From positions 1 through 37,230 of the forward strand of contig CALKRZ010000173.1 of the NCBI GenBank assembly GCA_937989765.1: a stretch of DNA of 37,230 nucleotides, read 5' to 3'. This DNA comes from an uncultured Clostridia bacterium. GTDB lineage: Bacteria; Bacillota; Clostridia; Lachnospirales; CALKRZ01. A program made the position numbers and the translations under genes. The notes below the pieces were generated by a model. That model was not told the DNA's origin and searched no databases. It worked only from the letters and a program-made list of their open reading frames with translations. Within the stretch, counting starts at the first letter, position 1, and each line of letters starts with the position of its first letter. Below, piece after piece: positions 1 through 37,230 of the stretch.

Positions 1-1146
1 GCTGGACTTTTTAATCTGATCGGTAGTGAAGTGGATGATGCATATATAGCAAAAGTCAAAGCCCAATGCATCAATCCAGAACTGATCGAATCCGCAGCAG
101 AGGATTTGAAGATCGTTTTTACGCCCATCCATGGGACAGGCAATAAGCCAGTACGGAGAGTACTGCAGGAAGTAGGCTTTAAAAATGTGTTTGTAGTACC
201 CGAGCAGGAGATGCCAGATCCTGATTTTACGACTGTGGGCTATCCTAACCCAGAAGATCCTAAGGCATTTGCATTAGCCATCGACTTGGCCAAAGAAAAA
301 AATGCCGATGTCATCATCGGTACAGATCCTGATGCAGACCGAGTAGGGGTTGTAGTAAAAAATGCCCAAGGAGAGTATGTAGTACTCAGTGGTAATATGA
401 CAGGGGTGCTGCTCACAGACTATATCCTATCTCAGAAGAAGCAAAAAGGAACCTTGCCTGAAAATGGTGCAGTGATCAAAACCATCGTAACGACAGAAAT
501 GACTAGAACCATTGCTACCCATTATGATATGGAACTGATTGAAGTTTTGACTGGATTTAAATATATCGGAGAAAAAATCAAAGAATTCGAACAAAGTGGA
601 AGTAATACCTATCTATTTGGTTTTGAAGAGAGCTACGGCTATCTAGCGGGTACATATGCCAGAGACAAGGATGCCATCGTTGCGTCCATGCTAGTTTGTG
701 AACTCGCAGCCTACTATAAATCCAAAGGGATATCCTTATATGAAGGATTACAAGCTTTATATGAAAAATATGGCTACTATAAAGAAACTTTACAATCCCT
801 TACATTAAAAGGGATCGAAGGCATAGAAAAGATCAAATTAATAATAAAAACCCTACGCGAAAACCCACCCACTGAACTAGCAGGCATTAAAGTAGTAGAA
901 AGTCGGGATTATCAGGCACAAAAAGGTCAAAACCTAACAACAGGAGAAAACTTTACAATCAACCTGCCCAAATCAGATGTACTATACTTCGTCATGGAGG
1001 ATAAATCCTGGTTCTGTGTAAGACCATCCGGTACAGAACCTAAAGTGAAATTCTACTTTGGTGTTAAAGGAAACTCCCAAGAAGATGCAAACCATAAAGT
1101 CGCAGCATTATCTGAAGCAGTCATGAACAAAGTAAGCCAAATCTAA
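1..1146 (+). CDS. alpha-D-phosphohexomutase family phospho-sugar mutase (PgcA-like phosphoglucomutase/phosphomannomutase), C-terminal ~380 aa; 5' end outside window
   Basis: Frame 1 is open from nt 1, so track ORF 31..1146 only marks the first in-frame GTG. Motifs present: GTDPDADR (metal loop), GFEESYGY (sugar loop), RPSGTEPKVKFY (phosphate loop). Confidence 0.9.
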   Translation, partial: AGLFNLIGSEVDDAYIAKVKAQCINPELIESAAEDLKIVFTPIHGTGNKPVRRVLQEVGFKNVFVVPEQEMPDPDFTTVGYPNPEDPKAFALAIDLAKEKNADVIIGTDPDADRVGVVVKNAQGEYVVLSGNMTGVLLTDYILSQKKQKGTLPENGAVIKTIVTTEMTRTIATHYDMELIEVLTGFKYIGEKIKEFEQSGSNTYLFGFEESYGYLAGTYARDKDAIVASMLVCELAAYYKSKGISLYEGLQALYEKYGYYKETLQSLTLKGIEGIEKIKLIIKTLRENPPTELAGIKVVESRDYQAQKGQNLTTGENFTINLPKSDVLYFVMEDKSWFCVRPSGTEPKVKFYFGVKGNSQEDANHKVAALSEAVMNKVSQI

Positions 1147-1165
1147 TCTATAAAGAAGCTGATAG

Positions 1166-1331
1166 TTGGAAAGTATGTAGTGGGAAGGCAAATATATAAA
1201 TCTGGAAACAACGGCAATAAAAGAGCGCGTCCAAAACTTCCAACTATACTTTCCCCTTACACAAGCGCGATTTTGCCGTTGTTGGAAGACTTATATATTT
1301 GCCTGACCACGGACCCTTTCTGACCACGGAA
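1166..1331 (+). repeat. long-hairpin intergenic repeat family, copy 1 (MITE-like / structured RNA candidate)
   Basis: Alignable along its length with 12835-13001, 23193-23346 and the reverse complement of 20800-20950. Arms are GGCAAATATATAAATCTGGAAACAACGGCAA ... TTGCCGTTGTTGGAAGACTTATATATTTGCC. It starts 20 nt after the mutase stop codon. Confidence 0.85.
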
Positions 1332-1348
1332 ATTTTGCAACATCCAAT

Positions 1349-1377
1349 AAAAAAAGCTGCGATAGCAGCTTTTTTTT
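1349..1377. terminator. bidirectional rho-independent terminator shared by the convergent mutase and bglA genes
   Basis: AAAAAAAGCTGC-GATA-GCAGCTTTTTTTT: a 6-bp GC-containing stem flanked by an A-run and a T-run. It lies between stop codons at 1146 (+) and 1389 (-). Confidence 0.7.
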
Positions 1378-1388
1378 CTTGTATAACT

Positions 1389-2735
1389 TTACCCTTCAAA
1401 ACCTCGCTCTTTGATCACTTCCATATACCACTTTCCACTATCTTTTACAGTTCTTACTTGCGTAGCATAATCCATATGCGTAATGCCAAATCGCTTATCA
1501 TAACCGCATGCCCATTCAAAATTATCCAAAAACGACCAAACAAAATAACCTTTTAGTGGAATACCATCCGCTACAGCCTTGTGAGCCATTTGGAAATGTT
1601 GTACTAAATACTCAGTTCGCTCTTTATCATGAATTTGGCCATCCTCACTCACTAGATCAGGGAAAGCGGCTCCATTTTCTGTAATATATAAATCAATAGC
1701 TCCATAATCTTTTTGAAAACGAGCCATGATATCATACAAGCCTTGGGGATATACTTCCCAGTCCATGGCCGTATATTGTCCTTCAGGACGAAGCCGTTCT
1801 ACCCCTAATGGATCGTTACCTGCTTTAATGAGTCCTCGGAAATAATAGTTGATCCCTACAAAATCAATAGGACGGCTGATGATGTCCAGATCACCAGGCA
1901 GAAGGGTAGGCATGGGCAGCTTCATTTGGCATTCTACCCAATCCCATAGATTTTGGGGATACTGCTTTTTATAAATAGGGTCCAAAAACCAACTGTTGGT
2001 ATAAGCATGCATCCGTTCAGAGGCAGCAAGATCCTCAGGTGCATCAGAAGCAGGGTATTGGGCAGAGACGCTGAGCGTGATCCCTATGGGCGCTGTAAGA
2101 CCTTTTTGACGATATACACCGACTGCTTCTCCATGGGCTACCAGTACATTGTGGCCTACCACCAGTGCAGTAGAAAGATCTTGAATACCTGGGGCATGCT
2201 CCCCAGTAAAGTTACCCAGAAATGTAAATACCCAAGGTTCATTAAAGGTGATCCACTGATGTACTTTATCACCCAGACGATCAAATACGTAGGCTGCATA
2301 GTTTTTAAAATGCGCTATAGTCTCGCGGTTGGCCCATCCCCCTTGGTCTTGTAGGGTCTGAGGTAGATCCCAATGGTAGAGTGTAACTACGGGCTTGATA
2401 TTGTGCGCTAAGAGTTCATCCACCAGATTGATATAAAATGCCATACCTGCTTCATTGGGTGCGCCAAATCCATCAGGGAAAATACGAGGCCAAGCAATAG
2501 AAAAACGGTACGCATCGACTCCGTATTGGGACAGCAGTGCTACATCCTCCTTGTATCGGTTGTAATGGTCGCAGGCTACATCCCCGGTATCTCCATTGAC
2601 TACTTTGCCAGGAGTACGGCAAAAGGTATCCCAGATAGAAGGTTTTCGTCCATCTTGGTCATGCGCACCTTCGATTTGATAGCTGGCTGTTGCCACACCC
2701 CACACAAAGTCTTTTGGAAAATAATACTGATTCAT
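1389..2735 (-). CDS. bglA: glycoside hydrolase family 1 beta-glucosidase
   Basis: Track ORF 1389..2756. Start refined to the ATG at 2735 (MNQYYFPKDF), preceded by AAGGAGG with a 6-nt spacer. GH1 catalytic motifs are present: TFNEPW (acid/base Glu) and YITENGAA (nucleophile Glu). Confidence 0.92.
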   Translation of the reverse strand: MNQYYFPKDFVWGVATASYQIEGAHDQDGRKPSIWDTFCRTPGKVVNGDTGDVACDHYNRYKEDVALLSQYGVDAYRFSIAWPRIFPDGFGAPNEAGMAFYINLVDELLAHNIKPVVTLYHWDLPQTLQDQGGWANRETIAHFKNYAAYVFDRLGDKVHQWITFNEPWVFTFLGNFTGEHAPGIQDLSTALVVGHNVLVAHGEAVGVYRQKGLTAPIGITLSVSAQYPASDAPEDLAASERMHAYTNSWFLDPIYKKQYPQNLWDWVECQMKLPMPTLLPGDLDIISRPIDFVGINYYFRGLIKAGNDPLGVERLRPEGQYTAMDWEVYPQGLYDIMARFQKDYGAIDLYITENGAAFPDLVSEDGQIHDKERTEYLVQHFQMAHKAVADGIPLKGYFVWSFLDNFEWACGYDKRFGITHMDYATQVRTVKDSGKWYMEVIKERGFEG

Positions 2736-2773
2736 ATAATTCCTCCTTAGATACAATATGTAAACGTAATCTT

Positions 2774-2783
2774 ATAACGTTAT
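2774..2783. promoter_or_regulatory. perfect 10-bp palindrome ATAACGTTAT overlapping the predicted bglA -10/+1 region (candidate LacI-type operator); adjacent half-cre-like TGTAAACG at 2759-2766
   Basis: Palindrome read directly from the sequence. Its position relative to the predicted promoter is at 2782-2810 (-). Confidence 0.3.
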
Positions 2784-2810
2784 TGTAACTCGTCACAGAA
2801 TAAAACTCAA
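2782..2810 (-). promoter_or_regulatory. predicted sigmaA-type promoter of bglA
   Basis: On the minus strand: TTGAGT, 17 nt spacer, TACAAT. It lies about 45 nt upstream of the bglA RBS. Confidence 0.45.
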
Positions 2811-2864
2811 CATGATTATCATAAGTGTAAACTTAAGCCATAATATGGCAGATAGCCTAAACGA

Positions 2865-3054
2865 AAGGAGATATTTCAATTTGAATAGAGTTCGTGGAGC
2901 TCCTTTCTATGTACTAGAACGAAGCGAACTTCGGCAGCCGTTGTGGGTGATATGGCGATATCCATCAGATTACACGCAATAAAGATAATTCGTGTTCACT
3001 CAGGGTATCTATAGCCCTAGCGACTAGAACGCTATGAAAATGAAATATCTCCTT
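2865..3054. other. unassigned 190-nt element closed by a perfect 14-bp helix (candidate stand-alone structured sRNA or single-copy MITE)
   Basis: AAGGAGATATTTCA (2865-2878) pairs with TGAAATATCTCCTT (3041-3054). The helix extends with small internal loops to about 25 bp (2880-2893 with 3027-3040). Internal hairpins lie at 2920-2933, 2949-2962, 2972-2995 and 3002-3018. ACTAGAACG is duplicated at 2913-2921 and 3023-3031. Confidence 0.4.
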
Positions 3055-3112
3055 GAGTGAAAACTTCCAAGTAATGAATTAAACTTGCGCTTATGACACG
3101 ATTATACATTTG

Positions 3113-3141
3113 TTGCAGTGCTCCATATGATATGATATACT
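3113..3141 (+). promoter_or_regulatory. predicted sigmaA-type promoter (extended -10) of the antiporter gene
   Basis: TTGCAG (3113-3118), 17 nt spacer, TGaTATACT with TATACT at 3136-3141. Confidence 0.45.
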
Positions 3142-3238
3142 TTGAACCATGGATATTCTGGCAAATAGCCGATTTTATAGATAGCATGTGGGTGCCTTTT
3201 TATAGGCAGAGATGGAACAAGTACGGGAGGTAAATATA

Positions 3239-4387
3239 ATGTCAACACATTTTTTAATGGATATTGCGATCATTCTTATTTTTACGAAAGTATTGGGTTT
3301 GATCACCAAAAAATTTAGTATGCCCCAAGTACTGGGGGCACTGATTGCAGGGTTGATTTTGGGACCTGCTGGAGTTAATCTTTTGCATGAGACCCACTTC
3401 ATTTCTTCTATGGCAGAATTAGGAGTTATTATCCTCATGTTTTCAGCTGGATTAGAAACAGATCTACATGAACTGAAAAAGTGTGGAAAAGCCTCCCTCA
3501 TTATTGCGTTATTCGGTGTAGCTGTACCTCTACTTGGAGGCATGGTGGCAGCGGTTTTTTTTAACCAAAATATCATGGAAAATATATTTATCGGTGTGAT
3601 CTTAACGGCTACTTCTGTAAGTATTACGGTGGAAACATTGCAAGAAATGGGTAAGTTAAAGACTGCTTCTGGCACAGCTATTTTAGGGGCAGCGATCATT
3701 GATGATGTTTTGGGCATCATTATACTCACGGTCATTATCAGTATGAATAATCCGCTCTCTCCCCCAGTAGCGATCGTACTTCTAAAGATTGTGGCATTTT
3801 TTGTGATCGCGTTAATTAGTGGTATAGGATTTTACTATTTATTTCAGTGGCTCAGTCAAAGAGAAGGAAAAAAACGAAGAATTCCAGTATTTGCCTTTGC
3901 TTTTTGCCTATTACTAGCCTTTGCGGCAGAAAAATTTGATGTAGCTGATATTACAGGGGCTTATATCGCGGGGCTCATTCTGTGCAATACGGTGAGTTCT
4001 CACTATATTGGCAACAAAATAGAAGTGTTGTCCTATATGATTCTTTCGCCTATCTTTTTTGCGAGTATTGGGATCAAGACATCTATAGGAACTATGAATG
4101 GAGAGATCATCTTGTTTACAGTCATATTATTAGGTGTAGCGATCCTCACCAAGGTGATAGGCTGTGGATTTGGTGCTAGAATTTGTGGCTATACCAAAGA
4201 TGAATCACTAAAGATCGGGATCGGGATGATCAGTAGGGGAGAGGTCGCTTTGATCGTAGCCAATAAAGGAGCTGCCGTAGGACTCATGCCTCAGCGCTTT
4301 TTTGCCCCTATTATTTTGGTAGTTATTATTACAACACTAATCACTCCTGTTCTTTTACGGATGAGGTATTCACGTAGTATAGCATAA
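3239..4387 (+). CDS. cation:proton antiporter, Na_H_Exchanger/CPA2 family without KTN domain (GerN/NapA-like)
   Basis: Track ORF 3212..4387. Start refined to the ATG at 3239, preceded by GGGAGG with an 8-nt spacer. The protein is polytopic and hydrophobic, with an N-terminus (MSTHFLMDIAIILIFTKVLG...PQVLGALIAGLILGP) typical of this family. Confidence 0.85.
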   Translation: MSTHFLMDIAIILIFTKVLGLITKKFSMPQVLGALIAGLILGPAGVNLLHETHFISSMAELGVIILMFSAGLETDLHELKKCGKASLIIALFGVAVPLLGGMVAAVFFNQNIMENIFIGVILTATSVSITVETLQEMGKLKTASGTAILGAAIIDDVLGIIILTVIISMNNPLSPPVAIVLLKIVAFFVIALISGIGFYYLFQWLSQREGKKRRIPVFAFAFCLLLAFAAEKFDVADITGAYIAGLILCNTVSSHYIGNKIEVLSYMILSPIFFASIGIKTSIGTMNGEIILFTVILLGVAILTKVIGCGFGARICGYTKDESLKIGIGMISRGEVALIVANKGAAVGLMPQRFFAPIILVVIITTLITPVLLRMRYSRSIA

Positions 4388-4426
4388 GGGTTATTGTGTA
4401 AGCGTAGGGTGAAACGATTCTTCTGG

Positions 4427-4455
4427 TTTACAAAAACAATAAAATTTGGTATTAT
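4427..4455 (+). promoter_or_regulatory. predicted sigmaA-type promoter of the GGDEF-EAL gene
   Basis: TTTACA, 17 nt spacer, TATTAT. Confidence 0.35.
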
Positions 4456-4501
4456 ATAGATTGTAAGTATAAAAACGTTTTTAGTGGGGGACTGGTAAGA
4501 C

Positions 4502-6649
4502 ATGCTAATGACAGACTGGATTGTCCCAAATAGAGATTATATATTTTTTATCATAGCTGTACTAGTTTGTGTAGTGATCCAAGAGATCTGTATGAGAAGA
4601 TATATCATCCAGTTAGCAAAAAAGCTTCAGCAAAACATAGCAAGTCTGCCTTTGCTTCGATGGAGTGGCATAGTGGTGTATGGGCTGATCGCAACTACTT
4701 TGATCGTAGGAGGGTTTGCAGTTAACCATGCCACTACCATGGAGAGTATGCGCATGGAGAGTATCCTTGCAGGTACAGCCAGGATTCTGAGTTATGAACT
4801 CATGGAGCAGGGACATGCAAGCCTTCCTATAGACGTAGATTCCGATGATCCTTTATACATAGCTGTGGTAAACACCATAGAGCATTGGCTTCAAATTAAT
4901 CCAAGTATACAGAGCATATATACAATGCGAAAGCGTTCGGATGGTAGCAATGTTTTTTTAGTAGATGGTGCAGTGGACTACAATGGAAATGGTAAAATCG
5001 ATGAGGATATAGAAGGTCGCACGCCACCAGGCACTGTATATAAATTATTCATAAAGGAAATGGAGCAGGCATTTAATGGGAAAGAGGGCTTAGAGAAGGC
5101 ACCTACCACGGATCAATGGGGAACTAGTATTAGTTACTATGTACCCATCTATACAAAAGAGGGGCAGCAAGAGGGGATCGTGGGGCTAGATTATGATGGA
5201 ACACAGTGGCTACAGGTGATCCGTAGCTCGAGACAAAAAATGGTCATTTTCTTTGTCATTATTCTCTTCTTGTTAGATATCATCTATGGGGTGATCATCT
5301 TAGTAACCATTGACGGAGAAAAAAATAAGTATCACCGACAGGAAATCTGGTATAAAGCATATTACGATGATCTTACAGGATTGCCGAACAGAAGTCTACT
5401 GAACCAAAAGCTTACAGAAGCACTAGAAAAAGCTGCAAAATCAGGGGAAAGGGTGGGGGTTCTTCTTTTTGACCTAGATCGTTTTAAGGTGATCAATGAC
5501 AGTATTGGACATAGGATAGGAGATCGACTACTACAAAATGTGGCGCAGAGGTTGCAGCTATGTATAAAGGATCAGGTGCTGCTATGCCATTTTGGAGGAG
5601 ATGCCTTTGTCGTAATGTTTGGTCAAGTGAATCAAGAAGACAGGATTCGTAGTGCGGCAGAAGAGATTATGAAAGCATTAAGACCCTCTTTTTGGATAGA
5701 TGAACATGAATTATTTATTACTGCTAGTATAGGTATATCTATATTTCCGCAAGATGGGGACAATGCCCAAACCCTCTTGAAAAATGCAGAGACTGCTGTG
5801 TATTCGGCAAAAGAAAATGGGCGAGATACGGTTGAATATTATAAAATGAGTATGAATGAAAAGTCTTTGATGCGTTTGCAGTTAGAAAACAAACTTCGGA
5901 GCGCACTTGAAAAGAAAGAGTTTATTGTATATTATCAGCCTCAGATAGACTGTAAAACAGCAGAAATTGTCAGTGCTGAAGCATTGATTCGATGGCAAGA
6001 TCCGATAGAAGGATTGATTTCGCCAGGCGAATTTATTCCTTTGGCAGAAGAAACTGGATTGATCGTACCTATGGGGGAATGGATGCTATATGCGGTATGC
6101 GAACAAATCAACCAGTGGCAGAGACAAGGATATCCACCTATACGAATCGATGTAAATCTATCCGCGAGACAGTTTAGACAACACGATATCGTAAATACGA
6201 TCAAGCAAGTACTCCACGATACAGGTGTCTATGCTAGTTCTTTAGGCGTAGAGATTACAGAAAGTATTGCTATGAAAAATGAAGAGTTAACCTATACCAC
6301 TTTAAAGCAGCTAGAGGAAATGGGTGTACACATTTCTATTGATGATTTTGGGACAGGGTATTCTTCTCTGAGCTATTTGAAGAAATATCCCTTACACACA
6401 TTAAAGATTGATCAGTCCTTTGTACGAGATCTGGTCGTAGACTCCAGTGATGCAGCGATTGCCAGTGCGATTATATTGATGGCACATGGTCTTCATTTGG
6501 AGGTGGTGGCAGAAGGGGTGGAGACCCTAGAACAAATTGAATTTTTGCGGGAAAACCAGTGTGATCGACTGCAGGGATTTATATTCAGCAGGCCAGTACC
6601 ACCAGAAGAATTCCAAAGATTACTACCACGCCAAAAAGAGATTTCTTGA
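4502..6649 (+). CDS. membrane sensor protein: TM - extracytoplasmic Cache-like domain - TM - degenerate GGDEF (GGDAF) - EAL; probable c-di-GMP phosphodiesterase
   Basis: Two hydrophobic segments flank an ~190-aa loop. The GGDEF-domain core reads GGDAF (5594-5608). The EAL domain motifs are intact: EALIRW (5978-), DDFGTGYSSLSYL, KIDQSFV, EGVET, QGF. Confidence 0.88.
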   Translation: MLMTDWIVPNRDYIFFIIAVLVCVVIQEICMRRYIIQLAKKLQQNIASLPLLRWSGIVVYGLIATTLIVGGFAVNHATTMESMRMESILAGTARILSYELMEQGHASLPIDVDSDDPLYIAVVNTIEHWLQINPSIQSIYTMRKRSDGSNVFLVDGAVDYNGNGKIDEDIEGRTPPGTVYKLFIKEMEQAFNGKEGLEKAPTTDQWGTSISYYVPIYTKEGQQEGIVGLDYDGTQWLQVIRSSRQKMVIFFVIILFLLDIIYGVIILVTIDGEKNKYHRQEIWYKAYYDDLTGLPNRSLLNQKLTEALEKAAKSGERVGVLLFDLDRFKVINDSIGHRIGDRLLQNVAQRLQLCIKDQVLLCHFGGDAFVVMFGQVNQEDRIRSAAEEIMKALRPSFWIDEHELFITASIGISIFPQDGDNAQTLLKNAETAVYSAKENGRDTVEYYKMSMNEKSLMRLQLENKLRSALEKKEFIVYYQPQIDCKTAEIVSAEALIRWQDPIEGLISPGEFIPLAEETGLIVPMGEWMLYAVCEQINQWQRQGYPPIRIDVNLSARQFRQHDIVNTIKQVLHDTGVYASSLGVEITESIAMKNEELTYTTLKQLEEMGVHISIDDFGTGYSSLSYLKKYPLHTLKIDQSFVRDLVVDSSDAAIASAIILMAHGLHLEVVAEGVETLEQIEFLRENQCDRLQGFIFSRPVPPEEFQRLLPRQKEIS

Positions 6650-6680
6650 AAAGTATGTGGCTCGGTAAATAAGATAGTTC

Positions 6681-6708
6681 ACCAAATATCCTTCTTTCTC
6701 ATAGTATG
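6681..6708 (+). promoter_or_regulatory. possible sigmaK-type promoter upstream of yabG
   Basis: AC (6681-6682), 17 nt spacer, CATAGTATG (6700-6708), compared with the AC-16/17-CATAnnnTA consensus. yabG is sigmaK-dependent in B. subtilis. The match is imperfect. Confidence 0.25.
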
Positions 6709-6741
6709 GACTATACTGTACTGAGAAAGGAGGATATTTTT

Positions 6742-7605
6742 ATGGTGAAAGCAGGAGATATTGTAGGTAGAAAATCTTATGGATGTGATGTGTATTTTCG
6801 AGTGATCGATATAGATGAAGACGGGACAGTGTGCTTGGCGGGGGTTGACTATCGCATAGAAGCCGATGCACGTCCAGAGGATCTGCAGCCCATCAGTCTA
6901 AGTAAACTGCTAGATTTTAAAAAGCTGTTTATGAAGGATGTGGATAAGAAAATCAATAACGTAATCCTAGCACGGAGGGCAGAAGAAGGGGGGCAAAAAC
7001 AAGATGAGTCCGTATTGAAGCGGCCAGGGAAAGCGCTTCATATCGACGGAGACCCTGAATATCTTAAGATGTGTATGAAGTATTATGAAAAGCTAGGCAT
7101 TGAAGCTGTGGGGGAGTTACTGCCGGAGAAGGATCAACCGACGAAAGTACGGGAGCTTCTGGAGATCCATCATCCGGATATTATGATCGTAACAGGCCAT
7201 GATGCCCTCTCAAAGGATCAAGGCGCATATACGGATCTAAGTAAATATAGAAACTCAAAGTACTTCGTAGAGGCTGTAAAAGAAGCAAGGAAGTATGAGC
7301 CTTCTATGGATAGTCTGGTGATATTTGCAGGCGCCTGTCAATCATTCTATGAGGCCATTATAAAAGCAGGAGCCAACTTTGCAAGTTCTCCTAATAGAAT
7401 TATGATTCATGCCCTAGACCCTGTTCTGGTAGCAGAAAAAATATGCTACAGTAGTATAGAAAAAGTAATCCGTATGGAGGATATACTTCCCCATACCATA
7501 TCGGGCATACAAGGATTGGGAGGACTGCAAACCAGAGGAAAATATAGAGAGGGCATCCCAGCATCCATGTACAAGGAAAAAACCCAAAGTGCAGCATCCA
7601 TCTAA
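6742..7605 (+). CDS. yabG: sporulation-specific peptidase YabG
   Basis: Track ORF 6706..7605. Start refined to the ATG at 6742 (MVKAGDIVGRKSYGCDVYFRVI), preceded by AAAGGAGG. The N-terminus resembles B. subtilis YabG, and the conserved yabG-veg neighbourhood is present. Confidence 0.85.
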   Translation: MVKAGDIVGRKSYGCDVYFRVIDIDEDGTVCLAGVDYRIEADARPEDLQPISLSKLLDFKKLFMKDVDKKINNVILARRAEEGGQKQDESVLKRPGKALHIDGDPEYLKMCMKYYEKLGIEAVGELLPEKDQPTKVRELLEIHHPDIMIVTGHDALSKDQGAYTDLSKYRNSKYFVEAVKEARKYEPSMDSLVIFAGACQSFYEAIIKAGANFASSPNRIMIHALDPVLVAEKICYSSIEKVIRMEDILPHTISGIQGLGGLQTRGKYREGIPASMYKEKTQSAASI

Positions 7606-7763
7606 TCATCCAACATAAGAGTCCGAGGTATTCTATTACCAGTCCATCAAGGATACCTTGTTCTTTTTATACATTTTTTCGCACAAGTCCCCATATAGTG
7701 TATAAGGCAACTTTGGCTCGTTATTTTCTTTCAGTTGCCTAAATAGATATAGGGGGGACTCCT

Positions 7764-8189
7764 GTGAAGAGATGGATCTTATTATGCCTCGTAAGCTGTA
7801 TATTTCTAACGATCGGATGCAGTAAAAAACCTGGGGACATTACCTATCAACAACTAGACTATACCTTGCCAAATCAAGAAGAAATACCAAGTACTTTGCG
7901 GCAGCAGATCCAATTGGCCAAAGCATATCCATTTACCATGGAATACAAACAAGGAGAAGATCTGTTTTTAGCCGTAGGCTATGGACAGAAGCCTACAGGA
8001 GGATATAGTGTACAAGTAGTAGCGATAGGAGAGGCTCAGGGGCGAGTACAAGTTGTTACAAAGCTTATAGCGCCTAGTCCAGATGAATATGTCACCACCG
8101 TCATCACATACCCGATCATCGTCATTCAGATCAAAGATCCAGGAGTGCCTATAGAATTCAAAACATCCATACCAACGCTAAAAAAATAA
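7764..8189 (+). CDS. PrcB_C-domain lipoprotein (protease complex subunit PrcB family)
   Basis: GTG start. The signal peptide carries a lipobox, LTIGC. The motif GQKPTGGYSVQVV is typical of the PrcB C-terminal domain. Confidence 0.7.
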   Translation: MKRWILLCLVSCIFLTIGCSKKPGDITYQQLDYTLPNQEEIPSTLRQQIQLAKAYPFTMEYKQGEDLFLAVGYGQKPTGGYSVQVVAIGEAQGRVQVVTKLIAPSPDEYVTTVITYPIIVIQIKDPGVPIEFKTSIPTLKK

Positions 8190-8225
8190 GGATCTCTGCC
8201 TTACCACATACTTTTGCAGAGATCC
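8190..8225. repeat. hairpin carrying a solo terminal fragment of the long-hairpin repeat family
   Basis: GGATCTCTGC-CTTACCACATACTTTT-GCAGAGATCC. The 19 nt TGCCTTACCACATACTTTT (8197-8215) are identical to the 3' terminus of copy 2 (12975-12993). Both also share GGATCTC / GAGATCC flanks. Confidence 0.6.
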
Positions 8226-8236
8226 AAAAATAAAAC

Positions 8237-8262
8237 GATTGGCTGAGGCTAATCTTTTTTTT
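8237..8262 (+). terminator. rho-independent terminator of the lipoprotein gene
   Basis: GATTGGC-TGAG-GCTAATC: a 7-bp stem including one G-U pair, followed by T8. Confidence 0.65.
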
Positions 8263-8302
8263 GTCCAAATTAAGAAGGATTATCGACATATATATGCACG
8301 CG

Positions 8303-8331
8303 TTGACAGTAAATGGGGAACGTGCTACAGT
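8303..8331 (+). promoter_or_regulatory. predicted sigmaA-type promoter of signal peptidase gene
   Basis: TTGACA, 17 nt spacer, TACAGT. Confidence 0.45.
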
Positions 8332-8369
8332 AGATTTAAGTAGGAGTAGTAATGCGTAGGGGGCGGCAC

Positions 8370-8870
8370 ATGAAAGAACTGATCAAAGAATTTTTTGGAT
8401 CTTTAATAGAAGCAATGATTATTGTTATTATTTTATTTTTTATATTTTGGCCTGTACGAGTAAAGGGTGTATCCATGGAACAAACATTTCATTCGAGGGA
8501 TCGAGTAGCGATATCCAAGGTGTGGACATATATCAAAGGACTCAAGTCGGGAGATATCATAGTATGCAAATATATGGAAAGTGGTACGGATCAAACGATC
8601 ATAAAAAGGATCATCGGTATCGCGGGAGATCATATTGTAATCAAGGGTGGCATTGTCAAAAAAAATGGACAAGTATTATATGAGCCCTATGTGCAGGGGT
8701 ATACAGAAGGAGATCTAGACAGTATCGTACCGCAAGAAACGGTATTTGTGATGGGAGATAATCGTGAGATCAGCAAAGACAGCAGACTGATCGGATGCAT
8801 ACCCATTAAGCAGGTAGAGGGAAGAGTATTAATGAGATGGTATCCCTTTACGCAAATCAAATGGTACTGA
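8370..8870 (+). CDS. lepB: signal peptidase I (S26 family)
   Basis: Track ORF 8352..8870. The likely start is the ATG at 8370 (MKELIKEFF). There is an N-terminal TM segment. Motifs present: catalytic Ser box GVSMEQT, Lys box KRIIGIAGD, and GDNREISKDSR. Confidence 0.88.
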   Translation: MKELIKEFFGSLIEAMIIVIILFFIFWPVRVKGVSMEQTFHSRDRVAISKVWTYIKGLKSGDIIVCKYMESGTDQTIIKRIIGIAGDHIVIKGGIVKKNGQVLYEPYVQGYTEGDLDSIVPQETVFVMGDNREISKDSRLIGCIPIKQVEGRVLMRWYPFTQIKWY

Positions 8871-8963
8871 TATTTACGAATAATTATTTCGAAAAATGGC
8901 TATACTAAACTCATTCAATATAGATGGTAAATAATTTGTAAATTTGTAAAATTTATCAATATA

Positions 8964-9033
8964 TTGACAGATATAAAATATATCTGATATAATGTAAAAT
9001 TTGTTGACATGATGATGGTTCTTGTGATACACT
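8964..9033 (+). promoter_or_regulatory. two tandem near-consensus sigmaA promoters upstream of veg
   Basis: The first is TTGACA (8964-8969), 18 nt spacer, TATAAT (8988-8993). The second is TTGACA (9004-9009), 18 nt spacer, TGaTACACT (TACACT at 9028-9033). Confidence 0.6.
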
Positions 9034-9066
9034 AGGGTGGATGACAAATAATGAGGTGATATATAC

Positions 9067-9330
9067 ATGGCCGAAAAAAGTGTGCTTTTTCAAGTGAGAA
9101 AAGACATGGAAGGATTTGTCGGAAGTAGAGTGAAGTTAAAAGCGAATAAAGGCAGAAGAAAAACCGTCATAAAAGAGGGCATCTTAGAGAATACATACCC
9201 AAGTATTTTTATTGTAAAGTTGGATAACGAAATGGAAAACCCTTCGAGAAGAGTATCCTATAGTTATACTGACATTTTAACCCGTACGGTGGAGATATCC
9301 GTATACGATAAGGTGGCGGAAATTAAATAG
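9067..9330 (+). CDS. veg: Veg protein (biofilm/sporulation-associated small DNA-binding-like protein)
   Basis: 87 aa. The motifs KANKGRRKT...GILENTYPSIFIV...RVSYSYTDILTRTVE closely parallel B. subtilis Veg. The RBS is GAGGTGA. Confidence 0.92.
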   Translation: MAEKSVLFQVRKDMEGFVGSRVKLKANKGRRKTVIKEGILENTYPSIFIVKLDNEMENPSRRVSYSYTDILTRTVEISVYDKVAEIK

Positions 9331-9405
9331 TTGGTCAAAATAGACCCTTATATAGACCTGTTATCTTGTTTCTTATACTTAAATAATCCCTCGTATATAT
9401 ACATG

Positions 9406-9441
9406 AAAAGGAATGAACTCAGTAGAGGCGTTCCTTTTTTT
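9406..9441 (+). terminator. rho-independent terminator of veg
   Basis: GGAATG...CGTTCC stem with a 13-nt loop, preceded by an A-run and followed by T7. Confidence 0.55.
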
Positions 9442-9528
9442 GTTTGTCTAAAATTTATAATTTAGGCATAAATCATCCTAGAGTCTTAATATATTATTAT
9501 AGACAAAGGTCTCAAGGAGGGAAAGTAT

Positions 9529-11103
9529 ATGCCGCTTGAACTAATAAAAGAAAAAATCATACTGGATCAGCGAGTGGGAGAAGAAAGAGCGCAAGTACTC
9601 GTAGAAGGCGACGTCATTGTACCTGATGTAAAGCCAGATATCGTTAAGATTTTGCAAGTAGACGGTAGAGTAAATATTGACACAGTCGACGTAAATACAG
9701 ACCGGCTTAATTATACAGGTAAGGTGGAGTTTAATATCCTTTATCTTGCAGAAGGTGCCGACAAGCCTGTACATAGTATGATGGTAAGTCTTCCTATTGA
9801 CGATTTTATGAATATGGATGGACTCACGAGAAACATGACAGTAGATGTAGTGTATGATATAGAGCATGTGGATTATAAGGTGCTCAATGGAAGAAAGCTG
9901 AATGTAAAAGCAGTACTGGAAATGGTATCTAGGGCAACAGATCTTATGCAAAATGATATTGTAGTAGATTTCAAGGGTATCTCAGGGGTACAGGTTCAGA
10001 GACAGTCTTTGAATCTGAGTCGGCTGATCGAGAGTAAAGAAGATAAGTTTATCATCAAAGATGAACTATCTGTTCCTGCTGGAAAACCTAACATTCGAGA
10101 AATCTTACAGTGCAGTGCCAACATTCGTAATAAAGATATAAAAGTGGCGAATGGAAAAGTAGTGCTCAAAGGAGATCTGTATATCACTACTTTGTATTCT
10201 GGCGATACAGATGAAAGCACTGTAGAGTTTATGGAACATGAAGTACCATTTAATGGTTTTGTCGAATCGAGAGAATGTACAGAAGAGATGTTTAGTGATG
10301 TAGGGATGAAGATTCAGAACCAATACGTACAAGTTCGACCAGACCTAGATGGAGAAGAACGGGTGCTAGAAGTGGAAATAGTCGTGGGGGCTCGCGTACG
10401 AGTGATGCGAGTAGATGATATCCAAATCATAGAGGATGCCTATTGTCTCAATAAAAATCTTAGGCTGATCCAAGAAAAAGTTAAATATCAAAAGATGGTT
10501 TGTCGCAACAAAAATCAATGCAGCGTAAAAGAAACTGTAACCATCGACGGCGCTCATCCAGATATTCTTCAGGTGTATAATGTAGTCGGAAGACCTAAAG
10601 TAGATGATATTCGAATTGTAGATGATAAAGTAGTATTAGAAGGGATCATCAATGCCTCTATTTTATATGTGGCTGCCGATGATGAAAACCCTTTATGTGC
10701 GCATCAGGAAGTAATTCCTTTTAGGCAAGTCGTAGAGACAAAAGGTGCCATCGCAGGGATGAAAGTCCATGTAGATCCATCTATAGAGCATATAGGATTT
10801 AATATGTTGTCCAATAATGAAGTAGAAGTAAGATTTACCATGAGCCTCAATACCCAAGTCACTGACGAGGGAGAAGTGGATATGATCACTGGGGCAGAGC
10901 TGAAGGATTTGGATATGGCTGTAGTAGATCGTATGGCTACTATGACCATCTATGTATGCCAATCCGCAGATAGCCTGTGGAAAATCGCCAAACGGTACAA
11001 TAGTAGTGTACAGGAACTAGCAGAACTCAATGATATAGACAATGTCAATAAGGTTTATCCAGGACAAAAACTTTTAATCTTAAAGAAAGTGATGGAAGAG
11101 TAG
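9529..11103 (+). CDS. DUF3794 (SPOCS) repeat protein with C-terminal LysM domain (spore coat assembly-type)
   Basis: The C-terminus DSLWKIAKRYNSSVQELAELNDIDNVNKVYPGQKLLILK is a LysM domain. The N-terminal ~450 aa are beta-rich with a repeated architecture. The position upstream of ispE is typical of Clostridia. Confidence 0.75.
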   Translation: MPLELIKEKIILDQRVGEERAQVLVEGDVIVPDVKPDIVKILQVDGRVNIDTVDVNTDRLNYTGKVEFNILYLAEGADKPVHSMMVSLPIDDFMNMDGLTRNMTVDVVYDIEHVDYKVLNGRKLNVKAVLEMVSRATDLMQNDIVVDFKGISGVQVQRQSLNLSRLIESKEDKFIIKDELSVPAGKPNIREILQCSANIRNKDIKVANGKVVLKGDLYITTLYSGDTDESTVEFMEHEVPFNGFVESRECTEEMFSDVGMKIQNQYVQVRPDLDGEERVLEVEIVVGARVRVMRVDDIQIIEDAYCLNKNLRLIQEKVKYQKMVCRNKNQCSVKETVTIDGAHPDILQVYNVVGRPKVDDIRIVDDKVVLEGIINASILYVAADDENPLCAHQEVIPFRQVVETKGAIAGMKVHVDPSIEHIGFNMLSNNEVEVRFTMSLNTQVTDEGEVDMITGAELKDLDMAVVDRMATMTIYVCQSADSLWKIAKRYNSSVQELAELNDIDNVNKVYPGQKLLILKKVMEE

Positions 11104-11130
11104 CTCACCTGTGGTGAGCTCTTTTACTTT
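11102..11130 (+). terminator. probable terminator after the LysM gene
   Basis: AGCTCAC-CTGTG-GTGAGCT stem followed by CTTTTACTTT, which is a weak T-tract. Confidence 0.4.
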
Positions 11131-11216
11131 GGATTGACTTTATGAAGCATAGTGTATACAATATGGTTAATACAGAAAAAAATATAAAAAATCGATATAA
11201 ATATAGGGTGGGTTTC

Positions 11217-12083
11217 ATGCAGCAGATTTATATAAAAGCACGAGCTAAAATAAATTTAACACTGGATGTAGTAGGCAAACGGCCAGATGGATATCATGAT
11301 ATCCGTATGATTATGCAGACCGTGAATCTGTATGATCGCATCATCATGCGCAAAATGAAGGTTCCGGGAATCAGACTGGTTACAAATCTTCAGTGGCTTC
11401 CTGTAGATGATAAAAACTTGGCATACCAAGCAGCGGTACTGATGAAGAATCATTTTGGTATTTCGGAGGGAGTATTTATTGATCTGCGAAAAAAAATACC
11501 AGTAGCAGCAGGACTCGCAGGAGGAAGTAGTGATGCGGCGGCTGTTCTTGTGGGCATAAATAAATTATTTCAGATCGATGCCTCAAGACAAGAATTAATG
11601 CTTTTGGGAGAGCAGCTAGGAGCAGATGTACCTTATTGTATCTTGCGGGGAACCGCCTTAGCAGAAGGAATCGGAGAAAAATTAACAAAGCTTCCTACGA
11701 TGCCAGAATGCTTTATTGTCTTAGCCAAGCCGCCGATCAGTGTTTCTACGCCTTACGTATATAAAAATTTAGATTTAAATGCCATTCAAAATAGACCAGA
11801 TACAGAGAATGTGATCAGGGCGCTGGAGCGAGGCGACTTGCATACCATAGCAGGAGGCTTATGCAATGTACTAGAGACAGTGACAGCCAAAGAATATCCG
11901 ATTATCGAAGAAATCAAAGAAATTTTAATCAAATATGGCGCTATAGGAACGATTATGAGTGGTAGTGGACCTTCTGTATTTGGCCTATTTACTCATAAGG
12001 AGACAGCCATTAAGGCATCTTATCAACTTAAGCTTCAAAATAAAGCACGGGATGTATTTGTGACTAACACGTTTAACCCATAG
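11217..12083 (+). CDS. ispE: 4-(cytidine 5'-diphospho)-2-C-methyl-D-erythritol kinase
   Basis: Track ORF 11142..12083. Start refined to the ATG at 11217 (MQQIYIKARAKINLTLDVVGKRPDGYH). GHMP kinase motif PVAAGLAGGSSDAAA is present. Confidence 0.9.
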   Translation: MQQIYIKARAKINLTLDVVGKRPDGYHDIRMIMQTVNLYDRIIMRKMKVPGIRLVTNLQWLPVDDKNLAYQAAVLMKNHFGISEGVFIDLRKKIPVAAGLAGGSSDAAAVLVGINKLFQIDASRQELMLLGEQLGADVPYCILRGTALAEGIGEKLTKLPTMPECFIVLAKPPISVSTPYVYKNLDLNAIQNRPDTENVIRALERGDLHTIAGGLCNVLETVTAKEYPIIEEIKEILIKYGAIGTIMSGSGPSVFGLFTHKETAIKASYQLKLQNKARDVFVTNTFNP

Positions 12084-12118
12084 ATTTTCGCATACATCAT
12101 CGAGGAAGAAGGGCAAAT

Positions 12119-12796
12119 ATGAATGATGATAAATTTAAGGTGAATTTGAATGAATATCTTCCACTGCGAGATGTTGTATTTAATACCTTGCGGGAAGCCA
12201 TTTTGATAGGTACCTTGCAGCCTGGAGAAAGGCTCATGGAGAAGCAGTTGGCAGAAAAAATGGGGGTCAGTCGTACACCTATCCGAGAAGCGATCAGAAA
12301 GTTAGAGTTAGAGGGTCTGGTGATCATGATTGCCCGTAAAGGCGCTCAAGTAGCAGAGATCACAGAAAAAGATATTCAAGATGTACTAGAGGTTCGCGCT
12401 GCACTAGAAGGATTGGCTGTACGGATTGCCTGTGAAAAGATGCAGGAAGCTACTTTGCAGAAGTTAAAGCAAGTCATGGAGGAATTTACCAAAGCCTCCC
12501 AAATACAAGATATTGATACGATGATTTATAAAGATGTGGAATTCCATGATATTATCTTTGAGTCCACGGAAAATCACCGGTTAATTCATATTGTCAATAA
12601 CTTAAGAGAGCATATTCATAGATATCGGGTAGCGTATCTCAAAAAGTACACTTATCTTGAAGCCATTGGAAAAGAGCATCAGGATATCGTAGATGCGATC
12701 GAAAGAAGAGATCCTAAAGTGGCGGAACAAGTAGCTATGGTTCATATCCATAACCAAGAAAAAGCTGTGATTAGATCTATACGAAGTGGAAAATAG
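12119..12796 (+). CDS. GntR-family transcriptional regulator (FadR/FCD subfamily)
   Basis: N-terminal winged HTH (LMEKQLAEKMGVSRTPIREAIRKLELEGLV) followed by an alpha-helical FCD-like C-terminal domain. Confidence 0.85.
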   Translation: MNDDKFKVNLNEYLPLRDVVFNTLREAILIGTLQPGERLMEKQLAEKMGVSRTPIREAIRKLELEGLVIMIARKGAQVAEITEKDIQDVLEVRAALEGLAVRIACEKMQEATLQKLKQVMEEFTKASQIQDIDTMIYKDVEFHDIIFESTENHRLIHIVNNLREHIHRYRVAYLKKYTYLEAIGKEHQDIVDAIERRDPKVAEQVAMVHIHNQEKAVIRSIRSGK

Positions 12797-12803
12797 TAAT
12801 GCC

Positions 12804-12833
12804 AAAACAACCGAATTCTCGGTTGTTTTTTTT
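12804..12833 (+). terminator. rho-independent terminator of the GntR gene
   Basis: AAAACAACCGAATTCTCGGTTGTTTTTTTT. Confidence 0.75.
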
Positions 12834-12834
12834 G

Positions 12835-13001
12835 GATCTCAGAAAAAGTATGTGGTGATAAGGCAAATATATAAATCTGGAAACAACTGCAACAAAGGAG
12901 CGCGTCCCAAATTTCAACTAAACTGACCCTTTGCACAAGCGCGATTTTGCAGTTGTTGTAAGATTTATATATTTGCCTTACCACATACTTTTTCTGAGAT
13001 C
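12835..13001 (+). repeat. long-hairpin intergenic repeat family, copy 2 (best-paired copy)
   Basis: The outer 23 bp pair perfectly (GGATCTCAGAAAAAGTATGTGGT with ACCACATACTTTTTCTGAGATCC). Inward there are a further 19 bp, a 3x3 internal loop, 11 bp, and a GC-rich inner helix around a ~34-nt apical region. A T-run (13003-13009) follows. Confidence 0.9.
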
Positions 13002-13094
13002 CGTTTTTTTGTACCCATTTTTAGAGGATAAAACTTCATTTATTGGAACAAAATATAGGGTATTAAGTTATCTATGCATAAAAGGAGTGAGGAT

Positions 13095-13304
13095 ATGATC
13101 TATAATTTTATAAGACAGGTAGCAGATATTTATAGTGTGTGGCTTATGGCATTGACAGTAGCGATTGGCATCTTTATTCTTTTGGCAGACAGCCATCAGT
13201 TAAACGACAAAAATGAAAGAGATCGTAAGATCGCTAGGGTGCTAGGATGGGTTTATACCGCAGGAGGCTTACTACTCTTTATAGGTGTAAAGTTTGTAGT
13301 ATAG
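13095..13304 (+). CDS. small two-TM membrane protein of unknown function, immediately upstream of the gerA-type operon
   Basis: Track ORF 13074..13304. The likely start is the ATG at 13095, preceded by AAAGGAG. Two hydrophobic segments are present. No family is recognised. Confidence 0.5.
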   Translation: MIYNFIRQVADIYSVWLMALTVAIGIFILLADSHQLNDKNERDRKIARVLGWVYTAGGLLLFIGVKFVV

Positions 13305-13343
13305 TTTTCAAAGTATTGATTCTTATGCACAGGAGGTATGCCC

Positions 13344-14945
13344 ATGAAATTTATAAAGAAGAGGGAAAAGAAAATTTCCAAAGAAGAATTTGCGCCACAT
13401 CCCGAAGATGCGCTTCATGATGAAAATAATAAGGTTACAGGAGCACTATCCACAGATTTAGATGAAAATATAGAGCGGCTCGATATATTGTTCAAGGATT
13501 GCAATGATTTGGTCAAAAGAAAATTTCCAATGGGTACACAACAAAGAACCAATATGTATATTGCCTACATAGATCTCATGGTAGATCGAAAAACAATAGA
13601 GATGTCTGTATTAGATCAATTAATCTTAGGAATCCGTGATGTACCCCCATCTGCACCAGAGCTCAAACAATCCCTCTATGAATCTATGCGGGATGGGGGC
13701 TTGGCTACAGCGGATATCAAAGAAGTAGATACTATGGATGAAGTGACGTTAGCCATCTTATCTGGCGATACAGTATTGTTTATGGATGGGTATGCCAAGG
13801 TGATCATCATTGCTACCAAAGGATGGCCCAATAGGGGCATTCAGGCACCTGAAACAGAGGTAGTGGTACAAGGACCCAAAGAAGCTTTTAGTGAATCTCT
13901 TCGGATGAATACCGTACTGATCCGCAGGCGCATTCGAGATACGAAGCTCAAAGTGAAGCAGCTACAGATCGGGACTAGAAGCCGTACGGATATAGCCTTG
14001 GTGTATATGGAGGATATCGTTCGCCCTTCTATTTTAGAAGAACTAGAAAAAAGGCTGCATTCCATTGAAATCGATGCCATATTAGAAAGTGGATATATAC
14101 AGCAGTTGATCGAGGACGACTGGAACTCTCCATTCCCGCAGATCCAAACGACAGAAAGACCCGACAAGACAGCCTCCTCTATACTAGAAGGCCGTATAGC
14201 CATCGTGGTGGATAATACCCCTTTTGTGCTCATCGCGCCTGCGGTATTTGCTAGTTTTTTTCAGGCAGCGGAGGACTACTATCAGCGGTGGCATGTGATG
14301 AGTTTTGTGCGTTTGATTCGCTATGTAGCTGGTTTTTTTGCGGCGGCCTTGCCAGGGCTTTATATAGCGCTAACTACATTTCATCCGGCTATGATTCCTA
14401 CTCCTCTGGCGCTGGCGATGGCGGGTGCTAGAGAAGCAGTACCTTTTCCGGCTGTGATCGAGGTTGTGATCATGGAACTAGCCTTTGAGCTCCTTAGAGA
14501 GGCAGGGATCAGGCTTCCAGCCCCTATCGGCAGTACGATCGGGATCGTGGGGGGGCTTATTATCGGTCAGGCTGCAGTAGAAGCAGGGATTGTCAGTCCG
14601 ATCATTGTGATTATCGTAGCGGTGACGGCAATATCTTCCTTTGCGATTCCAGCGATCAGTATGACCAATGGTTTTCGAATTATGAAGTACATCATTATTC
14701 TGTGTTCGGCATTTTTAGGACTATACGGATTTTGGCTCGGGGTACTGGTATTGCTGATTCACTTAGTATCTTTAAAGAGCTTTAATATCCCTTATATGTA
14801 CCCTTATGTATCTTGCAATCTGAATGGCTATAATGATCTGAAAGATTCCATCATTCGAGTACCGACCTTTTTGATCAATAAAAGACCGCTGTTTGCAAGA
14901 GCAGATCAGCGGATTCGTATGAAATCTTCACCAAAGAAGAAGTAG
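13344..14945 (+). CDS. spore germination protein, GerA (A-subunit) family
   Basis: Track ORF 13338..14945. The ATG at 13344 has better spacing to AGGAGG. Conserved GerAA-type motifs are present (ESGYIQQLIED, FPQIQTTERPD) along with a C-terminal multi-TM region. Confidence 0.9.
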   Translation: MKFIKKREKKISKEEFAPHPEDALHDENNKVTGALSTDLDENIERLDILFKDCNDLVKRKFPMGTQQRTNMYIAYIDLMVDRKTIEMSVLDQLILGIRDVPPSAPELKQSLYESMRDGGLATADIKEVDTMDEVTLAILSGDTVLFMDGYAKVIIIATKGWPNRGIQAPETEVVVQGPKEAFSESLRMNTVLIRRRIRDTKLKVKQLQIGTRSRTDIALVYMEDIVRPSILEELEKRLHSIEIDAILESGYIQQLIEDDWNSPFPQIQTTERPDKTASSILEGRIAIVVDNTPFVLIAPAVFASFFQAAEDYYQRWHVMSFVRLIRYVAGFFAAALPGLYIALTTFHPAMIPTPLALAMAGAREAVPFPAVIEVVIMELAFELLREAGIRLPAPIGSTIGIVGGLIIGQAAVEAGIVSPIIVIIVAVTAISSFAIPAISMTNGFRIMKYIIILCSAFLGLYGFWLGVLVLLIHLVSLKSFNIPYMYPYVSCNLNGYNDLKDSIIRVPTFLINKRPLFARADQRIRMKSSPKKK

Positions 14946-14956
14946 GAGGGGCAACT

Positions 14957-16057
14957 ATGTTCTCTATGAATGACAAAGCATCGGCCCGACAGGTGACTAT
15001 TTTGCTTATTTTGGATTTGTTCGGCACAGCAGCGCTTACGCTTCCACGAAGAGCGGCGGAGTTTGCTAGCGAGGATGCTTGGATGGTCGTAATAGGTGGG
15101 GTAGTTCTGGCACTGATCTATGGCTTTCTCATTACCTCTGTAGCGACCCTGTTTCCACAGGATAGTTTTGTAGAGTTTTCAGGAAAGATCGTGACTAAAC
15201 CTATCGGTATGGCATTAAGCCTTTTACTGATGGCTAAACTGATGGCAGGTGTTGCACTGGAGGTACGTGTTTTTGGAGAAATATTAAAACAGACGCTCCT
15301 TCCCAAAACGCCCATAGAGGTGATCATCATTTCTATGCTGTTGATTACCGCTTATTTGATTCGAAAAGGGTATGAGTGCCGTGCTAGGATCGCAGAAATC
15401 TTAGTTGTTATAGTATTTCTACCCTTGATTTTTGTGTTTTTACTAGCCCTATTTAATGCGGACTTTACGAATCTGCTTCCTATGTTTAAGACCCCAGCAC
15501 CGAAGATTTTGGAGGGTGCTTATTATCTAGGGTTTACATTTGGAGGGTTAGAAGTCATGTTGCTTGCCACCATGTTTTTGGTAAAGCCCAAAAGAGCGCC
15601 CCGTGTAACGACTACAGCCATCATCGTGGTAGGCTTCTTCAATGTAGCGGTGACACTGATTACGCTAGCTACCTTTGGGTCCATGGAAACCAATAAGCAA
15701 ATTTGGCCCACCATGCAAATGATGCAGTCTGTAAACTTTCCAGGGTTATTTATAGAAAGACAAGATGTGCTCATGATGAGCTTCTGGATTTTGTCCGTAT
15801 TTGCGATCGTCAATGCAGGATTATTCTTTATAAGTTTTATTGCCACAAGGATGCTGAAGTCTTCTGAGCACTACTACCTAGTGCTGCCTTTTGTACCGAT
15901 TTTATATTTTATTTCTCTGATCCCAGATAATATTGCACAGACTTATGAATGGCTTGACTTTATGAATCGGTATTTTGGGATTATATTTTTATTTCCTGTA
16001 CCATTGATTTTACTCATGATCGCTAAGATGAGAAAGTTAGGTGATACGGTTGAGTAA
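14957..16057 (+). CDS. spore germination protein, GerAB-type permease (APC superfamily B-subunit)
   Basis: Polytopic membrane protein of 366 aa directly following the A-subunit gene. The RBS is GGAGGGG. Confidence 0.85.
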   Translation: MFSMNDKASARQVTILLILDLFGTAALTLPRRAAEFASEDAWMVVIGGVVLALIYGFLITSVATLFPQDSFVEFSGKIVTKPIGMALSLLLMAKLMAGVALEVRVFGEILKQTLLPKTPIEVIIISMLLITAYLIRKGYECRARIAEILVVIVFLPLIFVFLLALFNADFTNLLPMFKTPAPKILEGAYYLGFTFGGLEVMLLATMFLVKPKRAPRVTTTAIIVVGFFNVAVTLITLATFGSMETNKQIWPTMQMMQSVNFPGLFIERQDVLMMSFWILSVFAIVNAGLFFISFIATRMLKSSEHYYLVLPFVPILYFISLIPDNIAQTYEWLDFMNRYFGIIFLFPVPLILLMIAKMRKLGDTVE

Positions 16058-17240
16058 AAATAGACATACGTATATTTGGTTTTTATTTTTGTTCGTAGTG
16101 CTCTGTACGATCCCCCTCACTGGTTGTTGGGATAAAGTGGAGATGGATGACCGAGCTTTTGTGATCGGCATGGGGGTGGATAAGTTTGAGTATGAAAAAT
16201 ATATAGAGGAAAATAAGGAGGAGGAGGAAACAGAAAATATAAAGAATGACCGATTTCGAGTGACATACACCATGCCTAATCTGGGGATGATAGCAGGTAA
16301 GGCAGGAAATGAAGAACCAAAGTTCGTGAAAACCAGTACAGATACCACACTTTTTAGCACTTCAGCGATCATGGATGCCAGGCTCAATAAAGAAGTATAT
16401 TTTGGACATACAAAGATTATTGTTTTTGGGGAAGATCTCGTCAAAGATCCACATCTATTTCGTCAAGCCTTGGACGCCATGGAGAGAGATCCCCAAATCA
16501 GCCGAAGAGTTCCTTTGTTAGTGGCGCAGGGGCAGGCTTCCCATGTACTTAATACTACACCAGATGTAGAACCCCTCATGGGCATATATATTATGAAGGT
16601 GCTTGAAACGGCTGAACGTACAGTAGCGCGGGTAATACGGAAGGATTTGGGTGAGTTTCTAGAAGAATTACGTGTGGGGGGACGGGGGCTTCTACCTCGA
16701 ATCACCACAGGCAAAAAAGATGTAAAAGTAGGTGGAGCGGCAGTATTTAAAGACTATACTATGCAAGGGTGGTTAGGAGAAAAAGAGGTACGCAGTGTAT
16801 TATTTATACAGGGAAATGTAAAAAAAACACAGGTTCCAGTACAGTATGAGGATATGTATATCCCATACACTGTCACAGAAGTAAAAAGTGATCTGGAATT
16901 TTCGTATGATGGAAATCGACTTTCTGCTAAGATTAAGATCAAAATGGAAGGAGATATCTTGGAGTATGAACTGGAGCGAAAGCCAGAGTTATTTAAAAAT
17001 AGCACGCTCAAAAAACTAAGTAGTATTCTATCTGCAGAAATAGAAAAAGAAGTACTGCAAACCATGACCAAGCTGCAGAAGGAATTTAAGACAGATGCCA
17101 TCGGCATGGAAAGAGAGCTTAGAAAATATCAATATGATATTTGGAAACAAGTAAAAGATGACTGGGATCAAGTGTTTGAAGATATGAATGTGTCCGTAGA
17201 TGTCACAGCCAATATCCGACGAATTGGTGTCTCAAGATAA
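16041..17240 (+). CDS. spore germination lipoprotein, Ger(x)C C-subunit family
   Basis: Signal peptide with lipobox LTGCWD. It overlaps the end of the B-subunit gene by 17 nt. An alternative TTG start at 16050 has a better SD (AGGTGA). Confidence 0.85.
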   Translation: MIRLSKNRHTYIWFLFLFVVLCTIPLTGCWDKVEMDDRAFVIGMGVDKFEYEKYIEENKEEEETENIKNDRFRVTYTMPNLGMIAGKAGNEEPKFVKTSTDTTLFSTSAIMDARLNKEVYFGHTKIIVFGEDLVKDPHLFRQALDAMERDPQISRRVPLLVAQGQASHVLNTTPDVEPLMGIYIMKVLETAERTVARVIRKDLGEFLEELRVGGRGLLPRITTGKKDVKVGGAAVFKDYTMQGWLGEKEVRSVLFIQGNVKKTQVPVQYEDMYIPYTVTEVKSDLEFSYDGNRLSAKIKIKMEGDILEYELERKPELFKNSTLKKLSSILSAEIEKEVLQTMTKLQKEFKTDAIGMERELRKYQYDIWKQVKDDWDQVFEDMNVSVDVTANIRRIGVSR

Positions 17241-17246
17241 ATATCA

Positions 17247-17276
17247 TGTATAGCTTTTAAGATTTTGGAAATACTG
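17247..17276 (+). promoter_or_regulatory. candidate sigmaF-type forespore promoter of spoIIR
   Basis: TGTATA (17247-17252), 14 nt spacer, GGAAATACT (17267-17275), compared with the sigmaF consensus GYATA-N14/15-GGnRAnAnT. spoIIR is sigmaF-dependent in B. subtilis. Confidence 0.4.
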
Positions 17277-17317
17277 AAGATATAATACAATTTTGGATGG
17301 ATAGGGGGAAATATGAT

Positions 17318-18037
17318 ATGTTTACAAAAGAAAAAATGATCAATAAAGTGAAAAGATGGTTCTATAAAGATAAGTATATTTTACTGGTATCCTTGATCAT
17401 CGGATTAATGGCTACAAGCATCACTGCGTACAGCAAAGTGTATTCTGAAAGTATTCAAACAGGGCTTGCCCAAAATTTGATCAGATTTCATGTGATTGCC
17501 CATAGTGATGCAGTAGAAGATCAAACATTAAAAAATGCAGTACGGGATGCGATCCTAGAAGATTTGAAAGAGGAACTAAGGATATCGCCAGATATTGAAC
17601 AAACGAGAGAGTTGCTTTTGGCTTCTACAGATCGTATCGAGGCAGTAGCCCAAGATGTGATCAGCCAGTGGGGTAAAACCTACCCTGTAAAAGCCAGTCT
17701 AGGTACAGCACCTTTTCCAACCAAACGATATGGAGATGTAGTGATCCCCGCTGGATCTTATGAAGCTATGCGGGTAGTCATTGGAGACGGATGTGGAAAG
17801 AATTGGTGGTGTGTGATGTTCCCGCCCATGTGTTTTGTAGACATTACCCATGGCACTGTACCTGAAAAAACGAAAGAAGAGCTCAAGCATATCTTAACAG
17901 AAGAAGAATACAAGCTAGTCGTCAGTGCGAAATCCAAAGACGCGATTCCTATTAAAGTAAAGTTCAAAATAGTAGAATGGTGGCAAGAACGGAAGCTGAC
18001 CCCAGAAGTAGTATTCGCCAAAACCAAAAAACCATAA
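17318..18037 (+). CDS. spoIIR: stage II sporulation protein R
   Basis: Track ORF 17297..18037. The likely start is the ATG at 17318. There is an N-terminal TM segment. Conserved motifs: LIRFHVIAHSD, NWWCVMFPPMCF. Confidence 0.88.
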   Translation: MFTKEKMINKVKRWFYKDKYILLVSLIIGLMATSITAYSKVYSESIQTGLAQNLIRFHVIAHSDAVEDQTLKNAVRDAILEDLKEELRISPDIEQTRELLLASTDRIEAVAQDVISQWGKTYPVKASLGTAPFPTKRYGDVVIPAGSYEAMRVVIGDGCGKNWWCVMFPPMCFVDITHGTVPEKTKEELKHILTEEEYKLVVSAKSKDAIPIKVKFKIVEWWQERKLTPEVVFAKTKKP

Positions 18038-18095
18038 GCCATCTGAAAGAAAAAACTTTGCAAGACGATCAACCACATATTCTTGTATAGATCTG

Positions 18096-18133
18096 AAAAA
18101 AGGAATTATGAAAATACGCATAGTTCCTTTTTT
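18096..18133 (+). terminator. rho-independent terminator of spoIIR
   Basis: GGAATTATG-AAAATACG-CATAGTTCC: a 9-bp stem including one G-U pair, with an A-run upstream and T6 downstream. Confidence 0.7.
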
Positions 18134-18220
18134 GATGTATAAAGATGTCTAAGATTTTCTTGCATAAATGGATCGTTAAGAGTAATATAGAAATGATTTA
18201 ACACACAAGGAGGTAGAGAA

Positions 18221-19678
18221 TTGAACCGAGCCAAACACCAAAAAACACCGTTGTTTACTGCTCTTAAAGAGCATATGGAAAAGGATGTAGTGCCTTTTCA
18301 TGTGCCTGGTCATAAATATGGAAGGGGAAATCCAGAACTTTTGGATTTCTTTGGACAAAATGTAATGAAAGCCGATGTCAATGGGATGGAAGGCTTAGAT
18401 AATGCCGCCAATCCCATCTCCGTCATCAAAGAAGCAGAAGAGCTGATGGCAGAAGCCTTCCATGCAGATCATGCCTTCTTTCTAGTCAATGGAACCACCT
18501 CAGGTATACAAACTATGATCATGAGTGCATGTCGCCCAGGAGAGCAGATCATTATCCCTAGGAATGCTCATAAGTCTACTATTGGGGGCATTATCCTATC
18601 TGGAGCCGTCCCCATCTATGTACCCTCAGAGATCAATGAAAACTTAGGCGTCGCTATGGGAGTATCAGCCCAAGTGATCAAAGATGCGATCAAAGCCAAT
18701 GACTTTGCCAAAGCTGTATTTGTAGTCAATCCCACATATTATGGGGCAGTTTCTGATCTCAAGTCTATCGTACGCACAGCCCATCGCAATGGCACGGCAG
18801 TATTGGTGGATGAGGCACATGGAGCCCATATGCGATTTCATGACGACTTCCCACTGACAGCGATGGAGGTAGGGGCAGATATGAGTGCCTGCAGTAACCA
18901 CAAGACGGGCGGGTCTATGACCCAAAGCTCGGCACTTCTGCTTCGAGGCAATCTTATTTCCAAGGCAAAGGTAAAACAGACCCTGAACCTTACCTTTACG
19001 ACCAGTGCTTCCTATATCCTCATGGCGTCACTAGATACATCCAGAAAAGTTTTGGCACTCCAAGGGGAAGAACTTTTAGGAGAGACACTAGAACTGTGCC
19101 GCTATGCAAGGACAGAACTCAACAATATTGAGGGAATCTACGCATTAGGAAAAGAATTAATCGGCACCCCGGGATGCTATGACTTTGATGAAACTAAGCT
19201 CACAATTCATGTTCGTAGATTAGGGATTACAGGCTTTGAAATGGAAAGAATCTTGCGGAGGCAATACAATATCCAGATCGAGATGTCGGATATCTATAAT
19301 ATAATGGCGATCGTCAGCCTAGGAGATCGCAGGGAGGATATAGACAGGCTCATTCATGCGATACGAGATATTGCAGAAAAAAGAGGAATACAAGAGATGA
19401 AAAATGTCATTCTCATTCCTAAAGTGCCAGATCTCATCGTATCCCCAAGGGATGCCTTCTATGGACACAAGCGGGTAGTCGCATTAGAAGAAAGTAAAGG
19501 AGAGATCTGTGCGGAGATGATTATGGCGTATCCACCCGGTATTCCGATCATCTGTCCAGGAGAGCGGATCAGTCAAGATGTCATAGACTATGTGAAGATA
19601 TTAAAAGAGGAACAATGTCAAATGCAGGGAACAGCAGACCCTTATGTAAATAATATTCGGGTACTGGGTGTTCGATAA
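18221..19678 (+). CDS. Orn/Lys/Arg decarboxylase family PLP enzyme (B. subtilis SpeA-like arginine decarboxylase)
   Basis: TTG start preceded by AGGAGG. It is colinear with my recollection of B. subtilis SpeA (TPLFTALKEH, HVPGHKYG, IIIPRNAHKS, VDEAHGAH, PLP-lysine region SNHKTGGSMTQSS). Confidence 0.88.
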   Translation: MNRAKHQKTPLFTALKEHMEKDVVPFHVPGHKYGRGNPELLDFFGQNVMKADVNGMEGLDNAANPISVIKEAEELMAEAFHADHAFFLVNGTTSGIQTMIMSACRPGEQIIIPRNAHKSTIGGIILSGAVPIYVPSEINENLGVAMGVSAQVIKDAIKANDFAKAVFVVNPTYYGAVSDLKSIVRTAHRNGTAVLVDEAHGAHMRFHDDFPLTAMEVGADMSACSNHKTGGSMTQSSALLLRGNLISKAKVKQTLNLTFTTSASYILMASLDTSRKVLALQGEELLGETLELCRYARTELNNIEGIYALGKELIGTPGCYDFDETKLTIHVRRLGITGFEMERILRRQYNIQIEMSDIYNIMAIVSLGDRREDIDRLIHAIRDIAEKRGIQEMKNVILIPKVPDLIVSPRDAFYGHKRVVALEESKGEICAEMIMAYPPGIPIICPGERISQDVIDYVKILKEEQCQMQGTADPYVNNIRVLGVR

Positions 19679-19690
19679 ATCTATCAAAAG

Positions 19691-19716
19691 AGCAAGCCTT
19701 CGGGCTTGCTTTTTTG
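19691..19716 (+). terminator. rho-independent terminator of the decarboxylase gene
   Basis: AGCAAGCC-TTCG-GGCTTGCT followed by TTTTT. Confidence 0.8.
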
Positions 19717-19844
19717 ATGCGCTGTTTTTTTGATGGTGACAAAATGAAGGAGTACGGATTGTATAGAGGATGGATAAAATGCACATTTATAGAAATAATA
19801 AATACTAGCATGCTAGCAAATTTATAATCTATGGAGGGATCACT

Positions 19845-20786
19845 TTGCGGTATAAGAAGATATGTGTCATTACTTCCATGATCATAGCACTGATGAGTGT
19901 TACCACTGCATACATAGTGGATCGTGCTGTTCCAGAAGTAGTACAAGCAGCAATCTATACATGGGGCTCCAAAGGAGCTTCTGTAAGACAGATTCAGACA
20001 AGGCTTCGGGATTGGGGATTTTATAAAGGAAGTGTGGACGGTTCTTATGGATATCAAACATGGGATGCTGTAAGGCGGTTTCAACAGCGCCATGGTCTCA
20101 AGGCAGATGGGATCACCGGTAGAACAACTTTAGAAAAATTAGGACTACCCACAGGAGCCGCACAAGCAGCTGGAGGAGGGGGTGGCGTAGTAGCTACTCA
20201 GACAAAATATACTTGGGGTTCTAAGGGGGAAGGAGTCAAGGAGATACAAAGAAGGCTTCGAGACTGGGGTTATCTCAAAGGCGCAATAGATGGCTCCTAT
20301 GGATATCAAACCTGGTCTGCTGTCAAGCGTTTTCAGTCTCGTCACGGGCTCACTGCGGATGGAGTAGCAGGAAGAGGGACGTTAGAAAAACTAGGTATAC
20401 CAGTGCGTACGGCGGCAGCCAATACGGATGCTGCTCGTAATCTCCATGTGCTAGCAGCGGCAATTCATGGAGAAGCGAGGGGAGAACCTTATTTGGGGCA
20501 AGTAGCGGTGGGTGCGGTGGTTATGAATCGCGCTAGGCATCCCTCTTTTCCTAATACCATAGCAGGGGTCGTATATCAACCCGGCGCCTTTGATGCGGTC
20601 AAGGATGGACAGATCAATCTAACTCCGGGTGAAAGTTCCCGAAAAGCAGCAAGAGATGCCCTAAATGGATGGGATCCCACGGATGGTTCGATCTATTATT
20701 GGAATCCTGCTACAGCCACCAGTCGTTGGATTTGGTCCGTACCCATCACCAAACAAATCGGAAGACACGTATTTGGAAAAAAATAA
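19845..20786 (+). CDS. sleB: spore cortex-lytic enzyme SleB paralog 1 (two PG_binding_1 domains + Hydrolase_2 domain)
   Basis: TTG start preceded by GGAGGG. The PG-binding module is duplicated (YTWGSKG..IQ.RLRDWG..KG..DGSYGYQTW.AV.RFQ.RHGL.ADG). The C-terminal domain motifs AAAIHGEARGEPYLGQVAVGAVVMNR...HPSFPNTIAGVVYQPGAFDAV are typical of SleB/CwlJ. Confidence 0.9.
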   Translation: MRYKKICVITSMIIALMSVTTAYIVDRAVPEVVQAAIYTWGSKGASVRQIQTRLRDWGFYKGSVDGSYGYQTWDAVRRFQQRHGLKADGITGRTTLEKLGLPTGAAQAAGGGGGVVATQTKYTWGSKGEGVKEIQRRLRDWGYLKGAIDGSYGYQTWSAVKRFQSRHGLTADGVAGRGTLEKLGIPVRTAAANTDAARNLHVLAAAIHGEARGEPYLGQVAVGAVVMNRARHPSFPNTIAGVVYQPGAFDAVKDGQINLTPGESSRKAARDALNGWDPTDGSIYYWNPATATSRWIWSVPITKQIGRHVFGKK

Positions 20787-20799
20787 ATTCCGAGTTATC

Positions 20800-20950
20800 A
20801 AAAAGCTTGTGGTAAGGCAAATATATAAATCTTCCAACAACTGCAAAATCACGCTTGTGCAAAGGGGAATTTTAGTTGTAATCGGGGACGCGCTCTTTTG
20901 TTGCAGTTGTTTACAGATTTATATATTTGCCTTACCACTATATACTTTTA
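20800..20950 (-). repeat. long-hairpin intergenic repeat family, copy 3 (inverted orientation)
   Basis: Its reverse complement aligns with copies 1, 2 and 4. It fills the sleB1-sleB2 spacer, starting 13 nt after the sleB1 stop and ending 39 nt before the sleB2 start. Confidence 0.88.
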
Positions 20951-20989
20951 CAACGATCCATAACTTCTAAAAAGGTAGGAGAGATGTGT

Positions 20990-21700
20990 ATGAAACATAG
21001 ACGACTAAGCATTATTCTAACGAGTGTGATCATGATAGTAGCCGTGGGTTTTGCAGGTTTTGTCCACAGTATTACACCTAGAGCCATAGAGGTCTCTACG
21101 TATACATGGGGATCAAAAGGAGAGACTGTGCGCAAGATTCAGCAAAAGTTAAAGCAGTGGGGATATATGGAAGAATCAGCGGATGGCACATACGGCTACA
21201 AGACATGGGATGCAGTGAAGAAGTTTCAAAGAAAAAATAACCTAAAGGCAGATGGGGTAGCAGGCACAAAAACCTTGGAAAAGCTAGGTATTCAAGCAAC
21301 TAAAGCAGCGGCTGAGCAAGGACAAGGGGGTGCTGCTAAGGCGGGCAACAAGGATGTGCGTCTTTTGGCAGCGGCAATCCATGGAGAAGGTAGAGGGGAA
21401 ATCTACTTGGGACAAGTAGCGATTGGGGCTGTGGTTATGAATCGTACCAGACACCCTTCATTTCCTAATACCATAGCAGGGGTGGTGTATCAACCGGGTG
21501 CTTTTGATGCAGTCAAGGATGGACAGATCAATCTAGAGCCAGGAGAGTCCTCCCTAAAGGCAGCGAGGGATGCCATGAATGGATGGGATCCTACGGATGG
21601 AGCCATCTACTACTGGAATCCAGTCACAGCCAAAAGCAAATGGATTTGGTCAGTACCCATTTCAAAAAAAATAGGCAAGCATGTATTTGGTAAAAAATAA
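20990..21700 (+). CDS. sleB: spore cortex-lytic enzyme SleB paralog 2 (one PG_binding_1 domain + Hydrolase_2 domain)
   Basis: Track ORF 20927..21700 begins inside the repeat. Start refined to the ATG at 20990 (MKHRRLSIILTSV), preceded by AGGAGAG with a 6-nt spacer. The C-terminal domain is near-identical at protein level to paralog 1. Confidence 0.9.
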   Translation: MKHRRLSIILTSVIMIVAVGFAGFVHSITPRAIEVSTYTWGSKGETVRKIQQKLKQWGYMEESADGTYGYKTWDAVKKFQRKNNLKADGVAGTKTLEKLGIQATKAAAEQGQGGAAKAGNKDVRLLAAAIHGEGRGEIYLGQVAIGAVVMNRTRHPSFPNTIAGVVYQPGAFDAVKDGQINLEPGESSLKAARDAMNGWDPTDGAIYYWNPVTAKSKWIWSVPISKKIGKHVFGKK

Positions 21701-21718
21701 AACCTGGGAGTGAAGAAC

Positions 21719-23143
21719 GTGAAGAAAAAAGATAATCAACTGCTCAGATGGAAAACGAGGCTATCCCGAGGGCATATGTATAGTGTAGTGGTAACTATTT
21801 TGGCAATAACACTAGGATTTGGGATGTATCAATACAAACAAAAGCTGAATTATAAACAATTTCTCCAAAATCAATTTCAAGAAGCATTTTATGAAACAGC
21901 TACGTATGTAAATAATGTGGACAACAACTTGGCAAAGGTAAGATTGGCTAGAAAGCCTCCACAATGCGCCCCCTATTTTGCAGAGTTGTGGAAGCAGGCA
22001 TCCTCTGCACAAGAAAATCTAGGGAGGATGCCATATAATCACTCTGCGGTGAGTAAAACGCTAAAATTTTTATCCCAAGTCAGTGATTATTCCTATGCCA
22101 TGATGCATAAATCCGTGGAAGGGAAAGAACTCACAGACAAGGACTGGGAAAAATTAGATCAAATCCGAAATTATGCTAGAAAGCTGAGTTTTGAACTGAA
22201 CAAAGTACGAGAAGAAGTAGATGATGGAAATAGGATCGCTTGGGGTCAGATTGAAAAAGAAGGGGAAAAAGCCTTAGAAAAAGCCAAAGAGGGAACAGAA
22301 GGACGGCATATCGTAGGCTCTCTCACGGAAGTAAATAAGCAGTTCCAAGATTATCCTGTGCTCCTCTATGATGGACCCTTTTCCGATCATATTGAGCGGA
22401 TGGAGCCAAGGATGGTCAGGGGCAAAGAACGAATCACGAAAGAGCAAGGCGCAGAGATTGTCAAAAACTTTTTAGGAAATGATCAAATACAAACTGTACG
22501 CCTCGTGGGGCAAACAGATACCAAACAGCGGCATATCATCCCTGTATACACCTATGAAATCCTATTGGCGAATCAAAAGGAACCTACACTCGCCATAGAT
22601 ATTACGCAAGAAGGTGGATTACCCATTTGGATGTTGAACTATACCACAAGACCGAGTACAGATAAAGAAATATCGCTAGAAGACGCGCGAAAAAAAGCAG
22701 AAGACTTCTTAGCCAGAAATAAGTATCCAGATATGAAACCTAGTTATTATGAGAAGGTAGATGGAGTAGCCGTGATCAACTTTGCACCAGAACAGAACAA
22801 TGTGATCATGTATCCTGACTTGATCAAAGTAAAAGTCGCGATGGATCAAGGAGAGATCATAGGTTTCGAGGCGAGAGGCTACATTATGATGCATCATAAA
22901 CGAAACCTACCCCAAATCAAACTAACAGAAGCAGAAGCGAGGCAAGAGCTGTCTCCTAACTTTACGATCACCAAGGTGAACAAGGCAGTCATTCCCCTAG
23001 AATCCAAAAGAGAAGTGCTCTGCTATGAGTTCAAAGGGCGACATGAAGACAGCGAGTTTATCATATACATCAATGCCGAAAGCGGCAAACAAGAAAAAAT
23101 CCTCCAACTCATCACCACAAAAAATGCAGTACTCACCCAATAA
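21719..23143 (+). CDS. ypeB: germination protein YpeB (PepSY-domain partner of SleB)
   Basis: Track ORF 21710..23143. The GTG at 21719 is better spaced from GGGAG. There is an N-terminal TM segment and C-terminal PepSY-type repeats. The sleB-ypeB gene order is canonical. Confidence 0.88.
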   Translation: MKKKDNQLLRWKTRLSRGHMYSVVVTILAITLGFGMYQYKQKLNYKQFLQNQFQEAFYETATYVNNVDNNLAKVRLARKPPQCAPYFAELWKQASSAQENLGRMPYNHSAVSKTLKFLSQVSDYSYAMMHKSVEGKELTDKDWEKLDQIRNYARKLSFELNKVREEVDDGNRIAWGQIEKEGEKALEKAKEGTEGRHIVGSLTEVNKQFQDYPVLLYDGPFSDHIERMEPRMVRGKERITKEQGAEIVKNFLGNDQIQTVRLVGQTDTKQRHIIPVYTYEILLANQKEPTLAIDITQEGGLPIWMLNYTTRPSTDKEISLEDARKKAEDFLARNKYPDMKPSYYEKVDGVAVINFAPEQNNVIMYPDLIKVKVAMDQGEIIGFEARGYIMMHHKRNLPQIKLTEAEARQELSPNFTITKVNKAVIPLESKREVLCYEFKGRHEDSEFIIYINAESGKQEKILQLITTKNAVLTQ

Positions 23144-23169
23144 GACTAGATCCCTAGTCTTATTTTTTT
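23141..23169 (+). terminator. rho-independent terminator of ypeB
   Basis: TAAGACTAG-ATCC-CTAGTCTTA followed by TTTTTTT. Confidence 0.8.
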
Positions 23170-23192
23170 GGTCTTTTAAAGAAGAGATTTGT

Positions 23193-23346
23193 GAAAAAGT
23201 ATCTAGTGGAAAGGAAAATATATAAATCTGGAAACAACTGCAACAAAAGAGCGCCTCCCAGATTTCAAATAAACTTCCCCCTTGCACAAGCGCGATTTTG
23301 CAGTTGTTGGAAGATTTATATATTTTCCTTTCCACAGGTTTTTTCC
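23193..23346 (+). repeat. long-hairpin intergenic repeat family, copy 4
   Basis: Arms are GTGGAAAGGAAAATATATAAATCTGGAAACAACTGCAA ... TTGCAGTTGTTGGAAGATTTATATATTTTCCTTTCCAC. A T-run follows. Confidence 0.88.
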
Positions 23347-23355
23347 AAAAAGGTA

Positions 23356-23384
23356 TTGAATAAAATAGTTGGAAACATTACAAT
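23356..23384 (+). promoter_or_regulatory. predicted sigmaA-type promoter of ddl
   Basis: TTGAAT, 17 nt spacer, TACAAT. Confidence 0.4.
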
Positions 23385-23467
23385 CAGTAGTTAGTAATAT
23401 GAATATAATAAGTAGGATATATATACTATAAAAAGATTAAATGATGGGATAGAAAAGAGGGGTTATC

Positions 23468-24535
23468 GTGTTCAATAAAAAAACAGTCGTTGTACTATTC
23501 GGGGGTCAGTCTTCTGAGCATGAGGTATCTAGAGTATCTGCTACTACAGTGATTTCACACATGGATTCGACTCGGTACTTTATTCTGCCTGTAGGGATCA
23601 CCAAAAAGGGAAAGTGGCTTTTATATAATGGGCCTGTAGAACATATCAAAAGTGGAGAATGGGAAAAGTATGCAACACCTGCCATTATAAGCCCAGATGC
23701 CACGCACAAAGGGCTTTTAAAGATCGTAGGGGATAAGATAAAAAACATACCCGTGGACGTAGTATTTCCTGTGCTTCATGGTTTGTATGGGGAAGATGGA
23801 AGCATCCAAGGACTTTTGGAACTTTGTCAGATTCCCTATGTGGGTTGCGGCATCCTTGCTTCCAGTGTTTCGATGGATAAAGTGTATACTAAGATTATTG
23901 TGCAGGGCCAGAATATAGACCAAGCCAAATTTGTAACAGTACATCGTAGACAGCTACAGGATATGGAGATGGCAGTGAATAGGGTGGAAGCAGCAGTAGG
24001 CTACCCTTGTTTTGTCAAACCTTCTAATGCAGGATCTTCTGTGGGTATTACCAAAGCCCATGATCGTATAGAATTAGTGGCAGGGCTTACAGAAGCAGCC
24101 AATCATGATCGCAAGATTTTAGTAGAAGAAGGGATCGTAGGCAGAGAAGTAGAATGTGCTGTACTGGGCACGGACGATCCTCGTGGTTCAGCAGTGGGAG
24201 AGATTATTCCAGCCGCAGAATTTTATGATTTTGATGCAAAATATAATAATGAAGCTTCTCAAACGGTGATTCCAGCAAATCTTCCACTAGAAGTTATAGA
24301 AGAAATTAGAGAGAAGGCAGTACGAATTTTTAAAGCAGTAGATGGAGCAGGATTAGCCAGAGTGGATTTTTTCGTAGAAAAAGATACGAATCGAGTGATA
24401 TTTAATGAAATCAATACCCTGCCTGGTTTTACGTCCATTAGTATGTATCCCATGTTGTGGGAGCAGGAAGGCATCACCAAAACACAATTAATTGATCAGT
24501 TAATTGGCTTAGCCTTTGATAGGGTAGAAGCATAG
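23468..24535 (+). CDS. ddl: D-alanine--D-alanine ligase
   Basis: GTG start. The N-terminus (VVLFGGQSSEHEVS) and ATP-grasp motifs (FVKPSNAGSSVGI, FNEINTLPGFT) are present. Confidence 0.92.
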   Translation: MFNKKTVVVLFGGQSSEHEVSRVSATTVISHMDSTRYFILPVGITKKGKWLLYNGPVEHIKSGEWEKYATPAIISPDATHKGLLKIVGDKIKNIPVDVVFPVLHGLYGEDGSIQGLLELCQIPYVGCGILASSVSMDKVYTKIIVQGQNIDQAKFVTVHRRQLQDMEMAVNRVEAAVGYPCFVKPSNAGSSVGITKAHDRIELVAGLTEAANHDRKILVEEGIVGREVECAVLGTDDPRGSAVGEIIPAAEFYDFDAKYNNEASQTVIPANLPLEVIEEIREKAVRIFKAVDGAGLARVDFFVEKDTNRVIFNEINTLPGFTSISMYPMLWEQEGITKTQLIDQLIGLAFDRVEA

Positions 24536-24569
24536 GTCATAGGAAAAAAGAATATAAAGGAGGGGCATT

Positions 24570-25376
24570 GTGGACCATAGAGCCATAGGGATTTTTGATT
24601 CGGGTGTAGGAGGGCTGACAGTTGTGAAGGAAGTCATGGGACTACTCCCGTATGAAAAAATCATATATTTTGGAGATACAGCCCGGGTTCCTTACGGTAG
24701 CAAATCCAAAGAAACCGTTACCAAGTTTTCTAAGCAGATTATTCGCTTTTTGCTCACGAAGCAGATCAAAGCCATTATCATTGCGTGTAATACAGCCAGT
24801 TCTAATAGCCTTGCCGCAGTGCAGCAGGAGTTTGATATACCCATCATTGGCGTGGTAGAGCCTGGAGTCACCATGGCGCTACAAACAACCAAGAATCAAA
24901 AGATCGGAGTGATCGGCACCGAGGCTACGATCAGAAGCAATGCGTATAAAGCGCTACTCCATTCTGTCCGTCCTACGCTTTCAGTTTTTTCCACGCCTTG
25001 TCCTCTATTTGTACCCTTGGCAGAAGAGGGGTGGACAGAAAATGAAGTAGCGCTACTGACTGCGCAAAGTTATCTGATACCTCTACAACAAAAAGGCATC
25101 GATACATTGGTACTCGGTTGCACACACTATCCTCTCCTCATCCACAGTATCCAAAAAGTCATGGGAGAGGAAATTACGCTAGTAAACCCTGCTTCAGAAG
25201 CGGCCAAAAACATAAAGGCCCTTTTGGAAAGGGCGCAAGCATTTGCAGGACAAGATACCCACCCTACGCATGAGTTTTATGCAAGCGACAACACAGCCAA
25301 ATTCGAACAGATTGCTCAGATCATCTTAGGCGCCAAGATGCAACCAGCTACCAAGATAGATATCGAAATCTACTAG
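24570..25376 (+). CDS. murI: glutamate racemase
   Basis: GTG start preceded by AAGGAGGGG. Motifs present: IGIFDSGVGGLTV, IIACNTAS and LGCTHYP (the two catalytic Cys boxes). Confidence 0.92.
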   Translation: MDHRAIGIFDSGVGGLTVVKEVMGLLPYEKIIYFGDTARVPYGSKSKETVTKFSKQIIRFLLTKQIKAIIIACNTASSNSLAAVQQEFDIPIIGVVEPGVTMALQTTKNQKIGVIGTEATIRSNAYKALLHSVRPTLSVFSTPCPLFVPLAEEGWTENEVALLTAQSYLIPLQQKGIDTLVLGCTHYPLLIHSIQKVMGEEITLVNPASEAAKNIKALLERAQAFAGQDTHPTHEFYASDNTAKFEQIAQIILGAKMQPATKIDIEIY

Positions 25377-25390
25377 ATATATGAAAATTC

Positions 25391-25419
25391 TTGTAAAAAG
25401 ACAGTCTCGGGGATATAAT
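25391..25419 (+). promoter_or_regulatory. predicted sigmaA-type promoter upstream of the DUF1934-galU pair
   Basis: TTGTAA, 17 nt spacer, TATAAT. This implies a leader of about 160 nt. Confidence 0.45.
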
Positions 25420-25585
25420 TATACATAAGTGCAGAAAGTACAGGATCGGACAAAGAGAAGAAGTACTTATCTAGATATAATTATAAGCTGCTATCATAGC
25501 GGAAGGGTAGGTATATGTTTCGTAGTGACTTCGTTGTTTGGTTATTCTTGGACTCCAAAATCTTATATTACTAAGGAGCAACACT

Positions 25586-26062
25586 ATGCAAAAGAATATT
25601 ATGATCATGTTAGTAGGTATGCAGGTACTAAACCATGGGGAAACAGATACGATGGAAATGATGGTGTCAGGAACCTATTACGAAAAAAATAATAAGCAGT
25701 ATATTACCTATAAAGAATCACAAATGACCAATTTAAATAACACCACTACCACCGTCAAATGGGATGGGAAAAAAGTAACGATCATACGGTTTGGAGATAC
25801 TCAGTCCAATATGATTTTTGAACTCAATCGTAAACATGTGACGTATTATGATACACCCAATGGGTGCTTTACTGTATCCACGATGGCTAAAGAGATCAAA
25901 GTCGATTTAGTACAGGGTGAAGGAGAGATTCATGTGGTGTATGCGTTAGAATTAGACAATATGAGCATAGGGGTCAACAGCTTTCAAATGACCATAGGCG
26001 ACAAGGAAGACATAAAAAAGATGATTCCAACAGAGTATTGTTCCGAAATACAAATGCAATAA
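25586..26062 (+). CDS. DUF1934 (YwiB-like) beta-barrel protein
   Basis: Track ORF 25538..26062. Start refined to the ATG at 25586 (MQKNIMIMLVG), preceded by TAAGGAG. The size and sequence pattern (TYYEKNNKQYITYKE...) are typical of DUF1934. Confidence 0.7.
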   Translation: MQKNIMIMLVGMQVLNHGETDTMEMMVSGTYYEKNNKQYITYKESQMTNLNNTTTTVKWDGKKVTIIRFGDTQSNMIFELNRKHVTYYDTPNGCFTVSTMAKEIKVDLVQGEGEIHVVYALELDNMSIGVNSFQMTIGDKEDIKKMIPTEYCSEIQMQ

Positions 26063-26101
26063 AATCATGATAGAAGCTCAAATGAGCAGATGGAGGTTCC
26101 T

Positions 26102-26974
26102 ATGCAGATCAAAAAAGCAATCATACCAGCAGCAGGACTGGGTACAAGGTTTTTACCTGCCACTAAGGCACAGCCCAAAGAAATGCTTCCGATCGTGGAC
26201 AAGCCTACCATACAGTATATTATTGAAGAGGCAGTAGCCTCTGGGATCGAAGATATCATTATTGTGACAGGAAGAAGCAAGCGTTCTATTGAAGATCATT
26301 TTGATCGCTCGATCGAGCTTGAGGCAGAACTGCAGAGAACTGGCAAATCAGAGTTATTAGAGTTCACCAAAGAGATTTCTGAGATCGCCAATATCCACTA
26401 CATTAGACAAAAGCAGCCGAGGGGACTAGGACATGCCATTTTGACAGCCCGTACATTTATTGGGGATGAACCTTTTGCGGTACTTCTAGGGGATGATATC
26501 GTAGTAGCCGAAAAACCCTGTCTAAAGCAGATGATCGAAGTATACAATGAATACAAAACGAGCATTTTGGGCGTACAGTCTGTAGATCCTAAAGATGTAA
26601 GCAAATATGGCATCGTGGATGTAAAGCATATAGAAGATCGGGTATATAAGGTACGGGATATGATCGAAAAGCCGTCAACAGAGGAAGCACCATCGAATAT
26701 TGCTATATTAGGGCGCTATATCATTACGCCACGGATTTTTCATTATTTGGAGAGACAAGAAGAAGGGACAGGAGGAGAGATTCAGCTCACCGATTCTCTC
26801 AAACGGCTCTCTCAAGAAGAAGCCATGTATGCATATGATTTTGTAGGCAAGCGATATGATGTAGGTAATAAGATGGGATTTTTGCAGGCAACTGTAGAAT
26901 TTGCCCTAGATCGACCAGATCTTAGGGATGAATTTAGACAGTACCTTTGTGAACTATTAGGTCAGAATATATAG
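26102..26974 (+). CDS. galU: UTP--glucose-1-phosphate uridylyltransferase
   Basis: Track ORF 26090..26974. Start refined to the ATG at 26102 ([35 protein letters not shown]), which is the canonical GalU N-terminus. Confidence 0.92.
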
Positions 26975-26975
26975 T

Positions 26976-27001
26976 CATGGGATTCCCATGGCTTTTGTTT
27001 T
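26976..27001 (+). terminator. rho-independent terminator of galU
   Basis: CATGGG-ATT-CCCATG followed by GCTTTTGTTTT. Confidence 0.6.
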
Positions 27002-27079
27002 AGATATCTAAAAAAATGTATCAAAGAGGATAAGATATACTATACCCACATCGTAATAAATAATTTCTGCGAGATGTGC

Positions 27080-27103
27080 GATAGAACACAGGATAGAACA
27101 CAT
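27080..27103. repeat. tandem 12-nt direct repeat GATAGAACACAG/GATAGAACACAT upstream of the first SLH gene (candidate regulator site)
   Basis: Read directly from the sequence: 11 of 12 nt are identical, head to tail, about 50 nt upstream of the predicted extended -10. Confidence 0.5.
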
Positions 27104-27152
27104 GGGAATTTCATCCTGTTATGATTGTATATCTTTTTGACGAAATAATATA

Positions 27153-27161
27153 TGTTATAAT
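27153..27161 (+). promoter_or_regulatory. possible extended -10 promoter element of the SLH gene cluster
   Basis: TGtTATAAT. No good -35 lies at 17 nt. Confidence 0.3.
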
Positions 27162-27206
27162 AAAACGAGCTGACGAATACCGACGATAATAAATAAGGGG
27201 GACTTT

Positions 27207-30176
27207 ATGAAAAAATGGATGGCATTTCTACTCGTATTCACTGTTTTGATACATACGCAAGTTACCGTGAGGGCGAACACGGATGTAAGCATTTTGATTG
27301 ACCCTGTTTCTGCTTCCTATGAAGGACGACAGCAGGCCACATCCATTATTCAAAGCATGGCATTTCAGGATGTGCCAGCTGATTTTTGGGGAAGAGAAGC
27401 GATCATGCGTATGGGCGCATTAGATATAATAAAAGGGGATGGGCAGAGAAGAGCATTTAGGCCTAATGATCCCGTATCGAATGAAGAAGCACTGGCATTT
27501 ATACTTCGTGCAGTAGGTCTAGAGGCACAAGCACAGATAGAGGCAGAACGGATCGCCCCCACACTGGCGAATAGACCTGGGCTGGAGGGGATTTGGTCAC
27601 TAGGATATATGCAACTAGCACAGAGAAGGGGATTATTGACCAGGGCCGAGCTTAATGATGCTCTATCAGAAGATCAAAGCAGTTTAGATCCTGCCATTAA
27701 TTTCATGAGAAGAAGACCTGCTACCAGAGAACAGGTCGCAGAGTGGATGGTAAAAGCCATCAATGCCACAGATGAAACAGTGTTGGTTCCCGTCAGAGGA
27801 CAGCATAAGATCTATGAGTTTGCGGACTGGCGGTCTATTACGGCAGAAAAAGTACCCTATGTAGAAGCTGCCGCCCAGAGTGGTATTATGCAGGGAGGTG
27901 CTGCCAGAAGGTTCGACCCATTAGGCAGGATCACCAGAGCGCAAATGGCTCAAATGATCAAAAATATTGATGAAATATATTTTAAAACCATGCAGTATAT
28001 AAGAAAAACAGGAACGATGGCTTCTGTGCAAGATCAACAACATACGACTACAGGCGCAGCCAAAGTAAGCAGATCCATGCGTATTCGTACGGATCAAGGT
28101 TTGGTGGAGGAAATACGGTATACCATCCAAAGAAATGTCATAGGGCAAACGATAGAAAAAGATGTGCCCGTATACACCAATAGGCAACTTAGTGGGCTTG
28201 CGTCCTTGCAATTAGGGGATGCCATCGAATACATCGTACAGCCAGCCACGGGTGCAGTACTATATATCAATCGACTTCATGGACTGCAACACACCAAAGT
28301 ACAAGGTGTACTACAACCTTTGGAGGTAGCGCAAGGAATGATATCGATCAAAGATGCCACAGGTAAAGTCTTTACATATCCTATGATCCAAGGTCTGTAC
28401 AGGATCAATCTCGAAGATGAGACAAGCTATATCTATATAGAAGGGAAAGAAATGCCTATAGAGCGGGCACCTGTCAGCAGACGAGTGGAGCTAAGTCTTA
28501 AAAATAATGTAGTGGATCATATTAAACCGATTGGAGAAGCGGTGCTATATAAAGAAATTCAGGGAATTATAACAGAAAATAATCCAAATCTGGCATACCT
28601 CACCATGATCAATAGTGAAGGAAAACAAGAAACAAAAGCCTATTATAAAAAAACACTTAAGGTAGAAAAACAGCAGTATTATGATCAGCAGGATGAGATC
28701 GGATATATTGATGATATATTTCCAGATTTTAGATTTGATCCGAGAGATGCCTCTATAGAAGATCTAGAAGAAGGGGATATCGTCTTTCTTAGATTAGATA
28801 AGGATGGAAATATTACGAAGATCAGTGCAGTCACGAACTACACGACCCAATACGGAAAGATCAAAAGAATCACCAAAGAAGGAAGTCTAGGAACCCGATT
28901 TTTACTAGAGTATGAAAACTTGTCTACAGGTTGGGTAGATGTACCCCATGGTATTTTTGTATCCAAGGAAGGACGTCCCATCTCTACTGCACAGATTGAG
29001 CCAGGAGACTGGGTAAAAATACTGGTGAATCAAGCAGTGCTACAACCAGGTCATGTAAGTCAAGTAGTGAAAGAAGTGATGGTAGAGGGGGATGAGCATT
29101 TTATCACCAATATCTACAGAGGACAGCTAGCAGGCTATGATGAATATCAAAAGAAGCTCAAGCTTCAAAATGCAGAAGCCTTTCATCACATGGGATGGAA
29201 AAATAGACAACAAGTTCAATATCTAGATCTAACAGGTCAAGAGGTAGAATATTACAATGAAGGCAAACGAATTTCTCAAGGACAAGCCAGACAATATTTA
29301 ACCCGAAGTGATGGAGAAGCCTATGTAGCGATGGAAAAATATTATGATAAAGAACGGGTCAAAAAAGTTACCTTCCGATTTGACAGAGAAGAATTCTTAA
29401 ATACAGATCATGTGGTACATGCAGACGGGATCGGTGCTTTCAAGATCGGATATCTACCCAATACCATCAAAACCGATGCAGGAACCATTGTGAGAAGATA
29501 TGGACGTCTGGTAGATCCACATAATATTATGATTCCAGACTATGCCAAAGTAGTACTCAATGGAGAAAATAAAGCGGCAATCGTAGATATTGGCATCGAG
29601 CCTACTATCAATGGGATACAAGTATTCAGAGGTAGAGTGATGGCGATAGACGAAGGACGAAGCTTCCACGTATCCTCGTTTTCAGCCTTGACAGATATGA
29701 CATGGAGTCCACCCTATCCGATCGCAAGAGTATTTCCTCTGGACTACAACACCAAGTTTTATGATGCCACAGGGATGGTAGATGCCAATACATTTATAGG
29801 ATATACAAGTGCCACCAAGCTCGGCGAAGTATTTACAATCATTACCCAAGGAACCAAAACACTAGCGATCATCGACAATCCCTTTGTAAAAGACGGTGTC
29901 AAAGGGACGATCTACAAAGTGGATGGCGATAAAGTATATATCAAAAACACTCTTGCGTATAATCAGAAGGGTGGGACATGGAGTGCCATCAGCAATCTAA
30001 ACAGTGCAGTAGAAGTGGAGCTGCAGCCCAATACCATTATGATCAAAAACAGCCAACCAGTATCAAAGCTTCAACTAGAAGAAGGGGATCGCATTCGCGT
30101 TATGAAGGAATTCACGACTACCCCGGTGACTAGCGGTAGTGTGATCAAAGGCTATATCATCTTTGTGGAAAAATAA
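27207..30176 (+). CDS. large cell-wall-anchored protein: signal peptide, N-terminal SLH domains, ~750-aa beta-rich region of unknown function
   Basis: Signal peptide (MKKWMAFLLVFTVLIHTQVTVRA). SLH-type segments are present (FQDVPADFWGREAIMRMGALDIIKGDG...; FADWRSITAEKVPYVEAAAQSGIMQGG...RITRAQMAQMI). The motif [LI]xxGDx[IV] recurs four times in the C-terminal part. Confidence 0.8.
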   Translation: MKKWMAFLLVFTVLIHTQVTVRANTDVSILIDPVSASYEGRQQATSIIQSMAFQDVPADFWGREAIMRMGALDIIKGDGQRRAFRPNDPVSNEEALAFILRAVGLEAQAQIEAERIAPTLANRPGLEGIWSLGYMQLAQRRGLLTRAELNDALSEDQSSLDPAINFMRRRPATREQVAEWMVKAINATDETVLVPVRGQHKIYEFADWRSITAEKVPYVEAAAQSGIMQGGAARRFDPLGRITRAQMAQMIKNIDEIYFKTMQYIRKTGTMASVQDQQHTTTGAAKVSRSMRIRTDQGLVEEIRYTIQRNVIGQTIEKDVPVYTNRQLSGLASLQLGDAIEYIVQPATGAVLYINRLHGLQHTKVQGVLQPLEVAQGMISIKDATGKVFTYPMIQGLYRINLEDETSYIYIEGKEMPIERAPVSRRVELSLKNNVVDHIKPIGEAVLYKEIQGIITENNPNLAYLTMINSEGKQETKAYYKKTLKVEKQQYYDQQDEIGYIDDIFPDFRFDPRDASIEDLEEGDIVFLRLDKDGNITKISAVTNYTTQYGKIKRITKEGSLGTRFLLEYENLSTGWVDVPHGIFVSKEGRPISTAQIEPGDWVKILVNQAVLQPGHVSQVVKEVMVEGDEHFITNIYRGQLAGYDEYQKKLKLQNAEAFHHMGWKNRQQVQYLDLTGQEVEYYNEGKRISQGQARQYLTRSDGEAYVAMEKYYDKERVKKVTFRFDREEFLNTDHVVHADGIGAFKIGYLPNTIKTDAGTIVRRYGRLVDPHNIMIPDYAKVVLNGENKAAIVDIGIEPTINGIQVFRGRVMAIDEGRSFHVSSFSALTDMTWSPPYPIARVFPLDYNTKFYDATGMVDANTFIGYTSATKLGEVFTIITQGTKTLAIIDNPFVKDGVKGTIYKVDGDKVYIKNTLAYNQKGGTWSAISNLNSAVEVELQPNTIMIKNSQPVSKLQLEEGDRIRVMKEFTTTPVTSGSVIKGYIIFVEK

Positions 30177-30187
30177 GGAGGGATAAG

Positions 30188-31771
30188 ATGAAAAAGATTG
30201 CAGTGATACTAACAGCAGTGATCATGATAGGAATACTCCCTAGTAGAGTATATGGGCAGGATGGACTTTTGGGCTACTTTGGAGGGATCTCAGAGGGTAC
30301 TCGCCTCAAAAAGCCAACCCAACAGGCTCAAGCCAAAGCAGGTAGAGTCCAAAACAATCAGGAAACGCTCAATTATAAAGAAGTACTGTTTATCACAGGA
30401 GAACCTATCGAAATTCAGGGTACTCTGCAGATCTCCGCATCGGGAGGGGTAGTAGATACACAAGATACGGGCACATTCACGGAAACGTATAAAGTAGTGA
30501 ATGCACGGGATAAAGAAGCTAAAGTGACTGTATCCAGAGATCTCTCTGTAGAAATACAGTATGATAGGGATAAGGATACAGGTCAAGTGATCAAAACGGT
30601 CAAAAGTGTAAAGACATGGAGAGAAACTGTGCGAATAGGGGAAGGCAAGACATACCAATTAGACCCCAGACAGTCTAAGTTTTATAAAAGTGTGATCACA
30701 GACAAGACCCCTGGAGTTACATACTACAGGGGAGATCTAACCCAACAAGCTGTATATACTGCACAACAGGCAGGAGGACAGAATGAAAGTACAGAAGTGA
30801 TCACAGTAAATATGAAAGGCCCCTTTTATGGCTATGATCAACCATACTCCCGAACAGAAGTACAAAATCTGGAGGTGGTAGTAGAATCCAAATCAGGAGA
30901 TAAGACTTGGCAGCTTCATGCCAATGTGCTCCCTTCTGTCACAGTAAAACGCACCCTCCAGTATGCAAAAAATGAGCTAAAGGCTTTTAGTATGGAAGGA
31001 AACTACAGGGAAATCATGGAAAATCATGGAGGGATGGAGTATAACATCTTCATAGGCCCTGATTCTTTAGATAAAGTAAAAATGAAGGGGAGCCTATCGA
31101 TTCCTACATTTAATAGTATTGAACAGCTCCCTGCGATCAATCTTAGTTTTCTTAAAGCGCACTTTGCTAAAGACGATATCGAGAAATTGTATAGCATGAA
31201 AATATTAGATGGAGATCCTAGATATTTTAAACCTAACGAGGTAATGACTCGTTCTCAGTTTATCAAAGCCCTATGTAAAGCCATCAACATAGGAGAAGAA
31301 CCACAGGTAGCTACCACCAAGAGGACTGCGTCAGCGAATAAGCAGCCAGAAGCGAAAGAAGTCATATTTGCAGATGTACAGCCTAATCACATGGATTATC
31401 CCTACATTATGGCAGCCTATAAAAATGGTTTGGCATTAGGAGGAAGAGGCAGATTTCGACCCGATGAGCCGATTACGAGACAGGAAGCTTTCGTGGTCTA
31501 TATGCGCGTACTAGGACTCAATGCATTAGGATTAGATCCTACGCCCATTACTCCCTTTAAAGATGATGCGAAGATCGATGGATGGGCCAAACAGGATATT
31601 TATGCATCGTACAATCTAGGACTCATTCGTGGAGATCAAAATGGAAACCTCCGACCCAAAGATCGTATTAGCAAAGGAGAGGGCGCAGCCCTCATCAATC
31701 GGTTGATTGACTATATGAGAGAAGGAATGGAAAGAGAATACAGAAGAAAGATGGACTATTATAAAAGCTAG
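30188..31771 (+). CDS. cell-wall-anchored protein: signal peptide, unknown N-terminal domain, three C-terminal SLH domains
   Basis: RBS is AAGGAGGG. SLH segments are present (FADVQPNHMDYPYIMAAYKNGLALG...ITRQEAFVVYMRVLGL; FKDDAKIDGWAKQDIYASYNLGLIRGD...). Confidence 0.8.
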   Translation: MKKIAVILTAVIMIGILPSRVYGQDGLLGYFGGISEGTRLKKPTQQAQAKAGRVQNNQETLNYKEVLFITGEPIEIQGTLQISASGGVVDTQDTGTFTETYKVVNARDKEAKVTVSRDLSVEIQYDRDKDTGQVIKTVKSVKTWRETVRIGEGKTYQLDPRQSKFYKSVITDKTPGVTYYRGDLTQQAVYTAQQAGGQNESTEVITVNMKGPFYGYDQPYSRTEVQNLEVVVESKSGDKTWQLHANVLPSVTVKRTLQYAKNELKAFSMEGNYREIMENHGGMEYNIFIGPDSLDKVKMKGSLSIPTFNSIEQLPAINLSFLKAHFAKDDIEKLYSMKILDGDPRYFKPNEVMTRSQFIKALCKAINIGEEPQVATTKRTASANKQPEAKEVIFADVQPNHMDYPYIMAAYKNGLALGGRGRFRPDEPITRQEAFVVYMRVLGLNALGLDPTPITPFKDDAKIDGWAKQDIYASYNLGLIRGDQNGNLRPKDRISKGEGAALINRLIDYMREGMEREYRRKMDYYKS

Positions 31772-31802
31772 CGTGCAGACACAGAAGATAGGAGGAACAA
31801 AC

Positions 31803-33200
31803 ATGAAGTGGATCAATAAAAATCTTTCCATAGGCATATTGATTTTGGTCTTGACCCTAGCTCCAATCCCCGTGTGGGGTCAAACAGCAGGCAAAGTAAC
31901 TACAGAAGATGCGGCGAGAGCCGTACAAGAGATGATGGAAGAAATCATGACTCGGTATGTAGGGAGCGAAGTGACTCCAGAGATGCTTCGGGATGCAGCG
32001 CTCAAAGGCATGTTTGGTATACTAGATGACTATAGTGAGTACTATACGCCCAAGGAGTATCAGGATTTTGTGACTAGCCTATCTGGAGAATTTGTAGGCG
32101 TAGGGATTCAGATCCATATGAAAGAGGAGAACATAGAAGTGGTTCGTCCCCTCAAGGACTCTCCTGGTGCCAAAGCAGGCATTTTGGCTGGAGACATCAT
32201 CCAAAAGGTAGATGGAAAAGAAATTCAGGGATTATCCTTAGATCAAGTGGTATCCATGATTCGCGGAAAACAAGGCAGCAAAGTGAAACTCACTGTCCGT
32301 AGAGGTACACAAACCAAAGAATTTACCATTACCAGAGCCTTGATCAAAGATGCAGGCATCCATGTTCAAACTATATCAGAGATATTTCCAAAAACATCCA
32401 AAGACGCCACCAAGCATATGCGGTATATCGCGATTACCAGCTTTAATGCGCAAGTAGCAGAGGATCTCCGACGAGAACTTCGGCAGGCTACAGCCCAAGG
32501 CGTGACGCATATCCTATTTGATGTACGGGACAACCCAGGTGGATATCTAGACCAAGTCATCGAGATTTGTAAGATGCTCGTTCCCAAAGGGCCTATCGTG
32601 CATACGGTAACCAAAGAGGGAGATATGGAAACTTTCTCCTCTAGTCTGCAAAAAGTACCCTTTAACATGGTCGTACTGATCAATGGGAATAGTGCTTCTG
32701 CATCAGAAATATTTGCGGGGGCTCTCAAAGACTCGGGTGCTGGAACACTGGTAGGGCAAACCACTTTTGGAAAAGGGATCGTACAGCAGACTGGCACCAT
32801 AGATGGAAATCTTATGTACAAAATGACTATCCAAGAATACTTGACCCGTAATCAAAATCATATCCATAAAAAAGGAATCGAACCAGATATCAAAATAGAA
32901 TTCCCTACTCTTTTGGAAGCCACGAGCAAACCATTGAAGATCAAAGATACAGGGAAAGCTGTGGAAAAAGTAGAAAAGATCCTACAGTTTTTGGGATATG
33001 ATGTAGGTGTAGTCGATGAGCGCTTTGATACGAAAACGCATACTGCGGTATTTGATTTCCAAAACCTATACAAGCTCCCTGCCACAGGGCAAGTAGATAA
33101 AGATACCATAAAAAAAATCAATGAAGTCGTGGGTAAAGCGCTGCAGGAAAAAGATAGGGTGCTAGAAAAAGGATATGAAATCTTGAAACAGATGAAATAA
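31803..33200 (+). CDS. S41 family C-terminal processing peptidase (Ctp/Tsp-like) with PDZ domain and C-terminal PG_binding_1 domain
   Basis: Track ORF 31773..33200. The likely start is the ATG at 31803 (MKWINKNLSIGILIL), preceded by GGAGGA. Motifs present: PDZ (GSPGAKAGILAGDIIQKVDG), S41 (LINGNSASASEIFAGALKD, TFGKGIVQ), and C-terminal VEKILQFLGYDVG...FQNLYKLPATGQVD. Confidence 0.88.
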   Translation: MKWINKNLSIGILILVLTLAPIPVWGQTAGKVTTEDAARAVQEMMEEIMTRYVGSEVTPEMLRDAALKGMFGILDDYSEYYTPKEYQDFVTSLSGEFVGVGIQIHMKEENIEVVRPLKDSPGAKAGILAGDIIQKVDGKEIQGLSLDQVVSMIRGKQGSKVKLTVRRGTQTKEFTITRALIKDAGIHVQTISEIFPKTSKDATKHMRYIAITSFNAQVAEDLRRELRQATAQGVTHILFDVRDNPGGYLDQVIEICKMLVPKGPIVHTVTKEGDMETFSSSLQKVPFNMVVLINGNSASASEIFAGALKDSGAGTLVGQTTFGKGIVQQTGTIDGNLMYKMTIQEYLTRNQNHIHKKGIEPDIKIEFPTLLEATSKPLKIKDTGKAVEKVEKILQFLGYDVGVVDERFDTKTHTAVFDFQNLYKLPATGQVDKDTIKKINEVVGKALQEKDRVLEKGYEILKQMK

Positions 33201-33204
33201 TGCC

Positions 33205-33233
33205 TTGACAATCCTAACTACGGATTATACAAT
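33205..33233 (+). promoter_or_regulatory. predicted sigmaA-type promoter of pyrG
   Basis: TTGACA (33205-33210), 17 nt spacer, TACAAT (33228-33233). Confidence 0.55.
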
Positions 33234-33250
33234 AGAAAAGTTAAAAATGA

Positions 33251-34885
<1,635 letters not shown>

Positions 34886-34931
34886 ATTTTCATCAAATTC
34901 GTTCTTTTAAAGTCCTTAACAAGCAAAGAGT

Positions 34932-34979
34932 AAAAAACATCCTCTGATTTGCATTATACAAATCGGAGGATGTTTTTTT
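34932..34979. terminator. strong bidirectional-type rho-independent terminator after pyrG
   Basis: A 15-bp stem, ACATCCTCTGATTTG with CAAATCGGAGGATGT, and a 7-nt loop. It is flanked by A5 upstream and T7 downstream. Confidence 0.85.
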
Positions 34980-35007
34980 AAGATTATATGGAAAAATATA
35001 GAAAACA

Positions 35008-35016
35008 TGATATAAT
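35008..35016 (+). promoter_or_regulatory. possible extended -10 promoter of the large surface-protein gene
   Basis: TGaTATAAT at 35008-35016, about 90 nt upstream of the ATG at 35105. Confidence 0.3.
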
Positions 35017-35104
35017 ATTGTATAAAATAGATCTTGTATTTATACAGCGTAAATAGACTAGATCTAGTACTGTATGCTGTAGATATAGGAAACATAGGAG
35101 GGAA

Positions 35105-37230
35105 ATGTCGATGAAAAGCAAGGTAGCTGCTATAATACTGCTGCTTGGCTGCTTCATGTGGACAAAAACCGTACTTGCGAATGAACAGTGGAATACAGTC
35201 TTTCAGTGGAAAACGACAGTAGATTCTATTATTGTGGCACAACCCTATGTAGATGAAGAGGAAAACATCTATATATATACAGATCAAAACCAGATCCAGT
35301 CCTTTGACAAGGAAGGAAATCGCAGGTGGAGCTATGGAAGCCCACATCACAAAGTGACAAAGCCGTATTTTTATAAAGAAGGGATGATCGTAGTCACGCA
35401 GCAGGGATCTGTATATGTACTAGACTCACAGGGGCAACAACGACTGTTGATAGACAAACTGCGACCAGAGTCTACATCACCATACATCTTCAAGGATATT
35501 TTTTTGTGGGGTAGGCAAAACTGTGTATATATCCTCTATAGATATGAGGGACAAGCTTACCTAGACTATATCCATCCAGAAATAGGTAGGCTAAGAGATA
35601 CGGTACAGGTAGGAGATATTAAAGTAGGAACTGCGCCCACGATGGACGATCAAGGACATTCCTATATCTTATATAGGAAAGGATCGGATAGTTATAAAAC
35701 CGTATATCTGCAAAAAAGACAAGAGCTGATAGAACTTCCCCTATGGGATATAGCAGTGGTGCAACATATTGGAGGAACAGAAGAAAGTCTAGAAATGACT
35801 GTCGCAGGAGAAAGAGTATATATGTCTCTGACAAAACACGGGGTATATGGCTATCCCACAAACCGTACTCCGGAAGTTCTGCCGCAGCAAGCGATTCCTT
35901 TGTGGCGTCTACAGGGAGATCCAAGTATTGCGGTTACCATACAAAAAGCAGATAGCAGGGGATACCTATATATGATGGATAATCAGTACTGCCCTGATCC
36001 TTCAAGGCCAGGCTCTACTCAGAAGAATGCTATTCGGGTTATCGATATACGTAATCCTCATGAGATGAGAGATATAAAGGATATCAATGCGATCCGTACT
36101 TCAGAAAGAGGTACAGTATTGCACAGCAAATATCGAGGTGGATATGGAACTACAGGATGTGTACAGGTAGATCATCTAGATAGAATTTATTATACTTTTG
36201 TTTCCTCAGACAAAACGCAGCATATCCAGATTGACAGGTTTGAGGAAGATACAAAGTGCATAGAGCAAAAAGCCAGAGTAATATTTCAAGATCCTATGCA
36301 AAATCCTTCCAGACTATACTTTTATGTCACACCCAAGGGAGAAATCATAGGCGCAGATGAAAAAAACGGATTATGGAAAGCCCTATTAACAAAACCGAGC
36401 TCTGTCAATATCCATAAACCCCCCAAACAAAATACTATTTTTTTTACATGGGAAGAAGTGCATAACTTTATTACAGGTCAAAAAGCCCAGAACTATGAAG
36501 TGCAGCGGTATAAAGCGGGACAAGTAGATCAGGTATGGGAAATACAGGACAATGATTTTACGGATATCCCTTTAGAAGAAGGGTTTTATACCTATAGGGT
36601 GACCCCACTGTGGGGTGTAAATAGAGGAGTGGGTGGGGAAGTATCCATCATGTATGTGCCGTATACACCACCTAGTATACATGTAGAAGGGCTGCCGCAG
36701 CAAAGCATGACCAATCAAGACGTGGTACTGCATATACAAAGTACCTATGGTACGTATAGTGCGATCTTAAATGAGGCGCCCTATATTTCTGGTACAGTCA
36801 TTTCCAAAGAAGGGCAGTATCAATTAACCATACAGACCATAGACCAAGAAGGAGATGTATATGGAGAAGCTGTGAAATACAGCTTTGGTATTGATAAAAC
36901 ACCGCCTATACTATCTATAGAGCAGGAATATAAGAAACAAGAGGGAGTACAAGGCCAAGTACATATACACGTATATACCAATGATCCACAAGCAGTGATC
37001 TTTATCAATGAAGGAGTCTATGAGCACCCATATATACTGGAGGGAACAGGTCAGTATATATTGGAGATCATGGCGGTAGATCCTGCTGGAAATCAATGCA
37101 AACAAATCGTAGAAATTACGCTGGAAGCAGAAATCTTGCCAGAAGAACCAGAAGAACCAGAAGAAAAAATACCACCAACACAGCCACAAGAACCAAAAGA
37201 AGAAACGCCACCAATACAACCAGAAGAACC
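35105..37230 (+). CDS. large secreted surface protein (3' end outside window): signal peptide, PQQ-like beta-propeller-type region, Fn3-like and Ig-like modules, Pro/Glu-rich linker
   Basis: Not in the ORF track because there is no stop before the window end. I translated the frame codon by codon from the ATG at 35105 (RBS GGAGGG) to 37230 and found no stop codon (708 codons). The signal peptide is MSMKSKVAAIILLLGCFMWTKTVLA. Motifs present: GSVYVLDSQGQ-type repeats, and AVDPAGN, an Ig-like surface-domain motif. The window ends in PEEPEEPEEKIPPTQPQEPKEETPPIQPEEP. Confidence 0.8.
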   Translation, partial: MSMKSKVAAIILLLGCFMWTKTVLANEQWNTVFQWKTTVDSIIVAQPYVDEEENIYIYTDQNQIQSFDKEGNRRWSYGSPHHKVTKPYFYKEGMIVVTQQGSVYVLDSQGQQRLLIDKLRPESTSPYIFKDIFLWGRQNCVYILYRYEGQAYLDYIHPEIGRLRDTVQVGDIKVGTAPTMDDQGHSYILYRKGSDSYKTVYLQKRQELIELPLWDIAVVQHIGGTEESLEMTVAGERVYMSLTKHGVYGYPTNRTPEVLPQQAIPLWRLQGDPSIAVTIQKADSRGYLYMMDNQYCPDPSRPGSTQKNAIRVIDIRNPHEMRDIKDINAIRTSERGTVLHSKYRGGYGTTGCVQVDHLDRIYYTFVSSDKTQHIQIDRFEEDTKCIEQKARVIFQDPMQNPSRLYFYVTPKGEIIGADEKNGLWKALLTKPSSVNIHKPPKQNTIFFTWEEVHNFITGQKAQNYEVQRYKAGQVDQVWEIQDNDFTDIPLEEGFYTYRVTPLWGVNRGVGGEVSIMYVPYTPPSIHVEGLPQQSMTNQDVVLHIQSTYGTYSAILNEAPYISGTVISKEGQYQLTIQTIDQEGDVYGEAVKYSFGIDKTPPILSIEQEYKKQEGVQGQVHIHVYTNDPQAVIFINEGVYEHPYILEGTGQYILEIMAVDPAGNQCKQIVEITLEAEILPEEPEEPEEKIPPTQPQEPKEETPPIQPEE

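Follow-up and report, generated by a model that had tools for sequence, protein, structure and literature searches.

MITE-type repeat families are common in bacteria, including Clostridium, Enterococcus, Bacillus and Streptococcus (PMC2267715, PMC3184786, PMC10969869, PMC3446304). Known MITEs combine terminal inverted repeats (TIRs), target-site duplications (TSDs), intergenic sites and stable RNA hairpins and, in the case of bcr1, compensatory changes (PMC10969869, PMC3184786, PMC3446304). [quoted passage not shown] The Correia (NEMIS) elements of Neisseria are MITEs of ~100-160 bp, present at the high density of about 1 per 10 kb, whose TIRs pair into a long mRNA hairpin that is cleaved by RNase III (PMC10969869). 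Streptococcus pneumoniae, also a Firmicute, has RUP and SPRITE, two kinds of small interspersed repeat of ~105 nt that form stable hairpins; SPRITE copies lie at the 3' ends of genes and imitate Rho-independent terminators (PMC3049150, PMC3184786). Correia elements and RUP both duplicate TA, and Correia elements, which belong to Proteobacteria, also carry IHF sites and promoters. The EFAR elements of Enterococcus faecalis, which Venditti et al. are said to have described in 2007, are reportedly palindromic Firmicute miniature insertion sequences of ~170 bp with variants that include very short ones. They reportedly form L-shaped double stem-loops, insert at terminator-like stem-loops by replacing most of the target hairpin and are co-transcribed with flanking genes.

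We looked at a family of imperfect palindromes in a 37-kb contig that contains 4 full copies of 165 to 186 nt and one internally deleted copy. The window analyzed here is this whole contig of 37,230 nt, taken from an NCBI/ENA assembly. Like bcr1, the element is an intergenic Firmicute repeat with mobile-element traits, short flanking direct repeats and compensatory base changes, but it forms one continuous hairpin of ~60 bp with 8-bp repeats, and no sequence similarity between the two is known. Correia elements have no sequence relationship with it either, while RUP and SPRITE are shorter and have other sequences. Moreover, the element is not terminator-like, except for the one copy that has a duplicated T-tract behind it. 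Compared with EFAR, by description only, it shows candidate 8-bp duplications and not a hairpin replacement. The family is previously uncatalogued and probably lineage-specific.

Four full copies and one deleted copy of a palindromic repeat

The element is made of 2 arms of ~65 nt and an asymmetric apex of ~35 nt, for ~170 nt in all. The best preserved copy, copy 2 (12834-13002, + strand), has a perfect terminal inverted repeat of 22 bp (GGATCTCAGAAAAAGTATGTGG / CCACATACTTTTTCTGAGATCC) and a hairpin of ~60 bp. Copy 1 (1160-1345, +) and copy 4 (23185-23352, +) are also full copies, with decayed tips. Copy 1 lies between the stop codon of a phosphoglucomutase gene (1146) and a bidirectional terminator (1349-1376), and 17 nt of its 3' arm are duplicated in tandem (1303-1319 and 1320-1336). 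Without this duplication the alignment is restored; the 3' tip proper is at position 1345 (...TTTTGCAACATCC), 14 nt past the end proposed by a first-pass annotation of this DNA. Copy 3 is inverted (20791-20959, -) and occupies the spacer between the tandem sleB paralogues of a sleB-sleB-ypeB operon. The remaining copy (8190-8225, +) retains both tips (GGATCTCTG...CAGAGATCC) and 18 nt of the 3' arm, forms a 10-bp hairpin and shows a TGC microhomology at the deletion junction. Internal deletions and duplications of this kind would be the expected products of replication slippage in long palindromes.

Chance can be excluded as the origin of these similarities, because a 23-nt core has 7 matches on the two strands of the window and 0 in 100 shuffles, and because nhmmer with a four-copy profile retrieves each full copy with E = 1e-54 to 1e-56 (the deleted copy being a weak match, at 8192-8225). 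Using copy 2 as reference (160 nt), a repeat finder placed copies in direct orientation near 1161 and near 23186, plus an inverted one at 20800-20963, with 88-90% identity, and scored the 38-nt arms as 84-92% self-complementary. Identity among the dispersed copies is 85-92%, and private indels are present. The 4 full copies and the fragment that the first-pass annotation had listed are thus essentially where it had placed them, with boundaries that are now refined by end alignment, and all copies are indeed intergenic and located 1-50 nt past a stop codon. T-runs had also been described after copies 2 and 4; a clean T-run does follow the hairpin of copy 2, whereas the one of copy 4 belongs to its own 3' arm.

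A Logan contig from run ERR9287621 (a short-read sample of the same species, with identical proteins) runs from within the deleted copy to within copy 2. Contig breaks inside the element at both ends are as expected for a genomic repeat. The same contig independently confirms 2 junctions between unique flank and element, and both sites are occupied by the element in this other sample of the species too. An artefact of assembly or chimerism, for which a draft, metagenome-type assembly and the breaking of short-read contigs at the repeat would speak, is barely credible, considering that the copies differ from one another at 8-15% of positions with their private indels, that each has a unique, syntenic gene context and that the independent run reproduces the 2 junctions.

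Conserved tips and 8-bp flanking repeats

Alignment of all ends revealed an intact tip, GGATCTC(A/T)G(A/C)AAAAGTATGTGG, which is perfect at both ends of copy 2 (over 22 bp) and of the deleted copy, while the tips are degenerate in copies 1 and 4 and at the 3' end of copy 3. Two spurious ORFs described below, P0001 and P0128, both end with ...HTFSEI, which corresponds to CATACTTTTTCTGAGATC and, judging from the peptides, implies an intact tip as well.

With the boundaries set by the GGATC...GATCC tips, the flanks of each copy could be compared. The deleted copy is enclosed by 2 direct repeats AAAAATAA (8182-8189 and 8226-8233) that match at 8/8 positions, the left one including the stop codon of a prcB-like gene. 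Copy 3 has ATAAATTC on its left (20783-20790), including the stop codon of sleB1, and ATAACTTC on its right (20960-20967), a 7/8 match. The flanks of copy 2, TTTTTTTT (12826-12833) and GTTTTTTT (13003-13010), match at 7/8 positions, or at 8/8 given a 1-nt shift; the left one is the U-tract of the gntR terminator (stem 12804-12829), and the right one, a candidate target-site duplication, supplies the T-run after the element hairpin. A/T-rich direct repeats of 8 bp are therefore found at 3 of the 5 copies, including both copies with fully intact GGATC...GATCC tips, while the background for a match of at least 7/8 among A/T-rich 8-mer pairs at element spacing in the window is 0.0087. No recognisable flanking duplication is present at copies 1 and 4, whose tips are decayed. 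As to their composition, all three flanking duplications are low-complexity A/T sequence.

Probable insertion sites, and empty sites in relatives

Every copy is adjoined by an A/T tract, which belongs to the 3' end of a gene or to a terminator, and each of the 4 non-operonic copies has a terminator next to it (1349-1376, 8237-8254, 12804-12829 and 23139-23164, respectively, for copy 1, the deleted copy, copy 2 and copy 4). In detail, the 3' end of copy 1 is 3 nt before its terminator, the deleted copy is preceded by the stop codon and followed by the terminator, copy 2 is within the U-tract, and copy 4 starts 21 nt past the stem of the ypeB terminator.

The genes of the window (sipL, yabG, the gerA operon, spoIIR, sleB, ypeB) indicate a spore-forming member of Clostridia, and its best YpeB homologues, 61-63% identical, belong to Defluviitalea phaphyphila, Epulopiscium MAGs and further assemblies. 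Six loci of relatives (L005-L010), which come from other genera with ~60% protein identity, keep the gene order ispE-gntR-(small gene)-gerA...spoIIR-sleB-sleB-ypeB-ddl-murI. A search with nhmmer --max found the element in none of these six syntenic loci. Downstream of gntR and of ypeB, only short ordinary terminator hairpins are present in the relatives, and their sleB-sleB spacer measures 14-19 nt, versus 204 nt in the window. The end of sleB1 can be aligned as DNA between the window and the relatives up to the stop codon, and removal of copy 3 together with one flanking 8-mer leaves the stop codon, 26 nt with a ribosome binding site (RBS; AGGTAGGAG) and the ATG. Recent mobility is nonetheless unproven, as presence and absence are compared here against other genera with ~60% protein identity.

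Considering that the element is small and non-coding, that it has TIRs and 8-bp flanking repeats, that its multiple copies have diverged and in part decayed, and that the orthologous sites of relatives are empty, we conclude that it probably represents a lineage-specific family of non-autonomous transposable elements (MITEs) mobilized in trans. A MITE-like, non-autonomous nature had already been suggested in the first-pass annotation, and it is still the best reading, now strengthened by the 8-bp direct repeats, the empty orthologous sites and the internally deleted copy. MITEs are smaller than ~500 bp, and the copies, at 165-186 nt, have no real coding capacity, as their ORFs are only palindrome-derived read-throughs lacking an RBS. 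We also considered and rejected an element-encoded small protein, the open frame being a by-product of the palindrome that is present on both strands. In addition, an integron attC site (such sites are imperfect palindromes with R''/R' core sites, one behind the ORF of every mobile cassette and with an intI gene in the vicinity) was discarded, since the flanking genes are syntenic core genes and not cassettes and the window contains no integrase.

The 37-kb window contains no transposase, as previously noted, and no autonomous insertion sequence (IS) with matching ends was seen, the plasmid, phage and viral collections giving no match. Mobilization in trans is what we infer from this arrangement. 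A transposase encoded elsewhere in the genome would bind the TIRs, with their GGATCTC(A/T)G(A/C)AAAAGTATGTGG tips, and the element would insert into A/T-rich stretches where genes end and where Rho-independent terminators lie, with duplication of 8 bp of the target. The family is one more case of a well-known type of element, not a novel type of biology, and it leaves the current understanding of MITEs unchanged. We also observed a promoter-like TTTGCA-16-TATATT (9/12, directed outward, in the 3' arm) in copies 2, 3 and 4; promoter-like matches are not enriched compared with shuffles.

The hairpin and its preserved pairing

Copy 2 folds with a predicted energy of -87.7 kcal/mol as RNA (z = -13.8) and of -55.2 kcal/mol as single-stranded DNA (z = -14.5), and copy 1 with -62 kcal/mol (z = -7). 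The hairpin of the family spans ~50-60 bp, and the consensus fold contains 48 pairs. Over the four copies, this fold has 7 G.U cells and 7 broken cells, with 96% of stem cells paired. Three pairs are compensated, namely a U-A changed to G-C in copy 1 and, in copy 4, a U-A changed to A-U and a C-G changed to A-U, exactly the three changes that the earlier inspection had listed. Random placement of the 20 stem substitutions yields at least 3 compensated pairs with P ~0.001. The apex had also been described as more variable than the stems, and the columns agree: 13/36 (36%) are variable in the apex versus 17/96 (18%) in the stems. Pairing has therefore been preserved by something. As the compensatory changes sit 27-55 nt from the tips, a transposase that binds the TIRs does not explain them, and some constraint or process at the level of the hairpin also acts.

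We asked what this process could be. Pairing may be kept by selection on the RNA hairpin, by the need for a DNA hairpin in mobility, or by template-switch (quasipalindrome) correction, which in DNA palindromes can yield compensatory-looking changes in the absence of selection. Selection on RNA structure and correction of the palindrome at the DNA level are inseparable here, because there are only four copies and no strand asymmetry. The two strands fold alike (-86.2 vs -87.5, -62.6 vs -59.0 and -62.8 vs -62.2 kcal/mol), and the one-sided changes (7 G.U vs 4 A.C) bear no strand-specific signature. A shuffle control gave 13/500, which is at its ceiling, the best reachable value with four sequences being ~8-13 in 500. 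The structural constraint put forward previously thus stands insofar as compensatory changes exceed the random expectation, while selection at the RNA level is not established with 4 sequences whose strands behave alike.

All copies retain the symmetric 3x3 internal loop GGA/GGA noticed in the first-pass annotation, with a middle G.G in copies 1 and 4, G.U in copy 2 and U.G in copy 3. A recognition motif, such as tandem G-A pairs, had been suggested on this basis. Such a motif is not established, as all copies simply have the loop from a common ancestor and the middle base varies between them; a loop shared by descent is by itself silent about recognition.

The same data bear on the idea that the family is a functional structured RNA module, such as a 3'-UTR stabilizer, an RNase III site or an auxiliary terminator, whose RNA hairpin would be under selection and whose copies would have multiplied through duplication or recombination, not transposition. 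Three compensated double substitutions among 20 at P ~0.001, a stem that is paired in 96% of its cells and varies half as often as the apex, and a middle G.G of the internal loop that turned twice into a wobble (G.U and U.G) all fit with it. Moreover, all copies are in or beside transcribed 3' regions, copy 2 is followed by a T-run, and effects at the RNA level are known for bcr1, Correia and SPRITE (PMC3184786, PMC10969869). On the other hand, these are four sequences with a shuffle control at its statistical ceiling, and both strands fold equally well, with a ratio of 7 G.U to 4 A.C. As to position, copy 3 is antisense to the transcription of its operon, and copies 2 and 4 are past terminators, where little RNA is expected. 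Copy 1 has 5 unpaired stem cells in addition to its duplication, and the copy behind P0001 apparently has 2 uncompensated changes. The 8-bp direct repeats and the internally deleted remnant are features of a transposon and not of an RNA gene, and template-switch correction could give the same substitutions with no selection. Taken together, we regard an RNA module as unlikely.

A hairpin could also be the substrate of mobility itself, as in REPIN-like elements moved as single-stranded DNA by an HUH enzyme (RAYT or of the IS200/IS605 type), and this would explain the compensatory changes. In agreement with this reasoning, the whole element is a hairpin whose stability in the form of single-stranded DNA is very high (-55.2 kcal/mol, z = -14.5), the compensated changes keep pairing deep inside the arms, and terminators adjoin the element as they do REPs and REPINs (PMC3733652). 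However, REP units are G+C-rich, measure 20-40 nt and have GTAG or CGTC heads (PMC3733652), whereas the element is A/T-rich, measures ~170 nt and has GGATC tips. Insertion by HUH enzymes makes no 8-bp target duplication, yet 8-bp repeats flank 3/5 copies, and no RAYT or TnpA gene is present in the window. Mobility of this type is thus very improbable. Membership of the REP/REPIN class was rejected on size, composition, heads and the flanking 8-bp repeats.

A possible link with the IS6/IS26 family

Returning to the MITE reading, the 8-bp repeats raise the question of the parent element. Insertion sequences of the IS6/IS26 family have the TIR consensus GGTTCTGTTGCAAA and generate 8-bp TSDs, often in A/T-rich targets; documented A/T-rich targets of IS26 include TTATTAAT and TGTTTTTT, and ISfinder holds two IS6-derived MITEs, MITEBth2 and MITEHarch3 (PMC6807381, PMC7986276). 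The IS6/IS26 MITEs, as well as IS1216 and IS257, make 8-bp duplications in A/T-rich targets and have TIRs that start with GG, to be compared with the tips of the element and with the candidate duplications at 3 of its 5 copies.

The tips GGATCGTTGTAAA (copy 3), GGATCTCTGCAAA (deleted copy) and GGATGTTGCAAA (copy 1) match GGTTCTGTTGCAAA at 11/14 positions with 1-2 gaps, and 5 of the 9 aligned ends carry GG at the tip. The consensus of these 9 ends, GGATcTcTGAAAAAGT, agrees with the verified left inverted repeat (IRL) of IS1216 at 12/18 positions, ungapped. When the window was scanned for GGTTCTGTTGCAAA at no more than 3 edits, 12 matches were found versus ~10 expected, 3 of which are at element tips and correctly oriented. 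The resemblance is weak statistically, because chance alone would give about as many matches. Of the G1, G2 and G7 (and G10) conserved in IS6, G7 and G10 are present in some element tips only. Moreover, no transposase of IS6 type was seen, the known IS6 MITEs measure 227 and 336 bp, versus ~170 nt for the element, and members of the IS6 family transpose via cointegrates, an awkward route to simple MITE insertions. Tip similarity can therefore only suggest an origin from an IS6/IS26-like insertion sequence.

A more specific scenario can be formulated from these data, in which the family would be a MITE of IS6/IS26 type (or of another DDE type) at ~1 copy per 8 kb, with a hairpin either needed by the element to move via a folded, single-stranded intermediate or exploited by the host as an RNase III or terminator module, and with compensatory changes that reflect real structural selection. 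We consider this combination distinctly unlikely. If true, it would be a rare high-copy IS6-derived MITE and would pose the question of how a cointegrate-forming transposase gives simple insertions; should the link with IS6/IS26 prove right, the family would offer a useful natural system to learn how such transposases handle minimal substrates. The ISL3 family also has 8-bp TSDs, with GGCTCTT tips, and the literature gave nothing usable on an ISL3 origin of the element.

Distribution of the family

At least 2 further copies are present on other contigs of the same assembly. They were revealed by searching protein databases with the minus-frame peptide of the element, which retrieved P0001, P0128 and the window's own P0127; P0001 and P0128 are spurious ORFs that represent the element's two frames. 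The plus-frame peptide had no match in protein databases. P0125 and P0126 were discarded as unrelated repetitive proteins.

We then looked beyond the assembly. An exact scan for the 23-nt core found no true match in 185,579 GTDB species representatives and none in JGI metagenomes, the single match in each collection being due to chance, inside a Tepidiaquacella coding sequence. Three element patterns gave nothing, or one chance match, in the IMG/VR viral contigs, and neither the whole element nor its 49-nt end had a blastn match in plasmids or phages. The first-pass annotation had not recognised an Rfam family, in line with our search, which returned 0 matches at gathering thresholds. The best sub-threshold match, a generic plant miRNA-precursor hairpin with 43.8 bits versus a threshold of 211, was dismissed as long-hairpin noise. 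No CRISPR, tRNA, rRNA or riboswitch was detected for the element, and nothing relevant was found in the literature on EFAR or on repeats in Epulopiscium or Defluviitalea. A repeat family is added for an almost unsampled lineage: the nearest relatives of this gut or environmental spore-former, Defluviitalea and Epulopiscium-like bacteria, are at only ~60% protein identity.

Possible consequences for neighboring genes, and effects on genome analysis

Judging by position, the 3' UTRs of neighboring transcripts would include copy 1 and the deleted copy. Copy 3 would put a duplex of ~60 bp inside the sleB-sleB-ypeB transcript, a plausible substrate of RNase III by analogy with Correia elements (PMC10969869). 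Wherever it is transcribed, the element would fold as a long double-stranded hairpin. Terminator and RNase III roles are plausible by analogy with SPRITE and Correia elements; under the MITE reading, cleavage by RNase III or an added terminator would be side effects and not the reason for the element's existence. In the case of copy 2, the probable duplication of the terminator T-tract gives the element's own hairpin a T-run, so that it could serve as a back-up terminator. Should the hairpins be cleaved by RNase III or terminate transcription, the expression of sporulation and germination genes could change, as one copy is in the germination operon sleB-sleB-ypeB and others are in 3' UTRs.

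The repeat also has practical effects on genome analysis. It fragments short-read assemblies, as seen from the Logan contig (L002) that is broken at both ends. Moreover, it misleads gene callers, which either predict spurious ORFs inside the palindrome or extend real genes upstream, as in P0001, P0127 and P0128.

The repeat in assemblies and protein databases

We looked at L002, a contig of the same species assembled independently from short reads (Logan, run ERR9287621), and found that it begins (1-27) inside the internally deleted copy of the element, located at 8190-8225 (+) in the window, and ends (4620-4655) inside copy 2 (12834-13002). As this contig both starts and stops within element copies, de Bruijn assemblies are broken up by the repeat. 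The element has also left traces in protein databases, where the entries P0001, P0127 (the window's own) and P0128 are spurious proteins that gene callers produced from it. P0128 consists of a real small membrane protein (MKKNEKKALF...) with an upstream extension running across one entire element. This is an annotation artefact and could be flagged as such.

Ends, flanks and promoter-like matches of the copies

Copy 1 carries in its 3' arm a 17-nt tandem duplication (1303-1336; CTGACCACGGACCCTTT / CTGACCACGGAAATTTT), which masked the true end of this copy at 1345. On the left side, the flanks of copies 1, 4 and 3 (n = 3, copy 3 being read in element orientation) have in common a T-rich stretch and, directly after it, A(A)AGAAG, at a distance of 0-4 nt from the element's 5' tip, at 1150-1159, 23175-23184 and 20964-20976 (-), respectively. 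Shared by these few copies, this motif could reflect either a target-site preference or a piece of a longer variant of the element.

The 3' arm also contains a weak, outward-facing sigma-70-like match (TTTGCA-16-TATATT, 9/12), at 12946-12973 in copy 2, 20847-20820 (-) in copy 3 and 23297-23324 in copy 4. Considering that promoter-like matches were not enriched over shuffles, this match may be without meaning.

Genes in the window

Copy 3 lies between two tandem paralogues encoding SleB-type cell-wall hydrolases (19845-20786 and 20991-21700), with PG_binding_1 and Hydrolase_2 domains, which are 80% identical over their C-terminal 300 nt in the window repeat comparison. The pair is kept in every relative examined, immediately upstream of ypeB. 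The position between spoIIR and sleB is a variable spot within a block that is otherwise conserved. The window has there an Orn/Lys/Arg decarboxylase gene (18221-19678); in Defluviitalea the place is taken by a sigma-70 region 4 domain (Sigma70_r4_2) protein together with a DUF4367 protein, and in GCA_900198705 it is empty.

The interval from copy 2 to gerA contains a small ORF (13096-13304; 69 aa, counted from an ATG start at 13096) for a two-helix membrane protein, resembling the 69-aa PF28179 (CLC_0170) protein at the equivalent position in L007, a syntenic locus of a relative. Such an ORF would be easily overlooked by annotation.

Finally, a long ORF (35112-37230) remains open at the contig end, where it terminates in 36-nt tandem repeats (37125-37230) with many Pro/Glu codons. 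Its product is probably a large protein of the cell surface, comparable to the TIG-domain or SLH proteins that relatives possess at the matching position.
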